Shown: positions 1 to 64,000 of the stretch, piece by piece | Position numbering within the stretch: position 1 is the first letter of the stretch | How the letters are laid out: the number at the start of each line of letters is the position of its first letter | Sequence record: PV419677.1 | Reading direction: 5' to 3' (one strand) | Length of the DNA: 64,000 nucleotides | DNA from: a phage | Notes under the pieces: generated by a model | Database searches by the model: none | What the model was told of the DNA's origin: nothing | Seen by the model: only the letters and a program-made list of their open reading frames with translations | Made by a program: the position numbers and the translations under genes

Positions 1-27
1 AAAAAAGGGACCCGAAGGTCCCCTTTA
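1..27 (-). terminator. rho-independent terminator after gene 32
   Basis: minus-strand hairpin GGGACC-UUCG-GGUCCC followed by U-run directly downstream of the gp32 stop. Confidence 0.55.
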
Positions 28-29
28 TA

Positions 30-941
30 TTAAAGGCCAGCCAGAAGGTCGTCAAGACCATCATCGGAAGGCTCTGGAGCGCTTGGAGCAGTCGCAGTGC
101 GTTCAGACTTAGCAGGTTTGCTGGAAGTGAAGTCTTCCATATCTTTATCGAAATCGTCCAGGTCTGCGCCCAGTTTATCAGCTTGTGCGGCGGCTTTAGA
201 AGCAGCACCACCGAGAGCAGCCGTACCCATTACTTTAGAGAATTTCTTCTGATTCTCTTCAAAGGATTTAAACACCAGCAATTCATTCAGGTCAGACATT
301 TCGTCCCAAAGTTTTTTCTGGAATGCTTCATCATTGATACCAGCGATTTCAGACTGGTTCATGAATTTGGAATCATCGTAGTTTTTATAACCGGAAACCA
401 GTTTAGATTTCAGTACGAAGTTCGCACCTTCAAAAGGACAAGTTACATCAATAGCTGTTTCGCCCATGTCAACATCGACTTCAACCATCTGGTTAATTTT
501 ATCCATGATTTTCTTGCCGAAGCGATATTTGAATACTTGACCTTCGTTAGACGGAACAGCAGGGTCTTTAATGACCAGGATGTTAGCCCAGTAAGAAGTA
601 TTACGCTTCAGTTTACGATATTCGGATTCGTTTGTGTTGTACAGGTCATTCTTATTCATGTACGCACACACAGGACAGCTTTCATAGTCGCCGTGGGTAG
701 AAGTACAGTTTTCAATATACCATTGACCGCCATTTTTAAAGCCGTGGTTAACGAGCTTGATGAACGGAGATGGATTTTCTTCATTCTTGGAAGGCAGGAA
801 ACGAATAACCGCAGAGCCGACGCCATCAGTATCTTTCAGTTTCCATTCTTTTTTATCGTCAGAAGAGAAACCAGAACCACCTTTCAGAGCGTTAAGGGAA
901 GCAGCCAGGTCAGCAGGGTTACGACGTTTAAACATAGACAT
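30..941 (-). CDS. 32: single-stranded DNA-binding protein gp32
   Basis: 303 aa; matches recalled T4 gp32 (301 aa) along its length incl. acidic DDLDDLL C-terminus; synteny with 59/33/dsbA/rnh. Confidence 0.95.
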
Positions 942-999
942 ATGATTTTCCTTAGATTATTTGATTTTTAACAGTTGTTTTGATTACGTATTAATTATA

Positions 1000-1671
1000 T
1001 TACTTTTTATTTAAAGCGCATTTATCACGATGACGTTTTAAATGATTTATAGATGTTTCATATCCACATAAATCACAAATAGCTCTTGGTAATTTTTTAC
1101 CTTTAAACCCTTTGGGATGGATATTATCAGGGTTTGAGTAACGACGCTTAGCAGAATCACTAAGAGTTTTTATCACTTCATTACCTCTGATGTTATTTAT
1201 TTTATCATCTTTTTCATAAAAGCGATTTAGGCCTTCAGAAATTGATTTCTTATGCTCCATACTTTTTGGAACATCTTTTTGTGCTTCCGAAATACATTTA
1301 TTTGTATGTGCGGAATTTTTCATTCCATATCTTGGAGCACGTTCACCAGCACCACCGAATGCACCACGAGCCGTTGCTTTATTAAAGAATAGCGGGGATT
1401 TTGGTATATTATAATGGGCGTGGTACCACTCTTCCTCGTCCAAAACATCTTCGCAGACATCAAGTATTTTGATTGTCGGCTTTTCGAGTTGAATAGCTTC
1501 AAGAAAATCAGGTTGCTCACAGGAGGACCAATATTCTCTTCTTGACGTGTATTTCAAATCAATTATAACACCATTTTCAAAAGCACAATTATGCTTTGAC
1601 CCAATGTAAAAATAAGGAGGCGTTTTATTTTTCAGACGAGTTTCAAATGTAAACCAATACACAACATTCAA
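1000..1671 (-). CDS. GIY-YIG homing endonuclease, SegG-like (free-standing)
   Basis: 223 aa; N-terminal VVYWF...YFYIGSK resembles GIY-x10-YIG; located between 32 and 59 where T4 carries segG. Confidence 0.6.
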   Translation of the reverse strand: MNVVYWFTFETRLKNKTPPYFYIGSKHNCAFENGVIIDLKYTSRREYWSSCEQPDFLEAIQLEKPTIKILDVCEDVLDEEEWYHAHYNIPKSPLFFNKATARGAFGGAGERAPRYGMKNSAHTNKCISEAQKDVPKSMEHKKSISEGLNRFYEKDDKINNIRGNEVIKTLSDSAKRRYSNPDNIHPKGFKGKKLPRAICDLCGYETSINHLKRHRDKCALNKK

Positions 1672-2321
1672 AACTTACACCCTTTAACAGTCTCAATGAA
1701 CAATTTACGGGCTTCAAGAGAATCGATATTTAAGATTTTCTTATAAGCATTTAGTTTAGTTGAATACTTTTCCCAAACCAAGTCGTTAGTCTGTTCATCA
1801 TGTTTATTTATAATGCCTAAAAATGAATCAAGCAAACAAAACGTTTCAAATGAGATAACATTCGATTGGAGAAGTTTGAAAATATAACTTGTGTTTACTT
1901 TAGTATTATACTCGAAAATCTCTTGAAGCGATTTGACTTCGACTTTCTTACTGAAGTAATAGATATTCTTTATATCATCTTCGTATACTTGTTTAATTCT
2001 TTTAAGTCTGCCAATGTATTCTCGATAAAATATCAGAGCATCAGCATCGCTTATATCACCTATCCATGCATCCTGGTTCGCGACCAGGTTTGACATGAAT
2101 ATTAACGTTAATTCTTTGAGAGTGTACTTATCACTAAGCTTTTCGAAAAAATACTTATCGCGACGTTTTTGATAAGCACTATCGGAGATTCGCATGGTCC
2201 AGTTATATTTGATAATATCATAACGACCCGAAAAATGCTGTTTGATGGATAAGTACAGTTGATATACTGATTTACCATTTATGTATCGGTTGTTATTTGG
2301 AGGCATGCGAATCGTAATCAT
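1668..2321 (-). CDS. 59: helicase loader gp59
   Basis: 217 aa, same length as T4 gp59 and matches recalled sequence; stop/start overlap with upstream ORF. Confidence 0.9.
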   Translation of the reverse strand: MITIRMPPNNNRYINGKSVYQLYLSIKQHFSGRYDIIKYNWTMRISDSAYQKRRDKYFFEKLSDKYTLKELTLIFMSNLVANQDAWIGDISDADALIFYREYIGRLKRIKQVYEDDIKNIYYFSKKVEVKSLQEIFEYNTKVNTSYIFKLLQSNVISFETFCLLDSFLGIINKHDEQTNDLVWEKYSTKLNAYKKILNIDSLEARKLFIETVKGCKF

Positions 2322-2611
2322 AACAAAAAGTCCAGCGTATTAGTTTTCTGTGTACGAGACATACTCGGACGAAGCAGGTTATCATCATAGGCTTCGTTCA
2401 TAATCTTATCAATGATTCCCGCAGGAATGTATCGCGCAAAATTACCTTCAGGAATTCCACGTTCTTCCAACCAGGCAGTCGCAGCTTCCAGATAAGACAT
2501 TTCAGTTGACTCAACCATGGCTTCAATATCAAGCCCGTTTTGCTGCTTACTAATCGCCCCGGAAGGCGATTCAGTTTTCTGTGTATCGAAATTAACTAAA
2601 GAGGACATCAT
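2318..2611 (-). CDS. 33: late transcription co-activator gp33
   Basis: C-terminal ...LLRPSMSRTQKTNTLDFLL as in T4 gp33; start trimmed from track ORF to ATG at 2611 preceded by GGAG. Confidence 0.75.
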   Translation of the reverse strand: MMSSLVNFDTQKTESPSGAISKQQNGLDIEAMVESTEMSYLEAATAWLEERGIPEGNFARYIPAGIIDKIMNEAYDDNLLRPSMSRTQKTNTLDFLL

Positions 2612-2861
2612 AGAGCTCCACAGCTTCGGTTTTTTCATCTTCAAAACGTTCACGAGTGCCTTTATGATACAGACCGAGCTGTGTATTGAACATCTTACCG
2701 TCAACGCCTAATTCAGTTTTTGCCTTATCTTTAAGGTCTTTAATTTCGTCTGCATATGCTTCCATTTTTAATTTGGTATCGGAAGCAGCTTTAATCAGCT
2801 TGGCTAGTTCAGCGCCATGAGTATCAGGACAAAATTCAACTTTCACTTTTTTCTCTTTCAT
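2592..2861 (-). CDS. dsbA: dsDNA-binding protein DsbA
   Basis: 89 aa, same length as T4 DsbA; matches recalled sequence; position between rnh and 33. Confidence 0.8.
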   Translation of the reverse strand: MKEKKVKVEFCPDTHGAELAKLIKAASDTKLKMEAYADEIKDLKDKAKTELGVDGKMFNTQLGLYHKGTRERFEDEKTEAVELYDVLFS

Positions 2862-2869
2862 AATATACC

Positions 2870-3814
2870 TTAATAAAATTCAGCAATATTTGCAGTTAGT
2901 TTAGACAGACCAGACTTAACAAAGTAAGGATAAACTTTACTTTTGGCTGGGATAACGTAGTTATTATATCGTTCTAAGATTGAAGCGGATATTTCCGCTG
3001 GGATAAAGTCCATATCAATCAACAATTGGTTTTCACAGAATCTATTATATTGCTCTTCTGTTAAAAGCGTTTTCAAAACGTCATGGTCGTAATAATTGAG
3101 TGCAATTTGTTCAAGCTCAGCAGCGCGGGTCGGTGGGGTGCGTTCACCTTCTTCACGAGTGTAATAAAAATCACCACGAACCTTGATGCTTGACACGTTA
3201 TCTTTTTTGTCACCTTTAACAACCTTTGTCACGCAATCCATAAGAGCATCGCCTGATTTAGTTTTGACATATTTTTTCTGCATCGGTGACCATTGTTTTA
3301 CCCCAGGGAATTTATGCAACTGGGTAAAGTCGCCATCCGAAGAAACAACCATAACCGGATGTCCGAGACCAGTGAGCAATTTCGTTAATACTGCAATATG
3401 GTCGTCAGCCTCAATTTTATCCATATTCATCACGATGTAAGGCATATGTTTTTCCATTTCATCAATGATGATATGCATGGCAGCGTGTAGACCTTCCCAA
3501 TCAAATTGTGACTCTTCACGAGCTTTTGCACGGTTTTTCTTATAATAATAAGATTTCGTGCGTCGCCAATAACCATTCTTCGAATTATCAACACAAATAA
3601 TTGGGACTGTATAACCGAGCTTTTTAAACTGTACAATGTTTTTTCTGATAGAGTTCAGAACCAGATGTCTGGTCATTGCGGTTGTCACCTTAGGGAAGCC
3701 CGCGTCTTTACCGAATTCCTGGAAGGCTGCTGCCATGATGAGCTGACTAAAATCGAGTAACTGAAAACCATCTTTTTGACGGTCTTCTTCAGGGAGTAAA
3801 AAATCTAAATTCAT
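2870..3814 (-). CDS. rnh: RNase H / 5'-3' exonuclease
   Basis: 314 aa; motifs YYKKNRAKAREES, SSDGDFTQLH as in T4 RNase H (305 aa). Confidence 0.9.
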   Translation of the reverse strand: MNLDFLLPEEDRQKDGFQLLDFSQLIMAAAFQEFGKDAGFPKVTTAMTRHLVLNSIRKNIVQFKKLGYTVPIICVDNSKNGYWRRTKSYYYKKNRAKAREESQFDWEGLHAAMHIIIDEMEKHMPYIVMNMDKIEADDHIAVLTKLLTGLGHPVMVVSSDGDFTQLHKFPGVKQWSPMQKKYVKTKSGDALMDCVTKVVKGDKKDNVSSIKVRGDFYYTREEGERTPPTRAAELEQIALNYYDHDVLKTLLTEEQYNRFCENQLLIDMDFIPAEISASILERYNNYVIPAKSKVYPYFVKSGLSKLTANIAEFY

Positions 3815-3871
3815 ATGAACCTCTGTTCAATTAGTTGACTCGATTATATTAGCATAAAATTTTTAAAGCAA

Positions 3872-3879
3872 TATAAATA
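3872..3879 (+). promoter_or_regulatory. late promoter (TATAAATA) for gene 34
   Basis: exact TATAAATA about 30 nt upstream of gp34 ATG. Confidence 0.6.
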
Positions 3880-3909
3880 CACGTATACCAATCAATAAGG
3901 ATAAAGCAC

Positions 3910-6900
3910 ATGGCCGATATTTTAAAACCAGCATTCAGAGCAACATCCGGTCTCGATGCGGCTGGTGAGAAAGTCATTAATGTCGCGAAAGCTGATTTCT
4001 CAGTTTTGTCAGACGGCGTTAACGTAGACTTCTTTATAGAAGAAAACACAATTCAACAATATGATGCAACACGCGGATATAAGAAAGATTTTGCAGTTAT
4101 CTATGATAACCGTATTTGGGTTTCCCAACGTGAAATCGCAGAACCAGCTGGCCCATTTGTTCAGCAATATTGGACCGCAACCCGTACTGACCCGAAATGG
4201 GAAACTGTTGCATCACCAACTCGTCAGCTTAGCTCCGGGGAATTTATCGCAGTCGACTCAGCTGCAAGCTTTACCACATTTACATTGCCTCCGAACCCGA
4301 CTGATGGTGATACCATCGTTATTAAAGATATCGGCGGTAATACCGGTTATAATGAAATTAAAATCCAGTCAAGCAACGTGCCTGGCCAAGGTAACCAAAA
4401 GATTGTTCGCTTTGGTAATCAGTATTCAGAAGTTTTAATTACCAAACCATTCTCTTATAACATGCTTATCTTTTCAAACCGCTTATGGCAATTTTGGGAA
4501 GCAGGTAACGAAGAACGTGGTATCAGAGTAGAACCGTCGACCGGACGTTTCCATGCACAAGCTGGCGACTTTATTATGCGTCGTTATACAACTGGTGCAC
4601 CGATTACTTTCATTCTTCCTAAGTATGCAAACCAGGGTGATATTGTCAAATCTGTTGATATCGATGGCATGGGGCCAACGTTCCACCTGATGGTTGAAAC
4701 CTTTGACACCAGTTCCAGTCTTGGTAAAGCTGGCCAGCATCAAATGGAATTCCGTACCACAGGTGATGGTTTCTTCGTTTATGATGCTGCCGAAAAACTC
4801 TGGCATGTTTGGGACGGTGATTTTAAAACTCGTCTTCGTGTTATTCGCGACAGCGTTAAACTTTTACCAAACGAAAGTGTCATTGTATTTGGCGAAGATA
4901 ACTCAACTCCGGCAACGATTAATATCGATTTACCAACGGATGTTTTGCAAGGCGATATTGTTAAGATTGCGCTGAACTATCTCCGTAAATCGCAGACTGT
5001 TAATATAAGAGCTGCTGTCGGCGATAAGATTGCAACTGACATTAAATTGCTGCAATTCCCTAAACGTTCCGAGTATCCACCAGATACAACTTGGGTGATG
5101 GTTGATTCATTGACCTTTAATGGCAACATCAGTTATACTCCGGTTATTGAATTATCATATGCAGAAGATGCAGTGTCTGGAACAAGTTATTGGGTTGTCG
5201 CTCAGAACGTCCCGACTGTCGAACGAGTTGACTCATTAAATGATTCCACGCGTACACGTCTTGGTGTTATTGCTCTGGCAAACCAGACTCAGGCAAACGT
5301 TGACCATGAAAATAACCCAGAGAAAGAACTCGCAATTACACCTCAGACTTTAGCCAACCGTGTTGCTAAAGAGAACCAACGAGGCATTGCCAGAATCGCA
5401 ACGACTGCCCAAGTAAATCAGAACAGTGATTTTGCATTTGTTGATGATGTAATTATTTCTCCGAAAAAACTCAATGAACGTACGGCAACAGAAACGAGAC
5501 GTGGGCTCGCAGAACTCGCCACACAGCAAGAAACCGATGCGGGTGTAGATGATACCACAATTATAACTCCAAAGAAACTGCAAGCTCGCCAGGGCTCAGA
5601 ATCGCTATCCGGTATTGTAACTTACGTTTCAACGACTGGTGCAACTCCTGCTGCTTCGCGTGAATTAAATGGTACAAACGTTTATAATAAAAATACGGTT
5701 AATCTGGTTGTTTCTCCGAAAGCTCTTGACCAGTACAAAGCTACTTACACCCAGCAAGGCGCGGTTATTCTTGCGGTTGAAAGTGAAGTAATCGCTGGTA
5801 CTTCTCAATCTGGCTGGGCAAACGCAGTCGTTACTCCAGAAATGTTGCATCGCAAAACTGCTCTTGATTCCCGTATCGGTTTAATCGAGATTGCTACTCA
5901 AGTTGAAACAGATGCAGGAACCGATTATACCAGAGCTGTGACTCCTAAAACGTTAAATGACCGTAAAGCATCAGAAACGTTAACCGGCATAGCCGAGATT
6001 GCTACGCAATCAGAATTTGATACTGGAACTGATGATACTCGTATCTCAACTCCATTAAAAATTAAAAATAGATTTAATAATACTGCTCGTACTTCTGTTA
6101 ATGCATTAAGTGGTTTAGTAGAAACAGGGACGCTCTGGGACCATTATAGCCTGAATATTCTTGAAGCAAATGAGACTCAGCGTGGCACAGCAAGATTAGC
6201 AACTCAGGGTGAAGTCAATACTGGCACTGACGATAAAACAATCGTTACTCCGCTTAAATTGATGTCGAAAAAAGCCACTGAAAACGCCGAAGGTATTGTT
6301 CGCATCGCGACAAACGCAGAAGCAACAGCAGGCACATCAAAAGTCTTGGCCATTAGTCCGTCTGCGCTGAAATATATTGCCCAAACGGAAACAACTTGGG
6401 AAGCATCTGAAACACTGCGTGGATTTGTTCGTTTATCTTCCGGTGCAGCTACTTCGGCCGCAACTACAACGACGGGCGCGGGATTTACATATGAAAATGG
6501 TGTGTATACCCCGGACCCAAGTAAACTGGTTAGCTATGCGAAATCTGGATATGCAGTTTCGCCTTACGAATTAAACCGCGTATTGCAAAACTTCTTACCG
6601 ATAAATGCGATGGCTGTTAATGCTGAAAAACTGGATAACCTCGATTCGACCCAGTTTATTCGTCGTGATATTGCTCAGACTGTTGAAGGTGTATTAACCC
6701 TTACTAAGCAGACAAATATCTCTGCTCCGGTTGTATCGACGAGCACTGCGGTGTTTACTGATGTAACGGCTGGTACTTCGACGTTCGGAACTGTGAATGT
6801 TGTTAATGGAACTAACAAGTGGAAAATCACTGCTCCTTCCGCCGGAACAACAATGACTATTGGCGATACGACTAACGTATTGACATTAAACACCGCCTCG

Positions 6901-7866
6901 GGTAATGTTGCTGTATTGAACAACCTCAGCGCCGGAAACGATGTTCAAGCCAAAAATAATTATGTTCTAAATGGTCGTACTATCGCAACTACGACGGGTG
7001 AAGTTTCTGGTGCAACTTTGTCTCTGGGTGATAACTCACAGAATTTAGTGCTCAAAACTCTTGATGCGGGTAATATCATAGCAAATGGTGGTGGTGCATT
7101 TAAAGTTCTGACCGAGAAAAACGCAGTAGAAATTGTTGATAGAAACTTTGTTAACCAGGCTGGTGATACAATGTCTGGTGTACTCCGTGTAAATGCTCCG
7201 GTCCGTGTATTTGGTACAAAACCGAGTCTTATTGCACAAGCTCCGACTGCTGATACTGTTGGTTTCTGGTCTGTCGATATCAATGATGAACCGACTTATA
7301 GTCAGTTCCCTGGCTATTGGACAATGAAGTTAAAACGTCAAGTAAACATTGATACGGTTCAAACTAAACCTGCTGGGGTAACTGATGAAGTTTGGAATGC
7401 TTCTGGTTGGTTAACTGAAAACGGAACTTTTGCCTCGCCCGCTATTCGTTATCGTACTGATGATGGTACACTCGGTGATGAAGTATTAGGTAGCTCCGGG
7501 CAGAAACTGCGTGGAACCTGGTTTGACTATTCAGTTCGTGACAAACAAATTAAATATCCTGGTACATTGACTCAGTTTGGTAATACGCTGGATTCGTGCT
7601 ATCAAGATTGGGTTTGTTATCCAACTGAATTGAACGGTGGTACTATTCGTTATACTCGTACGTGGCAGAAAAATAAATCTGCATGGACGACTTTCGCAAT
7701 GGTTTATACCGCGGATAACCCTCCGTCTGCAGAGGATGTTGGTGCATTACCAGCCGATAACACAACGATGGGGAACTTAACCATTCTTGATTGGTTGCGT
7801 ATCGGTAACGTGCGTATCATCCCAGACCCGACCACTAAATCCGTTAAGTTTGAATGGATTGAATAA
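3910..7866 (+). CDS. 34: long tail fibre proximal subunit gp34
   Basis: 1318 aa (T4 1289 aa); long collinear match to recalled gp34 incl. repeated ...RRGIARIATTAQ... motifs. Confidence 0.95.
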   Translation: MADILKPAFRATSGLDAAGEKVINVAKADFSVLSDGVNVDFFIEENTIQQYDATRGYKKDFAVIYDNRIWVSQREIAEPAGPFVQQYWTATRTDPKWETVASPTRQLSSGEFIAVDSAASFTTFTLPPNPTDGDTIVIKDIGGNTGYNEIKIQSSNVPGQGNQKIVRFGNQYSEVLITKPFSYNMLIFSNRLWQFWEAGNEERGIRVEPSTGRFHAQAGDFIMRRYTTGAPITFILPKYANQGDIVKSVDIDGMGPTFHLMVETFDTSSSLGKAGQHQMEFRTTGDGFFVYDAAEKLWHVWDGDFKTRLRVIRDSVKLLPNESVIVFGEDNSTPATINIDLPTDVLQGDIVKIALNYLRKSQTVNIRAAVGDKIATDIKLLQFPKRSEYPPDTTWVMVDSLTFNGNISYTPVIELSYAEDAVSGTSYWVVAQNVPTVERVDSLNDSTRTRLGVIALANQTQANVDHENNPEKELAITPQTLANRVAKENQRGIARIATTAQVNQNSDFAFVDDVIISPKKLNERTATETRRGLAELATQQETDAGVDDTTIITPKKLQARQGSESLSGIVTYVSTTGATPAASRELNGTNVYNKNTVNLVVSPKALDQYKATYTQQGAVILAVESEVIAGTSQSGWANAVVTPEMLHRKTALDSRIGLIEIATQVETDAGTDYTRAVTPKTLNDRKASETLTGIAEIATQSEFDTGTDDTRISTPLKIKNRFNNTARTSVNALSGLVETGTLWDHYSLNILEANETQRGTARLATQGEVNTGTDDKTIVTPLKLMSKKATENAEGIVRIATNAEATAGTSKVLAISPSALKYIAQTETTWEASETLRGFVRLSSGAATSAATTTTGAGFTYENGVYTPDPSKLVSYAKSGYAVSPYELNRVLQNFLPINAMAVNAEKLDNLDSTQFIRRDIAQTVEGVLTLTKQTNISAPVVSTSTAVFTDVTAGTSTFGTVNVVNGTNKWKITAPSAGTTMTIGDTTNVLTLNTASGNVAVLNNLSAGNDVQAKNNYVLNGRTIATTTGEVSGATLSLGDNSQNLVLKTLDAGNIIANGGGAFKVLTEKNAVEIVDRNFVNQAGDTMSGVLRVNAPVRVFGTKPSLIAQAPTADTVGFWSVDINDEPTYSQFPGYWTMKLKRQVNIDTVQTKPAGVTDEVWNASGWLTENGTFASPAIRYRTDDGTLGDEVLGSSGQKLRGTWFDYSVRDKQIKYPGTLTQFGNTLDSCYQDWVCYPTELNGGTIRYTRTWQKNKSAWTTFAMVYTADNPPSAEDVGALPADNTTMGNLTILDWLRIGNVRIIPDPTTKSVKFEWIE

Positions 7867-7874
7867 GAGGTAAT

Positions 7875-9005
7875 ATGGAAAAATTTATGGCAGAGTTTGG
7901 ACAAGGATACGTCCAAACGCCAGTTATATCAGAAAATAATGCCGTTAAATTTAAAATGAGTATAGCAGGGAGCTGTACTCTTTCCACGGTGAAATCGTAT
8001 ATCAAATTTCAGGATGAACGAATTGGACCAACTACTTTTGGTAATGGTCTGACTCTATTGGAAATTGATACAACTACGAATAAAATTGTTAACACGAAAA
8101 ACTATTCATTAACTAGCACGCATGATGCAATCAGTCAGGCATTAATCACCTTTGTGGAATCTGTTCCAGCCGGAAGATTGATTGCTTTTATTTCTTCAGG
8201 GAAACTAAACGCATCACAGACATTAATTGATTGGTTCCGTAAATGTGGTTCAAGAGCATTCCCGGAGAAATGGCTGATTGATAAAGTTGATACATCGTAC
8301 TCGGCTTTTTACATAACCGGCCGGAATGTAATTGTTTCGGAGCATGTTAAGTATAATGACGGGAAGTTAGTTGAGGATGTTTCGACCCCGCTTGAAGTCA
8401 TTTATGATACCTTTAGTGATATAGGAGCAACAGGCTATCCTGTACGCATAACGGAAGACGAGAGCACGTATTCATCAACAGGTGATGGAACATCAACCAC
8501 AATTAAAAGGTTCCCCACAGAGGACCTGGTGACTCCTATGGATACCTATAACCTTTTACCTTTGGATGTGCTTTACTTGAAGTTTCAGATGTCATTTGAC
8601 GCAGCACTGAAAGCCGCCGGAACTGTAAGGACTTCGGTTCGATTCTTTAAAAGCCCCAGCACTTCACCGATATCAAATACAAACATCGATATTGCAGCAA
8701 ACGTTCCAGCCGGGGCTTGGGCGAGTTTCGAAAGATATGTCGAGATTCCACCAGGAGCTGATGGTTTTACAGTAGTAACATCAAGAACTGTAGCTACTGG
8801 AACAGGGTCAATACGTAATATTGTTATTGGTGAGATAACCAGAGGCGACTCGGCATTCAAACCAGCTGAATTTGGTGTCAATGGCATAAGGATGTCATAT
8901 GCAAACGATGCAACAAATACAGGTAATACAATTGTAACATTCCCGGATGCACAAGCTCCGAGAGCCGGCAAGATATATGCAGCCGAACTACGAGAAAAAC
9001 AATAG
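7875..9005 (+). CDS. 35: long tail fibre hinge connector gp35
   Basis: 376 aa (T4 372 aa); position directly after 34. Confidence 0.85.
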   Translation: MEKFMAEFGQGYVQTPVISENNAVKFKMSIAGSCTLSTVKSYIKFQDERIGPTTFGNGLTLLEIDTTTNKIVNTKNYSLTSTHDAISQALITFVESVPAGRLIAFISSGKLNASQTLIDWFRKCGSRAFPEKWLIDKVDTSYSAFYITGRNVIVSEHVKYNDGKLVEDVSTPLEVIYDTFSDIGATGYPVRITEDESTYSSTGDGTSTTIKRFPTEDLVTPMDTYNLLPLDVLYLKFQMSFDAALKAAGTVRTSVRFFKSPSTSPISNTNIDIAANVPAGAWASFERYVEIPPGADGFTVVTSRTVATGTGSIRNIVIGEITRGDSAFKPAEFGVNGIRMSYANDATNTGNTIVTFPDAQAPRAGKIYAAELREKQ

Positions 9006-9027
9006 GACTCTTCGGAGTCCTTTTTTC
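9005..9027 (+). terminator. rho-independent terminator after gene 35
   Basis: GGACTC-TTCG-GAGTCC hairpin followed by TTTTTT. Confidence 0.6.
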
Positions 9028-9029
9028 GT

Positions 9030-9037
9030 TATAAATA
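9030..9037 (+). promoter_or_regulatory. late promoter (TATAAATA) for genes 36-37
   Basis: TATAAATA about 35 nt upstream of gp36 ATG. Confidence 0.6.
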
Positions 9038-9072
9038 CAAAATATCATATGCCGGTTGAAGAGGACTTATAA

Positions 9073-9720
9073 ATGGCAGATTTAAAACTAGGCTCAACAG
9101 CCGGGGGTTCGGTCCTCTGGCACCAGGGTAATTTCCCATTAACACCAGTCAGTAATGACTTATATTTCAAAACTTATAAAATTTATTCCGAATATAACAA
9201 GCCACAAGCAGTCGATAACGATTTTGTTTCTAAAGCTCTAGGTGGTAATTATAAAGCAAATGTGTATTTCGAACAAGGCCTGGCATTTAACGATTCAAAT
9301 GGTTACGGGATTAAGTTAGGAGCGAGAACAGGCGGTACACCATTTACAGCATCTTTCCGTATTAAAGGACCATTCGGATTTGAGACTGAAACAGGAACAC
9401 CGTTCGTTATTTTTGACCCTGACGCTACGACGGGAGCAAAACGTCTTACTGTTATGGGTGATACGTTAGCTCGACAAATTTATGATGAAACAGGTCGTGT
9501 ATTTTCTCCAGGGAACACTCCATCAAAAGCTCAAGTCGGACTTGGTAATGTAACCAACCAACAACAGGTGGAACTAAATAATAGTACATTACAAACAATG
9601 ACAGGTAACTTGTCAGCACCTAATTTCTTCTCTAGGAACCCAGCATCAGACCCGGCCCATGTGCCTCGTTTTGACCAAATCGTTCTTAAAGACTCCGTAC
9701 AAGATTTTGGATATTATTAA
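9073..9720 (+). CDS. 36: long tail fibre distal connector gp36
   Basis: 215 aa (T4 221 aa); synteny 35-36-37. Confidence 0.85.
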   Translation: MADLKLGSTAGGSVLWHQGNFPLTPVSNDLYFKTYKIYSEYNKPQAVDNDFVSKALGGNYKANVYFEQGLAFNDSNGYGIKLGARTGGTPFTASFRIKGPFGFETETGTPFVIFDPDATTGAKRLTVMGDTLARQIYDETGRVFSPGNTPSKAQVGLGNVTNQQQVELNNSTLQTMTGNLSAPNFFSRNPASDPAHVPRFDQIVLKDSVQDFGYY

Positions 9721-9728
9721 GAGGCATT

Positions 9729-12700
9729 ATGGCTACTTTAAAACAAATACAATTTAAAAGAAGTAAGGTTGCCGGCGTTCGTCCGGCGCCAACAGTTCTT
9801 GCTGAAGGTGAACTGGCTATCAACCTGAAAGACCGCTTACTTTTTACTAAAGATGACACCGGCGCCATCATCGACCTTGGTTTTGCCAAAGGTGGTAATA
9901 TCGATGGTAATGTTATTCATAACGGTAATTACAATCAAACTGGTGATTATACCCTGAATGGTACTTTTACCCAAACTGGTGATTTTAATTTAACCGGCAT
10001 TGCTCGTGTAACTCGCGATATTATTGCCGCGGGTCAGATAATGACTGAAGGTGGTGAACTTATTTCTAAGAGTGCATCGACTTCGCATCTTCGTTTTTTT
10101 GATGGTGCATCACGCGAACGCGGTATTATCTTTTCTCCTAACAATGCGGGTTTGACAACTCAGGTAGTTAATATACGAGTGCAAGATTATGCCGCTGGTA
10201 GCGAAAGCACTTACGCGTTTTCAGGCAATGGTCAATTTACTTCACCTGAAGTATCAGCATGGAAATCTATTTCATCCCCACAAATTCTGACTGATAAAGT
10301 TATTACAAACGGGAAGAAGGCCGGCGATTATGATATCTATTCATTAGCAAATAATAATTCTAACACAGATAAAAATAATTTACGTGTTGTGCGTACTGAT
10401 GCAGCCGCCGCAATGCTCCATGAAATTTGTGAAAATAACGGTATCAGTTGGTATTCTGGTTCAACCCCTACTGATTATATGTTATCTTTTGCTTATTCAG
10501 GTGGTTTTCAAGCTGGGCATTCGATTGCAGTGGGTATGGAATCAGGGCCTATGACATATTCGGCCTTAGGTAAGGGTTCTATTGCTCTTGGTGATAATGA
10601 CACCGGGTTAAAATGGCATCAGGATGGATATTTCTTTAGCGTTAATAACGGCACAAAAACTTTCCTTTCTGGGCCGGCAGAAACCACCAGTCTTAGAAAA
10701 ATGGTTATGGGTTATTCTGTAAACGGTACCGATTTAACCACTCCTCCGTCAGAAAACTATGCTTTGGCTACTGTTGTTACTTACCATGATAATAACGCGT
10801 ATGGTGACGGTCAAACTCTTTTAGGTTATTATCAAGGCGGTAAATATCATCACTATTTCCGTGGTAAAGGTACAACAAACATTAACACCGCAGGTGGACT
10901 ATTAGTTACTCCAGGCAATATTGACGTGATTGGCGGTTTAATTAATATCAACGGTCGTAGTAATGCTTCAACCCTATTGTTTAGTAGCTATACGTCAGGT
11001 CAAAGCTCTGTCGATAATATGAATATACGTGTTTGGGGCGATACTTTTACTACTGTAGGTGGTACTCGCAAAAACGTAATGGAAATTTCTGACGCAACTA
11101 GTTGGATGAGCTATATTCAACGAACAACTGCAGGTAAAGTCGAATCTGTTATAAATGGCACCCAGATTGTTAATGAAAACTTGACAGTAGTAAAAAATGC
11201 TACATTTGATGGTACAATCAGCGCAGCCGGCGAAATCGCGACAAATGCTGTAAATGGTCTTCGTATTTGGAACAATGATTACGGTGCCATTTTTAGACGT
11301 TCAGAAGGAAGTCTTCATATTATTCCTACAGCATTTGGTGAAGGACAGAATGGTGATATCGGTCCACTTCGCCCGTTTAGTATGGCTTTAGATACCGGTA
11401 AAGTTACTATTCCAGATTTACAATCAAGTTACAATACGTTCGCAGCAAACGGCTATATTAAATTTACTGGACATGGTGCAGGTGCAGGCGGTTACGATAT
11501 TCAATATGCACAAGCAGCTCCTGTTTTCCAGGAAATCGATGATGATGCTGTAAGTAAATATTATCCTATTGTTAAACAGAAGTTTTTAAACAGTAAAGCT
11601 GTTTGGTCTTTAGGTACTGAAATTAATTCGGGAACATTTGTTTTACACCATATCAAAGAAGATGGTTCACAAGGCCATACATCAAGATTTAACGCTGATG
11701 GTACAGTTAACTTTCCGGATAACGTTCTGGTCGGCGGTGATATTAACACGAAAGGCGTGTTGACTTTTGACGCCGGACGTTTAGGATCACAAGATTATTT
11801 TAAATTTAACCATTTGGGTGATAGTAATAATGCTCGTGATAACATCATCCAGTTAGAAGATAGTCAAGGCGCTCATTTTTCCACTGAACGTACTTTAGCG
11901 ACAGGTGCAATTAAAACTCGTTTCTTTGGCGAAATATCCACTGATGGTACATTATACCTAAATCAGATGAATAATAGCTCTGAACGATTCTCTATTAATA
12001 ATTGGGGAAATTCAGAAGTTGGTCGCGCGGCAGTGATGGAAGTCAAAGATTCCAAAGGTTATCACTTCTATACGGAACGCAGGACAGATAACAGTTTGAA
12101 TTTTGATGTTGCTGGCAATTTTACTGCGCATGGACCTTCCGGAATAACCATCAAAAACTCTGCTGGCGCTCGCCACATCTGGTTTAAAGATAATAGCGAA
12201 TCGGAAAAGGCTGTTATCTGGGCTACAGATGAGGGTATTTTACATATACGAAATAATTATGGGGGTTCATTTAGTCATCACTTCCAGGGTGCAATGATTC
12301 TAGCGGGAGAGAGTGTTCCATATAATGGTGAATACGCTCTTATCCGTGGTAATATTTCCGGTGGTGCATGGTCAGACTGGCGTAACCGTCCGGCTGGATT
12401 GTTGGTAGACTGTCCGGACTCACGAAACCAAGCATATAACATTTGGAAAGCTACTCATTGGGGCGAACAGCACCTTGCGGCGATGGGTATTCATGCTGGC
12501 GGTGGTAATCCTCATGTTATATTGCATGTGGGTGGGAATGATTTTGGATTTGGATATAACGGTGATTTTGCTGCTAGTGCTGCTGTATATTGTAACGACG
12601 TTTATATTCGTTCTGACCGTCGTCTGAAAATTAATGTTGAAGACTACGAAGAGAATGCGGTGGATAAGGTAAATAAACTCAAAGTTAAAACCTATGATAA

Positions 12701-12965
12701 AGTTAAATCTCTTTCTGACCGCGAAGTTATCGGCCATGAGATTGGTATTATCGCACAGGATTTGCAAGAAGTATTACCGGAAGCTGTTAGCACTTCTAGT
12801 GTCGGATCTCAGGATAACCCAGAAGAAATTTTAACAATTTCAAACTCTGCTGTGAACGCGCTTTTAATTAAGGCCATTCAGGAAATGAGCGAAGAAATTA
12901 AAGAATTGAAAACGCCTCTCTTTACTAAAATTGCTCGCAAAATTAGTAAATATTTTAAATTCTAA
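9729..12965 (+). CDS. 37: long tail fibre distal subunit gp37 with C-terminal intramolecular chaperone domain
   Basis: 1078 aa; last ~115 aa carry SDRRLK...[17 protein letters not shown] motif typical of self-cleaving chaperone (peptidase S74-like) domains, as in T2-type gp37. Confidence 0.9.
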
Positions 12966-13000
12966 CAACAAGGGGGAAATGCCCCCTTTGGAGTATAATT

Positions 13001-13801
13001 ATGGCAGTAGTTGGAGTTCCTGGCTGGATTGGAAGTTCAGCCGTAAATGAAACAGGACAACGATGGATGAGTCAAGCGGCTGGTCAATTAAGATTAGGTG
13101 TTCCTTGCTGGATGAGTCAATTTGCAGGTCGCTCAAGAGAAATTATTCACACGCTTGGAGCAGACCACAACTTTAACGGGCAATGGTTCCGCGACCGTTG
13201 CTTTGAAGCCGGTAGTGCGCCTATTGTTTTTAATCTTACAGGTACATTAGTATCTTATACCCGTGATGTTCCATTGTTCTTTATGTATGGGGATACTCCA
13301 AACGAATATGTTCAATTGAATATTGGTGGTGGGGTTCATATATGGGGCCGAGGTGGTCAAGGTGGATGGACCCACTCGGGTGGCGATGGCAACGGGCAAT
13401 GGGGTGGAACTTGTATTGTAAATGATATTGGCGGTCGTTTAAGAATTAATAATGGTGGGGTTATCTGCGGCGGTGGCGGCGGCGGTGGCGGCATCGCTTA
13501 TCGTCCTCACTCTGGTGCAAACTGGCAAGATATTGGTGGCGGTGGAGGAAGACCATTTGGCCTAGGCGGCGGTGGTGGATATTCAGGTGGCGGAGCTTCT
13601 TTGGATGGTCCAGGAGGTGGTTATCAATACGGAAATGCCCACTCTGGTCATGGTGGGGATGCCGGCGGAGCAGGTCAGAATGCATGGTCTGACGGTGGTA
13701 AAGTTCTAAAAGTCGGCGCTGGAGGCGGCGCAGGAGCTGCTGTTGCTGGAAGTTCTCCTACTTGGCATAATACAGGTGTTATCTACGGTTCCTGGCTATA
13801 G
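13001..13801 (+). CDS. 38: T2-type tail fibre adhesin gp38 (Gly-rich motifs flanking variable segments)
   Basis: 266 aa; conserved N-terminus, then multiple poly-Gly blocks (GGGGGGGG, GGGGG) separated by short variable segments. Confidence 0.85.
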
Positions 13802-13812
13802 TGCATAAGCTC

Positions 13813-13820
13813 TATAAATA
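13813..13820 (+). promoter_or_regulatory. late promoter (TATAAATA) for gene t
   Basis: TATAAATA then AAGGAGA Shine-Dalgarno upstream of t. Confidence 0.6.
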
Positions 13821-13838
13821 TCTTTAAAGGAGAAAAGT

Positions 13839-14492
13839 ATGGAACCAAAAGTAGGAATATCAATACCCGACCTACTTTTTGGACTTCTTGATAGAATTTT
13901 TAAAGATAATGCGACCGGGAAAGTTGTTTTTTCCCGGGTACTAGTTATTGTTCTATTATTTTTAATGGCGGTAATCTGGTATAAAGGTGATGCACTTTTA
14001 GATGCGTACAGGGATGCTTCATATGCCTCATACACTGAAATGATAAGGCAAGACCAGGATAACAGATTTAAAATTGCAGCTATCGAGCAAATCCAGATAG
14101 TCCACTCGTCAAGTGGGGCAGACTTTACAGCAATATATTCTTTTAGACCAACTAACCTTAACTACTTTGTGGATATGGTGGGTTACGAGGGGATATTGCC
14201 TGATACAGTCGACGAAAAAAATTTAGGTGGGTTTCCAATAGATAAGACTTCAGCGGAATATTTGGCGGGGGTTAATGGTAATTATTTTGAATCCAGCGTG
14301 GAATCTGTATTCTTACCAACAAAGAAAAAAAGCAGCTTCACATATATGTTCAGCTGCCCATTCTTTAATTTGGAAAACGTTTATGCAGGCACAGTCTCAC
14401 TGTACTGGTATAAGCAAAAACCCGACCTTGGTTTTGATAGGCTTTCTTCTATGTGTGGACAAGCAGGTCGTACGCTCGGGCGTACACGTTAG
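13839..14492 (+). CDS. t: holin T
   Basis: 217 aa (T4 218 aa); LDRIFKDNATGKV..., YMFSCPFFNLENVYAGT match recalled T4 holin. Confidence 0.9.
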   Translation: MEPKVGISIPDLLFGLLDRIFKDNATGKVVFSRVLVIVLLFLMAVIWYKGDALLDAYRDASYASYTEMIRQDQDNRFKIAAIEQIQIVHSSSGADFTAIYSFRPTNLNYFVDMVGYEGILPDTVDEKNLGGFPIDKTSAEYLAGVNGNYFESSVESVFLPTKKKSSFTYMFSCPFFNLENVYAGTVSLYWYKQKPDLGFDRLSSMCGQAGRTLGRTR

Positions 14493-14764
14493 AATCCGGA
14501 GGTATACATCATAAGATAACGGTGTATATCTTCGAATCCTTCGTTAAATTGTTCAATGATTTGTTCAATTTCATCTTCAGATAAACTTTTAAACAATTTG
14601 TTAAACGATACATTGTTTAACTCATTCCCATTCTCATTTCTCAATCCCAACTCATTCAAAAACGCGATAAACACATCGCGCTTCATCGTAATATCTTCCC
14701 GGTCGGTTTTAATCAAAATTGAAGTTATAGTAACAATTTCAGAAACGATTTCAAATTTAGTCAT
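14489..14764 (-). CDS. asiA: anti-sigma70 factor AsiA
   Basis: 91 aa; EIVTITSILIK...FIAFLNE...EFNEGFE..YRYL matches recalled T4 AsiA (90 aa). Confidence 0.9.
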   Translation of the reverse strand: MTKFEIVSEIVTITSILIKTDREDITMKRDVFIAFLNELGLRNENGNELNNVSFNKLFKSLSEDEIEQIIEQFNEGFEDIHRYLMMYTSGF

Positions 14765-14822
14765 TTTAATTTACTCAAGTATTCAATAAGACATTCAATT
14801 ATTCAGTAAGGGTATTATACTA

Positions 14823-14987
14823 TTATTCCTCTGGGTTGTACACATGATTTTCCATCTGTACAACATATTCCTGATACATCTGTTCAACTGGTTCCTGGAA
14901 CTTAAAATCAGCTCCAAGGAATTCCTCAAAGCAAGCCTGTTCGTGCGTACGTTGACCGGTGATGGTGTTCTCTAAGTTATGACTCAT
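14823..14987 (-). CDS. hypothetical small protein (54 aa)
   Basis: ATG with AGGGA Shine-Dalgarno; below the 60-aa ORF-track cutoff; between asiA and arn. Confidence 0.35.
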   Translation of the reverse strand: MSHNLENTITGQRTHEQACFEEFLGADFKFQEPVEQMYQEYVVQMENHVYNPEE

Positions 14988-15076
14988 AATGATTCCCTTT
15001 GTGCTTCTGCTTACGTTTGGACTGCATTTTGGTTTTCTTCTTGTCCTTATGGACAGACGCCTTATTGAAATCGTGC

Positions 15077-15355
15077 TTAGCTACCAGATTGTTCATGCAA
15101 TTTCCTTAATTGATATTCAAGAGAACTGATAATTTCTTTATTAGTTGCAATATACATATCACGTAGGAAGGGTTTCAGACCTTCTCTAACTCTATACGTG
15201 TTATCACTAATATCCTTTATATATTCATGGTCTAAAGCATCCCAAGCCGGCTGGTTAACATAAGTTCCCCAGTTATCTTCCATCATAGTGTTCAGACGTT
15301 TGATATGATTGATATGGGTTTCGATTGCATCAATCTGGAGTTGTTTAAGGTTCAT
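15077..15355 (-). CDS. arn: possible anti-restriction nuclease Arn
   Basis: 92 aa, same length and genomic slot as T4 Arn; assignment by synteny only. Confidence 0.45.
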   Translation of the reverse strand: MNLKQLQIDAIETHINHIKRLNTMMEDNWGTYVNQPAWDALDHEYIKDISDNTYRVREGLKPFLRDMYIATNKEIISSLEYQLRKLHEQSGS

Positions 15356-15966
15356 TAATAAAGGTCCTCTGAATAAAGTTCTTTTTCACTACCGCCACGT
15401 TCAATACGCACCTGATTTGCATAAGTCGCAATAATCATTGCTTCTTCGCGGGTCCAGTAATTGCTGTACTGGTCAATGAATCCTTGATTATCACCACAAA
15501 CATGGTCTGACACAAGTTTATCACTTACTTGGTCAAGCACTTCTGCCATATCCTTGGAATAATGTCTGGCACCAGGAATAACCAGAGTCCCACCATCTTT
15601 TAACTTAAATCGGTTGGCGGCACATACAATCCGTCGCTGATATTTTTCATTGTTATTCCAATGCGCAATCTGCCAACAGATTTCCGGGACTTCTTCCAGA
15701 ATATCTTTTTCATCGCATGTGTATCCATGTGCTTTAAATTTTTCAGCGAGGCTTTTGGGGGTTTCACGCGATTCTGGTGCTGGTAACATTTCTAAACGAG
15801 TGATAAACGGATTCATTTCACAATTACCTTCTTCATTATATTCGGTGTAATCACCGTATGCATGTAATTTAGCAGCGAGACTTTCAGGAGTCTCCCGAGA
15901 AAGAGCTTTATCTAACAAGGCCATACGGTCTTTAAAGGATAATGCTTTACCTTTTAATGGATTCAT
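15355..15966 (-). CDS. hypothetical protein with internal tandem repeat
   Basis: 203 aa; two N-terminal repeats ([18 protein letters not shown] / [18 protein letters not shown]); C-terminal IVCAAN...[12 protein letters not shown] motif of unknown family. Confidence 0.6.
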
Positions 15967-16310
15967 TTGAAAATCACCTTATAACCGTTATCTTTAGCGA
16001 ATTCTTGAATTTTAGCGGCGGTTTCAATTAAATCACCTTTATAATAGGATGATAATTTAATATCAACTGTTTTGCCTTCGCCATACGAAGTTATATTCAC
16101 TTTTTCCGTAAAAATAAGCTCAAGAAATCGCAATAGCTGCATACCAAATTCAAGAGTAACATTATCAATCTGGAGGTTAAGTTGATAAGTTTTCTTAATA
16201 CCATTCACCAGGGCACAGCGCTCATCCCAATCATTACGTTGTTCTTCAATCAATTTAAGGGAATGACCTTCGCCATCCCAATTTAGTTCCATAGGAATCA
16301 TTTGAACCAA
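15963..16310 (-). CDS. hypothetical protein
   Basis: 115 aa; stop/start overlap with neighbours. Confidence 0.5.
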
Positions 16311-16630
16311 CCTTTAACACGTTGCCACAGACTTTTCTGTTGAGCTTTATTAACACCAATTGAGCGAATAACTGGTTGTGATTCCAGGTATTCTTTATAG
16401 TCAGCTTTATAGACTTCATATGCTGCTGGAACAAAGGCACCAATCGCCGCCATGAAGTTCTTGCGAGCACCAAATGGAGCTACTGCATCATCCTGGCGAT
16501 GGATAAGATACTGACCAGCTTTGACCTTGACAATAGTCCCAAGGTAAGCGCCATGATACCAAACATCCCAACCCTCTTGAGTAGGTTCTACGCAAGCACG
16601 CAATTCATTAACAATATTCAGCTTATTCAT
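16298..16630 (-). CDS. hypothetical protein
   Basis: 110 aa; in arn-motA interval. Confidence 0.5.
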   Translation of the reverse strand: MNKLNIVNELRACVEPTQEGWDVWYHGAYLGTIVKVKAGQYLIHRQDDAVAPFGARKNFMAAIGAFVPAAYEVYKADYKEYLESQPVIRSIGVNKAQQKSLWQRVKGWFK

Positions 16631-16637
16631 AATTTCC

Positions 16638-17246
16638 TCACTTTAAGATGTTAATAACATGTTGAATGTTTTCAGTTGACATATGATTGTCAATGTAGGT
16701 ATTCAATCCACCTACTTTAACGCTAAATCCCACGTCTGTAAACTGTTTTACTATCTTTTGTTCAGTATTATACGCATGCACACGAATCTGACCATCACGA
16801 CGTACATCAATCTGTTTTAATGTCTTGATACGCTTGAACTTCACAATCAGATTGCTGCGGTCTTCTGAAATGCTCTTAAAGTCAATACCAATAGACAACA
16901 ATTGCTCTTTGATATATTCTGCAGTCGCTTCCATTTCATCAGTAACGCCGCGTTTTGTTCTTGTCTTCTTCACTTCCAGAAGGTCAGGATTATTTTCATT
17001 TGCCCAAAGTTCAGCTGCGTCCAGAATAAGGTCAACACCTTTTTCCGTAACCATCAAACCATCACCAGAAGCTTCAACATAGTTGTTATTCAACAATGTC
17101 TGTACGCTATCAATTGATGTGTTCTGCTGGTCTAAAACAACCTCAGGACGCACGAAGTTGTTTTTATATACAAACACCAGAGCATTAACATCAGTCTCAT
17201 GTAGAGCGTTCTGGGAGCATTTAACGATATAATTTAGCTTGTTCAT
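16638..17246 (-). CDS. motA: middle transcription activator MotA
   Basis: 202 aa (T4 211 aa); position between arn cluster and gene 52; partial similarity to recalled MotA. Confidence 0.65.
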   Translation of the reverse strand: MNKLNYIVKCSQNALHETDVNALVFVYKNNFVRPEVVLDQQNTSIDSVQTLLNNNYVEASGDGLMVTEKGVDLILDAAELWANENNPDLLEVKKTRTKRGVTDEMEATAEYIKEQLLSIGIDFKSISEDRSNLIVKFKRIKTLKQIDVRRDGQIRVHAYNTEQKIVKQFTDVGFSVKVGGLNTYIDNHMSTENIQHVINILK

Positions 17247-17248
17247 AA

Positions 17249-17476
17249 TTATCCCTTAATAGATTTCATGTAATTTGATGCATATGATTGTACCACAGTA
17301 CGTTTCATATGGGAAGTAGAAACAATAACATCAATCGCTTGTTTACGTTCTTCTTTAGAATTCGCCAGTTTGAACATGTCAAAGTAATAATAGCAAGCTT
17401 CTTTATTAGATTTGAATTTAGCGTTAATGTATTCTTGACCTTCATTCTGTTGTGCAGTAAACATTTTATTCTCCAA
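17249..17476 (-). CDS. hypothetical protein
   Basis: 75 aa ORF directly upstream of motA. Confidence 0.45.
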   Translation of the reverse strand: MENKMFTAQQNEGQEYINAKFKSNKEACYYYFDMFKLANSKEERKQAIDVIVSTSHMKRTVVQSYASNYMKSIKG

Positions 17477-17480
17477 AGTT

Positions 17481-17548
17481 TTTTGTGATTCAGTTTGTAA
17501 CTCAGTATGGAATCATTATGCATCAGGTCAAGGGTCATGTACACTACT
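17481..17548 (-). promoter_or_regulatory. early promoter cassette (type B leader)
   Basis: minus strand GTGTACA -35, about 17 nt spacer, CATAAT -10, then conserved leader ...UUCCAUACUGAGUUAC; repeated at 21721, 35596, 43795. Confidence 0.5.
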
Positions 17549-17562
17549 TTTTTTAAAATATT

Positions 17563-17592
17563 TTAAAATAAAAAAGGACCCCGAAGGGTCCT
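17563..17592 (-). terminator. rho-independent terminator
   Basis: GGACCC-UUCG-GGGUCC hairpin plus U-run after small ORF downstream of gene 52. Confidence 0.6.
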
Positions 17593-17689
17593 AGTCTTTA
17601 TCTATCTTATTACCAATAAACATACCAACAATCACACCTGCGATTGCCGCAAAAATACAAAGCAATGCAAACTCAACTCCAAAACTCAT
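17591..17689 (-). CDS. small hydrophobic protein (32 aa)
   Basis: ATG overlaps gp52 TGA (ATGA); MSFGVEFALLCIFAAIAGVIVGMFIG single TM. Confidence 0.35.
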   Translation of the reverse strand: MSFGVEFALLCIFAAIAGVIVGMFIGNKIDKD

Positions 17690-19065
17690 AGAGCCTCCAA
17701 ATCATTAAGGTATTCAGTTTTAACATCAGTTGTCTTCCAGTACTCATGCTCAGCTTTCTTAGCCTTTGCTTCGTCTGCAAGCTTCTTGGCTTCATCAGAG
17801 GTCATATGGTAGATGTTCATCGCCACTAACTTCTCTGCATAATCGCCATATATTTCACTCGCCTGGAGTTCCTCAATCAACTTCTTACGAGGTTTTCCCT
17901 GGATAACAACCTTACCATCAATCACTTCTTTAATAAAGAAGACTTTTGCCCGGGCCAGTTTAAATGCCGCTTCAGTTTCTTTAATCTTACTGTCAATTCG
18001 CACTTGAACATAAGTCTTACGGACATCAACGAAATCGCGAATCAGGTCAAGCGTGTTGGTATATTCAGCCAATTTGCCTTTGTGATTAAGCACAGTTAAG
18101 TTCTGGGAGAGCTTCTCAATCAGACCAAAGTCTTTCATGATTTTCTCATGATTCTCTTCTTCGGTGCCATCCAACTTGTATTCTTTACGGAATTTAATCT
18201 TAAACCCAAAACCATGTTCACCGCAGTTATCTTTCCAGGTGATAAAACCTTTCTCTTCCAGCGGGTCCAGGATTTTACTTGTATATTTTTCCAGGTTCCA
18301 TTGGACCGGGATTTCAGTAATTTCCATTTGAGTCCGGGAAGTCATTTTGTACGTGCCATGAAGTTCATACTTACCAGGCTCTTCCAGCTCAACAACTTTA
18401 CCACGGAATTCTGGATATTTTACTTTCGGAGCAACCGGCTCACGACCTTCCACGATAGCTTTAACAGCTTCCTTGACGTCCTGGAACGAATGAGGAAGGA
18501 TATCAGTAGCAAAGCCAACAGCAATCCCAGAAGTGGCGTTAAGTAATACAGTAGGAATAACAGGAAGATAAAAAGCAGGAGGCTTATGTTCTTCATCAGG
18601 ATGGACCGGAGCATATTCTGTATCCTTAAACAAGTTGTAAAAGTTCTTTGAAACCCTTGCGAATACATAACGAGCCGATGATGCTTCTGGTACCATTCTG
18701 GAACCAAAGTTACCTTGCCCATCAAACATAGGATATTCATTTTTATATGTTGCAACCAGACCAGAAGTTGCTTCTTCCGCTGATGCTTCACCATGGTGAT
18801 AACCATAATCAGCTACGCCACCTGCGATGGATGCAACTTTATGGAATTTATTCTTATCACCACGCGCCAGGTCTAATGCTCTCGCCATAACAAATCTGTG
18901 AACTGGTTTAAAACCATCAATCATGTTTGGGATGGCACGACCTTCCACAGTGTAGATAGCATATGACAATGCTTCCACATCAATAATGTCTTTTAGACTG
19001 CGTGGGTTAAGGGTCCCCATGGAATCACTGAACTGTTTGGACATCATACTTAAAACGTCAGACAT
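17686..19065 (-). CDS. 52: DNA topoisomerase II medium subunit gp52
   Basis: 459 aa (T4 442 aa); GyrA-like N-terminus ...GFKPVHRFVMARALD... Confidence 0.9.
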   Translation of the reverse strand: MSDVLSMMSKQFSDSMGTLNPRSLKDIIDVEALSYAIYTVEGRAIPNMIDGFKPVHRFVMARALDLARGDKNKFHKVASIAGGVADYGYHHGEASAEEATSGLVATYKNEYPMFDGQGNFGSRMVPEASSARYVFARVSKNFYNLFKDTEYAPVHPDEEHKPPAFYLPVIPTVLLNATSGIAVGFATDILPHSFQDVKEAVKAIVEGREPVAPKVKYPEFRGKVVELEEPGKYELHGTYKMTSRTQMEITEIPVQWNLEKYTSKILDPLEEKGFITWKDNCGEHGFGFKIKFRKEYKLDGTEEENHEKIMKDFGLIEKLSQNLTVLNHKGKLAEYTNTLDLIRDFVDVRKTYVQVRIDSKIKETEAAFKLARAKVFFIKEVIDGKVVIQGKPRKKLIEELQASEIYGDYAEKLVAMNIYHMTSDEAKKLADEAKAKKAEHEYWKTTDVKTEYLNDLEAL

Positions 19066-19073
19066 ATATCACC

Positions 19074-19214
19074 TTACCAGATTAACGAATGTACTGCCAT
19101 TATAGCATCAGAAATAAAAAGCACAACCTGCACTAATGCAAACACAACTCCATAATAAAGCGCCACCAACAAAGTAGCAAGGGCTAACGAGTAGCCCAAG
19201 ATTTTCTTAATCAT
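19074..19214 (-). CDS. small hydrophobic protein (46 aa)
   Basis: ATGA overlap with upstream ORF; hydrophobic; ac/52.1 locus of T4. Confidence 0.35.
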   Translation of the reverse strand: MIKKILGYSLALATLLVALYYGVVFALVQVVLFISDAIMAVHSLIW

Positions 19215-19359
19215 TTTTATCCAATAATTTAAATAGTGTTAAAGTCGCTAATACACCTTGAGCTGTTGACTGCAGAAATACTGAAGTTTCTCCAGTTATT
19301 AATGTTCCAACAAATAAAAATGACCAACAGAAAAAAGCTACGCCATGAACAAATTTCAT
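19207..19359 (-). CDS. small hydrophobic protein (50 aa)
   Basis: ATG with GAGGA Shine-Dalgarno; hydrophobic; ac/stp locus. Confidence 0.4.
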   Translation of the reverse strand: MKFVHGVAFFCWSFLFVGTLITGETSVFLQSTAQGVLATLTLFKLLDKND

Positions 19360-19439
19360 ATTTTCCTCAAGGGCGTCCAAAGACGCCAGTTAATTTCAGA
19401 TTATAACGATGCCATTGCATCACGTGTTCATTATGGAAA

Positions 19440-19613
19440 TTACTCATATATACCACACATTTTGCATAAGCGTTCAAAACAGATATACCCACCACTAAAG
19501 CACATAGTAACAGCAACTTTATCATTAAATGGAGCACCAAATGCTATAAAGGCTCCTGTAATAACAAATAGTGCTAAAACAAATAGGTAACCCATTGTAA
19601 AGAAATGTCTCAT
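19440..19613 (-). CDS. small membrane protein (57 aa)
   Basis: ATG one nt after ndd stop; TM segment [19 protein letters not shown]. Confidence 0.35.
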
Positions 19614-19614
19614 A

Positions 19615-20064
19615 TTAATAGCTCTGCAGAATGAATTTAAAGTTATCAGCAAGCATGCGATTCATTTCTGAAAGGGTCTGGCAATCAGAACTATGTGAGC
19701 GAGTGAACGCCATCGCAATTTGACCTTTACCATAACCAGTTGTCAGAGGTTTCATTTTAGAAACTGGGACAAACAGGACTTCATAGATAACCCCATTGTT
19801 CGCCATTGTGCGAGACAGTTGAGAACGCTGTTTGCGGATGTGACTTAATACAGTGTCAAACCCTTGTTGTGAACGTTGGTTACCAACATAAAAACGTGCA
19901 GCAACAATACGTGATTCGCCTTCACCTTTAACCACGAAATAAAAACCTGGTTGAGTGATAGCTTCTTTAGTTGGGCGACCGGCAACATAATTACCATTAT
20001 GGATATAAGCAACAGTGGTAGCACCAGCATTCAGTACGTCACGACGGGTCATGTAAGTAGTCAT
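19615..20064 (-). CDS. ndd: nucleoid disruption protein Ndd
   Basis: 149 aa; [45 protein letters not shown] match recalled T4 Ndd (151 aa). Confidence 0.9.
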
Positions 20065-20095
20065 ATTAATTTCCTCAGTAAGTTAAAGTTTTGTG

Positions 20096-20138
20096 CTCCA
20101 GTGGGGTCATTATACTCTGACCCCAAGAGTTTGTACAC
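20096..20138 (-). promoter_or_regulatory. early promoter cassette (type A) upstream of ndd
   Basis: minus strand GTGTACA-N17-TATAAT; -10 lies in loop of inverted repeat GGGGTCA/TGACCCC; 44 bp identical to 31163..31202. Confidence 0.55.
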
Positions 20139-20482
20139 TATTTTTGTAGTTGTTCTAAAATAAATCCACTGGTGTAAAGGCTTGCATTATACAGACGGTC
20201 AAGAGACAACGAATCCAACCCATAAGCTTCACGAATTGCATTCACAACACTTTCATAACTTGTATAATAAACATCGCGATAATCGCGGTCCATAGTCATG
20301 CGGAACTTAATAAATTTATAGAAACCAGTTTCAGGGTCCTGATAGAATGCAAATTCAGCAGACATCAAATTTTTAAGGTTAACAGCTTTTGTGCCACCTG
20401 AATAACTTAAATCAAATGCTTCTGATATGCTAATTTGTTTAAAGAACATAATGTTGCGATTACCAAAAAATACTTTAGACAT
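20138..20482 (-). CDS. hypothetical protein
   Basis: 114 aa; ndd-rIIB variable region. Confidence 0.5.
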   Translation of the reverse strand: MSKVFFGNRNIMFFKQISISEAFDLSYSGGTKAVNLKNLMSAEFAFYQDPETGFYKFIKFRMTMDRDYRDVYYTSYESVVNAIREAYGLDSLSLDRLYNASLYTSGFILEQLQK

Positions 20483-20502
20483 AATATTTTCCTCAATTAA
20501 AT

Positions 20503-20540
20503 TTTATTATCCATGGGAACATTATACTCTGCTCCCAAGA
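20503..20540 (-). promoter_or_regulatory. early promoter cassette (type A)
   Basis: near-identical copy of the 20096 cassette (GTGTACAAACTCTTGGG..GAGTATAATG). Confidence 0.5.
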
Positions 20541-20549
20541 GTTTGTACA

Positions 20550-20795
20550 CTATTCTACATCTACCGCGTCATCCCACAAGTCAACTTCTTCTGATGATTC
20601 CATCAGTTCATCAACTGTGAAGCACTCAGTATTATTTTCAATTGCAAAACGCTTCTGATAAAAAGGATAATCCAAACAGTTTTCAGTGCGCACGGGGCGC
20701 TCGCTGTTATCCATTAAAGGCGAAATGCGAATCAGTTGTTGACCATTACCCAGGACAAATTTTTCACCAACTGCAATGTCTTTAAAAAGTTTCAT
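20550..20795 (-). CDS. hypothetical protein
   Basis: 81 aa; acidic C-terminus. Confidence 0.5.
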   Translation of the reverse strand: MKLFKDIAVGEKFVLGNGQQLIRISPLMDNSERPVRTENCLDYPFYQKRFAIENNTECFTVDELMESSEEVDLWDDAVDVE

Positions 20796-20998
20796 TGCTT
20801 AGCTCCATTCCAAATTACATCAACAACAGACTTCAAACCATTATCCTGGATTTGTGTGAACACTTCAGCAGCAATCCAGAGCTGGAAACCAATCATTGCA
20901 ATGGCACCAATGAAAATCAGGATAATCATCGCCACAATAAACTTGAACATAAAGTCAAAGCGACGATTGGATTTCTGAAATTTTGAATTGTAATTCAT
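20792..20998 (-). CDS. hypothetical membrane protein
   Basis: 68 aa from ATG at 20998 (GAGGA Shine-Dalgarno); track start at 21046 is a TTG codon; TM segment FIVAMIILIFIGAIAMIGF. Confidence 0.45.
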   Translation of the reverse strand: MNYNSKFQKSNRRFDFMFKFIVAMIILIFIGAIAMIGFQLWIAAEVFTQIQDNGLKSVVDVIWNGAKQ

Positions 20999-21008
20999 AA
21001 TATTATCC

Positions 21009-21125
21009 TCAAAAGAAATAGTTAAAGTAAACGCGCACATGGTCAATCATAAAAACAATTGGGAAAATGCTCAGAACAACAAACAGTACAAACATGTTCC
21101 AAATGGCTTTAAGTAACTTTTTCAT
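21009..21125 (-). CDS. small hydrophobic protein (38 aa)
   Basis: ATG with GGAG Shine-Dalgarno directly downstream of a promoter cassette; hydrophobic. Confidence 0.35.
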   Translation of the reverse strand: MKKLLKAIWNMFVLFVVLSIFPIVFMIDHVRVYFNYFF

Positions 21126-21132
21126 AATCATC

Positions 21133-21180
21133 TCCAGTAGTTGATAGGTTCATTATACTACAACCACTGGAGATGTACAC
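21133..21180 (-). promoter_or_regulatory. early promoter cassette (type A)
   Basis: GTGTACA-N16-TATAAT followed by leader AUCAACUACUGGAG. Confidence 0.5.
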
Positions 21181-21270
21181 TCTTTTATGCAAGTTTCATT
21201 AATAATAAACTAAAACAAACGCAAATTACTGGGATACACAGCATCCAGATAAGGCACCAGGTTTTGCTGC

Positions 21271-21537
21271 TCAAAATATCACCTCTTTTATTTCAATCAG
21301 ACCTCGGTACAATGCAGTGCGAAGGTCATAAAGAATATCTATGCCATCAACATTATCCAGTTTTCCATCAATAAGCTTTTTTAAATCTTCCTTTGATGCA
21401 ATCAATGGACGAAGAAATTTACAATCAGAAAGAGACAATTCTGTGGTAACATCATCACCATCACCTGACGCATCATACATAGCGGCAACAACCATACCTG
21501 TAACTTTGTGTTTGGCGTAGTATAATTTAATATCCAT
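21271..21537 (-). CDS. hypothetical protein
   Basis: 88 aa from ATG at 21537 with GAGGA Shine-Dalgarno. Confidence 0.45.
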   Translation of the reverse strand: MDIKLYYAKHKVTGMVVAAMYDASGDGDDVTTELSLSDCKFLRPLIASKEDLKKLIDGKLDNVDGIDILYDLRTALYRGLIEIKEVIF

Positions 21538-21547
21538 TTTATTTTCC

Positions 21548-21703
21548 TCATGCATAACGATTGTATGTATTTTTGCGACACGCGTAAAATTGACGCTCAG
21601 TAACTGCAAAACTTTTTCCACGTTGTTGCATTAATTTAAAAAATTCAGTAATATCGCCATTAACTTCAAGGTATAAAGTCATTGCATATTGAGCAGGTTT
21701 CAT
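21548..21703 (-). CDS. hypothetical small protein (51 aa)
   Basis: ATG with GGAGA Shine-Dalgarno just downstream of a type B cassette. Confidence 0.35.
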   Translation of the reverse strand: MKPAQYAMTLYLEVNGDITEFFKLMQQRGKSFAVTERQFYACRKNTYNRYA

Positions 21704-21720
21704 TTTATTCTCCAGTTGTT

Positions 21721-21770
21721 TGGTAACTCAGTATGGAATCATTATACATAGACTCCATACTGATGTACAC
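21721..21770 (-). promoter_or_regulatory. early promoter cassette (type B leader)
   Basis: GTGTACA -35 and TATAAT -10, conserved leader shared with 17481/35596/43795. Confidence 0.5.
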
Positions 21771-21780
21771 TACTTTTTAA

Positions 21781-22056
21781 TTAATTGTGCATTTGTTCTT
21801 TAACTTCTTTATATGCGCCAACTGCATTCACGACCCCAGTAAAATCTGCAGTCCCACGATAGAGATAGAAAGCGATTTCAGTCAGGTGGTAGACTTCAAA
21901 TTCTGAAAGATAAATGATAACGTCATAATAGGCAACTTGTCCCTGGACTTCGTTGAATACTACATCAAAAATTTCATGGGTTGGAAAATTGATGTTGTTG
22001 TTTTTGAGTGCTTGAATAAGAATTTGTTTGATGTTATTAGTAGTAACGTGTTCCAT
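21781..22056 (-). CDS. hypothetical protein
   Basis: 91 aa from ATG at 22056 with GAGGA Shine-Dalgarno. Confidence 0.45.
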   Translation of the reverse strand: MEHVTTNNIKQILIQALKNNNINFPTHEIFDVVFNEVQGQVAYYDVIIYLSEFEVYHLTEIAFYLYRGTADFTGVVNAVGAYKEVKEQMHN

Positions 22057-22059
22057 GAT

Positions 22060-22114
22060 AATGTCCTCATTTGTGTGTGAGGACATTATTACATGGTTGG
22101 TTCAGCTTGTAAAC
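22060..22114 (-). promoter_or_regulatory. early promoter
   Basis: minus strand GTTTACA -35, 16 nt spacer, TAATAAT -10. Confidence 0.45.
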
Positions 22115-22695
22115 CGGTGATAGGGAAATTTTTCTTCTGAACAAGAACGGAGGTACCAGCCATCCCCTTGTGACTTCTGCACAAGACCAGACTCAGGAAC
22201 GAAAGCGCCAGGTCCAGCAAGGAATTTTGGTTTAAATCTATAACCTTTGATAGTCTCTTTTACATCGAACATAATCATAAGGTCAGCAAGCTTGTGCTGC
22301 ATAAAAGGGCCAAGATTAACTCCGTAACCGTGTGGGTAATCGCCATGGCTGCCAGTGTGCACGGATATCCATTTGGAACCAGACTGATGGGTCTTGACTT
22401 CGATTCTTACCCCTTCCTTCGAAACTACATCAAATGCAAAGGAATAAGGATTATCGTAATCTTCATCGCCACCACATAAAAAACCGGAGGTCCATTTAGC
22501 AATAGCTTGTTCAGCCATTGTAGCCACCATACATCTTTGCATGACTTGCTCACGGTCCTGACCAGGGTCTTTACGCAATGAATACCTGGCAGTGTCTACA
22601 ATCTTTTGCAGGGATTCGGGGGTTAAGTCTTCTTTTGTATAAAGAAAGGAGGGCATCTTTTTCAGATGCTCCCATGTTTTACTCTTCTGAATCAT
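22102..22695 (-). CDS. putative PD-(D/E)xK-type nuclease (candidate denB-like)
   Basis: 197 aa; FAFDVV...RIEVKT resembles D...(D/E)xK nuclease core; lies near rIIB where T4 has denB; assignment tentative. Confidence 0.4.
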   Translation of the reverse strand: MIQKSKTWEHLKKMPSFLYTKEDLTPESLQKIVDTARYSLRKDPGQDREQVMQRCMVATMAEQAIAKWTSGFLCGGDEDYDNPYSFAFDVVSKEGVRIEVKTHQSGSKWISVHTGSHGDYPHGYGVNLGPFMQHKLADLMIMFDVKETIKGYRFKPKFLAGPGAFVPESGLVQKSQGDGWYLRSCSEEKFPYHRFTS

Positions 22696-22948
22696 CTTTT
22701 ACCTCATCGATACCGACGATTCCCCGGATATGAAGCTCGCCATAGTACAAACGGTCATTAGCATCAAATGTATCAGAATCCGGGTCAGGGAATTCCCCAA
22801 CAACTACTTCATCACATTCCAACCAGCCATAGTGAACATCACCTTCATGCTTGATGAGCTTACCACAGTAAACTATTCCCGCATAATGATGACCCCGGAG
22901 ATTTGAAACTTTGATGTCACGGTCTGACACATTGAAATGCTTAATCAT
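22679..22948 (-). CDS. hypothetical protein
   Basis: 89 aa. Confidence 0.45.
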   Translation of the reverse strand: MIKHFNVSDRDIKVSNLRGHHYAGIVYCGKLIKHEGDVHYGWLECDEVVVGEFPDPDSDTFDANDRLYYGELHIRGIVGIDEVKDDSEE

Positions 22949-22951
22949 AAT

Positions 22952-23161
22952 TTATTCACCAAAATAAGAGATACGAGTTGCCAGTACATGAGCATAAGCG
23001 CCCATCGCATCCAACTGGGCAATCAAAAGACCTTGTTGACGAGCATCGAGAGTTTCAAAAACTCCACCCTTAATAAACTCTTCAAGAGCATTAATTTTCA
23101 AAACCAGCTGGTCATATTCTTCAACTACACGTGCTTGGAAACCTAACATTTCTTTAGACAT
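22952..23161 (-). CDS. hypothetical protein
   Basis: 69 aa. Confidence 0.4.
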   Translation of the reverse strand: MSKEMLGFQARVVEEYDQLVLKINALEEFIKGGVFETLDARQQGLLIAQLDAMGAYAHVLATRISYFGE

Positions 23162-23645
23162 TGTGTTCTTCCATATATTTTAATCGAGCTTCATTTGCTT
23201 CTTCTGGAGTTGCAAAAGCTCCGACTTGAATTTGTTTTTTATTTCGCATAATAGTGGCTCGCCATGGTTTATTCAAAGCTCGTTTATCAAACGAGACTCC
23301 TTTAAATCCAGACTTGTTGTTATTATACGGGCGCTTATTTAAAGCATTCTCGCCTGGACTAACCCATCTGCAGTTATCGGGAGAGTACCCTTTATCGTTA
23401 TCTGTTCGGTCAAGTTGATGTTTGTCAGTGGGTCGTGGCCCCATATCTGTATAAAATCTTTCAAAATCATGCAGCCATTCATCGCAAACAGTGATACCCC
23501 GACCGCCATATCGAGAATAACTAATATGTGTTGGATTGCAACACCGAGCTTTCATGCCAATCCATACAATGTATTCAGGCGTGTGACCTAGCCCGTGGAC
23601 AATACCACGAGCCGAGCCATCTTTAGCAATTGTTTGTTTAATCAT
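23154..23645 (-). CDS. HNH homing endonuclease with AP2 DNA-binding domain
   Basis: 163 aa; HNH-like ...LDRTDNDKGYSPDNCRWVSPGENALNK; AP2-like SGFKGVSFDKRALNKPWRATI...AFATPEEANEAR. Confidence 0.7.
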   Translation of the reverse strand: MIKQTIAKDGSARGIVHGLGHTPEYIVWIGMKARCCNPTHISYSRYGGRGITVCDEWLHDFERFYTDMGPRPTDKHQLDRTDNDKGYSPDNCRWVSPGENALNKRPYNNNKSGFKGVSFDKRALNKPWRATIMRNKKQIQVGAFATPEEANEARLKYMEEHNV

Positions 23646-24615
23646 TGAAACGTTCGGTCACATCTTCAAGAACCAGGTAACCGCAAACCCTCATCTTACT
23701 ATCGGAATAATCCACCGGGATGCTTACAACATCACGCGGGTGAACTTTACAGGATACGATGCGCCCATCACCATGACCAAAACCGCTTCCGAGATAACCT
23801 TTAGAACAAACATGCAGCCCAGTTGAGCAGGTTTGTTCGTCATTGTCATTCACACGAGAGCGTGGCATTTTAACATATTTACCAGGACTGTTGTCGAATG
23901 TGTTTGAGTGACAATCTTTGTAGGTTGAACGAACCATTTTCCAGGCGATGAAATGACCATCTTCGGTGATTTCGATATCGTTCGCAACCAGGAAGTCAAA
24001 CAAACGTTGCACTGCTTTTTCACTCGGGTTTTCAAGGAGATTCTCGAGGAATGGCAGATAGAATTCAAAGTCTTCGCCATTTTGCATTGAATCAATGATA
24101 CGCGTAACCAGACCAGAGCGCAGTTCAATTCCCTGATAGAACAGGCTACCACCTTCAATACGCACATCGCCTTTCACATATTTTTGCACTGCAGCTTTGA
24201 TTGAGATAAACTCGATAGCATCATCAAAACGCGATTCTTTGAGCGCTTGGACAATATCATCAAAGTGCTTATGGTCTTTTGTTGCGTTCCAGACCGTACG
24301 GCCTTCAGTGATGGAAACGAATTTGCTTGATGCATTCCATACGATTTCCGGGCGGCTTCCGCCGATTGTATCAGTAACCGGGACTTCAACCGTTACTGTC
24401 ACCGGAGCATTAATCGCCACACCAACAGCTGCTTTCAGTGATGCAGAAATGGTTTTAGCTAATTTTGATTCTTTATCATTTTTCAAAACGCGGCGAATGG
24501 TGTCAACGGACACAGCAAAATATTCTGCCAATTCAGGCTGGGTATAATTGCCCGTTGAATACATCTGGACCACATCAGCTTGTTCGGCTTTAGACATACA
24601 TTTGATATTAAACAT
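23638..24615 (-). CDS. rIIB: rIIB protein
   Basis: 325 aa (T4 312 aa); adjacent to rIIA. Confidence 0.85.
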   Translation of the reverse strand: MFNIKCMSKAEQADVVQMYSTGNYTQPELAEYFAVSVDTIRRVLKNDKESKLAKTISASLKAAVGVAINAPVTVTVEVPVTDTIGGSRPEIVWNASSKFVSITEGRTVWNATKDHKHFDDIVQALKESRFDDAIEFISIKAAVQKYVKGDVRIEGGSLFYQGIELRSGLVTRIIDSMQNGEDFEFYLPFLENLLENPSEKAVQRLFDFLVANDIEITEDGHFIAWKMVRSTYKDCHSNTFDNSPGKYVKMPRSRVNDNDEQTCSTGLHVCSKGYLGSGFGHGDGRIVSCKVHPRDVVSIPVDYSDSKMRVCGYLVLEDVTERFND

Positions 24616-24616
24616 A

Positions 24617-26851
24617 TTATTCCTTATTGGCCGCTTCCACGGCCTTCATGATTTGAGCAACGTTCTGTACTTGTTCAGTTGACATGGCGTTACGGTTATA
24701 TAAAAAGTGTGAAACAATCGGGTGATTCTTTTCAAATTCAAAAACCATTTTATCGCTTGTTACCGAAGCGTTTTTGGTCAGGTCGTCATAAATCTTATTA
24801 CAAAGGACCAGAGTTTCCTGCATGGTCTTATCAACTGTTCCACTGTTATATGCGTTATAAGCAAAGAACTTATTGAACTGCATTAATTCGGCATAGTCAG
24901 TATTCACATCTTTCTGAACATCTTTTGCATAAAAATACTTGAACATAAAATTCAGTTCTGCATATTCAGACAGGATAGGAATATAATAACGCGAACGGCT
25001 TGAAGCGGCAATGTACTGGTCCGCATCAACCGCATCAATCAATTCCACATAACGATTGACTGCAGCTTCAATCAGACAATCACACTGCGCCAGCTTGGTA
25101 ATCTTTTTCTGAAGCTGTGGACGAATAACACAGAATTCATTGATTTCCAACAGGTTTGCCAGTTTACACAATGTCTGGGTCCCGAAGGTCGTGGTGCCAT
25201 ATTCTTGATTCAACGGGGAAATGCTACTGCGATTAATGAATACAGCATAACCATCGATTTCCTCTGCATCAGCTGCACATGTAAATTCTTCAACAGACTG
25301 CCATTTGCCATTAGTTTTAGTCCAACGAATCAATGATGGAGTCTTTGACTTAACGCGCGCTTTCGGGTCAGCAACCGGAATCCAGTCTTTTACAAGGGCG
25401 GTCAGTTCAGACGTACGATAGATATTAACTGTATCGCCTTTAAATCGTTCTTGAAGTTGAACCATCAGACGTGTTTGAATTTCGCTGGTTGGGTCAACGA
25501 ACAATAGACTACTACCTTGTACAGTCGGGACTTTACCAGATGCTTTGAGCTTTTTGGCTTTCGCGCTGGTGTCATATAGCATTGAACTGATACCACGAAT
25601 CATCGCAATTCGCCCTTTAGCATCGTCAATAACAATGTTCAAGGTATTATTCTGAATACCAAACATGCTCGTCAGGCTTGCAGTATTCGTGTTCGAGCTT
25701 GAGTTACGCAGACGTTTCAGACGGGTAGTGCTATAGATATCATAGACAACCCCGGCATTAATAAGGTCTTTGTCCAGCTCGAACATTTCATACATCTGGT
25801 TAAAGGTCAATTGCGATTTCGTAAATTTCGTTTCAGCATTACGAGCTTTCAGAAAATTACGAGCTTCATAACTCAGACTCTGTAATTCGCGATACGTGTG
25901 GCGGATACATTCTGATTCCTGCCATTTCTTACAATCATCTTCCATGACTTTCTTATCAAGGGATTCAATACGTTCAACGATATTTGCGACCGTACGTTTA
26001 TCCAGTGATAATGCTTCGCGAGAAGGTGCAATATCCAACGAACCCATCGGGAACTTAATAAAGACAACATCATTTTTGGCGGTCATCCAGGTTTTCTTTG
26101 TATAACCGTCAGCAATTGGATAAACAATTCCACCGTAAATTGCATAAAGACCATAACGTTCTGGGCTGCTATAATCAATACGCTCTGGAGCATAATAATC
26201 ATCAAATTCCGGGAAATAATTAATTTCGCCTACGCCTTGTACTTCAGCCAGTCCAGCAAATGGGCGCATGATATATGCAATCTCGTGGCGGAACTTACCA
26301 AAATCATTACTATCAACCGGGACAACAACTTCAATCCCTGTGCGGTCGCCAGGTTTCATTGGTTCGCTAAAGGTTGGCTTAATCTGTGGACCATCACCAT
26401 CCATATAAGCGACATAACCATTAACTTGACCATCATGATACGAAATCAGGCTAAACGTCTCTGTATAACTGAACGGAGATTTAGAACCCAGACCAAAGCC
26501 ACCAATAAAATCATTGGATTCAGCCTTGGATGATGCAAAGAAACTGTTATACAGACCTGGGGTATTTTCATCACCACGAATCTGGAAATCACTCATACCT
26601 GGGCCAAAGTCACGACACACAAAGCGTGGGTCCAGTTCACCAGGAGCTTGAACAATGAATTTATCCTGACAACCATTGAGCATATGAGCATCAATCATAT
26701 TGGTAATCAGCTCACGAACAACCGCACGCACCTTATTTGTATAAAGGTCACTGGTCAGAATCTTAAACACCTTTGGAGATGCCTGGATTGTGAATGCTGA
26801 TGCCTTGGCACCATTACCAAGGATTGTTTCCTTTTCAGTTTCTAAAATCAT
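24617..26851 (-). CDS. rIIA: rIIA protein (GHKL ATPase-like N-terminus)
   Basis: 744 aa (T4 725 aa); N-terminus MILETEKETILGNG...RELITNMIDAH matches recalled rIIA. Confidence 0.9.
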   Translation of the reverse strand: MILETEKETILGNGAKASAFTIQASPKVFKILTSDLYTNKVRAVVRELITNMIDAHMLNGCQDKFIVQAPGELDPRFVCRDFGPGMSDFQIRGDENTPGLYNSFFASSKAESNDFIGGFGLGSKSPFSYTETFSLISYHDGQVNGYVAYMDGDGPQIKPTFSEPMKPGDRTGIEVVVPVDSNDFGKFRHEIAYIMRPFAGLAEVQGVGEINYFPEFDDYYAPERIDYSSPERYGLYAIYGGIVYPIADGYTKKTWMTAKNDVVFIKFPMGSLDIAPSREALSLDKRTVANIVERIESLDKKVMEDDCKKWQESECIRHTYRELQSLSYEARNFLKARNAETKFTKSQLTFNQMYEMFELDKDLINAGVVYDIYSTTRLKRLRNSSSNTNTASLTSMFGIQNNTLNIVIDDAKGRIAMIRGISSMLYDTSAKAKKLKASGKVPTVQGSSLLFVDPTSEIQTRLMVQLQERFKGDTVNIYRTSELTALVKDWIPVADPKARVKSKTPSLIRWTKTNGKWQSVEEFTCAADAEEIDGYAVFINRSSISPLNQEYGTTTFGTQTLCKLANLLEINEFCVIRPQLQKKITKLAQCDCLIEAAVNRYVELIDAVDADQYIAASSRSRYYIPILSEYAELNFMFKYFYAKDVQKDVNTDYAELMQFNKFFAYNAYNSGTVDKTMQETLVLCNKIYDDLTKNASVTSDKMVFEFEKNHPIVSHFLYNRNAMSTEQVQNVAQIMKAVEAANKE

Positions 26852-26858
26852 GTTTTTC

Positions 26859-27068
26859 TCACTTTATGTTACGTTTGATTAATTCTGCAACTTCAAGAAG
26901 TTCATCCTTTGTTGCGGTGTCTGAAGCTATTTTAATACGGATTTCTTTGAAGCGTTCTTTAAACTCTTCAGCTTCTCTTATATCAAAAAATCGTTGGATA
27001 ACACGGTATTCTTTATGGACAGCTTTATCAAACAGTTCCATATTAACTTTGAAGTTTGTCATTTCCAA
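26859..27068 (-). CDS. hypothetical protein
   Basis: 69 aa. Confidence 0.45.
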   Translation of the reverse strand: MEMTNFKVNMELFDKAVHKEYRVIQRFFDIREAEEFKERFKEIRIKIASDTATKDELLEVAELIKRNIK

Positions 27069-27327
27069 TCTCCTGCAATATTTTTCTCATACTACGCATG
27101 GTAGCTTTATGTTCTTGGCCATGGTATATCAATGCAAGGAGTGCTTCAATTCGCTCCTCAGGAACCTTCTGGCCAGCCTTAATGCTCATGGCTGATGCTC
27201 TTACAGCCAACAAGTAACTTCGCTTCCTGTCGCTATCTGGGAGCTCCTGTACCTTCCTCAGACCTGCTTCCATAATACAACGTGCAACATTCTGCAGATT
27301 AACTAAACTTCCGTCAGACATAATCAT
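27043..27327 (-). CDS. hypothetical protein
   Basis: 94 aa. Confidence 0.45.
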   Translation of the reverse strand: MIMSDGSLVNLQNVARCIMEAGLRKVQELPDSDRKRSYLLAVRASAMSIKAGQKVPEERIEALLALIYHGQEHKATMRSMRKILQEIGNDKLQS

Positions 27328-27373
27328 ATGTTCACCTCAAGGATATCTTAACGCAATTTTTGTGGCTTGTACA

Positions 27374-27398
27374 TAATAAAAAAGGACCCGAAGGTCCT
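27374..27398 (-). terminator. rho-independent terminator
   Basis: GGACC-UUCG-GGUCC hairpin plus U-run after the 50-aa ORF stop. Confidence 0.55.
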
Positions 27399-27403
27399 TT
27401 TGG

Positions 27404-27556
27404 CTACTCAACTTTATAGACTTGCCCATATGCGGTATAGTATTCGCCATCCCAAGTCTCGCACATAATGGTGACAAAGGATGCAAACAGAGGTTTAGTA
27501 TCGGCCCACAGATAACCGTATTCGCCATTTGACAACGTAACCCACCACTTTTTCAT
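27404..27556 (-). CDS. hypothetical small protein (50 aa)
   Basis: ATG with AGGAGA Shine-Dalgarno; protein-like composition; overlapping track ORF 27337..27528 is another frame and runs through the terminator. Confidence 0.4.
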   Translation of the reverse strand: MKKWWVTLSNGEYGYLWADTKPLFASFVTIMCETWDGEYYTAYGQVYKVE

Positions 27557-27574
27557 GGACTTCTCCTATAAGAC

Positions 27575-27590
27575 GGGAGAATATTCTCCC
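27575..27590. promoter_or_regulatory. perfect 16-bp palindrome GGGAGAATATTCTCCC
   Basis: sits between gp39 stop and the next ORF; could be RNA hairpin or protein-binding site. Confidence 0.4.
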
Positions 27591-27598
27591 ACATCTAT

Positions 27599-29431
27599 TT
27601 ATAGTGTTGCATTCATCCAATCTTTACGCTGCTGGGAATCTTTACCGAAGAGCATTTCGAACAGTTCTTTCCAGTTGTCGGGCAATTGAACAACTTCGAA
27701 TACCGGTTCGAGCAATACGCGTTTGTACTCGGCATCTTCCAGAGAACCAAGTCCCTTTATATATCTGATAGTATGCTTCGGAAGTTTATCCTTAGCTTCT
27801 TCATAATCAGGAAGAGAATAGAACCATTCTTGTTTATCTTTGAGCTGCGCAATAATAACAGGAGTTTTCACAAAGCGAATTCGTCCTTCATGGAACAGCT
27901 CTGGCCAGTTACTGAAAAACGCCAATAACGATGGATAGATACTACCAACACCATCCACATCCGCATCTGTCATGATAGCAATGTTTCGGTAATTCATATT
28001 CTCGGCCGGTTGTCCAATCGTTAAACCAGTAATCGCACACACATCAAAGGCTTCGGCGTTCTTCATAACGTCAACAGCTTTCAGACCCCATGTGTTTTTG
28101 AACTTACCACGTAACGGATAAGCACCTTGCAATTCACGGTCGCGAACCTTGATAAATGGCCCGGTTGCAGAATCACCTTCGGTCAGGAATAGAGTCGTTT
28201 CCAGCTTATCATTGCCCCATTCGTTGGCCTTGATATGCTTTTGCACCTTGGCCTTTGAAGCTTTCTTATTCGCCTTGGTCTCTGCTGCTTTCTCTGCAGC
28301 CAATTTACGGGCTAATGCAGCTTCAACAATCGGCATAATCAGCGGTTCATTTTTCAGAATAGCTTGCGCGATTTTCTTGGCATCAATCTTAATGTGATTT
28401 CGAATTTCACCAGCTGGAGAAGTCAGTCGCTCCTTAGTCTGGGAATCAAATCGCATGTTGCTCATATCGCGGATGAACATAAGCATGGTGAGGCATTCTT
28501 TAACTCGTGCCTTGGTCACCTCGATGCCTTTATATTTGCGCTTAATGGCCGGCTGAAGGTGTTCACAGATATCATCCATAACACATTCAACGTGGTGTCC
28601 ACCATTCTTTGTATGAATGTTGTTGACATAAGTCAGCTGTCGAAAACCGTCCGGGCTAGTCGTAAAGGCCATCGATACTGTATCCGTTTCCTGGATAACA
28701 ACTTCGGTTCCGAATTGCTTGGCGAACTTCTTGAAATTGCCATCAACCTTTTTACCATTAAAGGTAAACTGAATATCCGGATAAACAACCGCAAGAGTCT
28801 GCAGACGGTCCAATGTAATATCCAGATAAATCTGGGACAGGCTATTTTCTTCAAAGTGACTGAAGTCCGGAACAAAAATAACAGTTGTACCTTTACCCTT
28901 AGATTTCTTGGTAGACCAACCTTTGTTTTCCATACCATTGGAGCAGTTAACGGTGATTTCATTTGTGCCGTCGGCAGTAATCCCGGTGAACAATACAGAG
29001 AAAATATTAGTCAGAGAAGACCCGACGCCATTCATCCCGCCAGTTTTACGTTCAGCATCATCACCGAAGTTACCACCTGCTTTTGGAATAGTCCATGCTG
29101 CAACAGGGCCAGGGATTTGTTCACCGTTTTGGTCTGTAACCATTGCTTGTGGAATACCACGGCCATTATCAGAAACCGAAATCTGATTATCTTTAATTTG
29201 GACATCAATTTTATTGGCAAATTTAAAACTGGTGCGAATTGCTTCATCAACAGAGTTATCGATAATTTCATCAATCAGTTTTACAATACCAGGAACATAG
29301 CTTACGGACTTATATTCACCAAACAAGAATCGCTCATGCGCTTCATTTGAACTGGAACCAATATACATCCCGGAACGTTTTTTGATATGCTCGACGTCCG
29401 AGAGTACTTTAATTTCATTATTAATCATCAT
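27599..29431 (-). CDS. 39: DNA topoisomerase II large subunit gp39 (unsplit, includes gene-60 equivalent)
   Basis: 610 aa; GyrB-like ATPase N-terminus; single ORF rather than T4's 39 + 60. Confidence 0.9.
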   Translation of the reverse strand: MMINNEIKVLSDVEHIKKRSGMYIGSSSNEAHERFLFGEYKSVSYVPGIVKLIDEIIDNSVDEAIRTSFKFANKIDVQIKDNQISVSDNGRGIPQAMVTDQNGEQIPGPVAAWTIPKAGGNFGDDAERKTGGMNGVGSSLTNIFSVLFTGITADGTNEITVNCSNGMENKGWSTKKSKGKGTTVIFVPDFSHFEENSLSQIYLDITLDRLQTLAVVYPDIQFTFNGKKVDGNFKKFAKQFGTEVVIQETDTVSMAFTTSPDGFRQLTYVNNIHTKNGGHHVECVMDDICEHLQPAIKRKYKGIEVTKARVKECLTMLMFIRDMSNMRFDSQTKERLTSPAGEIRNHIKIDAKKIAQAILKNEPLIMPIVEAALARKLAAEKAAETKANKKASKAKVQKHIKANEWGNDKLETTLFLTEGDSATGPFIKVRDRELQGAYPLRGKFKNTWGLKAVDVMKNAEAFDVCAITGLTIGQPAENMNYRNIAIMTDADVDGVGSIYPSLLAFFSNWPELFHEGRIRFVKTPVIIAQLKDKQEWFYSLPDYEEAKDKLPKHTIRYIKGLGSLEDAEYKRVLLEPVFEVVQLPDNWKELFEMLFGKDSQQRKDWMNATL

Positions 29432-29471
29432 CTTTCCTCTTGTGTATGGAGGTATTATAAGTCACATATTT

Positions 29472-29495
29472 TAAAGCAAAAAGGCCCGAAGGCCT
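29472..29495 (-). terminator. rho-independent terminator
   Basis: GGCC-UUCG-GGCC hairpin plus U-run downstream of lipoprotein gene. Confidence 0.5.
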
Positions 29496-29755
29496 TATTC
29501 AAATCGGATGGTACTGTTCTTGAATAGCAAACCAGAACAAACAGTTCCTTCAACTTTCTTACCAGTTGGGCCCACGGCCGTAAAGCCTGTATGTTGGAAA
29601 TCATCTTTACCGCAAGAGAACCAATTATATCCGGTGATTTGGATTTGCTCATAGCCGTTTGCATCTAATACACGAATGGCGTTATCTGCATCAGTACAAC
29701 CAGCTAATGAAACCGCCAGCACCAGCGCGGCAATAGAACGATTAATGTATTTCAT
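29495..29755 (-). CDS. putative lipoprotein
   Basis: 86 aa; signal peptide with lipobox LAGC. Confidence 0.6.
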   Translation of the reverse strand: MKYINRSIAALVLAVSLAGCTDADNAIRVLDANGYEQIQITGYNWFSCGKDDFQHTGFTAVGPTGKKVEGTVCSGLLFKNSTIRFE

Positions 29756-29761
29756 AATTTC

Positions 29762-29938
29762 TCACTTAGTCAGCAGGTCGTAAAAACCGCCATTAACATG
29801 TTTAGGGGCCGAGACTAACCGAACAGCCAGCCGATGGCAATCAGGACAAACATCATTATCTCTTTCAGAGATTTTCTTGATTTTTTCGTATTCTTTCGCG
29901 CAGTCATCAGATTGGCATTTGTAATCATAAAGTGGCAT
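29762..29938 (-). CDS. FmdB-like zinc-ribbon protein (58 aa)
   Basis: MPLYDYKC...C(17)...CPDC with N-terminus like FmdB family MPIYEYxC; AAGGA Shine-Dalgarno; below ORF-track cutoff. Confidence 0.45.
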   Translation of the reverse strand: MPLYDYKCQSDDCAKEYEKIKKISERDNDVCPDCHRLAVRLVSAPKHVNGGFYDLLTK

Positions 29939-29939
29939 G

Positions 29940-30311
29940 TTATTCCTTAAAGTGTGCTTTCAACATCTGGTAAACGGTCCAGGCTTCGGAGTTATTAGAG
30001 ATGGTGATTTTAGTCAAAGGGAATTCGCTTGGCTCAGATGGAGCCGCGTCTTCGCATTCATCTTCAGTATCGTCATCTTTTTCTTCTTCAAAGAAATGGA
30101 ATTCATCTTCCTTTATGAATAGGCTCACAAATTCACCAGTTGATAATTCCATTTTATACACATCACCATCTTCAATTCTGACTGGTCTAAATCCCTCGCC
30201 ATTGATTATAGCATTGGCTATATTATCATTATCTGTGCATAACAAACGGAATCTGCTTTCAGCAACATTATCTTTAAAATAATACCACTTATCAGTTTCA
30301 AATTTAGACAT
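29940..30311 (-). CDS. hypothetical acidic protein
   Basis: 123 aa from ATG at 30311 (AAGGAG Shine-Dalgarno); acidic stretch EEEKDDDTEDECEDAAPSEPSE. Confidence 0.5.
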   Translation of the reverse strand: MSKFETDKWYYFKDNVAESRFRLLCTDNDNIANAIINGEGFRPVRIEDGDVYKMELSTGEFVSLFIKEDEFHFFEEEKDDDTEDECEDAAPSEPSEFPLTKITISNNSEAWTVYQMLKAHFKE

Positions 30312-30528
30312 TATAAATCTCCTTCCAAAAATCCGTACCATTTTCTGATTCTTCGCGGAACAACGCATAACTAGGTAATTTTGCGTCTTTGTCTGCATAC
30401 ACATAAATGATATCAGTGGTGCAAAGAAATTCATTGATGTTTTTCTTCACAATCACTTTATCACTTTCGGCAGTGTCCCAAAACTCTTCAGCGGTCAGGG
30501 AAGTGGTCACACAATCTGCATTAAACAT
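30304..30528 (-). CDS. hypothetical protein
   Basis: 74 aa; GAGGAGA Shine-Dalgarno. Confidence 0.5.
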   Translation of the reverse strand: MFNADCVTTSLTAEEFWDTAESDKVIVKKNINEFLCTTDIIYVYADKDAKLPSYALFREESENGTDFWKEIYNV

Positions 30529-30576
30529 AATATTCTCCTCATTGATAGGGCAAAATTACCCTATCATTTTTATAAT

Positions 30577-31131
30577 TTAGGCAAAATGGATATCAGCATA
30601 CTCAACGATAAAGCTCTCAGGAACAACCTTAAAGGTTCCAAGGAACACGATATTATACAGTTTGACACCTTCTTCAACCCACTGGTCTGTGATGTAACCA
30701 GACATGCTAGTGGTTTCATAAGTCGGACCATACATGCAATTGTATTCAAACGGTTTAGGTGAAACAAAAAAGACACCTTTGCCCAATTTCCATTTAAAAT
30801 CAACCCCAACATGAGACTGGTCAATGGTTTCAACGTCTTGAGCAATTACGCCACGGATATCATTGCTTTCGCACACATATCCATCATGGGATTCAACTTC
30901 CTCAGACACAGGAGCGATATATCCAGTAAATTCGGTTGATTCCAGGAATTTAGGATGCACATAAGCCAATTGAGTTTCAGTCTGACCATTTTTAGGAATG
31001 ATACGCACTTTAACTTCTTTAATTCCACCTACTAAATTAGTGCGAAGACCCACAACCTCAACAAAACGACCAGCAGCTTTAGAACGAGATTCTTTAGAAA
31101 CACGTACAATATCACCAGCTTCAACTTTCAT
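30577..31131 (-). CDS. hypothetical protein, paralog of 31211..31966 (shared C-terminal domain)
   Basis: 184 aa; C-terminus YITDQWVEEGVKLYNIVFLGTFKVVPESFIVEY aligns with GWVTDQWIEDGVELLNVVHAGEFTVVPRSMVVE. Confidence 0.6.
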   Translation of the reverse strand: MKVEAGDIVRVSKESRSKAAGRFVEVVGLRTNLVGGIKEVKVRIIPKNGQTETQLAYVHPKFLESTEFTGYIAPVSEEVESHDGYVCESNDIRGVIAQDVETIDQSHVGVDFKWKLGKGVFFVSPKPFEYNCMYGPTYETTSMSGYITDQWVEEGVKLYNIVFLGTFKVVPESFIVEYADIHFA

Positions 31132-31162
31132 AATTTTCTCTCTTGGTTAATAAGTTTATTCT

Positions 31163-31202
31163 CCAGTGGGGTCATTATACTCTGACCCCAAGAGTTTGTA
31201 CA
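31163..31202 (-). promoter_or_regulatory. early promoter cassette (type A)
   Basis: 44 bp identical to 20096..20138. Confidence 0.55.
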
Positions 31203-31210
31203 CTTTAAAT

Positions 31211-31966
31211 TTAATTAAAAATTTCAACAACCATAGAACGTGGTACAACAGTAAATTCACCAGCATGGACAACGTTCAGGAGTTCAACACCATCTTCAAT
31301 CCACTGGTCTGTTACCCAACCACAAATGGAACTATTAAATGGGCGTTTGATTTGAACTGGTTTGCATAACAAGTCAATAGGGTCACCCAGTTCGCTAACT
31401 TCTTCCAGCAGTACAGATTCACGCGGATAAAGGATAGCTTCAAGATTGTCACCTGATTCATTGACCGCAGTAAATTCAAAGATGCTTTGGTGATTGTGGT
31501 ACTTAACTGTTTTAACGGTAAATGGAGCAAATCCAAAAATACCTTTCAGTACCCGCCACCCGGCATGCATTGCAACAGTCTTTCCAAACTGACTGGCATC
31601 TTCAATAAGCTGATAGGTTTTACCAACTTTGATAGGAGTTTCTTCAACTTCCTTGAAGAGCTCAATCTCAGCTTCATAAACAATAATTTTTTCTACTTCA
31701 TTAGTATCAAGGCGACGTGCATGCAGAATATATGCGTTATAAAACCAGTTACTTTTTACAAAAGTTTCAACAATAAATTCACCTTCACCTAAAGCATCAG
31801 CCAGAGTATTATACCCAGAAATCATAGCTGCGTTTTGAGTAATAGGTTTAACCAGATGATAAGTTTTGTTAATTTCAATAGTCATATTTTGTTTCTCAAG
31901 TTTTAATGGTTTAATTGGGCGAACATACATACTTACAACATCAAAGTCAATAAATTCTGGTTTCAT
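31211..31966 (-). CDS. hypothetical protein, paralog of 30577..31131
   Basis: 251 aa; shares C-terminal domain with neighbour. Confidence 0.6.
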   Translation of the reverse strand: MKPEFIDFDVVSMYVRPIKPLKLEKQNMTIEINKTYHLVKPITQNAAMISGYNTLADALGEGEFIVETFVKSNWFYNAYILHARRLDTNEVEKIIVYEAEIELFKEVEETPIKVGKTYQLIEDASQFGKTVAMHAGWRVLKGIFGFAPFTVKTVKYHNHQSIFEFTAVNESGDNLEAILYPRESVLLEEVSELGDPIDLLCKPVQIKRPFNSSICGWVTDQWIEDGVELLNVVHAGEFTVVPRSMVVEIFN

Positions 31967-32223
31967 TATGCAACCTTATTGAACATCGCCAGTTGGTTAG
32001 GTTGTACAACCATAATTTCACGACGACCTTTTGCGTTTGACACGTTCAAGTAGATACCTTTGTTCATGTCTGTTTCTTTATCATATACCGCAATTTTATT
32101 GACAGTAAAGATTTTACCACGAATATTTGCAAATGCACATTCAAACGCTTCAGTCAGACCTGCTTCAGCAGCTTGAAGAGCAGACATTTCATATTGTTGG
32201 CCAATTTCAAAAGAAGTAATCAT
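31966..32223 (-). CDS. hypothetical protein
   Basis: 85 aa from ATG at 32223; upstream in-frame residues are translated leader. Confidence 0.45.
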   Translation of the reverse strand: MITSFEIGQQYEMSALQAAEAGLTEAFECAFANIRGKIFTVNKIAVYDKETDMNKGIYLNVSNAKGRREIMVVQPNQLAMFNKVA

Positions 32224-32229
32224 TTTGTT

Positions 32230-32285
32230 ATCCTCATCAGTAGTTGATGAGGTGATTATGTCTCTTTCCATTGGCCTTGTACACT
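32230..32285 (-). promoter_or_regulatory. early promoter cassette (type A) with leader stem-loop
   Basis: GTGTACA -35; leader CCUCAUCA-ACUAC-UGAUGAGG hairpin sequesters Shine-Dalgarno. Confidence 0.5.
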
Positions 32286-32290
32286 ACTTT

Positions 32291-32974
32291 TTATCGTTTT
32301 TTCGGTAAAGATAACGGGTCTGCATCTTCTTCGGAAGGAACTTCATCCAAACCAAGAGCATAGCGCTGGGCATACTTAAGCATCAAAATATCTTTCGCGC
32401 AGTCATGCACCGAATCGTGCGCCACAAATCCGTCTAAAGTCCCCTTCGGTAATGGAGTTTCACACATCTTACGGACGAGTGACAGGGCTTCGATTGCTGT
32501 TCTGATATCTCGCTGGTTCCAGAATACAACCGGCTCCAGGCCATAGGTATTCAATTCACGCTCGGGAATACCCTCATTGCGCTGTAGGTCACGGATAAGG
32601 TCAACAAACAACGGGAAGTCAAAAGACATTCCACGACACCACATAAGGCTTTCGTATTTGTTAATTCCATTACCATTCAGATAATCAATTGCCTGTTGGA
32701 TACCGGTCAGAGTATCAACATCTTGCGCAGAAGGAGCCAAGTTAACACGGGCTTCTGCTGATTGCTTTTTCCACCAACCCATGGTTGTTGTATCGAACAG
32801 ACGCTTACCTTTTTGGTATTCAAGGCTAAACTTGATACGTTTGCCGCGATTAACCAGGGTTTCGAATGATTCCACAATAACAGGGTCAGATTCGAATGTA
32901 ATCAGGGCCAGGTCAATAACGGCTCCCTTCGAGCCGTTTCCCAGAGTTTCAAAGTCAATAATAGCATCAATCAT
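32291..32974 (-). CDS. dexA: exonuclease A (DnaQ-like 3'-5' exonuclease)
   Basis: 227 aa, same length as T4 DexA; MIDAIIDFETLG exo motif I; synteny next to dda. Confidence 0.8.
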   Translation of the reverse strand: MIDAIIDFETLGNGSKGAVIDLALITFESDPVIVESFETLVNRGKRIKFSLEYQKGKRLFDTTTMGWWKKQSAEARVNLAPSAQDVDTLTGIQQAIDYLNGNGINKYESLMWCRGMSFDFPLFVDLIRDLQRNEGIPERELNTYGLEPVVFWNQRDIRTAIEALSLVRKMCETPLPKGTLDGFVAHDSVHDCAKDILMLKYAQRYALGLDEVPSEEDADPLSLPKKR

Positions 32975-33206
32975 CGCACATCTCTTTTAATTTTTGAATT
33001 TCACCAGCAACATAGTCGGAGATAAAAATCCCTGGCTCTTCATTGTTAAAATATTCAATCGCGGCCATACGTTTCCGAATAAGATTCAGTTCCAGCAAAA
33101 CGTAATTACCCTGCACGACGATAGTCGGATTATCTTCGAAAAATTCAACCGCGTCCTGAATACCATAGATAAGATTATCTAAATCTTCTTTATGTACTTT
33201 ATACAT
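32967..33206 (-). CDS. hypothetical protein
   Basis: about 80 aa; start uncertain (track ORF begins at 33242). Confidence 0.35.
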   Translation of the reverse strand: MYKVHKEDLDNLIYGIQDAVEFFEDNPTIVVQGNYVLLELNLIRKRMAAIEYFNNEEPGIFISDYVAGEIQKLKEMCDD

Positions 33207-34527
33207 AATATGCGTCGTACCTCGCTCGTGTGATTCCAACATAAGCCAACTGGCTCGCTAATGAAGCTTCGGCCATATGGATGCATGGAGTATAGATGAA
33301 TGCTTTGTCCACTGAAACGCCTTGGGCCTTGTGGATTGTACTGACCGGAAGAGCACGGACTTTCAAGAAGGTCCTGCGCGCTTTCCAGAAGTCTTTCCAC
33401 TCTGGACGTTTACCAGCGGCTTTCATCTGTTTGTATGTGTCAGCAACTTTCGCCAGATATGCCTGGAATTTTGGTTGCTGGTCTTCTGGTAAAACTTTAA
33501 TGCGGTCAACCTGATATTCTTCATCTTCATCAATTGACTCAACTTCCAGGTCCCAGTAATTAATCACTAACTGGTGCGATTCGCCTTTACAACGGAGAAT
33601 GGTGGAAGTGTATTTGCAATCCTTGATGCGAACCAACTGACCATTATTAAAAATGGTTTCGCTGAATTTCTTACCTTCAAATTCCAGCTCTTTCATGTGC
33701 GGCTCTTGCATAACCAGGACTTCATACGGTAAAAATGCTTTATCCGTTTCATAGAGCTTGCGACGAATAATATTGTTCAGTTTTTCAACTGATTTATTCG
33801 TGTATGCATACATCCTGTTTTCCATCAACATATCAGCATCTTTTACAATACTGAAATAGTTTACCAGGAAATCCTTTAAAGCGGTTTGTGAGGTGAAACC
33901 TTGCACGCCATGACCTTCATACATACAGTCACGGAACCAGCCGCCATTGCGAATTTCTGTCGCCACTTCAATGATAGGAGCATTGCTTCGCATGACCTCA
34001 GTCAGATGAATCTGTTTGAACTTAGGATGCGTAAAGAACGGGCTTATCTTTTGCTGTGTGCTTCCCGGGTCAACTGGCTGCAGCTGGTGCATATCACCAA
34101 TTCCAAGAATAGTGCACCATTTAGGAACAGAGTTAAGAATAATCTTAAACAGAGACCCGTCATACATACTTGCTTCATCACAAACCAGAACATTGCATTT
34201 TGACATGTCAGGCATTTCGCGCTGTTCAAAAACGTTTTGGTCTTCATATGTCGTTGGGTTAATCTTCAAGATACTATGGATTGTATTCGCTGTTTGACCA
34301 GACAATTTAGATAAAACTTTTTTCGCCTGGTGAGTTGGTGCAGCAAGCACAATTCCCATAACTCCATTACGCACTAAGTGGTCAATGACAAATTTTGTCA
34401 GAGTGGTCTTACCTGTGCCAGCTGGACCATTCAGAGTGATACATTCCCCTGAACGTCGCTGAATAGCTTCAGTAATATAATCAAAAGCTTCTTTTTGTCC
34501 TGTGTTCAAGTCTTCAAATTTAATCAT
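33199..34527 (-). CDS. dda: Dda DNA helicase
   Basis: 442 aa (T4 439 aa); Walker A GPAGTGKTTL; long match to recalled Dda. Confidence 0.9.
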   Translation of the reverse strand: MIKFEDLNTGQKEAFDYITEAIQRRSGECITLNGPAGTGKTTLTKFVIDHLVRNGVMGIVLAAPTHQAKKVLSKLSGQTANTIHSILKINPTTYEDQNVFEQREMPDMSKCNVLVCDEASMYDGSLFKIILNSVPKWCTILGIGDMHQLQPVDPGSTQQKISPFFTHPKFKQIHLTEVMRSNAPIIEVATEIRNGGWFRDCMYEGHGVQGFTSQTALKDFLVNYFSIVKDADMLMENRMYAYTNKSVEKLNNIIRRKLYETDKAFLPYEVLVMQEPHMKELEFEGKKFSETIFNNGQLVRIKDCKYTSTILRCKGESHQLVINYWDLEVESIDEDEEYQVDRIKVLPEDQQPKFQAYLAKVADTYKQMKAAGKRPEWKDFWKARRTFLKVRALPVSTIHKAQGVSVDKAFIYTPCIHMAEASLASQLAYVGITRARYDAYYV

Positions 34528-34823
34528 GCCAATTTTACTCGCTTAACATATAAAGTATCTAAAATTAATTTCAATTCTCGTGCGTGTTCTTCAGTAGGAA
34601 AAACAGTTTTTGTTTCCCACTTATCAAACCACCATTTTCTAGGTGTGCATACTGTTTCAATACGTCCCATGCGTAAATAGCGCCTTGTAGTATATGAATA
34701 GTTGGCAAGTTCATATTCTGCGCCCACTTTTGTGGTGTATAAGGTAACCTTTCCATCATACTCCAATGGGTGTTCAAAACCATCTTTATCTTTGTGGACC
34801 AGCACATATGCGTAGTACATCAC
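34524..34823 (-). CDS. hypothetical protein
   Basis: 99 aa; stop/start overlap with dda. Confidence 0.5.
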   Translation of the reverse strand: MMYYAYVLVHKDKDGFEHPLEYDGKVTLYTTKVGAEYELANYSYTTRRYLRMGRIETVCTPRKWWFDKWETKTVFPTEEHARELKLILDTLYVKRVKLA

Positions 34824-34824
34824 A

Positions 34825-35571
34825 TTAACCTCTAATCAGTTTAAAAATTGACGCGTTCAAAGGCAGACCACGTTTCAGTTTTAATTTACCAATAAAACCA
34901 ATCTTCTCAAAACGCTCAAGACCTTGAATGATTTTATCATAGCAATCAAAAAGCGTTTCAGCATTAGTTAATTTCTTGGTAACTTTCCAGTCATTACCTT
35001 TGAGCAAGACGTTCAATTTAGTAAGCTCATGACCTTCCGCAATACGGGAACCATCAATGCGAGCCTTCAGAGCAACCATTTTTAATTGGTTTTCTTTGGA
35101 CTGCTCTGATTTACTCATTTGAGCATAATGCTTAACGCGATTCTCACGTTTGTGTTGGATGTTCTTGATATGGGTATATGACTTTTTAATCTGTTCCCAT
35201 TTCTCTGCAGACAGATTTAACTTTTCAATCTTCTTGACAGATGGACGAGCAATTTTTACAGCAACATCATCACGACGTTGTTTAAGCTCATCCAGGGACC
35301 AATCAGAACGCATAGTGTTGTATTTCTTTTTAACAGGAATAACATTACCTTTGATATAACCAATGTCATTGTTAAAACGCTCTAATGATAGCTTCTCACC
35401 TTCAATAGAGTTATTAAATGTTTCACCAGAATAAGCACAAACTTTTTGGTCAAGAATGTTAACCAGGTAATTGAAATCCAGGTTAAAGTCCTTGCCACGA
35501 CGTTTAGCAGAAGCTTGAGTGTGTTCCAGGCGACGTTTAACTTTCAGCGTTTTGGTTTTTGATAAAGTCAT
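34825..35571 (-). CDS. hypothetical basic protein (possible Srd by position)
   Basis: 248 aa; lysine-rich; position equals T4 srd; no sequence-level confirmation. Confidence 0.5.
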   Translation of the reverse strand: MTLSKTKTLKVKRRLEHTQASAKRRGKDFNLDFNYLVNILDQKVCAYSGETFNNSIEGEKLSLERFNNDIGYIKGNVIPVKKKYNTMRSDWSLDELKQRRDDVAVKIARPSVKKIEKLNLSAEKWEQIKKSYTHIKNIQHKRENRVKHYAQMSKSEQSKENQLKMVALKARIDGSRIAEGHELTKLNVLLKGNDWKVTKKLTNAETLFDCYDKIIQGLERFEKIGFIGKLKLKRGLPLNASIFKLIRG

Positions 35572-35595
35572 GATATTTTTCTCATCTTACGGACG

Positions 35596-35648
35596 ATTTG
35601 GTAACTCAGTATGGATTCATTATACACCATCCATTAGGTGTGTACACT
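35596..35648 (-). promoter_or_regulatory. early promoter cassette (type B leader)
   Basis: GTGTACA -35, TATAAT -10, conserved type B leader. Confidence 0.5.
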
Positions 35649-35706
35649 ACTTTTTCGCCTTTAACGCTTTTATTTTTACTGTGTATAATGGTTCTAAGGT
35701 CTTTGG

Positions 35707-36321
35707 TTAGTTCAAAACAGTCAAATGCCAAACAGTATACAGGTTATTCAATGGGTGTGTTTCAATCAAGTCTACGCGGAGCGTAGTCCCAGCGGGAAAC
35801 ATAAACTCATCTTCATCATTAACCAGGTGCAAGTTTGACTTCCTGGTTGCTTCTGGATATGCACCATTGAACTCTTCAGGAGGAGCACCACAAATCATTT
35901 TGAAGATTGCTTCCTGATAGTTATACGCATATGGTGCATTGTTTATGCAGAAAATATTCCTTGTTCCATAGAAACTGTATGATGCGAAATTTCTTGCAAC
36001 CTGCCAGTCCCTGGAAAAACTCATTACACGATTGAATTCAATTGTTGCCCCAACATATCTTAAATCTTCCAGGTATTCCATAGTTTTCTTTGATATACCA
36101 CGGAACAACGCCGCTGGCGGGGCAGTATTCAGATTGTTGCGGATAATCCTGGACAAGTCTTCTTGAATCAGGTCAGGTTTATTTTCCATACACTGCCAGA
36201 GTACTGATTGCTCATTATCTGTATAAAGAGCATCAATCTCCGCTTGACATTGGTTACGAAAAGACTCACTAGAAGCGGCGGTGTCAATAATTCCATTCAA
36301 AACGTCATCAGTGTATAGCAT
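35707..36321 (-). CDS. ADP-ribosyltransferase, ModA/ModB family
   Basis: 204 aa from ATG at 36321; R-S-E triad candidates (LFRG, SFSRD, DEDEF). Confidence 0.6.
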   Translation of the reverse strand: MLYTDDVLNGIIDTAASSESFRNQCQAEIDALYTDNEQSVLWQCMENKPDLIQEDLSRIIRNNLNTAPPAALFRGISKKTMEYLEDLRYVGATIEFNRVMSFSRDWQVARNFASYSFYGTRNIFCINNAPYAYNYQEAIFKMICGAPPEEFNGAYPEATRKSNLHLVNDEDEFMFPAGTTLRVDLIETHPLNNLYTVWHLTVLN

Positions 36322-36329
36322 TTTATTAT

Positions 36330-36382
36330 CCTCATCAGTAGTTGATAGGAACATCTTAACGTGTCTTATTGTTCTTGTACAC
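36330..36382 (-). promoter_or_regulatory. early promoter cassette (type A)
   Basis: GTGTACA-N17-TAAGAT and AUCAACUACUGAUGAGGA leader. Confidence 0.5.
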
Positions 36383-36926
36383 AGTCAAGAACATAATAAT
36401 CATCAATAAATCCAGCATCAACTACCACGAATTTCTGGTCAACTGGAACAAACCATTCAAGCTCGGAATCAATCATGTCCATGTATTCTTCACGCCTTAA
36501 TGTAGCTGCCCGGTCGGAACCAGAAGCTGTATTGAAGAATTCAAGTGGAACATCAAGTGCGATTTTGCGCATCGCATCATGGTAACAAAAAGCTTTGGTC
36601 TGATTCAATCTGACGATAGTCCTAGTCACATATTCCATTGCAGCAAAATCCCTGGCAATACCATAGTCTTCTGTAAAGGAGGTTATCCGTCCAAATTCAA
36701 AAGGTTGCATTGATTCTTTTGCTTCATCTAACAAATCAATCTCTTGCTGGGTTACTCCGCGCCACAAGACTGTATCGGGTATAGACAACCTTGACTTGAT
36801 GATTGAGTTGACATTTGAATGCAAGGTCTTATCAACCTTTGATGTGCGGCATTCAAATAATGAAGCTATCTCCATTTCACTAAATTTTAACTGGTTGGGT
36901 TCGGTATCAGATTTGATGATGTTCAT
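36366..36926 (-). CDS. ADP-ribosyltransferase, ModA/ModB family
   Basis: 186 aa; LWRG, SFTED, ELEWF triad candidates; tandem with second ADP-ribosyltransferase as in T4 modB-modA. Confidence 0.6.
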   Translation of the reverse strand: MNIIKSDTEPNQLKFSEMEIASLFECRTSKVDKTLHSNVNSIIKSRLSIPDTVLWRGVTQQEIDLLDEAKESMQPFEFGRITSFTEDYGIARDFAAMEYVTRTIVRLNQTKAFCYHDAMRKIALDVPLEFFNTASGSDRAATLRREEYMDMIDSELEWFVPVDQKFVVVDAGFIDDYYVLDCVQEQ

Positions 36927-36982
36927 AATGGTCTCTCTGTTGTAAGAAAGACCATTATGACATTAGGAGGGGAGTAAGTAAA

Positions 36983-37231
36983 CTACTTAAATACTCCAAG
37001 TGGAACGCCAAAGACTGCAATGTCTACGGCCATACCAATCGGAGATTGATATGATGGAGATTGATATGATGAGTAAGAACTTTTCGATTTTATCGGGGTT
37101 TCGACTTTAATTGTCTCGGATTCAGTCTTAAGCCTTTGTAAACGATTAATTTTTTGTTGCTCGATTTCCTTATGAGCATGTTTACGGTCGATATCCAGCG
37201 CCGATGTGGGAATATTTGTTAACCAGTTCAT
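36983..37231 (-). CDS. hypothetical protein with Ser/Tyr-rich repeat
   Basis: 82 aa from ATG at 37231 (ATGA overlap with upstream ORF); SSYSSYQSPSYQSP repeat. Confidence 0.4.
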   Translation of the reverse strand: MNWLTNIPTSALDIDRKHAHKEIEQQKINRLQRLKTESETIKVETPIKSKSSYSSYQSPSYQSPIGMAVDIAVFGVPLGVFK

Positions 37232-37407
37232 TGTTTCACCCATGGTGCCCATGGAGGTGGGTCGTCGTAATATGAGGCCAGGTCGCGTAGAACTTCCAAG
37301 GGGAGGCTAAAACCGTGCTTCTGTATAATCGCATCAAGTTCGTCAACTAGGTCCACACGGGCTTCCGTAGGAGCTTTAGGCTCTTCAAAAAGTTCAAATA
37401 AATCCAT
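37228..37407 (-). CDS. hypothetical small acidic protein (59 aa)
   Basis: ATG overlaps stop of upstream ORF (TAATG); stop overlaps next ATG. Confidence 0.35.
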   Translation of the reverse strand: MDLFELFEEPKAPTEARVDLVDELDAIIQKHGFSLPLEVLRDLASYYDDPPPWAPWVKQ

Positions 37408-37889
37408 TAGTATCCACCGATAGGGCCGTAACCATACATACGAGCGCGCATCTTAGTATCGTGCAGAGCTTCTTCTGTTAAAGTAAAGCGCAGACCAATA
37501 TCAAAGTGTTTCCAAATCTGACGTTCAACTTCAGCAAGGTCTTCAGGTGCAGAAATCAGATATGTGCGACCTTTAAGTCGTTCAGTGGCCATTTTATCTC
37601 TATCTTTATAGAAAATGGTATCTTCGCCATAAAGGTCCGGGTGGCGATAGCCTTTGATGTGTAGAGCTTCGGAAACAGTAAACGGACACCCTTCGGCAAC
37701 ATCAACGTTTTTTCTATGAAATACCTTCAGCATAACGTTTTCTGGCATCGTCAGGTTCATTAATTTTGTTTCCAACTCAGTAACTGAATCCATGCCATTA
37801 TATGGCAAGATAAGACAGGCTGTTGCATCGTAAGGACGTGTCTGTCCAGCGGAATCACGGACATAGAATTCTAATTCATATACTTTCAT
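37407..37889 (-). CDS. hypothetical protein (possible Mrh by position)
   Basis: 160 aa vs T4 Mrh 161 aa, same slot between modB and soc; synteny only. Confidence 0.5.
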
Positions 37890-38035
37890 AATGATTTCCT
37901 CTTACCGACTAATGGACCATCAGGAACTTTATTTTCCTTGATGTACTTTTCGTTTTCTTCCATCATTTTACTGCCAATTTTCAAAAGCAAATCCAGTGCT
38001 TCTTTTGCTCGGCGTTCAGCATCTTCTTGTGTCAT
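37886..38035 (-). CDS. hypothetical small protein (49 aa)
   Basis: ATGA overlaps on both sides with track ORFs at 38032 and 37889. Confidence 0.35.
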
Positions 38036-38226
38036 GATTTATCTCCGTAGATATCACGCATCAGTTTAAGCGCTGCTCGTTCAGTCTTCTTTTCCTGCAT
38101 GGCTTTAAGCCCGTTAACGGCCCATTCTTCGGCTTCGCGCTGCATTTCTTCCTCGGCTCTGGCCACCCAGGAATCATCAATCCCTGGAGTAACCAACCAA
38201 TCTTTAAGCCAACTTGTAATTCTCAT
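38032..38226 (-). CDS. hypothetical protein
   Basis: 64 aa. Confidence 0.4.
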
Positions 38227-38568
38227 TTAATCACACGAGCTGGAAGACGAATCACAGCTTCCCGAATCATAGGAGGAATAAGACGAATCACCGGTCCACG
38301 AACTAACTGCGGCGGCGGTGACCACAATCGAAGTAGTATCGATACTACTTTGCGCTTGGGCTCTTTGTTCTTGCAGTCGAGTTAAACGTTTTTGTAAGTC
38401 TTCTTCTGACATTGTAGAATATAGGTCTTTTGATTTCGATTTGACCACTTCTTCCATCATGCCATCACCCATGTAAGCATATTCTCTTAGCTTAACATCC
38501 GGCAGGCTAACCGGAACCACACCCTCGTTTGGTTTGGTCTTGAACAAATTTTTGAGCCAACTAATCAT
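38227..38568 (-). CDS. hypothetical protein with Ser-rich C-terminus
   Basis: 113 aa; C-terminal SSYSSYDSGSCDSSSSSCD. Confidence 0.45.
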   Translation of the reverse strand: MISWLKNLFKTKPNEGVVPVSLPDVKLREYAYMGDGMMEEVVKSKSKDLYSTMSEEDLQKRLTRLQEQRAQAQSSIDTTSIVVTAAAVSSWTGDSSYSSYDSGSCDSSSSSCD

Positions 38569-38762
38569 AGGAAACCTCGTTTAAATTCAACTTGACCATC
38601 ATCATAACGGATTTCAATATTGAATTCTAAAGAGTCATCGTCATGCATCATGAATGAATGTACGATAACTTCATCAAACACACCCAATCCGTACTTAAAA
38701 TGGACATCATGGGCAATAATTTCATCTAAAGTTTTGTTTGGTTTAATCCAACGGTTTAACAT
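38565..38762 (-). CDS. hypothetical protein
   Basis: 65 aa. Confidence 0.4.
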   Translation of the reverse strand: MLNRWIKPNKTLDEIIAHDVHFKYGLGVFDEVIVHSFMMHDDDSLEFNIEIRYDDGQVEFKRGFL

Positions 38763-38804
38763 AGTATTCTCCTCTGTAATTGAAATAATTATACCGCTTC
38801 TATT

Positions 38805-38835
38805 AAAAGCAAAAAGGGAACCCGAAGGTTCCCTA
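38805..38835 (-). terminator. rho-independent terminator after soc
   Basis: GGGAACC-UUCG-GGUUCCC hairpin plus U-run. Confidence 0.6.
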
Positions 38836-38838
38836 TAA

Positions 38839-39072
38839 TTAAACTACTGGGGTAGGCGTAAACATCGCCGCGTTCTTAGTTCGCCAATCAGCTGCACTAG
38901 ACGCTACGGTGACATAAGCGGCCTTTTCGGAAGGAAAAGTCTGATAGTGTGCATTCGCAATACGATGCTCATTTGAATAGATTTCAAACGGAACAGATAC
39001 TTCAACACCTTTAACTTCTTTACCTTCACCAGCTGGATGCGTAAAGGTTTTGATATTAACGAAACCACCCAT
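38839..39072 (-). CDS. soc: small outer capsid protein Soc
   Basis: 77 aa; VNIKTF...HYQTFPSEKAAY matches recalled T4 Soc (80 aa). Confidence 0.85.
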   Translation of the reverse strand: MGGFVNIKTFTHPAGEGKEVKGVEVSVPFEIYSNEHRIANAHYQTFPSEKAAYVTVASSAADWRTKNAAMFTPTPVV

Positions 39073-39103
39073 AATTAACTCCTTTGTTGTTTAATTACGG
39101 GTG

Positions 39104-39111
39104 TATTTATA
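39104..39111 (-). promoter_or_regulatory. late promoter (TATAAATA) for soc
   Basis: minus strand TATAAATA about 30 nt upstream of soc ATG. Confidence 0.55.
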
Positions 39112-39113
39112 AC

Positions 39114-39650
39114 TTAATAACCCCGGTCCTGACGAGCGAAGTTTTCAGCATTTTTCAGGTAATACAGTTTAAAGATTTCTTCTGCTGACAGACCAAGACC
39201 ATGGAACATGTTCAGAACAAAGTGCAGGATGTCAATCATCTCAAATTTAATTTCGAGCTGGTCTTCAGGAGACAACTCATCAATACGACGATTACGGAAT
39301 TCAGCATGTTGGGCTTTCCACGGTTTCCAACAACTTGAGGCTGCTTTCTCGCCATTAGACATACCCCCGAGAGAAGTCAGAAGTTCACGGAATTCATCAT
39401 CGACATAATCTTTCTGGTTGCGAAGCCATGCAACAACATCACCTGCAGTAGCCAATTCATCTGGATGTGAGTTATATTCAGGTTTTTCGGTAGCCAGACG
39501 AACTTGCAATGATTTCTGCATATCAAGCATAATCTGCAGCGGGTCAATACCTTTTGTAATTGCATTGTCATAAGCCAGAGCAGCTTTATCAACGCCAGCA
39601 ATCAGTTGTGAACATTCATTAAAATGAGCCATTATATTTTTCCTTATCAA
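39114..39650 (-). CDS. 56: dCTP pyrophosphatase gp56 (MazG-like)
   Basis: 178 aa; position between soc and 61; C-terminal ...FHFVLNMF..GL..EEIFKLYYLKN..NFARQDRGY as recalled for T4 gp56. Confidence 0.7.
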   Translation of the reverse strand: MIRKNIMAHFNECSQLIAGVDKAALAYDNAITKGIDPLQIMLDMQKSLQVRLATEKPEYNSHPDELATAGDVVAWLRNQKDYVDDEFRELLTSLGGMSNGEKAASSCWKPWKAQHAEFRNRRIDELSPEDQLEIKFEMIDILHFVLNMFHGLGLSAEEIFKLYYLKNAENFARQDRGY

Positions 39651-39717
39651 TTCATGTTATTTTGTATGTTAATTATATCATATTGGTTTGAAGCATAAAT
39701 ACACGGAAGGGGGATAT

Positions 39718-39915
39718 ATGCTCAAACTATCTAGTCTAATTCAAGCCATCAAAGGCAGTCGTAAGCGAACGATTCTGGTCCTTTCGATACTCTGTTTAGT
39801 TCTACTCTGGAACTTCGTTGTTGCCCCTGTTGCATTGACACATGGTGTTATATTACCAGTCATTGCACTCGAATCAGTTGTAGATATTTTACTGGCATTA
39901 ATCGGCCTTATATAG
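39718..39915 (+). CDS. hypothetical membrane protein (65 aa)
   Basis: plus-strand ORF from ATG at 39718 with GGAAGGGGG Shine-Dalgarno; two hydrophobic segments; opposite to flanking genes. Confidence 0.4.
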   Translation: MLKLSSLIQAIKGSRKRTILVLSILCLVLLWNFVVAPVALTHGVILPVIALESVVDILLALIGLI

Positions 39916-40033
39916 ATGGAATAATGTGAATATTATTCCATCGGATTTGGAAATTAACCAGTAAGAAAGACAAGAAACATCATGGGCTTTTTAGCTCTTG
40001 ATGTTTTTCTGCGGAACTTACCGGAATTCCTTC

Positions 40034-41062
40034 CTAAACTTTTGCGTACTTCGAAAGTCGCATTCTCGCCATCAACCCTTGAGCAACGTTATCGGCCATA
40101 TATGATTCGATTTGTTCAGGGGTTGCGCCCTCCGATTTAACCATCTCATTTATGTCTTTCGTATGCCATGGTGCATTGTCCCAGAACATAACGGCTTCAC
40201 CCGCTTCAACGAGCTTCTTCATACGTTTAATCGTATCCGGATGTCTTGGCTCGTTGTCCATTACCCATACTCGGGTTTCAGCATAAGGAACGGCTTCCAA
40301 TGCTAATGTTCCACCAGTTATCGCAATGCTGTTAGGGATAAACAAACTATCAATCGGACCTTCCATTACCCACACGCGCTTGCGCTCATCAATCTTGTCT
40401 ACGCCATAGACTTTGGAAGCTTCTGGGTGAGCTTTGATTGTGATATATTTTTGTGGTGCATCTTTGCGAAGAGCTCGTCCTTGGAAAGATTCGATTTCTT
40501 TTTTGCCGTTGAAGATAGGAATAACCAAGCGTGGTTCATTCGTTTCATTCTTATACGTCCCAGGATTAACGGAGTTAACTAATGCAGGCCATTTGTTTGT
40601 AAACCATAACCGGTTCCAAACATTGCTCGGAATACACCGACTTTTTACATACTTAACTATCGGATGCTCTTCTGGTAAAGTATCAATTCTTTCACAAAAA
40701 GCAAGCTCTTCAATAACCGGAGTTTTTTCTGGTTCTTTCGGAGCTTCTGCAACTTCATTACGTTGTCGACCGAAGGCATTCTCCTTATACTTCTCAACCA
40801 TATATTCCCGGTGCAAATCCGGCTCAAACTCTTTTATGTATTTGCTTATATGCGTGGAGTAGTCACAGTTAAAACATTTCACGTAAACCGCACCATCAGA
40901 CGGATTGGTATACGCCCAGAATCGAGCCTTGTGCGAATCTTTCTGGGAGTCACCACAAACCTTGCAACGACAGTTTGCCTTAAATGTGCTCCCGGTGACT
41001 TCTCTATAACGTGGTTGATACGATAAAGCTCTGACTGCAAATTCTCTATCAATATATGACAT
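40034..41062 (-). CDS. 61: DNA primase gp61
   Basis: 342 aa, same length as T4 gp61; zinc ribbon CRCKVCGD...CFNCDY; long collinear match. Confidence 0.9.
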   Translation of the reverse strand: MSYIDREFAVRALSYQPRYREVTGSTFKANCRCKVCGDSQKDSHKARFWAYTNPSDGAVYVKCFNCDYSTHISKYIKEFEPDLHREYMVEKYKENAFGRQRNEVAEAPKEPEKTPVIEELAFCERIDTLPEEHPIVKYVKSRCIPSNVWNRLWFTNKWPALVNSVNPGTYKNETNEPRLVIPIFNGKKEIESFQGRALRKDAPQKYITIKAHPEASKVYGVDKIDERKRVWVMEGPIDSLFIPNSIAITGGTLALEAVPYAETRVWVMDNEPRHPDTIKRMKKLVEAGEAVMFWDNAPWHTKDINEMVKSEGATPEQIESYMADNVAQGLMARMRLSKYAKV

Positions 41063-41281
41063 AGTTTCCTCATTTCAATGCCCCCGAAGGACCATTATAC
41101 TGTAGGTTTATCGTCTTTATTCTTACGCTTTTTTGATGGGATTTGTTCAGGGCCTTTATTGACAACTGCCCCGGAAGTGGTACCTGTTGCGATATTAGTT
41201 GGGTTTCCACCTGCATCACCGGCAACCATATCTTCGTTGATAAAATCTTTGAATGTTTTCATAACACCCCCTTTCCGCTAT

Positions 41282-41473
41282 TTATACAACGAAGATAGCT
41301 TTATCACCATTTGCATCAGTCACTTCATAAGTGTCTTCATGATACAACGGAATAATCCAGGTAACACCATCATCAGCGATAACATGGATTGCTTCTTGGT
41401 CTTGCGACACGATTTCATATTCTTCAAAAATCTGGAAGACCGAAATCTTAGAGCCCGTACACATTGCAGTCAT
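41282..41473 (-). CDS. hypothetical protein
   Basis: 63 aa. Confidence 0.4.
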   Translation of the reverse strand: MTAMCTGSKISVFQIFEEYEIVSQDQEAIHVIADDGVTWIIPLYHEDTYEVTDANGDKAIFVV

Positions 41474-41474
41474 A

Positions 41475-41843
41475 TTAACCTCGCTTCATGAAAGCATTAA
41501 AAATCTGGTCATCAATATCAGTAGGCGGTTCTTGAGATTTAACCCAGCCAGCATCCAGAATGTCATTTGCTTCAGTAGATAGCATGACCCCAATTTCAGG
41601 ATTTCCGGTTATCCACGCTGCACAATCGCGTACATTCTTTTTATCAAATGGATAGCCACGAGTATCTTCATAAGGCCCATTCATTACCATAAATGAGCGA
41701 GCCTTTATGATAACGCCATCTTTAACAATAATATAACCAATCGCCTGATTATAACGAGGCTCGCGGAATTCATAATGAGCATTACCATCATTATTTTTAA
41801 CTAATTCAAAATTCAGATAAGACAAATCGCTTTGAATATACAT
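41475..41843 (-). CDS. hypothetical protein (shares C-terminal DDQIFNAFMKR with next ORF)
   Basis: 122 aa. Confidence 0.5.
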   Translation of the reverse strand: MYIQSDLSYLNFELVKNNDGNAHYEFREPRYNQAIGYIIVKDGVIIKARSFMVMNGPYEDTRGYPFDKKNVRDCAAWITGNPEIGVMLSTEANDILDAGWVKSQEPPTDIDDQIFNAFMKRG

Positions 41844-41844
41844 A

Positions 41845-42282
41845 TTAATCTCGCTTCATAAAGGCATTAAAAATTTGGTCGTCAACTGAATATACAGGGG
41901 TTTCCAGAAGTTTCAAAAGACTGTTTTTAATGTACTTACCCGGGATACCCATATTAACAATACTGTCATTCAATTCATTGTTAGGATTGATGTCTTTAAA
42001 TTCAAACCCATCAAATTCAACCTTGTCAGGAATACCATCAGCGAAAAAATAAACCAATTGGTGCATTGTATTGCATGAAAATAATTTAGACTTGACTGCA
42101 ATAAGTTCTTGCCAATGGTTTAATTCTTTGTTAAGAAGCTTATGAGCAAACGTAATTCTATCATCACTATCAACAAGAAAATAACCCAGGTATTGAATTT
42201 CGTCGCTCCAAAACACCCGGTATGCCTGTGCATTTGGATTTTTACAGCGAAGTTTTTTGATAACTAAATTTCTGTTAATCAT
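41845..42282 (-). CDS. hypothetical protein (shares C-terminal DDQIFNAFMKR with previous ORF)
   Basis: 145 aa from ATG at 42282 (AGGTG Shine-Dalgarno) just after sp stop. Confidence 0.5.
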   Translation of the reverse strand: MINRNLVIKKLRCKNPNAQAYRVFWSDEIQYLGYFLVDSDDRITFAHKLLNKELNHWQELIAVKSKLFSCNTMHQLVYFFADGIPDKVEFDGFEFKDINPNNELNDSIVNMGIPGKYIKNSLLKLLETPVYSVDDQIFNAFMKRD

Positions 42283-42283
42283 T

Positions 42284-42577
42284 TTATTCACCTGTAACCC
42301 ATTGAACAATTTTGCTATTGTCAAATGAAGCATCGCAATACAGAACATAGTTATACTGCATAACGTCACCAGAAGTCAATTGGTCAGATACTTCTTTAAC
42401 CATATCAGGGTGGTCACGTTTAGTTATGTTCATGATATCAGCATAAATCTGATGTTCAACATCAGTCTGGTCGGCAGTCATAGACCACTCACAAAGGTCT
42501 TTATCAAGTCCAGCAGTAACTGGAGCTGTACCACATGATGCTACGGTAAGAATTGCCGCGATTAATAACTTTTTCAT
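42284..42577 (-). CDS. sp: Spackle periplasmic protein (superinfection exclusion)
   Basis: 97 aa, same length as T4 Sp; signal peptide; DKDLCEWSMTADQT...VMQYNYVLYCD matches recalled Sp. Confidence 0.85.
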   Translation of the reverse strand: MKKLLIAAILTVASCGTAPVTAGLDKDLCEWSMTADQTDVEHQIYADIMNITKRDHPDMVKEVSDQLTSGDVMQYNYVLYCDASFDNSKIVQWVTGE

Positions 42578-42580
42578 TTC

Positions 42581-42635
42581 AATCTCCTCAGTAGTTGATA
42601 GGGATAATATACAGCATTACCCCTTTGTTGTACAC
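42581..42635 (-). promoter_or_regulatory. early promoter cassette (type A) upstream of sp
   Basis: GTGTACA-N17-TATATT; leader AUCAACUACUGAGGAG. Confidence 0.5.
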
Positions 42636-42874
42636 TATTTTAATGCATCTTCCAGATAAATTTTGCGGAATTTGCGTTTTGTCTGACGAATCTGACGCTT
42701 GGTAGGTTTCACAGGAAATTCGAAGAACTCTACGTATTCTTGTTCATAATCATTGTGGCCGACTGAAAGAACTAGTTCCCAGCTGCTTACGGTGCGTTGG
42801 ATAAACATATTATGCTTACCAAAAGATTTATTCCAAAAAGAACTAGGGGTAGGTTTCATTAATGTGATATTCAT
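42635..42874 (-). CDS. hypothetical protein
   Basis: 79 aa. Confidence 0.45.
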   Translation of the reverse strand: MNITLMKPTPSSFWNKSFGKHNMFIQRTVSSWELVLSVGHNDYEQEYVEFFEFPVKPTKRQIRQTKRKFRKIYLEDALK

Positions 42875-43081
42875 TTAAATTTCCTCAATGCGGCGGGCAT
42901 CATATTCAAAAACTTTATTGTCATTAACAAAGGCTTTAACCAGCGCATTATTCACTTCTGCATACTGCACTGTAACCCATTCAATCATATTTTGGTCACT
43001 AACATCCAGCGCGGTTTCTTTGGTAAACATATTACCATTTTCAAACCAACCAATAAATACTACGTTTTCTAATTTATACAT
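42875..43081 (-). CDS. dmd: Dmd antitoxin (discriminator of mRNA degradation)
   Basis: 68 aa; VVFIGWFENGNMFTKE...QYAEVNNALVKAF matches recalled T4 Dmd (60 aa). Confidence 0.8.
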   Translation of the reverse strand: MYKLENVVFIGWFENGNMFTKETALDVSDQNMIEWVTVQYAEVNNALVKAFVNDNKVFEYDARRIEEI

Positions 43082-43399
43082 TTAGATTTCCTCGCAGAAG
43101 GCCCAGGCAGCGTGATAAACTGTTGCGCCTTTAGTATCATTTAAACAAACCACGTCAACCGGTGCAATCACACGATAAAGACGGGGTTCTCCTCCATATG
43201 AGCGGGCTGCTCTTCCTGCATAGATACGGGCCAAACCAATATCTTCAGTAAAAAACACACGCCCTAAATTTTTCTTGCGCCCAACTTCTGACAGAACACC
43301 AGTTGCATCAGGAGGGCAAAGCATATTTTGGATTCCAGCATTAGAGCTTGAGCCATGATAATAAACTTTGTATTCCGCCTTGCAATCAATAGTTTTCAT
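43082..43399 (-). CDS. hypothetical protein
   Basis: 105 aa; Gly/Arg-rich; no T4 counterpart recalled between dmd and 41. Confidence 0.5.
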   Translation of the reverse strand: MKTIDCKAEYKVYYHGSSSNAGIQNMLCPPDATGVLSEVGRKKNLGRVFFTEDIGLARIYAGRAARSYGGEPRLYRVIAPVDVVCLNDTKGATVYHAAWAFCEEI

Positions 43400-43415
43400 T
43401 TTATTCTCCAGTAGT

Positions 43416-43462
43416 TGATAGAGTCATTATAACATAAGAAAAAGGGGCTGTAAGCCCCTTTG
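43416..43462 (-). promoter_or_regulatory. hairpin plus early promoter
   Basis: AGGGGC-UUACA-GCCCCU hairpin with U-run then TATAAT and AUCAACUACUGGAG leader. Confidence 0.45.
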
Positions 43463-43467
43463 TTCAC

Positions 43468-43770
43468 TTACGCCAACTCATAGTTGTGCATAGTCAGACA
43501 ACGAATTTTCCCAGTAGTTGGGTGCATAACAGTCACACTAATTGTGTAATCATCACACACGTTAACAAAAGGTTCAGCGATAACATATACTGCCCCACCC
43601 GCCAACAGGTATTCACGAAGAGAGCTGCGAACAGATGAAGGTTGAACATCGCTTTTGAGCTTTATTAATTTACCAGTTTGAATGCCTGATGCGATAAGAG
43701 CAGCACAGTTTTCATCACGGCGAGCGAATTGTCCAAAATAGTAACGATTCATGTCGGTTTGATTAAACAT
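43468..43770 (-). CDS. hypothetical protein
   Basis: 100 aa; no T4 counterpart recalled between dmd and 41. Confidence 0.5.
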   Translation of the reverse strand: MFNQTDMNRYYFGQFARRDENCAALIASGIQTGKLIKLKSDVQPSSVRSSLREYLLAGGAVYVIAEPFVNVCDDYTISVTVMHPTTGKIRCLTMHNYELA

Positions 43771-43794
43771 ATGGTTTTCCTTTTAACAGTTGGT

Positions 43795-43852
43795 TTATTG
43801 TGTAACTCAGTATGGAATCATTATGTCCTAAGACAAGGGGCTTGTACACCCC
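43795..43852 (-). promoter_or_regulatory. early promoter cassette (type B leader)
   Basis: -35 GTGTACA sits in loop of AAGGGG/CCCCUU hairpin. Confidence 0.5.
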
Positions 43853-43866
43853 TTTTTAAAAATATT

Positions 43867-45306
43867 TTAAAATTTCATTTGAGCAGCAAGGTCATCCAGG
43901 TCGCTCCTGTTGACCCTGGTTTGTCGATTCATTTCGGCCTGGCGATTCATCTCACCGGTGGCTTCTTTAACCGTAGGGCCTTGTTTAGGAGCCGAATCAT
44001 CATCAACCTCATACCAGCGCTGATTACCTTTCTTAACACCCATCTTGAATTTATTATAGTAGTTCTTATCACCATAACGAGACTTAAGCTGTTTGATTAA
44101 CTGCAGCCCCATTTGAGCGAATTCTTCGGTCTCAACAACACCCAACATAAAGTCAGCCGTGTGAGCAATACCAAAGGATTCTGCAATGTCAGCCATATCA
44201 ATCTCGGCTGCAACGTTAGCGCCCCTGGTTGTCTGCGCTGCAGTCCACAAGACCACATTTTTCTCAACTGCCAACCCACGAAGTTCTTCTGCAACCATCT
44301 TAATCAGACCGTAACTGTTTTCGGTAAACGTTTTCAGTCTTGAGCTTGCACAGATTGCCAGGTAGTCAACAATAATCACATCCGGTACAAACCCTTGCTT
44401 CAGTTTGTATTCGTTCAGTAATGCACGGAAAGTATCCGCATGAGCACCACCAGTTGGATATTGTTTTATCTTCAGAGTCCCAAGAGTCCCGGAAGCACGC
44501 CATTTTTCCATCTTAGCTTTATATTCTGCCCATGATATATGACCTTCATCAATATCATCCAGAGACACATCCAGCAAGTTGGCATCAATACGTTTGGCAC
44601 ATACTTCTTCGGCCATTTCCATGCTTATATAAAGAACGTTATGACCAGTCTGAAGATAGTCAGCCGCTAACGAACAAAGTCCTAGAGATTTCCCGACGTT
44701 TGTCCCGGCCAGTAAAACGTTCTCTGTACCATACTCAACTCCACCCTTCGTGATTTTATTCAGGATGTTAATGCGGAACGGAACCTTTTTCGATTTGTTC
44801 AGATAAGTCTGGAATCGAGCTTCGTAATCGTTTAACCAGTCATGGCCCAGGGCAGAGTCAAAACAGATAGATAATGCATCACGCATGATATCAGGGATAG
44901 CACCAATATCCGGGATTCGTTTATCACGTTTATCTTTCGGAAGTTCGGCATTGCTCTGGATTTCGATAATCCTGGATGTAGCATTGAACATCGCAGACTT
45001 CTGTACATACTTCTCGGTTTCTCTAACCAACCATTCCTGGTCTTCTGGAGTATCGGCCAAGACTCCTAAGAGTTTCTTGGTGCCTTCATATTCAACTTCA
45101 GAAAGGTCAGAACTGTCGAGCGCGATATCAAGTGCAGTCTTAGTTGGCACCGCCTGATATTCTTTTACGTGTTCGTTAATCGTATTAAAAAGGGTCTTCG
45201 CTGGACCCTTTTCAAAATATGTGCTATTCAGATATGGCCAGACTTTAACAAAATATTCCTTGTTAAAGAGCAGCTGGGATAAAATAGTTTCTACCACTTC
45301 CACCAC
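43867..45306 (-). CDS. 41: replicative DNA helicase gp41
   Basis: 479 aa (T4 475 aa); DnaB-like; Walker A GTNVGKS. Confidence 0.9.
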   Translation of the reverse strand: MVEVVETILSQLLFNKEYFVKVWPYLNSTYFEKGPAKTLFNTINEHVKEYQAVPTKTALDIALDSSDLSEVEYEGTKKLLGVLADTPEDQEWLVRETEKYVQKSAMFNATSRIIEIQSNAELPKDKRDKRIPDIGAIPDIMRDALSICFDSALGHDWLNDYEARFQTYLNKSKKVPFRINILNKITKGGVEYGTENVLLAGTNVGKSLGLCSLAADYLQTGHNVLYISMEMAEEVCAKRIDANLLDVSLDDIDEGHISWAEYKAKMEKWRASGTLGTLKIKQYPTGGAHADTFRALLNEYKLKQGFVPDVIIVDYLAICASSRLKTFTENSYGLIKMVAEELRGLAVEKNVVLWTAAQTTRGANVAAEIDMADIAESFGIAHTADFMLGVVETEEFAQMGLQLIKQLKSRYGDKNYYNKFKMGVKKGNQRWYEVDDDSAPKQGPTVKEATGEMNRQAEMNRQTRVNRSDLDDLAAQMKF

Positions 45307-45635
45307 CTCTTTTTCATTTTAATCTTATCAATTTCATCTTGTATTTGCATTGTAACACACTTTTCTACATGCACTGCAAGCTCCGCTTTGCGGTCTTCAG
45401 AAGGGGTGCCGAAATCAACTGAAACTTTTCCCGATGGTTCAATTTTAATTCCGGTTACGTACACAATGTGATTGGACCCATCAGGGAGTGATAACAGAAT
45501 TTCCTGCCGTACAGTTCCCATGGATTGCCGGATAATCTCCAAACTTTTTTCGTAGTAAGGTACAGAAGGAGCCTTAGCTCCCTCCGCATCTTTCTCGAAA
45601 TTATCTAAATCAGATAAATCGATATCATTCATCAA
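45291..45635 (-). CDS. 40: probable head vertex assembly protein gp40
   Basis: 114 aa; position between 41 and uvsX; C-terminal KKRWWKW membrane-association-like tail. Confidence 0.55.
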   Translation of the reverse strand: MMNDIDLSDLDNFEKDAEGAKAPSVPYYEKSLEIIRQSMGTVRQEILLSLPDGSNHIVYVTGIKIEPSGKVSVDFGTPSEDRKAELAVHVEKCVTMQIQDEIDKIKMKKRWWKW

Positions 45636-46803
45636 GGTCTTCCATCATATCTAAATCGTTTTCGATATCTGCCGCAGATGGTTTTGCCTTACCTTCGGGA
45701 GCAGAGTATTTTTCAACCTTGGAGGCAATAAGCGCATCAACCTCGGCGTCAACAACAGCATTGCTATCGATTGCACCCAGCTGGTAATGTCGTTTGATTG
45801 CATCACGGAAAGGTTCGTGCTTGAACAACGGACCCCAGAATTCGGTACAGTTAGTATCTTTTGCACGCCATGATTTTTCTTCGCGGACCATTTCACCGGT
45901 CTCAACATCAAGATATTCACGGTTATACCAACCAACTTTCGGTTTCACCACAAATCCGATTTCCATTGCCATATCAAGCAGGCCAGAATACGGGTCAATA
46001 CCCCCATCGAATTTTACATCAATGAAGAATTTACTTTTCTCTTTGACCATACGAGATTTTTCGGCGTTCAGAACAAATTGGAAACCTTCAAGTTCTTTAC
46101 CGGTTTCTTTAATCTGGCGTTTGCCGATAATGAATACGGTGTCCGCAGAATACATAACACCTGTACCACCGGTCATAACGGTTTTGCTGTACATCTCAAT
46201 CGTCTCGATTGTATGGTTAACCGCGACACAAGGAATATCCTTGATACTAAAATATGGGGTAACAATACGGAACAGAGATTTCAGGGATTTAGCACGAGTC
46301 ATATCACCAACGACTTTTTCGTTCATCGCATCTTCTGTTTCTTTTTTCGACGCCATGTTACCGATTGAGTCAATAAAGATAATGACTTTTTCACCGCGCT
46401 CAATTGCTTCAAGCTGGTTAACCATATCAACTTTCAATTGTTCAACCGACTGGATTGGTGTGTGGATAACACGCTCCGGGTCTACTTTCATTGCACGCAG
46501 ATAGGCCTCTGTGATACCAAATTCTGAATCGTAGAACAAACAGATTGCGTCGGGGTATTTGTTCATATATGCAGAGACCATCGTTAAACCCATATTGGAT
46601 TTAAAGTGTTTTGACGGACCAGCAAAAATAGTCAAACCTGACTGCATACCACCATCTAGTGCACCGCTGATTGCAATGTTCAGCATCGGGATTTTTGTAC
46701 GAACTACATCTTTATCATTAAAGAACTTGGACTTGGTAAGAGTCGCGGTCATTTTGGATGTAGAAGCTTTAATCAAACGGGATTTCAAATCTGCAATAGA
46801 CAT
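45625..46803 (-). CDS. uvsX: UvsX recombinase (RecA-like)
   Basis: 392 aa (T4 391 aa); Walker A GPSKHFKS; long collinear match. Confidence 0.9.
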   Translation of the reverse strand: MSIADLKSRLIKASTSKMTATLTKSKFFNDKDVVRTKIPMLNIAISGALDGGMQSGLTIFAGPSKHFKSNMGLTMVSAYMNKYPDAICLFYDSEFGITEAYLRAMKVDPERVIHTPIQSVEQLKVDMVNQLEAIERGEKVIIFIDSIGNMASKKETEDAMNEKVVGDMTRAKSLKSLFRIVTPYFSIKDIPCVAVNHTIETIEMYSKTVMTGGTGVMYSADTVFIIGKRQIKETGKELEGFQFVLNAEKSRMVKEKSKFFIDVKFDGGIDPYSGLLDMAMEIGFVVKPKVGWYNREYLDVETGEMVREEKSWRAKDTNCTEFWGPLFKHEPFRDAIKRHYQLGAIDSNAVVDAEVDALIASKVEKYSAPEGKAKPSAADIENDLDMMEDLDE

Positions 46804-46888
46804 TCATTTTTTCCATAGGCACCATTATATTTTTCTCACAGGTTTAAGATAGGATAATTATATCACTGTATTTTTAGAGCAATTAATG

Positions 46889-47392
46889 TTAGTTAATACC
46901 TTGGCGTGCTTTCTCTTTAGCTACACATTTATTAATATAGCTCAGACGGTTTTGAGCAGAACGCTGATACATATCACGATACTCATTAGCTTTTGGAGAA
47001 CCAGCCTCTGCTGCCTGATAAGCTTCCGCGCGCATGATGTTTATCTGCATATTGATGTATGACATGCAGACCTGTGAAATCTGGTTAACAGTATCCAGGT
47101 CATTTTGGCGCTTGGTTTCTGCTTCCAGTTTAGCAATGATTTCGTCATGCTTCGCAGCTTGTTCGCGTTTGTACTCAATTTCACGTTGAGCATATTTCGC
47201 GCAGTTATTTCCACATTGATTGTTGTCGCGTTTGTAGATAAGTCCAGTACCACCTTTGAAATCAAAGGAACCATTATGCACCTGACGGTCTGCAGCAATT
47301 CGCGCTTTACCAATCTCATTGGCATTAACAACATCGCCCTGGTAAGCACAACCAGATAGCAGCATAACAGCTGCGATAGCTAACTTTTTCAT
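46889..47392 (-). CDS. putative lipoprotein
   Basis: 167 aa from ATG at 47392 (GAGGA Shine-Dalgarno); signal peptide with lipobox LSGC; occupies T4 beta-gt/42 slot. Confidence 0.6.
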   Translation of the reverse strand: MKKLAIAAVMLLSGCAYQGDVVNANEIGKARIAADRQVHNGSFDFKGGTGLIYKRDNNQCGNNCAKYAQREIEYKREQAAKHDEIIAKLEAETKRQNDLDTVNQISQVCMSYINMQINIMRAEAYQAAEAGSPKANEYRDMYQRSAQNRLSYINKCVAKEKARQGIN

Positions 47393-47402
47393 TGTATTTT
47401 CC

Positions 47403-47546
47403 TCAATTAAAACATTCATAGCGGGCTTGGAGTCCCAAAAATATCCAACCCAAAATTAAAGTTGGAGTCATATGTGGAGTCATTATTGCCCAATAGATTG
47501 ACATACTAAAAAATGCAATCAGTACAATAATTGTAATTATCTTCAT
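47403..47546 (-). CDS. small membrane protein (47 aa)
   Basis: ATG overlaps imm stop (ATGA); hydrophobic. Confidence 0.35.
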   Translation of the reverse strand: MKIITIIVLIAFFSMSIYWAIMTPHMTPTLILGWIFLGLQARYECFN

Positions 47547-47785
47547 TTGGTTTCCTTGATGATAATTACATGTGCATTTGATTTACGCTCAGCAACGAGT
47601 GCCCAGATAAATGCAATAAACCATCCGACCATTGTCCAACCTAACAGGAGGTTAACAAAGAAGATTCCGCAATTACTTTTGGTTCCTCGCAGTAGCGCGA
47701 TAATCCACGGCAGAAAATATGCCAGTGCAGCCAGGAAGAAAGAACCAGCACCAAGAACAACAGTACCTGCAATTAATGTTTCCAT
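47543..47785 (-). CDS. imm: superinfection immunity protein Imm
   Basis: 80 aa; two TM segments with YFLPWIIA...LLLGWTMVGWFIAFIWAL signature of Imm family. Confidence 0.8.
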   Translation of the reverse strand: METLIAGTVVLGAGSFFLAALAYFLPWIIALLRGTKSNCGIFFVNLLLGWTMVGWFIAFIWALVAERKSNAHVIIIKETK

Positions 47786-47805
47786 TTTAATATCCTTAAT
47801 TTAAT

Positions 47806-47856
47806 CATCAGTAGTTGATGGAGTAATCATACGGCAATCCTTTGCTGTTGTAAACA
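47806..47856 (-). promoter_or_regulatory. early promoter upstream of imm
   Basis: GTTTACA-N17-TATGAT and AUCAACUACUGAUGA leader. Confidence 0.5.
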
Positions 47857-47857
47857 C

Positions 47858-48864
47858 TTAAAAATCAAACATATCAAAAAGAGATGCTTTTTTCTCGTAA
47901 TCAACCTTAGCTGCTTCAGAGAACCCTGTTAACGGTTTGACAAAAGTCTTCTGGAACAGTGTGTTGTAGTCCATCCACTGCAAGACTTGGTCACGGATTT
48001 CAATCGGGAGTTCAATCCCAGATGGCCATGCAATCACGGTTTCACCAAACGGGTTGCCGACTTTAAGAGGAAGTACATACACCTTTTCCCCTTCCATGAT
48101 TTGTGGAACAGTCTTCAGACCTTTAGTTGCACGCATATATGCAAGCACACCTTTGATATGAGCCGGGCACTTAAATCCAGGGAAACCACCCTCATTATAT
48201 TTCTGAATGTTGTTAACCGATGATACACCTGCGATGGTCATGTAGTTAAGCTCATTAAATTCCTTATTGAATTCCTTGAAGTATGTCTGCAGAGATTCTT
48301 CACCTTCTTGCAGCATGCGACGGATACATTCTTTCAGAGCTTTCTGACATGCTTTTGGTGTGCTCGACTTTTGAGTTTCCAGACCCATGATTTTCAGTTT
48401 CGGAACAGCATATCGTGTGCCTTCCATATCGTACACATTCAGAGCATAACGCTTCTTCGCTGTCCAGAATCCACCAACACCTTTAGAACCAAGCGGAGGA
48501 CATGCAATCGCTTCACGGTCCATAAACATAAGGTGCTGTTTGTTGTTCATGTATTCAGCCAGTTCACGGAAAGCTTTATCGATTGCCGGTTCCAGACGGT
48601 CTTTCGCAAACTTGTCCATGAAGTCAACCAGGTGGTTTGTATCGCGGAATTTCGATTCGCCACCAACCTTTTTAATCAGGTTATCGCACTGGATATAAAT
48701 GGAGTCAGTATCGCCATAGAATACATATGTTTCACCACTTGTACCACAAACACTATCAAAATATTCGTTAACTTTACGCTCAATCCACTGCAATGCAAGT
48801 TGTCCGAAAGATGTAATCGCGGTTGCATTTCGCAGGTCAAAGTAACGGAACCAGATATTTCCCA
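47858..48864 (-). CDS. 43: DNA polymerase gp43, subunit 43B exon 2 (motif C YGDTDS to C-terminus)
   Basis: frame begins GNIWFRYFDLRNATAI..., contains YGDTDS; collinear with T4 gp43 residues about 560-898. Confidence 0.8.
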
Positions 48865-49095
48865 CAATTTTGTTCAGTTGAAGTCGTTAATTTCAACCCG
48901 GAATTATATCCAGCTGCATGTTGCCATGCAGAGCAGACTATATCATCATCTTTCGATGCCATGCGCTTCCAGCCACTTGGCTGTACTCCTTTCGGATAGT
49001 CGTTGCACGTTCCTATAATAGGCTTCGCTCAGGATTGTCTCATAGAGATGTCCCCTGAATTCACATGGTTTAAAGTGCGCCGGAATACTTGGTTA
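48865..49095 (-). mobile_element. candidate ORF-less group I self-splicing intron in gene 43
   Basis: 231 nt between ...CYGA/L and GNIW...; P1 (exon GUGCGU : intron GCGCAC, U.G at splice site), P7 (GACUA / UAGUC within GAUAUAGUC), GNRA hairpin, terminal G; splicing restores frame. Confidence 0.55.
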
Positions 49096-49267
49096 ACGCA
49101 CCATAACAACTGTTGATAAGCAATTTGCGGTTAATCTGTGCAGTATTTGCCGCAATTTCTGCCATTTGCGAATTATGCAAATGACTTTCCAAATCCGCCC
49201 TTGATAATGTTTTTAAATATGCAATTTGCGAATCATCAAAATCTATATTATAATCAATATTCATCAT
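49096..49267 (-). CDS. 43: DNA polymerase gp43, subunit 43B exon 1 (motif B region)
   Basis: MMNIDYN...NRKLLINSCYGA matches T4 gp43 around KILINSLYGALG; ATG overlaps stop of the homing endonuclease gene. Confidence 0.7.
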
Positions 49268-50082
49268 TTATTCCTACAGTTATCAAAATGCCAACGTTTC
49301 ATGCCTGCTAATATACCTTCTTTTCCACAATGTGGACAAACTGCTTTAACCTCTTTTGCTTGTTTCCAATATTCCTTTCTGGCATCAGAAATAGCTTGAT
49401 TGTGTTCATCTGAATTTTTGTGTCCCAATCTGGTTTTAACGATATCTGGATTTTTAGCAACACGTTCTTTCATAAACTCAGATTTCGCTGCACGCATTTC
49501 TGGTGTCCAGGCATCGGAGCATTTTTGTTTGTGGTCGTCGGATATAGTTCCATTTTTCAGCACAGACTCATTGTTCTTATAATGTTCAATTAAACTTTGT
49601 GAACGTTTTTGACAAGTTTCTACCGAGTGTTTTGTTCCAGTATTTTTAATTGAGGCGATTTTAAAATTATCAATTGAAATTTTATTGTAATAATCTGGAT
49701 TTTGGGCCCGGGTATATTTGATACTATCGGAAACCTTTTTGGCAACTACTGGATTATGCATCGCATTTGGTAAATTTAAAGAATTGACATAATCCCACCC
49801 ACCTTTACCACCTGGGGTTAAATTATATGTGTCAGTACGTGTGATAAATTCATTATCAACTAATTTGGCTTCAAGTGCATATGCATCATCTTCGTTATCA
49901 AATTCAGCAATGATTGATTTGACCAGGTTATGCTTGCCATATTTTTCTTTCGCAGCTTTCACAATGGGACCCGAACCCAGATAATCATCCAACAAATTAT
50001 AAGATTCACATTTATGAACTCCAATGTAAATCTTATCGTTCACTAAATTTTTAATTTGATAAACAGTGTATACATTTTTCAT
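49264..50082 (-). CDS. GIY-YIG homing endonuclease inserted in gene 43
   Basis: 272 aa; VYTVYQIKNLVNDKIYIGV GIY-YIG motif, NLTPGGKGG, C-terminal zinc finger CPHCGKEGILAGMKRWHFDNC. Confidence 0.8.
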   Translation of the reverse strand: MKNVYTVYQIKNLVNDKIYIGVHKCESYNLLDDYLGSGPIVKAAKEKYGKHNLVKSIIAEFDNEDDAYALEAKLVDNEFITRTDTYNLTPGGKGGWDYVNSLNLPNAMHNPVVAKKVSDSIKYTRAQNPDYYNKISIDNFKIASIKNTGTKHSVETCQKRSQSLIEHYKNNESVLKNGTISDDHKQKCSDAWTPEMRAAKSEFMKERVAKNPDIVKTRLGHKNSDEHNQAISDARKEYWKQAKEVKAVCPHCGKEGILAGMKRWHFDNCRNK

Positions 50083-50094
50083 AATGTCTCCTTA

Positions 50095-50135
50095 ATTTAA
50101 AAATATTTTAGCGCGCTTCCTTGCGCTTGTACAAC
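50095..50135 (-). promoter_or_regulatory. promoter-like element for homing endonuclease gene
   Basis: minus strand GTTGTACA...TAAAAT then GGAGA Shine-Dalgarno inside 53-nt spacer between 43A stop and endonuclease ATG. Confidence 0.35.
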
Positions 50136-51659
50136 TTAAAGATGGTTTAAAAGGTCTTTAATCAATTCACTATTACGTTGTGCCGCCAACATCTTTTTCT
50201 TTTCGGTTTTTCGTTGATTAAAAACTTTCTCAACTTCTGTCGGAATAATACCTGCAACATCTTTAAAATACATCATGCCATTTGGAGCACAACTAAATGT
50301 ATCAGATGGACGGTCAGCAGTTCCTGCGATGTATTCATACATCGGCGCAGGAGCAAATGAACCGGCAATCGTTTCTGGACTGATGTTAATCTGTCGGATG
50401 ATGCTCGGATACAGAGATGTCAAGTCACAGCTCATAACGTATTTGTATGCGTTCGGAATCGGTTCCTTAACAAATGCACCAGGGAATGATTGACGAACAT
50501 GCGATTTGGTTTCCGGAATGACTTTGTTTTGAGTCTTCAGGCTGTTAAAGATAATCGCATCCCAAGTTTTGATTGGGCTGAATACAGACTGAATCTGCAT
50601 TTTTGCGTAATAACCCATTGACTGGCTAAGGTTAATAAACTGGCGCTTACGGTCAATCTGTACAACACGATAAACATCGATGATGTTATAAGAAATATAC
50701 CGTTGGTGATTTGATTCACGCAGTTTAGAAATCGGACCATCATACGGGAGTTTACCAACACCCAGCTCAGATTCCGCAACATAATCCAACGAATAAGACG
50801 GTTGGTTTGTGAAGCTGAACTTTTTATACAGGTCCAGATAATCCAGAACAGAGATACCCAGAATCTGAATGATTTCTTGTTCTTCACCAAAGCCGTTGTT
50901 AATTACTTTAACTTTTGTACGACGATGTGGGCTCAGACGTTTTGCTGTGGCTTCACCAAATACATTTTTAAGGCGGTTGTAGATATACGGAATATCAAAC
51001 TTCTCGATGTTCCAACCAGTTAACATAACCGGAGTTTTCTCGTTCCAGAATACCAAATACTGCTGGAGCATTTCTTCTTCTGAATCGAAAGCCATATAAA
51101 CAATTTTTTCCAGGATTTCTTCAGGGACTTCATCGCCGCCATCTTCTTGCAGCTTGGCAGCAATATCAATAGACCATTGCTCCACAGTGGCGTATGGTGA
51201 GCTCAAAAGGTCAAAGACATAGAATTTATCGTCTACCGAATCATAGTGCGTCAGGGCATCAATAGGGTGACGTGCTTCAGACGGCTCAGGGAACCCATCC
51301 GGAGATGTCACCTCGATATCGAAGTTAGCCACACGGATTTTACTTGAATCGTATTTGATTTCGTGTGGATAACGGTCGGACAAGTATGCGAGTTTAAAGT
51401 CATCCATACCCATAGCTTCGAGACCCATGTCATTCATTCGCTTCATCCACTGGGATGCATCACGCATGGAATCGAATTCTTTTTTCACACAACCTTTATT
51501 ATAGATGTCTGTATACTTTGCAGCCTGGTCTTCGCGAGCATGCATAAACAAGCATGGAGCATAAGGGATTTCACGAACACGTTCATGACCATTCTTGTCA
51601 ATGTATCGTTCAAGCAGATTGTCACCGATTTGTTCGATAGTTAAATAAAATTCTTGCAT
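50136..51659 (-). CDS. 43: DNA polymerase gp43, subunit 43A (exonuclease and palm motif A)
   Basis: 507 aa; collinear with T4 gp43 N-terminal about 510 residues incl. FDIEVT, SLYPSIIRQ; ends with stop before the motif B region. Confidence 0.9.
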   Translation of the reverse strand: MQEFYLTIEQIGDNLLERYIDKNGHERVREIPYAPCLFMHAREDQAAKYTDIYNKGCVKKEFDSMRDASQWMKRMNDMGLEAMGMDDFKLAYLSDRYPHEIKYDSSKIRVANFDIEVTSPDGFPEPSEARHPIDALTHYDSVDDKFYVFDLLSSPYATVEQWSIDIAAKLQEDGGDEVPEEILEKIVYMAFDSEEEMLQQYLVFWNEKTPVMLTGWNIEKFDIPYIYNRLKNVFGEATAKRLSPHRRTKVKVINNGFGEEQEIIQILGISVLDYLDLYKKFSFTNQPSYSLDYVAESELGVGKLPYDGPISKLRESNHQRYISYNIIDVYRVVQIDRKRQFINLSQSMGYYAKMQIQSVFSPIKTWDAIIFNSLKTQNKVIPETKSHVRQSFPGAFVKEPIPNAYKYVMSCDLTSLYPSIIRQINISPETIAGSFAPAPMYEYIAGTADRPSDTFSCAPNGMMYFKDVAGIIPTEVEKVFNQRKTEKKKMLAAQRNSELIKDLLNHL

Positions 51660-51720
51660 TTGGTTTCCTTTATAGTCGAGTGATTGACTTTTGTTTTATG
51701 ACTTGATGTTATTATACTAC

Positions 51721-51742
51721 AAAAGGGACCGAAGTCCCTTTG
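51721..51742 (-). terminator. putative terminator hairpin
   Basis: GGGAC-UUCG-GUCCC hairpin with short U-run upstream of gene 43. Confidence 0.4.
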
Positions 51743-51744
51743 CT

Positions 51745-51972
51745 TTAAATTTCTATTGTACGTCGTTCGATGGTTGGATTACCCTTTTCATCTTTAGTTC
51801 TAACCATAGCCTGGAAGACTCTCTGTCCAGGATGCAATAATTTCTTGAGTTCCTTTTGAAATTCTATTTGAAGTTCTTCGGAAAGGTCAAAAATAGTTTG
51901 ATTTGGGGAAAGTCCATATATTTCTTTAAGGCGTTCGCATGTTTCAATTTCATGCTTCATATCAATTACCAA
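51745..51972 (-). CDS. hypothetical protein
   Basis: 75 aa between regA and 43. Confidence 0.45.
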   Translation of the reverse strand: MVIDMKHEIETCERLKEIYGLSPNQTIFDLSEELQIEFQKELKKLLHPGQRVFQAMVRTKDEKGNPTIERRTIEI

Positions 51973-52330
51973 TTGTGTATTTGGCTACAAGCTTCCAGTC
52001 GTCTTTTTGTTTAAAGGAGATAACACGGAAGTTGTTTGTTACTGCGAACAATTCATTATGCTCTTCTTCTTTGATAGTGATTAAGCCCCAGTCTTCGAGC
52101 AGTTGAGCAATGGAATCACGGCGCTGATAGTCTTCACCATCAATATCCACCTGGCGACCATCCATGCGCAGCATTTCTTTGAAGTGAACAATATAATAAC
52201 GGCCTTGCTTCTGGAGGATGTGGCAGCTCTGGTACAGCACACGGTCTTTATTATTTGCGATGCCCATACGGGTCAGAGTTTCTTTAACTTTCAGGAAGTC
52301 TTCAGGTTGCTTTAATGTAATTTCAATCAT
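51962..52330 (-). CDS. regA: translational repressor RegA
   Basis: 122 aa, same length as T4 RegA; near-identical to recalled sequence. Confidence 0.9.
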   Translation of the reverse strand: MIEITLKQPEDFLKVKETLTRMGIANNKDRVLYQSCHILQKQGRYYIVHFKEMLRMDGRQVDIDGEDYQRRDSIAQLLEDWGLITIKEEEHNELFAVTNNFRVISFKQKDDWKLVAKYTIGN

Positions 52331-52331
52331 T

Positions 52332-52910
52332 TTACCATTCCAATATTTGTTTTTTAATTTCTTTTTGTTCTTTCACATTACTGGTAACGGTCTTTAAGAA
52401 TTCATCCGTCACCAGACCTTTTGTCTTTTTCAAAACATCTTTAAGACTACCTTTGGCTTTCAATGTTTCCATATACATCAAAGCATCATCTGCATTAATT
52501 GTATAATATTTCATTAAAAGCTTTAACACAAGCTGGACGCTGACTACATCCGGCTCAGCCTTCGCCCATTTACCATAACGCTTGCCTTGCGGAACTGCAT
52601 GCAGCAAATAATTATAATGCTGTTGGTCTGTTAACCCGGAACCGATTAAGTTCATCACGTTTACCTGCATGATGCAATCGACATGTTGGCTCAACGCGTT
52701 TTCCAACCAGAATTTATTGTAGTTTTCCGATTGAATCAGGTTCCGTGGTTTTTTGCTAACGGTTATGTCATTAAGAATCGCAAACAATTCATTTTCTGCT
52801 TTCTCTTTGTATGAATCGGACAATTCCTGAATTTTGTTAAAGTCGCGTGATTTCCACGCAACCTCATGTTCGTTTAATTGAACGTCATCACCAAAGAGAC
52901 TTACAGCCAT
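52332..52910 (-). CDS. 62: clamp loader small subunit gp62
   Basis: 192 aa (T4 187 aa); synteny regA-62-44. Confidence 0.85.
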   Translation of the reverse strand: MAVSLFGDDVQLNEHEVAWKSRDFNKIQELSDSYKEKAENELFAILNDITVSKKPRNLIQSENYNKFWLENALSQHVDCIMQVNVMNLIGSGLTDQQHYNYLLHAVPQGKRYGKWAKAEPDVVSVQLVLKLLMKYYTINADDALMYMETLKAKGSLKDVLKKTKGLVTDEFLKTVTSNVKEQKEIKKQILEW

Positions 52911-53893
52911 TTCATTTCCCCAGCCAGTTGAGCAAACAGATAAGTCAAGTGAACTTCGGTATTGGCCGCAATGCCATGGTACTGATTATTCTCACCTACA
53001 ATCTCATACATGCGGATGATACTTGCACCAGTCAGTTTGCCATACATTTCATCAGCCAGCTTTGCAATGAAGCTTGAATAATCATTTGCATGCTTAGGAG
53101 CCAGACCACGGAGAACTTTAAAGTTACGGTCCTTAAGGGCATCAATCACATCATCAATTGGCGTGCGATTGTTTGTCACGATACTCAGAATACCAGAATC
53201 GATAACACCCTTTGCAGAGTAACGGTCAAGCTCGTTAATTGTCTTACGCAGGTCCGGGAAGTTATGCTTAACCAGAGCAGCAACAACTTTCAGGTCTTCG
53301 ATTTCAACGCCTTCGTTTTTACATATCGCAACCGCACGATGAATCATCTCTTTCATCATAGTAGTCTGGTCAGCTGGAGTTGCTTCACCAAACTTAATTA
53401 CGCGACAACGAGACTGCAACGGAGTAATGATGCCATCGATATTGTTCGCGGTCATAATGATTGAACAGTTGCTCGAATAAGCTTCCATAAAGCTACGGAG
53501 GTGTCGTTGTGATTCTGCCAGACCTGCACGGTCGAACTCATCGATAACAATTACCTTACGGCGACCTTCGATTGATTTGGATGATGCAAAGCGAGTCAAT
53601 TCATTACGCACAAAGTCAATTCGGCAATCGGAGCCGTTAACAAACAGCATATCAGAATTCGTATCTGCGCACATAGCTTTTGCAACTGTTGTCTTACCAG
53701 TACCAGGGGAACTACTGACCAGAATCAAGTTAGGAATCAAACCTTTTTTAACAATCGCCTCTAATGTTTCTTTATCGTGAGCCGGGAGAATACACTCTGA
53801 TAATGTACCTGGGCGGTATTTTTGTTCCCACATGAAGTCGGATTCGTTGACTGTCAAACCGTTAATTACTGTTGCCATTATTATTTTCCTCAT
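52901..53893 (-). CDS. 44: clamp loader large subunit gp44 (AAA+)
   Basis: 330 aa (T4 319 aa); Walker A SPGTGKTT. Confidence 0.9.
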   Translation of the reverse strand: MRKIIMATVINGLTVNESDFMWEQKYRPGTLSECILPAHDKETLEAIVKKGLIPNLILVSSSPGTGKTTVAKAMCADTNSDMLFVNGSDCRIDFVRNELTRFASSKSIEGRRKVIVIDEFDRAGLAESQRHLRSFMEAYSSNCSIIMTANNIDGIITPLQSRCRVIKFGEATPADQTTMMKEMIHRAVAICKNEGVEIEDLKVVAALVKHNFPDLRKTINELDRYSAKGVIDSGILSIVTNNRTPIDDVIDALKDRNFKVLRGLAPKHANDYSSFIAKLADEMYGKLTGASIIRMYEIVGENNQYHGIAANTEVHLTYLFAQLAGEMKWL

Positions 53894-54440
53894 TAAATTT
53901 TTTAACTATTTTATTCAATTCATTGGCTGAATAATTATACCCATAGTTCCGCAAAAGCGTACTGAACTTACCGCGCTTTGGTTTATCCAGCTCTATCCAA
54001 ATTTTTAACAGTTCATCATAGTGATTCCAAACTTCAGAACGCTGCCATAACGAACAATTCAATTTATGTGTTTTACTAAATGTTCGAGATACACCAGTAC
54101 GTGATTCAGACATTTGTCTACGAGTTTCTTCTGTATGAAAATCAACTCCACCATTACCGCCTGGATGAACATTAACACATTTATTTCCATATTCAATAAG
54201 ACCTTTGGCAACAATCAAAGATTCATAGTGTTTAGCTTCTTTGAAAGTTTTTACTTCTTTAATAATTTTTGTATCGAATAACCAAAGCCCAGGAATTAAA
54301 TCATTTTCTTTTCGACAAGCTTTAATAAACGTTCCACTGCCGTGATATTCTTCACCGGTCAAACGATGTCTACCAAAATAATGATAAACATCGTTTGATG
54401 CAGTATTTGTTATTTTTGTATGATAACAAATGTATGACAT
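53862..54440 (-). CDS. putative GIY-YIG (Seg-like) homing endonuclease between 45 and 44
   Basis: 192 aa from ATG at 54440 (GGAGA Shine-Dalgarno); SYICYH...VYHYFG and VHPGGNGG resemble Seg-family motifs; overlaps gp44 start by 32 nt. Confidence 0.5.
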   Translation of the reverse strand: MSYICYHTKITNTASNDVYHYFGRHRLTGEEYHGSGTFIKACRKENDLIPGLWLFDTKIIKEVKTFKEAKHYESLIVAKGLIEYGNKCVNVHPGGNGGVDFHTEETRRQMSESRTGVSRTFSKTHKLNCSLWQRSEVWNHYDELLKIWIELDKPKRGKFSTLLRNYGYNYSANELNKIVKKFNEENNNGNSN

Positions 54441-54471
54441 TTTATTCTCCATGGGGCCGAAGCCCCATTTA

Positions 54472-55167
54472 TTAATCTTGGAATTCGTGGCTAGAGCCTT
54501 GTTCCATCGCAATCACATAGCTTGCTTGTGTGCCTTCAAACTTCGTAGCAAATTTATCATCTTTCGCCCAAAGCATAACACGGTAATCAGCCGGAATCAT
54601 TTTCATGTTCAGTTTGTTAATGATAAATTTAAACGCTGCATCGCCTTCGTAGTCGCCACATACCAGGGAATACAATGGACGTGCTAATTCTTTATCTTCG
54701 AGCTGGTTATAACCATGGATAACAATCTTACCGTCTTTGTTGGTGATTGCAAAGGTGTCCAGAGACAAACCACCAGCCACACGCAGAAGCTGCTGCAGGT
54801 CACTACCTTTCAGGTCGAAAATAACCTTAGCTACCGGGAAAGGAATCTTTTTAGCAGGGAACACGATAGTGCTCGGGTCTGCAGCTGGCCAGTGAATCGT
54901 TGAACGTTGGTCTTTGATAATGATGTTTGATGCGTCTTCAGCCAGAGATACTTCAGCTTGGTCAGTTACCAGGCCCAGGATACTTAAGAAGCCGTTCAGG
55001 TCATAAATCGCAGCTTCAAAGTCAATTGTATCATTGATTTCGGCTTCGCCATATGACGCTCCAGTTACGGAACGAGTCAGGATGGTATTACCTGGCTTAA
55101 GCATAATGCCAGAGTAAATGGAAGTAAAGTTTTTCAATACCGCGATTGTGTCCTTTGAGAATTTCAT
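54472..55167 (-). CDS. 45: sliding clamp gp45
   Basis: 231 aa (T4 228 aa); N-terminus MKFSKDTIAVLKNF...IYDLNGFL matches recalled gp45. Confidence 0.9.
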   Translation of the reverse strand: MKFSKDTIAVLKNFTSIYSGIMLKPGNTILTRSVTGASYGEAEINDTIDFEAAIYDLNGFLSILGLVTDQAEVSLAEDASNIIIKDQRSTIHWPAADPSTIVFPAKKIPFPVAKVIFDLKGSDLQQLLRVAGGLSLDTFAITNKDGKIVIHGYNQLEDKELARPLYSLVCGDYEGDAAFKFIINKLNMKMIPADYRVMLWAKDDKFATKFEGTQASYVIAMEQGSSHEFQD

Positions 55168-55232
55168 GTAATTACCTTTTATTCAATATTCAGTTAATGA
55201 GAATTAATTATACAACGTTTATTAACGTGCAG

Positions 55233-55658
55233 TTAAGCAATAACTGTCATTTGTTTGCGGATAGCTTCCGGAAGAGATTCAATATACTCTGGAAGTTGCG
55301 CAGCAATAATAGAACCAGCTTGCACCAGATGGTCGTCAGAGTTAACGCAATAATCATCTTCAAGACGTTCGGAACCGTCACGGTCGATAACCAGTTTAGC
55401 ACCAGCAGCCAGTGAATCGTTGTAGTGATTGCGCATCAGTTCAATCCACTTATCAGATACATCAGCATCGATAACACCATACAACATGAATTTAACTTCT
55501 TGAGGAAGTGATTTCAAACGGGTGGCAGATACTTCATCACACGCCAGGACCCAGGATTTACGGATGCGGTTTTGGTTATGTGGGTTAGCGTCAGTGCGGA
55601 TGGTTTTAACTTGGATATCTTTAGCAGTTACGTTGTTCATAATATTCTCTCTATTCAA
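55233..55658 (-). CDS. rpbA: probable RNA polymerase-binding protein RpbA
   Basis: 141 aa; position directly downstream of 45 as in T4; synteny-based. Confidence 0.5.
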   Translation of the reverse strand: MNRENIMNNVTAKDIQVKTIRTDANPHNQNRIRKSWVLACDEVSATRLKSLPQEVKFMLYGVIDADVSDKWIELMRNHYNDSLAAGAKLVIDRDGSERLEDDYCVNSDDHLVQAGSIIAAQLPEYIESLPEAIRKQMTVIA

Positions 55659-55663
55659 TTCAA

Positions 55664-55882
55664 TTAATCAAAGTATTCATATGCGAACCAGGCATTGTGT
55701 CTGTTCGCGATTATTTTAACATATTCTTCACCGAAAGCGTTTTGCAAGTCACGTTCAGTGACAAGGTGTTCATCTTTCGAAAAGGTATTAACTAACACAT
55801 ACCGTTTAATTTCAGGGACAGCCAGTAAATGCTGCCCGGTTAAAAAATTGCTCATAAATAATATTATCCGTTGCAGTATCAA
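55664..55882 (-). CDS. hypothetical protein
   Basis: 72 aa. Confidence 0.4.
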   Translation of the reverse strand: MILQRIILFMSNFLTGQHLLAVPEIKRYVLVNTFSKDEHLVTERDLQNAFGEEYVKIIANRHNAWFAYEYFD

Positions 55883-55895
55883 ACAAGGGTCTGAT

Positions 55896-56612
55896 ATGAA
55901 TTATAACATCATTTACCAAAAGCTTATTAGCAGAGCATTGAATCGCAAATTAACCACATACTCTGAAAGCCATCACATTATACCCCGTTGTATGGGTGGG
56001 GCTGACGACGCTTCAAATCTTGTTGATTTAACTCCCGAGGAACATTTCGTTTGCCATCAACTGTTGGTCAAAATGCATCCAAATAACGCTTCTTTGGTCT
56101 ATGCCGCGCGCATGATGACAGTTTCTGCACCAAATGCCGACAGAAGCAAAAATAAATTATTTGGATGGCTTCGTCGTAAAAACTTGGAAGCTCAACAAAA
56201 TAAAATTTTCTCCGATGAAACCAGAAAGAAAATGTCAGAATCCGCCAAATTAAAACCGAGAGTCGAATGTCCACACTGTGGAAAAACCGGTCTCGCTGGC
56301 AATATGAATCGTTGGCATTTTGATAACTGTTCCAAAGGTCCAAACAAGGTTGTTCATACTATTCCGGAAAAGCAAAAGCAAAAAATTTCAGTAGGTTTAA
56401 AACAAGCTAAACATGAAATTTTAAATTGTGAATTTTGCGGGCTTGAAGGTAAAAAGTGTGTTATATCCACTCACCGACAATTCTGCAAATCCAATCCAAA
56501 CCGGAAGAAAAAGGTGGACCCCAAAATTCAGTGTCCACACTGTAATGTAGTCAGTACGCCAGCTAATATGAAACGTTGGCATTTTGATAACTGCAAAATG
56601 AAGCCTCAATAA
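55896..56612 (+). CDS. HNH homing endonuclease with two C-terminal zinc fingers (mob-like)
   Basis: 238 aa from ATG at 55896; HNH core SHHIIPRCMGG...NLVDLTPEEHFVCH; two CPHCG...RWHFDNC fingers; plus strand amid minus-strand genes. Confidence 0.75.
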   Translation: MNYNIIYQKLISRALNRKLTTYSESHHIIPRCMGGADDASNLVDLTPEEHFVCHQLLVKMHPNNASLVYAARMMTVSAPNADRSKNKLFGWLRRKNLEAQQNKIFSDETRKKMSESAKLKPRVECPHCGKTGLAGNMNRWHFDNCSKGPNKVVHTIPEKQKQKISVGLKQAKHEILNCEFCGLEGKKCVISTHRQFCKSNPNRKKKVDPKIQCPHCNVVSTPANMKRWHFDNCKMKPQ

Positions 56613-56617
56613 GAGGC

Positions 56618-58312
56618 TCATTCCAGAACAGTAAATCGACCGACTTTTTTCATTTGAAGATGCTGTCCATATGCTTCTGGGTCATGGTCTCGGTGACTGA
56701 TGATAAACACGTTTTGACCTTCCAATTTATTGATAATTGCCTGGATAGCTTTGATGCCTTCGGCGTCAGTGGCTGAATCCATGACCTCATCCAGAATCAA
56801 CGTACTAATTTGCACACCAGATACTTTCGCAGCAATATCGCGCCATGTAAACAGCAATGCAATATCTATACGAGCTTTTTCACCCTGGCTAAATGATGCA
56901 TAGCTAAAGTCTTCACGTCCACGAGATTTAATCGTTTCGTTGAACTCTTCATCTAACGTAAAGCTATAATCAGCTTCCATAACTTTAAGATAAGCGTTTA
57001 TCTGCTTATTAAAGATAGGAATATATTTCTTAATAATCGCGCCCTTAATACCAGAATCTTTCAACATATCCGTTAGGATACCACGTTGATATTTTTCCAT
57101 CACAAGGTCGGATTTCTGTTTGACTATTTTATCAAGCTGGTCTTGGAGCATTTTAATGTCTGCTGCATGGTCAATGAATTCCGACTTGGCTTGCTCGATT
57201 AATGCTTTAACCTTTTTAGCTTTTTCGACAGTCTGGACTAAGGTTTGTTTCTTAGTTTGAATGTCTTGAGCTATTGTACGCTGGTTTTGTCTTGCCTTGG
57301 TATACGCATCAAATTGCTCCTGAACAACATTCTGGCGAGCTTTATGCTTATCAGCCGAAGCATTACATTCTTCAATCTTTGACTCAATCCTGGCGACAAT
57401 AGGGTCTCCTGGATGCAACTGACTGGCACAGGTCTGACAACAACCACCTTTCTCGTACAGACCAACAACCTTTCGATAATCGTCAATCTTCGACTTAATC
57501 AGGAATGATTCTTGCTTTAACTTCGTGAGTTCATGCTCAGGGTCTTCTCCCAAGATTATCTCGGTCAGTCTTGTCGTTGCTTCTTCGATAGTTGTCTTGA
57601 TTCCACGTGCTTCTGTGGCAAGTTCATCATACATCGTTTGCAGTCGCAACAGATTATCGCCTGACAATTTTCTTTGACGGTCTTCGTTGTCCTGATAGAT
57701 TTTAATCTGTTGAACAATACCATCATGCTGCACATCCATCACCTGGATTTGGCTATTGACTTCGCGGATAAGAGATTTGTTCAACTTATCCATATCGGCC
57801 AGTACAGAAACCTCTAAAAGGTCTTCGACAAGCTTTCTTCTGGCAGGAGTGGATAGGCCCATAAAAGGGGTATATCCAGCTGTGCCGAGTACGACAATTT
57901 GTTTGAAACTGGCGTATGACATTCCGATAAGCTGTTCAAATTCCGCTTGGAAGTCTTTACTGCTGGCAGATTCATCAAGACGTTTACCGCCACAAGAGAT
58001 TTCAAAAACATTGGGTTTTTGCCCGCGTTTGATATAGTATTCTTTTCCATCATATTCCATCCACAATTCAACGAGCATATCTTTTTTGTTGCTCGAGTTA
58101 ATCAGCTGACCTTTCTTTACATCACGGAAAGGCTTACCGAACATAGCAAAGGTAACCGCTTCAAGGAACGTAGATTTACCTGCGCCATTCTTGCCGGTGA
58201 CCAGAGTTTTCTGAACTTTATCCAGTTCAACAGTAATCGGTTGAGCACCAACCGACATAATATTTTTATAGATAACTTTCTTAAGCTTAAAAGTCTTCAT
58301 CGTAATAAGCAT
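56618..58312 (-). CDS. 46: recombination endonuclease subunit gp46 (Rad50-like)
   Basis: 564 aa (T4 560 aa); Walker A GKNGAGKST. Confidence 0.9.
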   Translation of the reverse strand: MLITMKTFKLKKVIYKNIMSVGAQPITVELDKVQKTLVTGKNGAGKSTFLEAVTFAMFGKPFRDVKKGQLINSSNKKDMLVELWMEYDGKEYYIKRGQKPNVFEISCGGKRLDESASSKDFQAEFEQLIGMSYASFKQIVVLGTAGYTPFMGLSTPARRKLVEDLLEVSVLADMDKLNKSLIREVNSQIQVMDVQHDGIVQQIKIYQDNEDRQRKLSGDNLLRLQTMYDELATEARGIKTTIEEATTRLTEIILGEDPEHELTKLKQESFLIKSKIDDYRKVVGLYEKGGCCQTCASQLHPGDPIVARIESKIEECNASADKHKARQNVVQEQFDAYTKARQNQRTIAQDIQTKKQTLVQTVEKAKKVKALIEQAKSEFIDHAADIKMLQDQLDKIVKQKSDLVMEKYQRGILTDMLKDSGIKGAIIKKYIPIFNKQINAYLKVMEADYSFTLDEEFNETIKSRGREDFSYASFSQGEKARIDIALLFTWRDIAAKVSGVQISTLILDEVMDSATDAEGIKAIQAIINKLEGQNVFIISHRDHDPEAYGQHLQMKKVGRFTVLE

Positions 58313-58550
58313 CCTTGATGCATGATTCAGCCATATGAATTAATGTCTCTGGAGTATCATCTTCCATTACATTAAAACTAAATTCTACGGCCCAATCGGT
58401 GACTACATAGACTTTGATAAGTTGACCGGTTTCCCGGTCAGTGATAGCTTCAAACCAATACTTAATAGTATTTGGTTGATTATCGTCGTCAACCACATCA
58501 CATTCGCGGATATGTTCAAGCCCCGCTTCATTAAAATCATAAAGTCTCAC
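58287..58550 (-). CDS. hypothetical protein
   Basis: 87 aa between 47 and 46. Confidence 0.45.
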   Translation of the reverse strand: MRLYDFNEAGLEHIRECDVVDDDNQPNTIKYWFEAITDRETGQLIKVYVVTDWAVEFSFNVMEDDTPETLIHMAESCIKDAYYDEDF

Positions 58551-59566
58551 GGTTGCACCTCAAGATATAATTTGTTGGCCAATGCTTTAAGAGCTTTTGA
58601 TTCTTTCTCATTGGTGTCAGGTAATGCATCAATATATTCTGCCATCATATCAGTTAAGCGTTTTATGTCTAACTCTTCTTCGGAGTCAGTCGTATCAACA
58701 CTGTTATCAACCTTATTGACAACACGCAATTCATGTACACGCTTTTCTAATTCAGATTCGAACTTGGTCAGGTCTTTATCGACTTTTTCTACAATAACAC
58801 GGACTGATAAGTCTTTGAAGTCGTCGTAGTTAATAGTTTCGTTTGGATAGAAAATCTTCCGATGCCAGGTGGTTTCATTCGGAATAAATTTCATCTCTTC
58901 GGTTTCTGTATCAAATTCCCAGAATCCGCGCGGGTCATTCTCATCACCTGCTGTTAATGTCCATGGTGTCCCGATGTACTTAACGTTTGCAGCTTCTGAA
59001 ATGGTATGAAAGTGACCAGACCAAACTTGCTTGTACTTCTTAAGGAAATCAGGCTCAAGCCCGTGGGATTTCAATCCTTTATAGAAATAAAACCCGGTTA
59101 ATTCCCAGTGACCGATGCAATATTCAGCCCCAGAAGTTTTGATGTGTTGATGAATGTCAGTTGCGTTCTCGTCGCACATCCATGGAATCATATCAATCTG
59201 GCAACCGTCAAAATCAACAGTCGTTGGCTTATCATAGATTTTAACATGGTCATACTTATTCAGGAGTTCAGTGATAGCATTAGGATGAATCTTATTCTTC
59301 AGATTCATGTCATGGTTCCCGACTATCGTGTGCATAGTAATTCCTGCTTCACGAAGGAGTTCCATAATCTCACGGCTGAATTCCATTGTCTTATGCGTTA
59401 CGGCCTTACGGACGTCAAAAATATCACCATATTGAATCCAGACTTTAATCCCATTCGCTTTGGAATATGCAATCGCCTGTAAAATACCATCGCGTTGAAT
59501 GTTTTGAGCCCATGGGTCGTCAGCTTTGACACCCAAGTGCCAATCACCTAAATTTAAAATTTTCAT
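58547..59566 (-). CDS. 47: recombination endonuclease subunit gp47 (Mre11-like)
   Basis: 339 aa from ATG at 59566, same length as T4 gp47; phosphoesterase motifs LGDWHLG, GNHD. Confidence 0.9.
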   Translation of the reverse strand: MKILNLGDWHLGVKADDPWAQNIQRDGILQAIAYSKANGIKVWIQYGDIFDVRKAVTHKTMEFSREIMELLREAGITMHTIVGNHDMNLKNKIHPNAITELLNKYDHVKIYDKPTTVDFDGCQIDMIPWMCDENATDIHQHIKTSGAEYCIGHWELTGFYFYKGLKSHGLEPDFLKKYKQVWSGHFHTISEAANVKYIGTPWTLTAGDENDPRGFWEFDTETEEMKFIPNETTWHRKIFYPNETINYDDFKDLSVRVIVEKVDKDLTKFESELEKRVHELRVVNKVDNSVDTTDSEEELDIKRLTDMMAEYIDALPDTNEKESKALKALANKLYLEVQP

Positions 59567-59706
59567 AAGCCAAGCGCCGTTATCGCAGTGCAAAATAAAA
59601 TTATTGAAATGAACCCGTCAGGAGTAGAAAAGAATCCTATCCAACAAGCTCGTGTGAATGTGTAGAATGCCATGAATAACACGACATATCCTAAAAATAA
59701 TTCCAT
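59563..59706 (-). CDS. small membrane protein (47 aa)
   Basis: GAGGAGA Shine-Dalgarno; stop overlaps gp47 ATG (ATGA); hydrophobic. Confidence 0.4.
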   Translation of the reverse strand: MELFLGYVVLFMAFYTFTRACWIGFFSTPDGFISIILFCTAITALGL

Positions 59707-59751
59707 ATGTTCTCCTCAGTTGGTTCATTTTATCATCCCGAATATAAAGCA

Positions 59752-59783
59752 AAAAGGAAGCACTAGGCTTCCTTTCCAATTAA
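59752..59783 (-). terminator. putative rho-independent terminator
   Basis: AAGGAAGC-CUAGU-GCUUCCUU hairpin plus U-rich tail overlapping end of 57-aa ORF. Confidence 0.45.
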
Positions 59784-59936
59784 TACACCGTACAGAGGTT
59801 CGTGAGAAGACCTGAACTTGATAGGCTTATAGGTAATAGTACCTTCATTTTCTGCTTTAATGCGAGCGGCTTCAAATTGAAGTATCATCTCATTTTTGTC
59901 AGATTTAATCTTATCAAAATCCGTCGAATTCGTCAT
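59763..59936 (-). CDS. hypothetical small protein (57 aa)
   Basis: ATG with AAGAGG Shine-Dalgarno; in T4 alpha-gt slot. Confidence 0.35.
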   Translation of the reverse strand: MTNSTDFDKIKSDKNEMILQFEAARIKAENEGTITYKPIKFRSSHEPLYGVLIGKEA

Positions 59937-60017
59937 TCATAAAACCTCTTAAACTTTTTCGTATTCGTCATGCATAAGCTTAAAAATCCGGGTGTTCGTC
60001 TTCAAAGCAACCGATAT

Positions 60018-60218
60018 TCATCGCTGCCACCATTTCTTAAGTTGATGTGAATCCACCCAAACCTTGGCCACGGGCTCAATCTGAAAAATACCATCAGAAT
60101 ACTGCCCAACCATTTTATATTCGGTTTCAGTCTGCTTGATACAGATATTACCATATGAGCGAAGTCTGAAAGCGGCTCCAACAAGAAGCCGTTTAAAAGG
60201 TTTATTTACTAATGCCAT
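60018..60218 (-). CDS. hypothetical protein
   Basis: 66 aa; alternative frame ORF 60002..60184 also possible. Confidence 0.3.
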   Translation of the reverse strand: MALVNKPFKRLLVGAAFRLRSYGNICIKQTETEYKMVGQYSDGIFQIEPVAKVWVDSHQLKKWWQR

Positions 60219-60513
60219 TTACGATTTCCCAAATTTGTTTGCGAGTAGTTTCCCACATCAACTTAATCAGGTCTTCCGTAACTGGTTGGCGGTAAATTCC
60301 ACGCAGTTTAACTAAAGCATATTTGTATGCTTCAAAATTGTTTTCCAGCACTGCCCCTTGAGCATGCTTATTCAGTCGTGCAATTTCACGAGCATTCTTT
60401 TTCAGAATCTTTGCTGCTTGACTCTGTGCTTCGAGTGCGTTCGCTTCTTCGAGACGTTCCTGTGCTTCTTCAATCTGCTTATCGGTCAGTTGAGAAATAT
60501 CTGGAGCTTGCAT
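60202..60513 (-). CDS. hypothetical protein
   Basis: 103 aa, helical composition. Confidence 0.45.
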   Translation of the reverse strand: MQAPDISQLTDKQIEEAQERLEEANALEAQSQAAKILKKNAREIARLNKHAQGAVLENNFEAYKYALVKLRGIYRQPVTEDLIKLMWETTRKQIWEIVNGISK

Positions 60514-60514
60514 A

Positions 60515-60766
60515 TTAATCCTTGGGAGTTAACTCAATTGTAAAATATAGATTAGCATTATCCACATGATAACGGTAATCAACGTTATTATCCGGTGAAG
60601 TAAATTCCAGATTCCGGACGTTTAAAGGGTCGATATCAATTGGAAGACCTTTTATGTCTCGCAGATAAAGTTTAATGAAATATGGGAGCGCAGTAAAGTC
60701 TTCCTCGATTTTATCTAAAAAATCGGTAATATCAAATTGATGTTCCATATAAAAAATCCAAATCAC
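60515..60766 (-). CDS. hypothetical protein
   Basis: 83 aa. Confidence 0.4.
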
Positions 60767-61289
60767 CTTCTTTATCTTTGGCGCTCTTATCAGACCCTGG
60801 CGCTTTAACTAAAGAGGATTCGTACTGTGTCATTTTGTCATAGATGTCCTGGATAAATGTTTCATCAGCCAGAGCCACCATATCGTCGTCACGTGAATCA
60901 TACACGTTGTGAACGAAGTAGCTATATTTCTTTGCCATTTCTTTACGTTCTTTTTTGATACGCTGAACGAAAGCATTGAAGCAAGCCATTGTTATGTAAG
61001 CATGTGGATTATCGTATTTTGTTTCGTCGAAGTTATGAAGACCTTTTATTGCGGCCTCAATTCCGTCTGCAATCATTTCTTGCTTCCAGGATTGGGTATA
61101 TCCGGAGAAGTTGAAACGTTTGCTAAGACCTTCGGCTATAAGCATAATTGCCAGACCAATAACATCGTTCTGGCGAATAATTTTATTCGGGTCGGTGTTC
61201 GCATTCAGCTTCTGTTTCCACTCCGAAATAGCTTTCAGAAGCTCTTTATTATTTACATAGTTATTCTTGGTTAATTTAATTTCGTTCAT
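60732..61289 (-). CDS. 55: late sigma factor gp55
   Basis: 185 aa, same length as T4 gp55; near-identical central region ...[29 protein letters not shown]... Confidence 0.95.
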
Positions 61290-61337
61290 ATCGCCTCACT
61301 TAGTATATTAATATTATATCGTCCTTGATATAAAGCG

Positions 61338-61604
61338 TTAGCGAAGTAAACAGTAAGCCTGGAAGACCTTCTCCATAATTGCCTTAAATTCGTGGATGTC
61401 AATATAAGGGATAACCTCCGCATCACTAATGAATTCCATCAAACGGTCATGCTCGTTGCGGTATTGTCCTTCATTCAGCATACCGATATGGGACTCCCAA
61501 GAGCCATACCCTTCTGCATGCGGGAAGAATGTTATTTTCATGAATTCATCCACCCAAAATGTTCCCAGGTCCTGGATGGATATCATTGTATGATTGATGT
61601 GCAT
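61338..61604 (-). CDS. hypothetical protein
   Basis: 88 aa. Confidence 0.45.
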   Translation of the reverse strand: MHINHTMISIQDLGTFWVDEFMKITFFPHAEGYGSWESHIGMLNEGQYRNEHDRLMEFISDAEVIPYIDIHEFKAIMEKVFQAYCLLR

Positions 61605-61870
61605 CAGTATACCATCTGGGCAGCTTCTAAAACATCATCAAGCTTATCAAACTGGTCAACATAATCAATCCCACCAACTTCATCTTTAGCATACAACCAA
61701 TACTGATGGAATTCATATTCAATAATAAAGTGGTCGCCTTCAATCTGGAGGACACCAACATCATTAAATTGAACTGCATAACCCGTCAAGCGGACATCAT
61801 TCAGGAGTTCTTCTTTCATAGTAATCATTTCCAGGTTTTTCTCATAATGAGAGAGTTTAATTTTAATCAT
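61604..61870 (-). CDS. hypothetical protein
   Basis: 88 aa. Confidence 0.45.
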   Translation of the reverse strand: MIKIKLSHYEKNLEMITMKEELLNDVRLTGYAVQFNDVGVLQIEGDHFIIEYEFHQYWLYAKDEVGGIDYVDQFDKLDDVLEAAQMVY

Positions 61871-62126
61871 TTAAGTAGTCCAGGAATTCGTCTAATGTCA
61901 TGCCTTCCGCCCAAGCTTCCCAAGCATCGATTTTGGTGTACTTGGTTTTAGTACACATAGGATAGATTCTGAATTCATATCCCATTGAAATGAAATAATT
62001 TAAAGTCCTTTGTAAATAGTAACCTTGACTAATTTTATGAGCTCGGCGAATTCCATTAGCATACGTATGTTTGTATGATACTATTACCGCAACACCTTCA
62101 GGTAATTCAATAGCAGGACACATCAT
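61863..62126 (-). CDS. hypothetical protein
   Basis: 87 aa. Confidence 0.45.
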   Translation of the reverse strand: MMCPAIELPEGVAVIVSYKHTYANGIRRAHKISQGYYLQRTLNYFISMGYEFRIYPMCTKTKYTKIDAWEAWAEGMTLDEFLDYLND

Positions 62127-62449
62127 TTCGCACCCTTAATAATTTTCAGGTCAACAAAACCTTTCTTGCGCTGGGACTTCATACGCTTGATAGCTTTATC
62201 AGAAACTTCTTTGTTTTCACGCAGAAGCGGCAGACCAAACGCTACTACATCAAATTCATTCAGGATATACTGGACAAGGCTTTCACGAATACGCGCTTTA
62301 CCCATTGTCTGACCTTCTGCAATAATCAGTTTCTGTACATCGCCTTCCCACTGGTCCAGAATCTCAGGGGTAACAAAACCAGATTTCATCAGAGTGTTAA
62401 CTTTAGCAAATGCGAAATTAGCGATGATGTTAGTGATAGATGCAGTCAT
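62123..62449 (-). CDS. hypothetical protein
   Basis: 108 aa. Confidence 0.45.
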   Translation of the reverse strand: MTASITNIIANFAFAKVNTLMKSGFVTPEILDQWEGDVQKLIIAEGQTMGKARIRESLVQYILNEFDVVAFGLPLLRENKEVSDKAIKRMKSQRKKGFVDLKIIKGAK

Positions 62450-62521
62450 GATATATTCCTCAGTCTCATTAAATTAAAATTTTATTATCCTGGGGTCATT
62501 ATACCATGACCCCGTTGGTTT

Positions 62522-62719
62522 TTACTGCGCTTTAGCGCCTTTCCAGCCTTCATACATCATTGCAACGGACAAAAGCAGTGCGCCTTCGCATGCTGCGTAC
62601 TTATTATTCCAAAACCAGTTCAGAAAAACTTCATCCTCAATGCCAGAGTGTTTCATGTTCTGAAAAAATTTGGCACGTTCTTCTGCAATACGTTGTGACA
62701 ATTTAGATTGTGGATTCAT
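62522..62719 (-). CDS. hypothetical protein
   Basis: 65 aa from internal ATG; longer track ORF overlaps upstream gene. Confidence 0.35.
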   Translation of the reverse strand: MNPQSKLSQRIAEERAKFFQNMKHSGIEDEVFLNWFWNNKYAACEGALLLSVAMMYEGWKGAKAQ

Positions 62720-62726
62720 ATTTTCC

Positions 62727-63020
62727 TCAGCTATAGTAATAACAGATATTAGCTTTACGTTTGGCTGTTCGATGTGAAGTATTGTAATCCGGTTCGTCAT
62801 CCATGTAAACATCCTTTTTCAGCTTTCTCACTTCCCCGCGAGCAATTCGGTTCTGTTCGTTTTTAACTTCAGAAGAAATACCACCCATACGCTTCCATTT
62901 GTCTGAACGGAAGATATTTTCTTCAACTAAATCCTGACTTACGCCGTCTGGTGCTTTACGACGTCCGGAATAATAAAAATCTTTTACAGACAATTCTTTG
63001 CGACGAATAGTTTTACCCAT
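62727..63020 (-). CDS. hypothetical basic protein
   Basis: 97 aa; GAGGT Shine-Dalgarno; Lys/Arg-rich. Confidence 0.45.
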   Translation of the reverse strand: MGKTIRRKELSVKDFYYSGRRKAPDGVSQDLVEENIFRSDKWKRMGGISSEVKNEQNRIARGEVRKLKKDVYMDDEPDYNTSHRTAKRKANICYYYS

Positions 63021-63022
63021 AG

Positions 63023-63277
63023 TTACCTCAACAGTTTGTATCCAATAAGATTTTTAATGTACTGGATATCTTTGACATCCAAATCCAACTTAAGGTCTTT
63101 CAGACGGTCACCCAGGGTCAAAAAGGTTACATGCTTCCAATTCTTCACTGGGCAGCAATAAGTCTTAGGACCATTTGCAATTTCAATATTCTTATCAGTG
63201 ACGGTGAGAAAAATTAGGCGCTCATCATCCAGATTAAGGGTAATGATATTTTTCATTGAGTGTAATTTCAGGTTCAT
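63023..63277 (-). CDS. hypothetical protein
   Basis: 84 aa. Confidence 0.4.
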   Translation of the reverse strand: MNLKLHSMKNIITLNLDDERLIFLTVTDKNIEIANGPKTYCCPVKNWKHVTFLTLGDRLKDLKLDLDVKDIQYIKNLIGYKLLR

Positions 63278-63450
63278 AATTTAATTTCCTTAGCTATCGA
63301 ACAAAACACTCCACGGTCACAAATCATTTTAATACCAAGGTCAATTATGGTATACCACACATCCAGGCTAGATATTTCAGTTACTAAAACAGCTTTGCCG
63401 TTGATTGAATAATACTGGTTGACTTTAATTTCTTTATCATTGATAGTCAT
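63274..63450 (-). CDS. hypothetical protein
   Basis: 58 aa from ATG after conserved leader; upstream in-frame residues are translated leader. Confidence 0.35.
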   Translation of the reverse strand: MTINDKEIKVNQYYSINGKAVLVTEISSLDVWYTIIDLGIKMICDRGVFCSIAKEIKL

Positions 63451-63461
63451 TTTGTTTTCCT

Positions 63462-63512
63462 CATCAGTAGTTGATGGGATAATGATACACCGTTCAAAGG
63501 GGCTTGTACACC
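63462..63512 (-). promoter_or_regulatory. early promoter cassette (type A) with hairpins
   Basis: -35 GTGTACA in loop of AAAGGGG/CCCCUUU hairpin; leader CCUCAUCA-ACUAC-UGAUGGG. Confidence 0.5.
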
Positions 63513-63517
63513 CCTTT

Positions 63518-63835
63518 TTAATCTTCAATTAAGTCCTGGTCATACCCCAGGGATATCAGTTTTGTTTTAAAGGCAGGAATATTTGTCATTTTTTCATCAT
63601 TGACAAAAATCACTGGGTAACGAATGTTAAGGGTAGGATATCCAGCACGCTTAGCCAAAGACACGATTAAAGGTCTGTCATAAGCGATTTCAGAGCCTTG
63701 TTTGTTAAGGACTGAATAGAATGTATAAGGAAGGTTTAAGGAGCCCAGAAGGCTCCTGACGTGCATACAACCAGGGCATCGACCGACTTCTTCGGGGATA
63801 CCATAGATTTCAATCTTAGTCGAGTTTTGGCCCAC
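63518..63835 (-). CDS. glutaredoxin/thioredoxin-like protein (NrdC/NrdH family)
   Basis: 105 aa; CPGC active-site motif near N-terminus; apparent GTG start. Confidence 0.5.
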   Translation of the reverse strand: MGQNSTKIEIYGIPEEVGRCPGCMHVRSLLGSLNLPYTFYSVLNKQGSEIAYDRPLIVSLAKRAGYPTLNIRYPVIFVNDEKMTNIPAFKTKLISLGYDQDLIED

Positions 63836-64000
63836 AGGAAATCACTCCTTGGTAGTTCCAGGTTTTAATAACTTCTTCATCGTTGGCGGTTGCATACGGG
63901 ACATAAATCTGAATAAGGAAACCTGTGTCATCGAAAGAGAAATAAACCGTCGGTTTGATTCCATGAATCTCAGATAGAGCATAGATATCTTTAAGGTCTT
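63815..64000 (-). CDS. hypothetical protein, 5'-truncated at window edge
   Basis: open frame from window end to TAA at 63815..63817; protein-like composition. Confidence 0.3.

Follow-up and report, generated by a model that had tools for sequence, protein, structure and literature searches.

Genes 37 and 38 of phage PV419677.1 encode a T-even-type tail-fibre tip with a predicted self-cleaving gp37 and a putative OmpA-binding adhesin

In the phage of sequence record PV419677.1, genes 37 and 38 very probably specify two parts of a long tail fibre of T-even type, namely its distal half and the adhesin at its tip; gp37 would be self-cleaved, gp38 would bind OmpA, and the pair forms a recombination cassette. 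The window, i.e. the whole stretch of phage DNA that was analysed, spans 64,000 nucleotides, and the features of the locus are collected in Table 1. The module is an ordinary T-even receptor-binding tip, the design of which is already well described; only the alleles of gp37 and gp38 are new, with neither exact sequence being present in a collection of 15 billion proteins that was searched by exact look-up. The practical value of this assessment lies in annotation and host-range prediction, and the current view of T-even tail fibres is unchanged by it.

Based on what is known of homologous fibres, gp37 would be synthesized as a 1078-aa precursor, within which the S74 chaperone (aa 962-1078) would put three chains in register and drive the folding of a trimeric beta-helical tip. 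Ser962, activated by Lys967, would then attack the R961-S962 bond, whereupon the chaperone would leave and a flat tip ending in DVYIR would be exposed. A single gp38 monomer would dock there, with Trp9, Trp22 and Trp37 of the three-helix N-domain entering three pockets related by symmetry, while the hypervariable loops of its C-terminal polyglycine-II sandwich would project outward from the particle and bind the receptor.

Table 1. Features of the gene 37-gene 38 locus (nucleotide positions in the window)
Feature	Position	Strand	Basis
Gene 37, long tail fibre distal subunit precursor	9729-12965	+	ORF; 1078 aa including chaperone domain
Predicted mature gp37, aa 1-961, ending in CNDVYIR	9729-12611	+	Alignment with S16 gp37 cleavage site
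Intramolecular chaperone domain at the C-terminus (117 aa, aa 962-1078), predicted to leave once the trimer has formed	12612-12962	+	Pfam PF13884, E=1.3e-14
SDRRLK: predicted nucleophile Ser962 (12612-12614), predicted general-base Lys967 (12627-12629), predicted scissile bond R961-S962	12612-12629	+	S74 model start, motif conservation, S16 alignment
Gene 37-gene 38 spacer, 35 nt, with GC hairpin (about 12971-12987) and GGAG ribosome-binding site	12966-13000	+	Sequence
Gene 38, T2/S16-type tail-fibre adhesin, 266 aa	13001-13801	+	Pfam Gp38_N and GP38; PHROG 2056; PDB matches
gp38 N-terminal attachment domain, aa 1-45, Trp prongs W9, W22 and W37, T6/RB32 subtype	13001-13135	+	Pfam Gp38_N, aa 1-42
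gp38 conserved central segment, aa 46-108 (beta-helix in S16)	13136-13324	+	Aligned S16 and PP01 sequences
gp38 specificity domain, aa 109-266, Gly-rich motifs and hypervariable loops, putative OmpA 'type 1' class	13325-13798	+	Gly blocks, identity to adhesins
Late promoter TATAAATA, preceding holin t; 3' edge of module, return to backbone	13813-13820	+	Sequence
Holin t	13839-14492		Pfam Phage_holin_T

The identity of gp38 is evident from several kinds of comparison. The protein scores 214 bits (E=2.6e-63) against GP38 and 72 bits against Gp38_N, the two adhesin profiles (PF05268 and PF21721) having cut-offs of 25 bits each, and it matches PHROG 2056, 'tail fiber protein; host specificity' (E=7e-107). 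Among solved structures, it matches 9v85 (E=8.6e-71) and 6f45_D (E=3.8e-52), the alignment with S16 gp38 being end to end and that with the PP01 receptor-binding domain starting at residue 38. W9, W22 and W37 each have an aligned Trp counterpart in S16 (the PP01 construct lacks the N-domain), and the N-domain is 100 % identical to those of RB32, LQ5, IME540 and FL33 and 97.8 % identical to that of T6. Further along, eight Gly-rich blocks, including a G8 run at aa 157-164, alternate with variable segments and are conserved across the 13 adhesins aligned, such that Gly makes up 39 % of aa 110-266 vs 12 % of aa 1-109. As is usual for adhesins of this kind, gene 38 directly follows, on the same strand, a gene 37 whose product terminates in an S74 domain. 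Thus, the view of gp38 as a T2/S16-type adhesin, which the preliminary description had taken from its N-terminus and its Gly-rich motifs bracketing variable segments, is borne out. The gp38 of LQ5 is 98.9 % identical.

The S16 gp37-gp38 tip (PDB 6F45; Dunne et al. 2018) shares with the locus the two-gene layout, an S74 chaperone with an SDRR(I/L)K site, three Trp prongs, a central beta-helix, a polyglycine sandwich and a GSWL C-terminus. The Trp-prong docking, the S16 domain layout and the polyglycine (PGII) sandwich have been described in the CASP13 paper. Given the end-to-end alignment with 6f45_D and that with 9v85_A from residue 38 on, the gp38 specificity domain is predicted to be a polyglycine-II sandwich, with one monomer per trimeric tip. 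However, S16 gp38 is only about 48-50 % identical, the S16 gp37 tip is divergent upstream of the cleavage site, and S16 binds OmpC, with its hypervariable loops differing in both sequence and length.

The receptor of gp38 is most likely the Escherichia coli outer-membrane protein OmpA, possibly with a contribution from LPS. Within the specificity domain, gp38 is 98.7 % identical to the adhesin of LQ5, 98.1 % to that of LHE83, 86 % to that of RB32 and 84-85 % to those of AV119 and FL08, but only 44-52 % identical to the adhesins of T6 (which uses Tsx), T2 (FadL), FL33 (OmpF) and S16/PP01 (OmpC); since LHE83 binds OmpA and the 84-86 % matches also belong to OmpA phages, OmpA is predicted. The alignment of variable segments, T2 and S16 included, that the preliminary description had suggested as a route to the receptor therefore places gp38 in the OmpA class. 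More specifically, gp38 clusters with the FL08 and AV119 adhesins, which are OmpA-dependent and classed as OmpA type 1 (Lutz et al. 2025), and the type-1 contact motif R-V-H-S-G-A occurs in it as RPHSGA. In the case of LHE83, a frameshift in ompA makes the host resistant, and adsorption changes when ompA is deleted, complemented or overexpressed. Gene 38 rather than gene 37 is the primary determinant of host range in this phage, and if the receptor is OmpA, resistance would probably arise through loss of ompA or variation in its loops.

There is a small chance that, with the same architecture, gp38 relies primarily on a receptor other than OmpA, or on more than OmpA alone, the options being OmpA together with an LPS core sugar or a shift to another porin. 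RB32 requires both OmpA and LPS, and LHE83 still shows ~50 % adsorption to BL21 lacking ompA, implying that adhesins of that class have a second receptor. Moreover, a single substitution in gp38, Q206L, can switch an adhesin from OmpF to OmpW (bioRxiv 10.64898/2026.04.02.716166), the one-residue switch having been reported for RB51/RB68. In this regard, gp38 carries two private substitutions, P188L and Q217H, the first within the RPFG-x-GGGGG framework and the second beside a receptor loop, namely at the base of the counterpart of PP01 loop D. However, all hypervariable segments match in length, and almost match in sequence, their counterparts in four phages whose dependence on OmpA has been demonstrated, and P188L is probably neutral, given that it occupies a Gly-rich framework position and that Leu is the native residue there in the FL33 and PP01 adhesins. 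It is quite improbable that P188L and Q217H together move or broaden receptor use beyond plain OmpA, whether toward another OmpA loop variant, an extra receptor or another porin.

Turning to gp37, aa 1-1073 match PHROG 1699, 'long tail fiber distal subunit' (E=0), and a Gp34_trimer domain lies at aa 447-551. The last 117 aa of this distal fibre subunit are an S74 domain, with the Pfam profile Peptidase_S74 (PF13884; cut-off, 22 bits) matching at 54.6 bits over aa 962-1020 and beginning exactly at Ser962 (codon, TCT). The domain therefore has Ser as its first residue and Lys five residues on, as is typical of the S74 motif; Ser and Lys have catalytic roles in endoNF and MyRF. Across all 12 of the T-even gp37 tails aligned, S-D-x-R-x-K and G-[ILV]-[IV]-A-Q are invariant, while DVYIR is identical in seven and conservatively varied in the others. 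In a phmmer search, the domain matched 6f45_A, the S16 gp37 construct (E=7.9e-10), with the site covered (S16 side, iycrdlnvsSDRRIK), and gave weaker matches to the tail-fibre chain 8jov_1 and to MyRF 7dc3, in the latter case with the Lys aligned. The motif DVYIR/SDRRLK lines up with the S16 cleavage site DLNVS/SDRRIKK; according to PMC7917993 (citing Dunne 2018), S16 gp37 autocleaves between S and SDRRIKK, freeing 113 residues and exposing the surface on which gp38 docks. Autoproteolytic processing of gp37 has been reported for the homologues S16, T2 and T6. By homology to these three, gp37 is predicted to cleave itself into a 961-aa mature fibre and a freed 117-aa chaperone, and the mature protein would form the trimeric tip that serves as the docking base for gp38. 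The assignment of the gp37 tail to the S74 intramolecular chaperones in the preliminary description is thus upheld by the profile match and by the aligned S962/K967 motif, and both of the sequence strings that it had quoted for the gp37 end occur in the 1078-aa ORF; however, since SDRRLK starts at aa 962, the start of 12600 given there falls slightly upstream of the predicted cleavage site.

It is very improbable that the S74-like tail is instead a degenerate, uncleaved remnant that stays on the fibre, with gp38 binding elsewhere or acting in assembly only, inasmuch as both residues of the Ser/Lys dyad and the GxIAQ core are preserved, the profile score, covering 57 of the 58 model positions, exceeds the family cut-off more than twofold, and the domain, which differs from that of RB32 by a handful of substitutions (judged by eye in the alignment), is of the same subtype as that of T6, whose gp37 is reportedly processed. 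Even less credible, almost to the point of being negligible, is a gp38 that acts as a T4-like assembly chaperone outside the virion; it shares gene number and position with T4 gp38 but no similarity (BLASTP E=0.89), it matches adhesin families and two solved adhesin structures strongly, antiserum against LHE83 GP213, which is 95 % identical to it, blocks adsorption, and its gp37 partner is without Pfam matches to Collar and Phage_fiber, such that a T4-type role is already refuted at the level of sequence.

The contrast with T4 that had been drawn beforehand therefore holds: T4 gp37 has its own receptor-binding tip (Collar, Phage_fiber) and no S74 domain, and T4 gp38 is an unrelated chaperone, although the order of the locus (34-35-36-37-38-t) and a Gp34_trimer-like domain in the gp37 shaft are common to both phages. 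T2 has the same Pfam architecture (Gp34_trimer plus S74 in gp37, Gp38_N plus GP38 in gp38), but its gp37 is 1341 aa long, its gp38 is 67 %, 35 % and 44 % identical over the three segments, and it binds FadL. Outside the T-even fibres, endosialidases, T5 pb1 and MyRF resemble the gp37 tail in their membership of the S74 family, in the position of the domain C-terminal to a trimeric fibre and in S-D-x-R-x-K; unlike in these proteins, domain release from gp37 would also create a docking site for a separate adhesin.

Judged by nucleotide identities along the window, the gp37-gp38 module is a recombinant cassette that replaces the matching part of a Gaprivervirus backbone. The UPEC07-type backbone, at 94-98 % identity, ends at about nt 9900 and returns at about nt 13900 (95-98 %), and between these points the best-matching source changes several times. 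A poorly matching stretch of gp37, at 10900-11350, was considered as unique DNA and rejected as such, because AV111 and TH41 reach 89-90 % identity over it; it is therefore a further mosaic patch. Positions 12250-13150 are 93-98 % identical to RB32 (Tequatrovirus), and at the protein level the gp37 chaperone domain and gp38 N-domain of RB32 are essentially identical to those encoded here, whereas its specificity domain has about 20 substitutions and ends in PRV. T6 has the same attachment subtype, but its specificity domain is only 49 % identical. Based on such comparisons, the attachment end, comprising the gp37 tip, the chaperone domain and the gp38 N-domain, is assigned to the T6/RB32 subtype and not to that of T2 itself. 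The converse applies to LHE83 (Dhakavirus), whose GP213 differs from gp38 at four positions over aa 46-266 (98 % identity) and has the same loops and the GSWL end, whereas its N-domain is only 80 % identical and the LHE83 gp37 tip and chaperone are of another subtype (SDIRCK). Since LHE83 is alike in the specificity end and unlike in the attachment end, the two ends have separate histories. For engineering, the edges of the cassette, at about nt 9900, at about nt 13150 inside gene 38 and at about nt 13850, mark points at which tips could be swapped.

With regard to expression, the T4-type late promoter TATAAATA occurs within the locus only at 9030 and 13813; none was found in the spacer between genes 37 and 38, and gene 38 is therefore probably co-transcribed with genes 36 and 37. 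The GC hairpin in the spacer was considered as a regulatory element and rejected, as its fold (-14.8 kcal/mol) is no better than those of shuffled sequences (z=-1.5, not significant), and terminator-like calls were solely on the opposite strand. Antisense ORFs in genes 37 and 38 (e.g. 12420-12767 and 13461-13685, minus strand) are likewise unsupported, and are taken as by-products of Gly-codon-rich sequence. The richness of gp38 in Gly also accounts for the local base composition at nt 13250-13749 (GC content, 0.53; GC skew, +0.36).

The distal end of the long tail fibre in the window consists of a distal subunit (gp37), whose C terminus is a Peptidase_S74 (S74) intramolecular chaperone, and a Gly-rich tip adhesin (gp38). 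The strings quoted from the gp37 end in the preliminary description are present, and the start given there, 12600, is essentially that of the chaperone domain, since the SDRRLK motif starts with aa 962 (nt 12612). Its S74 assignment is borne out by Pfam Peptidase_S74 ('chaperone of endosialidase'), which matches aa 962-1020 (54.6 bits, cut-off 22; E=1.3e-14) with model position 1 on Ser962. Among PDB sequences the tail has a single strong match, the gp37 construct from S16 in entry 6F45 (E=3e-11 and 8e-10), in an alignment that crosses the site, where S16 reads ...IYCRDLNVS-SDRRIKKDIKAF...; two weaker hits are a further tail-fibre chain, 8jov_1 (...SDERLK...), and 7dc3, the autoprocessing domain of MyRF, in which the Lys lines up. 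PMC7917993, citing Dunne et al. 2018, reports that S16 gp37 autocleaves after trimerisation and loses its final 113 residues, the cut falling between the paired serines of DLNVS^SDRRIKK; processing has also been reported for T2 and T6 gp37 (Trojet et al.). Among 12 aligned T-even gp37 tails (window, RB32, IME540, LQ5, FL33, T6, T2, LHE83, UPEC07, FL08, AV119 and S16), S-D-x-R-x-K and G-[ILV]-[IV]-A-Q are unchanged in all, and the strand directly preceding the site shows conservative changes only (seven tails have DVYIR, the others NVYIR, DVYVR or DLNVS). Based on the S74 start, the S16 alignment and these invariant motifs, we infer that gp37 is cleaved in this phage, the predicted site lying between R961 and S962, which would yield a mature protein of 961 aa and a released domain of 117 aa. 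Ser962 is the predicted nucleophile and Lys967 the predicted base, an assignment that follows the dyad established for the S74 domains of endosialidase and MyRF. Further up the shaft, aa 447-551 form a Gp34_trimer-like domain (PF21446), which is over the cut-off in T2 gp37 and slightly under it in T4 gp37 (25.5 vs 27 bits), suggesting a module common to the proximal and distal half-fibres.

Features of the tail-fibre region, with the best-matching genomes along 7000-15000
Feature	Position	Strand	Detail
Late-promoter box TATAAATA	3872	+	before g34
g34	3910-7866	+	
g35	7875-9005	+	
Late-promoter box TATAAATA	9030	+	before g36
g36	9073-9720	+	
g37	9729-12965	+	1078 aa; distal fibre subunit (Pfam, PHROGs)
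g38	13001-13801	+	266 aa; 'tail fibre adhesin Gp38' (Pfam, PHROGs)
Late-promoter box TATAAATA	13813	+	before t
holin t	13839-14492	+	T holin (Pfam, PHROGs)
asiA	14489-14764	-	by synteny
motA	16638-17246	-	by synteny
gp38 Gly block	aa 109-111		GGG
gp38 Gly block	aa 116-122		GRGGQGG
gp38 Gly block	aa 127-136		10 residues
gp38 Gly block	aa 157-164		G8
gp38 Gly block	aa 179-198		20 residues
gp38 Gly block	aa 203-207		GPGGG
gp38 Gly block	aa 216-225		10 residues
gp38 Gly block	aa 239-245		GAGGGAG
Through first ~60 aa of gp37	up to ~9900		UPEC07, 92-98%
Identity segment	9850-10900		LQ5, IME540, about 90%
Identity segment	10900-11350		each of the seven relatives compared, about 70%
Identity segment (database search)	10750-11550		AV111, TH41, 89-90%
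Identity segment	11650-12250		IME540, LQ5, 97-99%
gp37 tip, chaperone, gp38 N-domain	12250-13150		RB32, IME540, 93-98%
gp38 body	13150-13800		LQ5, LHE83, 93-97%
Identity segment	from ~13900		UPEC07, 95-98%

As had been proposed, gp38 is a T2/S16-type adhesin. Pfam Gp38_N covers aa 1-42 (72 bits) and GP38 aa 47-266 (214 bits), while phmmer aligns S16 gp38 (6f45_D, E=3.8e-52) end to end and the receptor-binding domain of PP01 gp38 (9v85, E=8.6e-71) from residue 38. W9, W22 and W37 line up with the three S16 Trp residues that, in the crystal structure, sit in three symmetry-related pockets of the gp37 tip. The C-terminal domain, 39% Gly, holds eight Gly-rich blocks, on account of which nt 13250-13749 have a GC content of 0.53 and a GC skew of +0.36. 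In an alignment of 13 sequences, variation is concentrated in the segments between the blocks, which are themselves conserved. Trojet 2011 described this layout as Gly-rich motifs (GRM) alternating with hypervariable segments (HVS), and Dunne 2018 as a polyglycine-II sandwich. T4 is different: its gp38 (183 aa) has no similarity to the window protein (BLASTP E=0.89) and no Pfam match, and its gp37 carries Collar and Phage_fiber domains without S74, whereas the T2 pair has exactly the window architecture. The original observation is confirmed, and these controls support its interpretation in full, including the stated difference from T4.

Alignment of the gp38 variable segments with known-receptor adhesins, including T2 and S16, a check the preliminary description had suggested, predicts OmpA. 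Over the specificity domain (aa 109-266), identity is 98.7% to LQ5, 98.1% to LHE83 GP213 (OmpA), 86.1% to RB32 (OmpA plus LPS; PMC3157838), and 84.8% and 84.2% to AV119 and FL08 (OmpA 'type 1'; PMC12032242), falling to 52% for FL33 (OmpF), 50% for PP01 (OmpC), 49% for T6 (Tsx), 48% for S16 (OmpC) and 44% for T2 (FadL). For LHE83, a resistant mutant carries an ompA frameshift, adsorption is altered by ompA deletion, complementation and overexpression, and anti-GP213 serum blocks adsorption (PMC10987938); OmpA dependence of AV119 and FL08 was established with deletion mutants (PMC12032242). With the specificity domain alone as tblastn query, the closest matches again include LQ5, PSD2002, LHE83, E33, AV119 and FL08, and the type-1 contact stretch R165-VHSGA (Lutz et al.) is R168-PHSGA in the window, identical to RB32 and LQ5. 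Together, these similarities make OmpA the most likely receptor, with good confidence. As caveats, about 50% of LHE83 adsorption remains on BL21 without OmpA (PMC10987938), RB32 requires LPS too (PMC3157838), a single HVS substitution (Q206L) can switch a receptor from OmpF to OmpW, and two substitutions in the window gp38, P188L and Q217H, occur in none of the seven relatives compared. L188, within a framework motif, is native in the FL33 and PP01 adhesins, and H217 aligns immediately after loop D of PP01, which contains Tyr209, a residue that OmpC binding requires.

The module is mosaic. The rest of the window is ~97.5% identical to Gaprivervirus genomes (e.g. UPEC07, TH55 and TH22), but sliding-window identity over 7000-15000 brackets the gp37 body and gp38 by abrupt loss and regain against UPEC07 at ~9900 and ~13850, between which UPEC07 is just 64-80% identical or unalignable. 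The best donor, including IME540 (filed under Dhakavirus), changes along the segment, with a switch at ~13150 inside the conserved part of g38. Across phages, gp37 chaperone subtype co-varies with gp38 N-domain subtype, one pairing comprising the window, RB32, T6, FL33, IME540 and LQ5, a second UPEC07, FL08 and AV119, and a third LHE83, and the specificity domain assorts independently of these pairings. Such lock-and-key modularity, with GRM-mediated exchange, is already known at this locus. Neither exact protein was found in a 15-billion-protein collection, and for the module as a whole no DNA match exceeds 88-89% identity. At least 806 phage records contain gp38-type adhesins. The module adds a new allele and a new mosaic to a system that is already thoroughly characterised; its useful outputs are a predicted cleavage site, OmpA as the predicted receptor, and the boundaries of the cassette.

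These genes lie in a T-even-type long-tail-fibre operon, every gene on the plus strand. Because no T4-type late promoter was found between g37 and g38, g38 is probably co-transcribed with g36-g37. Late-promoter boxes number seven in the window vs 4.5 +/- 2.1 expected from shuffles, so only their positions carry meaning. The 35-nt g37-g38 spacer contains a GC-rich hairpin, AAGGGGG-aaatg-CCCCCTT (12971-12987), whose stability is not significantly above shuffles (z=-1.5) and which a terminator scan flagged on the minus strand only. In gp35, aa 57-128 match Pfam ILEI (PF15711, interleukin-like EMT inducer/FAM3 fold), a surprising label for a phage tail-fibre hinge protein, at 30.2 bits, barely over the cut-off of 27 (E=6.6e-7). 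Downstream of t, minus-strand ORF positions (14489-17246) match asiA, arn-region genes and motA of collinear records (UPEC07, RB32, LHE83 and T4), names given by synteny alone; DNA there is 95-98% identical to UPEC07 up to nt 14949, the extent searched. No tRNA genes were detected across the 64-kb window (1-64000). An Rfam group I catalytic intron (RF00028) lies at 48914-49127 on the minus strand (81.4 bits, gathering score 50; E=3.9e-19) and presumably belongs with the td, nrdB or nrdD-type introns of T-even phages.

What the first reader, a model, noticed from the sequence alone, without database searches (positions are those of the whole stretch)
14489..14492. Convergent overlap of holin t and asiA stop codons
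The plus-strand holin gene t and the minus-strand asiA end within the same 4 nt, so late t and early asiA transcripts must terminate into each other with no intergenic terminator. Possible antisense interference between early and late transcription.
Basis: seen in the sequence. Interest (0 to 1): 0.2.

Follow-up and report, generated by a model that had tools for sequence, protein, structure and literature searches.

The report
Holin and anti-sigma genes share stops
Two phage genes on opposite strands, the late lysis gene t and the early anti-sigma gene asiA, end in the same four bases; this layout is real but ordinary and already annotated in T4-like phages, and a conserved RNA hairpin sits just past the t stop codon inside asiA.

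Summary
Holin t (13839..14492, +) and asiA (14489..14764, -) share the tetranucleotide TTAG at 14489-14492, which holds TAG for t and the complement of TAA for asiA. The window is a JS98-like Dhakavirus, and the same 4-nt overlap is already annotated in RefSeq JS98. Of 58 related loci, 20 overlap by 4 nt, 21 (T4 included) abut with no gap, and a few carry a small intergenic hairpin. TTAG is one of the four tetramers known to give the commonest convergent gene overlap. There is no intergenic terminator, but a 14-bp stem-loop (14497-14534) starts 5 nt after the t stop, inside the last asiA codons. It is far more stable than synonymous recodings (z about -4.6). It keeps 99.5% pairing across 14 distinct sequences from three genera, with two compensatory pairs, and its G.U pairs assign it to the t-sense RNA. 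It has no U-tract, so it is not a canonical terminator. It more likely marks or protects the 3' end of the t mRNA. Antisense interference is untested and is limited by the early/late timing of the two genes. The finding is ordinary and of low interest.

The parts
13813..13820 (+). TATAAATA, a T4-type late-promoter box 18 nt upstream of the t start codon
   Evidence: Exact match found. There are 7 matches in the window against 4.5 expected, so the motif alone is weak evidence. Its position directly upstream of a late gene fits T4 late promoters. Function is inferred.
13839..14492 (+). Gene t, holin T, 217 aa, stop codon TAG at 14490-14492
   Evidence: ORF listed. Pfam PF11031 match, E 1.8e-66, covering residues 8-216. 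98% identical to JS98 t. Follows the gp37-like and gp38 genes as in JS98.
14489..14492 (.). TTAG, the 4-nt convergent overlap of the t and asiA stop codons
   Evidence: Read directly from the sequence. Same overlap annotated in JS98. One of the four tetramers (CTAA, TTAA, CTAG, TTAG) that allow a convergent stop overlap (PMC2174442).
14489..14764 (-). Gene asiA, anti-sigma-70 factor, 91 aa, stop codon TAA (complement of 14489-14491)
   Evidence: ORF listed. Pfam PF09010 match, E 1.7e-20. 100% identical to JS98 AsiA.
14497..14534 (+). Stem-loop in the t-sense RNA, embedded in asiA codons 77-89. 14497-14510 pairs with 14521-14534 (14 bp, 3 of them G.U); the loop is 14511-14520.
   Evidence: Folding energy is -17.6 kcal/mol on the + strand and -9.8 on the - strand. 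Synonymous recoding of asiA gives z -3.9 and z -4.56 with 0 of 150 recodings as stable. 99.5% of cells are paired across 14 distinct sequences, 2 pairs show compensatory changes and 2 G.U pairs are near-invariant. No U-tract follows.
14470..14485 (.). Small hairpin GTACGC-TCGG-GCGTAC inside the last t codons. It comes from the repeated Arg-Thr codons CGT-AC. It is found only in the JS98 subclade and is probably incidental.
   Evidence: Energy about -9 kcal/mol on either strand. Absent from L007-type and CIP9-type relatives that encode the same peptide. The asiA-sense recoding test is not significant in this window (z +0.15).
14814..14842 (-). Sigma-70-type promoter-like site (TGTACA, 17 nt, TATAAT; 10 of 12 matches) about 50 nt upstream of the asiA start. 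It is a candidate early promoter.
   Evidence: Consensus scan. This is a motif match only; function is inferred.

Best explanation
This is the ordinary, inherited boundary between two transcription units in a JS98-like T4-type phage. One unit is the late tail-fibre and lysis block (genes 34 to 38 and t, + strand). The other is an early block (the arn genes and asiA, - strand). Genome compaction has left no spacer, and the two stop codons interlock as TTAG, which is the commonest kind of convergent overlap. Because there is no spacer, any RNA 3'-end signal has to sit inside the opposing gene. In this lineage that signal is a conserved 14-bp stem-loop in the t-sense RNA, starting 5 nt after the t stop and built from synonymous and tolerated codon choices in the last asiA codons. 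I infer that it pauses RNA polymerase or blocks 3' exonucleases, and so defines a stable 3' end for the late t mRNA about 45 nt into asiA. It is not an efficient intrinsic terminator. The early asiA transcript has no comparable structure here. It probably reads some distance into antisense t and is then ended by Rho or by decay. Shown: the gene identities, the overlap, its conservation, and the existence and selection of the hairpin together with its strand assignment. Inferred: what the hairpin does, where transcripts actually end, and that antisense effects are minor.
For: Identities and overlap. The same overlap is annotated in JS98 and other relatives. Junction survey of 58 loci: -4 nt in 20, 0 nt in 21, +3 to +26 nt in 8, and larger gaps only where an extra ORF or a broken assembly intervenes. 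The tight convergent layout reaches Acinetobacter phages of the Twarogvirinae. Hairpin evidence. The recoding test is calibrated: 57 interior control regions give mean z +0.21, with 3.5% at p<=0.05 and none at p<=0.01. Near the junction, 9 of 19 lineages (t-sense) and 10 of 19 (asiA-sense) reach p<=0.05. Other lineages place hairpin-plus-T-tract elements in the opposing gene or in a short spacer. Examples are T4 at +42, Acinetobacter phages at +7, and L037/L039 with GGGAGAC-TTCG-GTCTCCC between the stops. The four tetramers, the modal 4-nt overlap and embedded terminators in 21 of 58 E. coli convergent overlaps are described in PMC2174442. Mapped 3' ends of T4 transcripts are thought to be ends of stable RNA rather than termination sites (PMC6024815). 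Timing: T4 asiA RNA appears at 1 min and late genes start at about 7 min (PMC9697503).
Against: There is no transcript data for this phage or for JS98. The hairpin lacks a U-tract, so its role in termination or stabilisation is a guess. The covariation rests on only two compensatory pairs, which probably reflect two events, within one clade. The 19 lineages tested are not phylogenetically independent; WIN, L007, L020 and PM2 belong to one clade. In T4 motA-am infections, t and 38 signals rise while 79% of late genes fall at least 2-fold (PMC6024815). If that rise is antisense read-through from asiA, read-through may be substantial and could matter for regulation.
Confidence: 0.72

Rival explanations
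1. The junction is a regulatory antisense device. Early asiA transcripts read into antisense t and damp premature holin expression. Alternatively or additionally, late t transcripts read into antisense asiA and help shut AsiA off. In this reading the spacer-free layout is kept by selection for that purpose.
For: Tight convergence of t and asiA is conserved from Tevenvirinae to Twarogvirinae. No canonical terminator lies at the junction in this lineage. In T4 motA-am infection, t and 38 signals rise while other late genes fall. That study counted reads with featureCounts and did not state a strandedness setting (PMC6024815). The pattern would fit early read-through across the junction.
Against: Some lineages have an intergenic hairpin between the stops, and many have embedded hairpin-plus-T-tract elements. 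That points to selection for stopping or trimming transcripts at the junction, not for running through it. Aeromonas phages have an extra ORF between asiA and t, and Proteus phage Pm5461 has no t next to asiA. The early/late timing limits co-occurrence of the two RNAs. Gene order is strongly conserved across T4-like genomes in general (my own knowledge), so conserved adjacency is weak evidence.
Confidence: 0.1
2. The overlap is neutral and the hairpin has no function. In this view the hairpin is a by-product of the conserved AsiA C-terminal peptide (IHRYLMMYT), whose Tyr, Ile and Thr codons tend to form inverted repeats.
For: T4 has a partly similar GTATAC...GATATAC arrangement at the same codons. 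The stem is AT-rich, and 9 of its 14 pairs never vary.
Against: Recodings that keep the same peptide average about -8 kcal/mol against -17.6 observed, and 0 of 150 reach the observed value. A Thr-to-Ala change in one arm is matched by a synonymous GAT-to-GAC change in the other arm. A Gly-to-Asn change is matched by the third base of a Phe-to-Tyr change. Control regions show no such excess of structure.
Confidence: 0.13
3. The stem-loop acts in the asiA mRNA (- sense), for example as a 3' stabiliser of the early transcript, rather than in the t mRNA.
For: The - sense also folds (-9.8 kcal/mol). The JS98-type sequence gives z -2.6 on the - strand when the small 14470-14485 hairpin is included.
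Against: Three G.U pairs on the + strand become C.A mismatches on the - strand. Two of them are invariant or nearly so across the clade. The - strand z-scores are not significant in L007-type and CIP9-type relatives. On the - strand the element lies inside the translated asiA ORF, where ribosomes would unfold it.
Confidence: 0.05

Closest known systems
t/asiA junction of Escherichia phage JS98 (RefSeq NC_010105) and other Dhakavirus genomes
   Same: Same genes, same order and same TTAG 4-nt overlap, already annotated (t 160588..161241, asiA complement 161238..161513). AsiA is 100% identical and T is 98% identical. The embedded hairpin is identical.
   Different: Essentially nothing at the junction. 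The window is a roughly 97% identical relative. The hairpin is not annotated in those records.
t/asiA junction of phage T4 (NC_000866)
   Same: The late t and early asiA genes converge with no spacer (t 160221..160877, asiA complement 160878..161150). A selected t-sense hairpin is also embedded in asiA (z -4.9).
   Different: The T4 stops abut (TAA|TTA, gap 0) and do not interlock. The T4 hairpin lies at +42, is followed by a T-rich tail (AAAACCCTC...GAGGGTTTT CTTATCTTCT) and so looks like a real intrinsic terminator. The window's hairpin lies at +5 and has no U-tract.
Four-nucleotide convergent stop-codon overlaps in prokaryotic genomes (Lillo and Krakauer 2007, PMC2174442)
   Same: TTAG is one of the four tetramers named there. 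Four nt is the modal overlap length. Terminators of overlapping convergent genes have to lie inside the partner's coding sequence, and this was seen in 21 of 58 E. coli convergent overlaps.
   Different: Here the pair joins an early and a late phage transcription unit, so the two promoters are mostly active at different times.
Short intergenic bidirectional hairpins between t and asiA in other T4-like phages (loci L037, L039, L012/L013)
   Same: Same gene pair and the same need to end two converging transcripts. A stem-loop lies within a few nt of the t stop.
   Different: In those phages the hairpin sits in an 11-26 nt spacer (for example GGGAGAC-TTCG-GTCTCCC with flanking A/T runs) and is symmetric. 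Here it is inside asiA and favours one strand.
Sense/antisense transcription in T4 (gene 32 sense and antisense RNAs, Belin et al. 1987; classical 'anti-late' RNA)
   Same: This is a precedent for early-strand transcripts running antisense into late genes in T4-type phages. The gene 32 paper appears as reference 83 of PMC3014915. The anti-late RNA literature is recalled from my own knowledge; my search for it found nothing.
   Different: No data tie those observations to the t/asiA junction or to this phage.

Membership tests
Phage holin T (Pfam PF11031) | Full-length match to the family profile above the curated cut-off | tested here: met
   224.4 bits against a cut-off of 22.2; residues 8-216 match profile positions 5-233.
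Phage holin T (Pfam PF11031) | Conserved residues and C-terminal motif shared with T4 T and distant homologues | tested here: met
   Alignment of 12 holins has 48 invariant columns, and the C-terminus ...C-G-Q-A-x-R-x-L-G-R-x-R/K is kept.
Phage holin T (Pfam PF11031) | Late expression and a position after the tail-fibre genes 37/38 | tested here: inconclusive
   A TATAAATA box lies 18 nt upstream, and the gene follows the 1078-aa tail-fibre ORF (gp37-like by synteny with JS98) and gp38. The promoter is a motif match only.
AsiA anti-sigma factor (Pfam PF09010) | Match to the family profile above the curated cut-off, and a size of about 90 aa | tested here: met
   73.3 bits against a cut-off of 25; 91 aa. 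100% identical to JS98 AsiA and about 49% identical to T2/T4-type AsiA.
AsiA anti-sigma factor (Pfam PF09010) | Binding to sigma-70 region 4 and co-activation with MotA | not testable with these tools
   This needs biochemistry. It is assumed from homology.
Four-nt convergent stop-codon overlap (CTAA, TTAA, CTAG, TTAG class) | Two real genes on opposite strands whose stop codons share the central 2 nt of one of the four tetramers | tested here: met
   TTAG at 14489-14492. Both ORFs are confirmed genes. The class is defined in PMC2174442.
Intrinsic (Rho-independent) terminator | Stable stem-loop formed in the nascent RNA | tested here: met
   14-bp stem at -17.6 kcal/mol on the t-sense strand, conserved with compensatory changes.
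Intrinsic (Rho-independent) terminator | A run of U immediately 3' of the stem | tested here: not met
   The sequence after the stem is AATCCTTCGTTAAATT. Neither the tool scan nor my scan requiring at least 5 T in 8 nt reports a site here, although both find such sites in T4 and in Acinetobacter phages.
Intergenic bidirectional terminator | A hairpin located between the two stop codons, usable from both strands | tested here: not met
   There is no intergenic space (gap -4). The hairpin is much weaker on the - strand (-9.8 against -17.6 kcal/mol).
Cis-antisense regulation or transcriptional interference between convergent genes | Both transcripts present together and extending into each other, with an effect on expression | not testable with these tools
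   No transcript data exist for this phage. Only indirect T4 data are available.

The most novel reading that the evidence does not exclude
The spacer-free t/asiA junction with its embedded strand-specific hairpins is a conserved timing device. Read-through of the early asiA unit lays antisense RNA over t (and 38) and keeps the lethal holin silent until late transcription takes over. The t-sense hairpin then limits how far late transcripts invade asiA. The unexplained rise of t and 38 signal in T4 motA-am infection would be the footprint of that antisense RNA.
Probability: 0.07. Interest if true: 0.45.

Novelty: already known. Interest (0 to 1): 0.12.

Why it matters
The overlap itself matters little. 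It is an annotated, common product of genome compaction, and it tells annotators only that both gene calls are correct. One modest point is worth keeping. At this junction, stem-loops just past each stop codon recur across T4-like phages and appear to be selected, and they are written into the coding sequence of the opposing gene. That gives concrete sites to test for where late and early transcripts end. It also suggests a cheap reanalysis of existing stranded T4 RNA-seq data that could explain a published anomaly in t and 38 expression.

Tried and rejected
1. Canonical terminators. The tool scan of 13000-16000 found 3 sites against 2.8 expected, none at the junction. My own scan found none in the Dhakavirus clade.

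2. Known RNA families. Rfam returned no match up to E = 1 in 13000-16000.

3. Literature. I searched for transcript mapping, antisense RNA or terminators at t/asiA. Nothing was specific to this junction. The 2003 T4 genome review (PMC150520) is not held. The 'anti-late RNA' search returned only irrelevant papers.

4. A rut-like C-rich stretch. 14573-14652 on the t-sense strand has 19 C and 4 G. I gave it no weight, because RNA antisense to purine-rich AT-rich coding sequence is usually C>G.

5. The small hairpin at 14470-14485. I rejected it as a conserved element. It arises from the palindromic CGTACG of repeated Arg-Thr codons and is missing in relatives that encode the same peptide.

6. A crude greedy ORF map meant to compare convergent junctions within the window. 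Most of the small + strand ORFs it produced look spurious, so I drew no statistics from it.

7. Large protein database searches and structure prediction were not run, because Pfam and the annotated relatives settled the identities.

Full report
**Observation.**
Bases 14489-14492 read TTAG. The + strand ORF 13839..14492 (217 aa) ends with TAG at 14490-14492. The - strand ORF 14489..14764 (91 aa) ends with TAA, the reverse complement of 14489-14491. The + ORF matches Pfam Phage_holin_T (PF11031, E 1.8e-66, nearly full length). The - ORF matches AsiA (PF09010, E 1.7e-20). The upstream + ORF is a T2/T6-type gp38 adhesin (PF05268 and PF21721).

**Source and prior annotation.**
The 1.2 kb around the junction is 97% identical to Escherichia phage JS98 and up to 99% identical to other Dhakavirus isolates. 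RefSeq JS98 already annotates t at 160588..161241 and asiA at complement 161238..161513, which is the same 4-nt overlap. Bp7, dhabil, PSD2002, Pectobacterium phage PM2 and Salmonella phage CGG4-1 are annotated the same way. In T4 the two genes abut exactly: t 160221..160877 and asiA complement 160878..161150, with the sequence TAA|TTA.

**How common the layout is.**
I oriented every fetched locus on t, located both stop codons and measured the gap.
- Of 58 loci with both genes, 20 have -4 nt, always as CGT-TAR with the T of the last Arg codon shared.
- 21 loci have a gap of 0.
- One locus has -8, and eight have +3 to +26.
- The rest have larger gaps caused by an intervening ORF (Aeromonas phage 25 type) or by broken assemblies (L030).

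The zero-gap state also occurs in Acinetobacter phage Morttis of the Twarogvirinae, in a Marfavirus and in a Jiaodavirus. Tight convergence of t and asiA is therefore old. Proteus phage Pm5461 lacks the adjacency.

TTAG is one of the four tetramers (CTAA, TTAA, CTAG, TTAG) that let two convergent stops interlock, and 4 nt is the modal overlap length in prokaryotes (PMC2174442). The overlap is real and inherited. It is also a textbook outcome of compaction, and the zero-gap alternative is equally frequent, so nothing shows selection for the overlap itself.

**Transcription signals.**
A TATAAATA box lies at 13813-13820, 18 nt before the t start codon. The other two + strand matches are at 3872 and 9030, within or just upstream of the tail-fibre block. 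The motif count in the window is only 7 against 4.5 expected, so this is a positional argument. A sigma-70-type site (TGTACA, 17 nt, TATAAT) lies about 50 nt upstream of asiA. No canonical hairpin-plus-U-tract terminator lies near the junction on either strand. Rfam finds nothing.

**What lies just past the stop codons.**
Folding the junction shows a 14-bp stem-loop on the t-sense strand. Bases 14497-14510 pair with 14521-14534, the loop is 14511-14520, and the stem starts 5 nt after the t stop. It lies inside asiA codons 77-89. Its energy is -17.6 kcal/mol on the + strand but only -9.8 on the - strand, because three G.U pairs become C.A mismatches.

I ran three tests.
- **Synonymous recoding.** I resampled asiA codons while keeping the peptide and using the window's codon usage. 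Recodings averaged about -8 kcal/mol, and the native sequence gave z -3.3 to -4.0 across the whole clade. In a sliding 45-nt version the window gave z -4.56, with 0 of 150 recodings as stable.
- **Comparative pairing.** I aligned 17 sequences (14 distinct) from Dhakavirus, CIP9-like Enterobacter phages and Mosugukvirus PM2. Of all cells, 99.5% are paired, against 27-62% for slid registers. Two pairs carry compensatory changes (U-A to C-G). One couples a Thr-to-Ala change with a synonymous GAT-to-GAC change. Two further pairs vary on one side only, and two G.U pairs are invariant or nearly so. The two compensatory pairs probably reflect only two events, so this evidence is modest.
- **Calibration.** The same recoding test on 57 interior control regions of the same genes gave mean z +0.21, with 3.5% at p<=0.05 and none at p<=0.01.

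The hairpin is therefore a selected feature, and the G.U pattern assigns it to the t-sense RNA. It is followed by AATCCTTCGTT and not by a U-run, so it fails the definition of an intrinsic terminator.

**The same theme in relatives.**
In the first 110 nt past each stop, 9 of 19 representative lineages (t-sense) and 10 of 19 (asiA-sense) have a local hairpin significantly more stable than recodings. These lineages are not independent. Several of the hairpins are proper terminator-like elements embedded in the opposing gene.
- T4 has AAAACCCTC...GAGGGTTTT followed by CTTATCTTCT at +42 (z -4.9).
- Acinetobacter phages have a hairpin followed by TTTTTT at +7.
- Several lineages have GCGGCTTG...CAAGCCGC followed by TTTTT in the asiA sense, inside the conserved C-terminal codons of t.

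Lineages with a short spacer fill it with a hairpin, for example GGGAGAC-TTCG-GTCTCCC in L037 and L039. This pattern points to selection for ending or trimming transcripts at the junction. It matches the report that in E. coli 21 of 58 convergent overlaps carry a rho-independent terminator inside the partner's coding sequence (PMC2174442). In this window only the t-sense element is present. The small GTACGC-TCGG-GCGTAC hairpin at 14470-14485 comes from repeated Arg-Thr codons. It is absent from relatives with the same peptide and is not significant.

**Mechanism.**
The following are shown: the identities, the overlap, its conservation, and the existence, selection and strand of the hairpin.

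The following are inferred.
- The hairpin pauses polymerase or blocks 3' exonucleases, giving the late t mRNA a defined, stable 3' end about 45 nt into asiA. This fits the view that mapped T4 3' ends are ends of stable RNA rather than termination sites (PMC6024815).
- The asiA transcript reads some way into antisense t and is then removed by Rho or by decay.
- Mutual interference is small because of timing. In T4, asiA RNA appears at 1 min and late genes start at about 7 min (PMC9697503).

Any translatable t or asiA mRNA must contain its own stop codon.

In T4 motA-am infection at 5 min, 79% of late genes fall at least 2-fold, yet t and 38 rise. The authors call this an unusual expression mechanism (PMC6024815). 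The library was stranded, but counting used featureCounts with no strandedness stated. [quoted passage not shown] Since 44% of early genes rise in that mutant, early read-through from asiA across the zero-gap junction could explain the result. This is my conjecture and was not tested. The data are public (GEO GSE111808).

**Verdict.**
It is already annotated and belongs to a well-described class. The finding is of low interest. The only new detail is the recurrent embedded hairpins at this junction.

Noticed in passing
window 15355-15966 (- strand): The Arn.3-like ORF is 203 aa here against 162 aa in JS98. The extra 43 aa or so look like a diverged duplicate of the neighbouring segment SRETPxSLAxKxxAxG. 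Tandem Repeats Finder did not report it at the DNA level.
   Followed up: partly
window 55896-56612 (+ strand) and 56618-58312 (- strand): A 238-aa + strand ORF sits in an otherwise - strand block. It has only weak, sub-threshold HNH and zinc-ribbon matches and may be a homing endonuclease. It converges with a 5-nt gap on a 564-aa SMC_N/AAA_23 protein that looks like gp46.
   Followed up: partly
T4 locus L002 2420-2462 (NC_000866 about 160919-160961), and related loci: T4 carries a terminator-like hairpin, AAAACCCTC...GAGGGTTTT followed by CTTATCTTCT, on the t-sense strand 42 nt past the t stop, inside asiA. It is far more stable than synonymous recodings (z -4.9). No such feature is annotated in the RefSeq record.
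   Followed up: partly
19 representative t/asiA loci (WIN, L002, L007, L011, L012, L014, L017, L018, L020, L027, L028, L032, L034-L036, L044, L051, L052, L063): Stem-loops more stable than synonymous recodings are enriched in the 110 nt past each stop codon: 9 of 19 lineages in the t sense and 10 of 19 in the asiA sense at p<=0.05. Only 3.5% of 57 interior control regions reach that level.
   Followed up: yes
L037 2152-2177 and L039 2149-2165 (IMG/VR contigs): These T4-like phages have a 17-26 nt spacer between the t and asiA stops. It is filled by a GGGAGAC-TTCG-GTCTCCC hairpin (UUCG tetraloop) with flanking A/T runs, which looks like a compact bidirectional terminator.
   Followed up: partly
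L030 (IMGVR_UViG_2974741249, 155101-bp contig; same length as Escherichia phage vB_EcoM_005, MK295203.1): The t/asiA region contains duplicated and interleaved pieces of t, asiA and neighbouring sequence, with a truncated t. This is most likely an assembly error.
   Followed up: no
Literature: T4 genes t and 38 (NC_000866 159649-160877): Published RNA-seq and RT-qPCR show t and 38 rising in a motA-am infection while most late genes fall, and this is unexplained. No strandedness setting is stated for the read counting. Early read-through from asiA is a possible cause (PMC6024815).
   Followed up: partly
window 13467-13492 (+ strand, inside gp38): A perfect 12-nt tandem repeat (GCGGCGGTGGCG, 2.2 copies) lies in the glycine-rich region of the T2/T6-type gp38 adhesin.
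   Followed up: no

Follow-up and report, generated by a model that had tools for sequence, protein, structure and literature searches.

Directly downstream of motA, the phage DNA analysed here (PV419677.1; 64,000 nt, hereafter the window) encodes a 203-aa protein that begins with an internal repeat. Three questions arise: what this protein is, how it came by the repeat, and whether the repeated part acts against a host defence. The first-pass annotation had described three co-oriented genes (110, 115 and 203 aa) as an insertion between arn and motA. The ORFs themselves were borne out: they are on the minus strand, occupy positions 15355-16630 and overlap one another. The window belongs to a Gaprivervirus, that is, an SP18-like T4-type phage; phages ECML-359, EAWsc9 and TH40 are 99% identical to it. 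Within the early-middle gene block of motA and asiA, the region is a conserved stretch made up of arn.4, the 112-aa orphan ORF, arn.3 and arn.2 (Table 1). We are highly confident of the identity and anatomy of this region. The neighbouring gene that had been taken for arn encodes a 92-aa homologue of T4 Arn.2, and its SP18 orthologue is annotated as arn.2. T4 Arn (phrog_3151) did not match the 92-aa protein in blastp, and tblastn with Arn yielded nothing in the whole 64 kb. Further, arn.3 and arn.4 occupy the same position in T4, so the three genes do not form an insertion. The 112-aa orphan ORF is the only gene that is extra relative to T4, and it is lineage-specific.

Table 1. Features of the arn.2-motA interval (positions in the window; all on the minus strand).
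Feature	Position	Strand	Basis or remark
arn.2 homologue, 92 aa	15077..15355	-	blastp T4 Arn.2 39% identity, E 3e-23; phrog_1844 E 1.7e-41
arn.3 allele, 203 aa: two N-terminal modules and conserved core	15355..15966	-	
Arn.3 core, residues 108-203 and stop codon	15355..15645	-	
Module 2, residues 51-95, diverged T4-type copy	15682..15816	-	at most 74% identity to any sampled T4-type N-terminus
In-frame 123-nt (41-codon) segment, missing in SP18	15707..15829	-	five-way DNA alignment
Module 1, residues 1-46, SP18-type, canonical CmdA-like two-helix	15830..15966	-	93% identity to SP18-type N-terminus
Orphan ORF, 112 aa, SP18 gp271-like	15963..16301	-	phrog_14178 E 1e-66
arn.4, full-length 110-aa form	16298..16630	-	Arn.4 similarity (phrog_1594/33982; PF26821); directly after motA
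motA, upstream gene in the same tightly packed operon	16638..17246	-	Pfam MotA_activ 4.7e-12, MotCF 3.1e-9; phrog_1345

The orphan ORF can be read from an ATG at 16301, which gives 112 aa and overlaps the upstream stop, or from a TTG at 16310, which gives 115 aa (15963-16310); the annotation of relatives begins at the ATG. Its homologues form only 6 clusters among 5.8 billion proteins. The ORF was found in 49 phage records, all of them Gaprivervirus, Dhakavirus or close relatives, and is absent from T4 and from Gaprivervirus PSD2001. Pfam and NCBIfam scans of its product returned sub-threshold noise only (Ribosomal_S10, 20.1 bits), as did those of the 110-aa protein.

In T4, arn.3 was classed as 'Not Fit' by CRISPRi-ART, and knock-down of arn.2, arn.3 or arn.4 caused no fitness defect in a laboratory host (PMC11879866 supplement); these genes therefore fit accessory status. 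The functions of arn.1 to arn.4 are stated as unknown in bioRxiv 10.64898/2026.06.19.733364, and our literature searches for arn.3, PF26092 and phrog_839 yielded no functional study. The database label 'anti-restriction nuclease' on these genes is inherited from the naming of the arn locus. In Straboviridae and Ackermannviridae alike, topoisomerase II genes are followed closely downstream by arn.3-like genes.

Residues 51-203 of the 203-aa protein were 80% identical to T4 Arn.3 (blastp, E 9e-94), the protein matched phrog_839 (E 4e-77), and its homologues have PF26092 as their precomputed Pfam family. The gene lies between arn.2 and arn.4/motA, as in T4-like genomes. Alignments and a census of C-termini showed that the protein has the invariant core residues of the family (RH, QGFxD, R, Q) and the C-terminus L[FY]SExLY, which in both the window protein and T4 Arn.3 reads ...YSEDLY. 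The 203-aa protein is Arn.3, with a 5' end that was rebuilt by recombination.

The N-terminal repeat reported by the first-pass annotation is real. When residues 1-41 were aligned with residues 51-83, the BLOSUM62 score was 64, compared with 19.5 +/- 3.8 for shuffled sequences (n = 2000; z 11.7), none of which reached 64. At the DNA level, the repeat comprised a 47-nt copy with 70% identity and a 25-nt copy with 84% identity, the latter spanning a ribosome-binding site and an ATG. The duplicated elements include a relic 'KVIVK*' 3' end, AAGGT and the ATG, and the repeat designated D2 reads AAGGTAATTGTGAAATGAATCC in one copy and AAGGTGATTTTCAAATGAATCC in the other. Tandem Repeats Finder reported no repeat in the region because the copies are too diverged. 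The unit measures about 33-46 aa. Rather than a simple recent tandem duplication, the repeat is a mosaic that combines two allelic N-termini.

The structure of the mosaic follows from comparison with SP18, since the arn.3 of the window corresponds to the SP18 layout plus 123 in-frame nucleotides. This segment contains a relic of the 3' end of an upstream gene, a ribosome-binding site, an ATG and most of module 2, and its base composition, like that of the orphan ORF, is unremarkable. A canonical SP18-type module has thus been placed ahead of a diverged T4-type copy that retains its own relic ribosome-binding site and ATG. Internal initiation at Met51 (codon at 15814-15816) may yield the ordinary 153-aa form. 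AF2 predicted two helices in module 1 (residues 11-22 and 27-36; pLDDT 84-89) and a confidently folded core, and gave lower confidence for module 2 (pLDDT 58-76). Only 5 phage records contain the 123-nt segment at an identity of at least 99%, the next best match being 78%, and the 203-aa form was likewise confined to five near-identical records. The 5' junction of arn.3 has been rebuilt several times, as T4-type, SP18-type and MIPMEL-leader type forms and as the orphan ORF with its captured leader, the first 20 aa of the orphan ORF being the Arn.3 leader of other phages.

The two modules precede a core of about 95 aa, which is always C-terminal and belongs to a phage domain family that is very large, with about 2,900 clusters at 50% identity. 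In no solved protein did we find a similar fold. PDB sequence searches with single sequences and a profile gave nothing credible (best, COP9 subunit 4, E 0.04). In Pfam and NCBIfam scans of the 203-aa protein, as in Pfam scans of ten long fusion proteins and of 62 family members that consist of the core alone, nothing rose above sub-threshold noise such as DNA_gyraseB (16 bits) and AcrIC5 (13.6 bits). A BFVD structure search with the core retrieved uncharacterised phage proteins and weak polyvalent-protein matches only. Foldseek placed the core weakly (E ~1e-3) beside 'large polyvalent protein associated domain' segments; as in the large polyvalent proteins (Iyer et al., 2017, PMC5512222), the core can also be joined to N-terminal regions of various kinds, but none of the Pfam LPD models matches it, and Arn.3 is a small stand-alone protein and not a giant multidomain one. 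The IVCAAN...PGARH segment, in which the first-pass annotation saw a likeness to nucleotide-binding loops, is a beta-hairpin of the conserved core, and the 203-aa sequence contains no Walker A (GxxxxGK[ST]), GxGxxG or Rossmann motif.

Several other assignments of the core were examined and discarded. A CmdT-like ADP-ribosyltransferase was rejected (hhalign probability 0.2%; no PD-T4-9_A match), as was a strongly acidic DNA mimic or basic nucleic-acid binder (median pI ~6). A gene near the Kuttervirus homologue resembled a macro domain by eye, an idea that was dropped because the gene had no Pfam match. No homology to a housekeeping enzyme was found. In the genome scan, the core occurred in prophage-like contexts only, and some family members have two tandem cores, which suggests core dimerisation. 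The invariant Arg-His, Gln/Asp, Arg and Gln residues, together with the C-terminal Ser-Glu-x-Leu-Tyr-COOH, suggest a small-ligand-binding or catalytic pocket.

The N-terminal module pointed in another direction. CmdTAC (PD-T4-9; PADLOC PDLC04070) is a toxin-antitoxin-chaperone abortive-infection system directed against T-even phages (Vassallo et al., 2022, 2024), in which CmdT is an mRNA ADP-ribosyltransferase, CmdA the antitoxin and CmdC a SecB-like chaperone. Expression of cmdT together with cmdA is reported to be toxic in E. coli (PMC11618068). Residues 9-38 of the 203-aa protein matched positions 2-31 of the 77 positions in the PADLOC profile PD-T4-9_B (E 2.5e-10). The same profile matched Arn.3 of SP18 (1.5e-9), P0012 (9e-9), and P0022 and P0104 (1e-8), and matched T4 Arn.3 weakly (0.0026); module 2 alone gave no match in the PADLOC search. 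A P2-like Vibrio phage carries a complete PD-T4-9 A/B/C operon, and its B protein aligned with module 1 without gaps. Identity between module 1 and Vibrio CmdA was 37-46% over 35 gap-free residues, with the common pattern F-x-E/D-R-L/M-x-L-L-x3-L-x4-P-x2-L. In the reciprocal search, with this Vibrio CmdA as the tblastn query, module 1 was the only match in the window (15856-15942, E 7e-5).

We also built an independent HMM seeded with three Vibrio sequences and without any Arn.3. This model detected the module in 32 of the 268 Arn.3-family clusters, and among the 1097 six-frame ORFs of the window it detected the 203-aa ORF alone, with module 2 as a weak secondary domain only (0.4-0.5 bits). 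Although the homologous stretch is short (~30-35 residues), the N-terminal module is thus very probably a homologue of the pair of helices at the N-terminus of CmdA, judging from these profile and pairwise matches. Further, two lytic vibriophages, one of them a T4-like Schizotequatrovirus, encode the module as unannotated ORFs of 46-51 aa without a tail (1.103.O gp30 and 6E35.1a p0373; PADLOC E 2.6e-14 and 8.4e-13). These miniproteins are free-standing, with no adjoining Arn.3 core, and are nearer to Vibrio CmdA (54-70% identity) than is the module of the window. Their existence argues that the module has a function of its own.

The window module differs from CmdA in what surrounds it. The C-terminal tail of CmdA is unstructured and chaperone-dependent, and ends in a ClpXP degron. 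The 203-aa protein has neither this chaperone-addiction region nor a ClpXP tag (LAA/AA), and ends in ...EDLY; its module is joined to a folded phage domain of 95 aa. It also resides in a lytic phage and not in a P2-like prophage hotspot, and is not beside CmdT and CmdC, of which no credible homologue was found in the window by tblastn with Vibrio queries. When complete E. coli genomes were searched with the DNA of module 1, nothing matched, and a tblastn search for E. coli cmdA in plasmids was also blank. We infer that the N-terminal helices are the toxin-binding part of CmdA. Compared with T4 Arn.3, which has a single degenerate module, the window protein has 50 extra N-terminal residues that constitute a second, more CmdA-like module.

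On this basis we tentatively propose, from sequence homology, that the N-terminal module of Arn.3 could be a stable antitoxin mimic that neutralises CmdT. In an infected cell, the T4 capsid protein titrates CmdC, CmdA is degraded and CmdT is released. The CmdA-like module of the phage, stabilised by its fusion to the folded Arn.3 core and independent of the chaperone, would bind CmdT and keep it neutralised, so that abortive infection would be blocked. The stacking of a canonical module on a degenerate one might recover or broaden the set of CmdT alleles recognised. T4 Dmd is a phage antitoxin substitute of this kind, acting against RnlA/LsoA, and is not known to share homology with the antitoxins for which it substitutes. 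The proposed logic, a stable phage neutraliser for a toxin released on loss of the host antitoxin, would be the same in both cases; the window module, with its proposed neutralising role, differs in being a sequence homologue of the host antitoxin. An anti-defence role had been considered plausible in the first-pass annotation; the arguments from an arn neighbour and an insertion failed, but the role is now more plausible because the repeated module is homologous to CmdA of the anti-T-even CmdTAC system.

The reported sensitivities of the BASEL phages bear on this proposal in both directions. According to PMC11618068, Bas35 and Bas38 are the only BASEL Tevenvirinae that CmdTAC does not restrict. 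Both escapers have a canonical module (21.4 and 20.8 bits), and all nine T4-type phages, T4 included, scored 11.5 bits or less and are reported to be sensitive. However, canonical modules (24.7-25.4 bits) are also found in Bas36, Bas46 and Bas47, which are missing from the list of escapers and are reportedly sensitive, and thus a canonical module is not sufficient for escape. The association between module and escape was not significant (Fisher one-sided ~0.08-0.11). T4, whose Arn.3 carries the degenerate module, is still fully restricted by CmdTAC, and T4 escape mutants selected on CmdTAC map to alt.-3, not to arn.3 (PMC11618068). The escapers may instead differ in the capsid trigger.

These data also accommodate a neutral origin, which we regard as a real possibility though short of probable: illegitimate recombination between two alleles of arn.3, in a recombination-prone accessory stretch (the motA-asiA interval), would have left the 123-nt in-frame addition as a by-product that is tolerated. 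The module would then be generic and without anti-CmdT activity, a helical hairpin of CmdA ancestry serving solubility, dimerisation or adaptor purposes, and the function of Arn.3 would lie in its core. The restriction of the 203-aa form to so few near-identical records, the repeated rebuilding of the 5' junction, the degeneracy of module 2, the absence of the module or an unrelated N-terminus in many Arn.3 homologues, the three reportedly sensitive phages with canonical modules and the restriction of T4 despite its Arn.3 are all in keeping with this explanation. It is countered by the scores of the module on the CmdA model across diverged phages (E 1e-8 to 1e-10), by the stand-alone ORFs of the lytic vibriophages, by the fact that the defence whose antitoxin the module resembles is specifically anti-T-even, and by the canonical form in both known natural escapers.

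It is unlikely that the module serves the phage's own biology, either by regulating the Arn.3 core intramolecularly or aiding its folding, or as a docking element unrelated to CmdT, with partners such as phage ADP-ribosyltransferases or the replication/topoisomerase machinery encoded nearby. Besides neutralising CmdT, CmdA is needed for the toxin to fold and to be stabilised (PMC11618068), which would fit such a folding aid, as the proximity of arn.3-like genes to topoisomerase II genes and the tandem cores would fit the idea in general; but the core folds confidently and is widespread without the module, it is unrelated to CmdT, and the vibriophage miniproteins are not beside an Arn.3 core. 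The original suggestion of a nucleotide-binding-loop protein inserted next to arn and tied to anti-McrBC evasion is barely credible: the locus name alone speaks for it, whereas the window has no arn, the protein has neither a P-loop or Rossmann motif nor a match in Pfam or NCBIfam, and the genes are syntenic with T4.

The antitoxin-mimic proposal concerns the module and leaves the core aside. Most members of the Arn.3 family have no module, and therefore the module does not explain the core, which presumably has a separate activity of its own. A joint role for both parts seems highly improbable. Arn.3 would then be a two-part counter-defence against RNA ADP-ribosylating toxins, in which the module would dock onto and neutralise CmdT while the universally conserved, new-fold core acted on the chemistry: its pocket (Arg-His / Gln-Asp / C-terminal carboxylate) might bind NAD+ or ADP-ribose, or strip ADP-ribose from RNA. 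The allelic diversity and tandem stacking of modules in T-even phages would, on that reading, be traces of an arms race with CmdT alleles. Irrespective of such a role, the core is a good target for structure determination and ligand screening, since it combines a large family and a confident prediction with no similar solved fold and catalytic-looking residues.

CmdTAC is widespread and blocks T-even phages by abortive infection, and the literature we searched describes no natural inhibitor of the system from a phage. If the module is an antitoxin mimic, this would assign a function to one part of a gene that has carried the label 'hypothetical' from the annotation of the T4 genome onwards, could help to explain the escape of Bas35 and Bas38 from CmdTAC, and would provide a simple sequence marker for predicting the sensitivity of phages to this system. 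It would also mean that a lytic phage has captured the neutralising half of a host antitoxin.

The window comes from a T4-type phage of the genus Gaprivervirus. Its segment 14400-17400 is 99.4-98.9% identical to Escherichia phages ECML-359, TH40, EAWsc9, pEC-M719-6WT.2 and TH41, and 94% identical to Shigella phage SP18. On the minus strand, gene 52 is followed by a hairpin, a 75-aa ORF, motA, ORFs of 110, 112, 203 and 92 aa, small ORFs and asiA. Adjacent genes share 1-13 nt, the exception being motA and the 110-aa ORF, which have 7 nt between them. Direct comparison with T4 proteins identified the 110-, 203- and 92-aa ORFs as arn.4, arn.3 and arn.2, and the PHROG assignments of the window ORFs matched the T4 gene listing in a published table (PMC11879866 supplement). 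The first-pass annotation was correct in its coordinates and lengths. It had taken the 92-aa neighbour for arn, probably because Arn and this protein share that length; the protein matches T4 Arn.2, and no homologue of T4 Arn, the McrBC inhibitor, was found in the entire 64-kb window. Further, the 112-aa ORF is the one gene of the three that T4 lacks, and it is missing also from Gaprivervirus PSD2001, so the description "three-gene insertion between arn and motA" is inaccurate.

Features of the arn region and of comparison stretches (L-numbers, each in its own coordinates)
Feature	Stretch	Position	Strand	Remark
motA (202 aa)	window	16638-17246	-	T4 MotA, 33% identity, E 2e-34; MotA_activ and MotCF domains
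arn.4 (110 aa)	window	16298-16630	-	T4 Arn.4, 78% identity over residues 51-110
112-aa ORF	window	15963-16301	-	115 aa from TTG at 16310
arn.3 (203 aa)	window	15355-15966	-	T4 Arn.3, 80% identity over residues 51-203, E 9e-94
Extra segment of arn.3	window	15707-15829	-	123 nt, in frame
MotA-box-like pattern	window	15515-15539	-	TGCTTGACC...TAAACT
arn.2 (92 aa)	window	15077-15355	-	T4 Arn.2, 39% identity, E 3e-23
asiA	window	14489-14764	-	
Hairpin	window	17575-17592		AGGACCC CGAA GGGTCCT
Glycine-rich protein (266 aa)	window	13001-13801	+	directly upstream of holin gene
arn.4 region, T4	L003	3128-3400		aligned with window arn.4
51-aa ORF, Bas35	L023	8841-8996		MKTFKIVVEFYN...
51-aa ORF, VEc20	L005	1343-1498		MKTFKIVVEFYN...
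Arn.3-core loci, Kuttervirus	L006, L007	1-3282		
CmdTAC operon, P2-like Vibrio phage	L019	1405-2675		complete
Module ORF, vibriophage	L021	1486-1641		PADLOC E 2.6e-14
Module ORF, vibriophage	L022	1495-1650		PADLOC E 8.4e-13
motA-arn.2 block, SAKp28	L020	1431-4093		twice, mirror image

A perfect, GC-rich 7-bp hairpin separates gene 52 from the 75-aa ORF that precedes motA; with a T-run after it on the minus strand, it is a likely terminator. A MotA-box-like middle-promoter pattern lies within arn.3, upstream of arn.2; it may be a chance match, since the window holds 11 such patterns against about 5 expected by chance. Elsewhere, the 266-aa protein with long glycine runs looks, by eye and position only, like a T2/T6-type gp38 tail-fibre adhesin with its glycine-rich motifs.

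For T2, a single middle transcript was reported to span arn.4 through arn, and the same paper states that arn.1 to arn.4 have unknown functions (bioRxiv 10.64898/2026.06.19.733364). Knock-down of arn.2, arn.3 and arn.4 in T4 was scored "Not Fit" (PMC11879866 supplement), and these genes are dispensable on a laboratory host. The genes of the block are members of known yet uncharacterised families. Arn.4 is confined to T4-like phages; its model was of moderate confidence, and no fold relative was found for it. The family measures 107-114 aa, and T4 Arn.4 is annotated as a truncated 68-aa form. The full-length gene can still be aligned with T4 DNA that precedes this annotated start, indicating a 5' truncation or disruption of arn.4 in T4. 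In Klebsiella phage SAKp28 (PP660556), a 61.8-kb "complete genome", the motA/arn.4/arn.3/arn.2 block occurs twice as a mirror image, probably an assembly artefact.

The internal repeat noticed in the 203-aa protein proved real (self-alignment z 11.7 against shuffles; DNA copies 70% and 84% identical). Arn.3 comprises 162 aa in SP18 and 152 aa in T4, with two different N-terminal types. When arn.3 DNA of the window, SP18, PSD2001, T4 and VEc20 was aligned, the window showed the SP18 arrangement plus the extra segment. Its protein thus carries an SP18-type N-terminus (module 1, residues 1-46; 93% identical to SP18-type alleles), then GNCE, then T4-type residues 51-95 (module 2). The extra segment opens with AAGGTAATTGTGAAATGAATCC, a copy of the authentic upstream junction AAGGTGATTTTCAAATGAATCC; it therefore contains the 3' end of a 112-aa-type upstream gene (last codons KVIVK-stop versus KVIFK-stop), an AAGGT Shine-Dalgarno-like element and an ATG. 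This relic junction indicates that two arn.3 alleles were joined out of register and that the 112-aa ORF lay upstream in both parents. No sampled allele exceeds 74% (protein) or 78% (DNA) identity to module 2, so either the donor is unsampled or this copy drifted. At ≥99% identity, the allele with this junction was present in exactly five phage records; it is a rare variant. The relic ribosome-binding site and its ATG have kept the same spacing, which makes it plausible that translation also starts at Met51 and gives a 153-aa Arn.3 of the ordinary kind.

The 112-aa ORF is a narrow orphan (6 clusters among 5.8 billion proteins), and the 49 phage records that contain it are all Gaprivervirus, Dhakavirus or close relatives. 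Its first 20 residues are identical at 19 positions to the N-terminus of the Arn.3 homologue P0082 and resemble those of about a dozen further homologues. In phages with such an Arn.3 N-terminus, arn.3 itself directly follows arn.4. It seems that the orphan took over the ancestral leader of arn.3 upon entering. Further, some Tequatroviruses, such as Bas35 and VEc20, carry a different 51-aa ORF at this same arn.4/arn.3 junction, another sign of a hotspot.

The conserved part of Arn.3 is its core (residues 108-203). When 1.84 billion representative proteins were searched with a profile, 2925 clusters matched at E≤1e-3. Among the best 150 of these, the conserved unit of about 95 residues lies nearly always at the extreme C-terminus, and L[FY]SExLY or a close variant ends 137 of 148 proteins. 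Invariant or near-invariant positions are R134-H135, Q161-G-F-x-D165, R173, Q185 and S199-E200-x-L-Y203. The core stands alone (83-110 aa) or follows N-terminal regions of many kinds, unannotated and up to 434 aa long. Some members (P0135, P0136) have two cores in tandem, the first degenerate, a hint that the core functions as a dimer. In bacterial genomes it occurs in prophage-like contexts; Ackermannviridae and T4-like phages share its location just downstream of topoisomerase II genes. In Kuttervirus phages, two small genes, one of them encoding a DUF6527 protein, separate the topoisomerase II subunit genes from the core gene downstream, a layout that echoes gene 52/motA/arn of T4-like phages. 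The AlphaFold2 model (pLDDT 93-98) shows a beta-hairpin, a helix, two short strands, a helix and a C-terminal tail packed back; no solved fold relative was found. The residue pattern of the core and its strict free C-terminal Tyr look like those of a ligand-binding or catalytic pocket. The proposal that the 203-aa protein binds nucleotides and is tied to arn is contradicted by the lack of Arn in the window, of a P-loop or Rossmann motif in the core, and of matches in Pfam and NCBIfam scans. A relationship of the core to CmdT was also considered; comparison showed the two to be unrelated.

CmdT belongs to CmdTAC (PD-T4-9), a toxin-antitoxin-chaperone abortive infection system that is carried by a P2-like prophage in E. 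coli ECOR22 and restricts T-even phages; its parts are the mRNA ADP-ribosyltransferase CmdT, the antitoxin CmdA and the SecB-like chaperone CmdC (PMC9519451; PMC11618068). During infection, T4 capsid protein displaces CmdA from CmdC, ClpXP degrades CmdA and CmdT is released (PMC9519451; PMC11618068). CmdA was described as an N-terminal helix pair followed by a long unstructured tail with a ClpXP tag at its end (PMC11618068).

The single significant match in a PADLOC scan aligned residues 9-38 of the 203-aa protein with positions 2-31 of the CmdA profile (PD-T4-9_B; E 2.5e-10), and the AlphaFold2 model of module 1 has a helix pair at 11-22 and 27-36. SP18-type and "MKTFKERL" types matched at E 1e-8 to 1e-9 and T4 Arn.3 at E 0.0026; module 2 alone gave no match to PD-T4-9_B. 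tblastn with module 1 led to a P2-like Vibrio phage whose PD-T4-9 A/B/C operon is fully annotated, the match lying within gene B. Vibrio CmdA and Arn.3 N-termini align gap-free with 37-46% identity over 35 residues and invariant R7, L10, L11, L15 and P20. Conversely, Vibrio CmdA retrieved module 1 from the window at E 7e-5, the sole other match being elsewhere and non-significant (E 0.036). An HMM seeded with three Vibrio sequences and nothing else found the module in 32 of 268 Arn.3-family clusters and, among 1097 six-frame window ORFs, matched the 203-aa ORF alone. The module is thus homologous to CmdA. The Vibrio operon adjoins replication gene A of the 34.6-kb phage, the same kind of hotspot as described for ECOR22. 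Lytic vibriophages 1.103.O and 6E35.1a (T4-like, 253 kb) encode the module as a stand-alone unannotated 51-aa ORF (46-49 aa from an MLSF start), corresponding to the N-terminal half of CmdA without its degron tail. No mention of phage CmdA homologues was found in the two CmdTAC mechanism papers, and the literature searchable here appears to contain no report that the Arn.3 N-terminus is CmdA-like.

CmdTAC was reported to reduce plating of all tested BASEL Tevenvirinae 100- to 100,000-fold, except Bas35 and Bas38 (PMC11618068). We extracted arn.3 from Bas35-47 and T4 and scored the N-termini with the Vibrio-seeded HMM. The canonical CmdA-like module was found in both escapers (21.4 and 20.8 bits) and in Bas36, Bas46 and Bas47 (24.7-25.4 bits), which are not listed as escapers; Bas37, Bas39-45 and T4, reported as restricted, have a T4-type module (8.6-11.5 bits). 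In this small set the canonical module looks necessary, not sufficient, for escape. The pattern is suggestive only, with a one-sided Fisher probability of about 0.08-0.11; the paper gives 12 tested phages and the BASEL table lists 13. Allele specificity or variation of the capsid trigger could underlie the exceptions or the escapes.

We consider it possible, somewhat short of probable, that the module is a chaperone-independent, degron-free antitoxin mimic. It would bind CmdT and keep it neutralised after destruction of host CmdA, fusion to the Arn.3 core would supply stability, and the window phage would benefit from adding a canonical module to a degenerate one. The main alternative, about as likely, is that the duplication is a neutral product of the recombination-prone junction, and the helical module CmdA-related by descent without anti-CmdT activity. 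That the module serves the Arn.3 core or another partner is unlikely: the core occurs alone or behind diverse N-terminal regions, and the vibriophage module stands by itself.

The antitoxin-mimic reading would place Arn.3 among phage-supplied antitoxin substitutes. An anti-defence role had been called plausible from gene position; the likeness to CmdA turns that vague guess into a specific, cheaply testable question.
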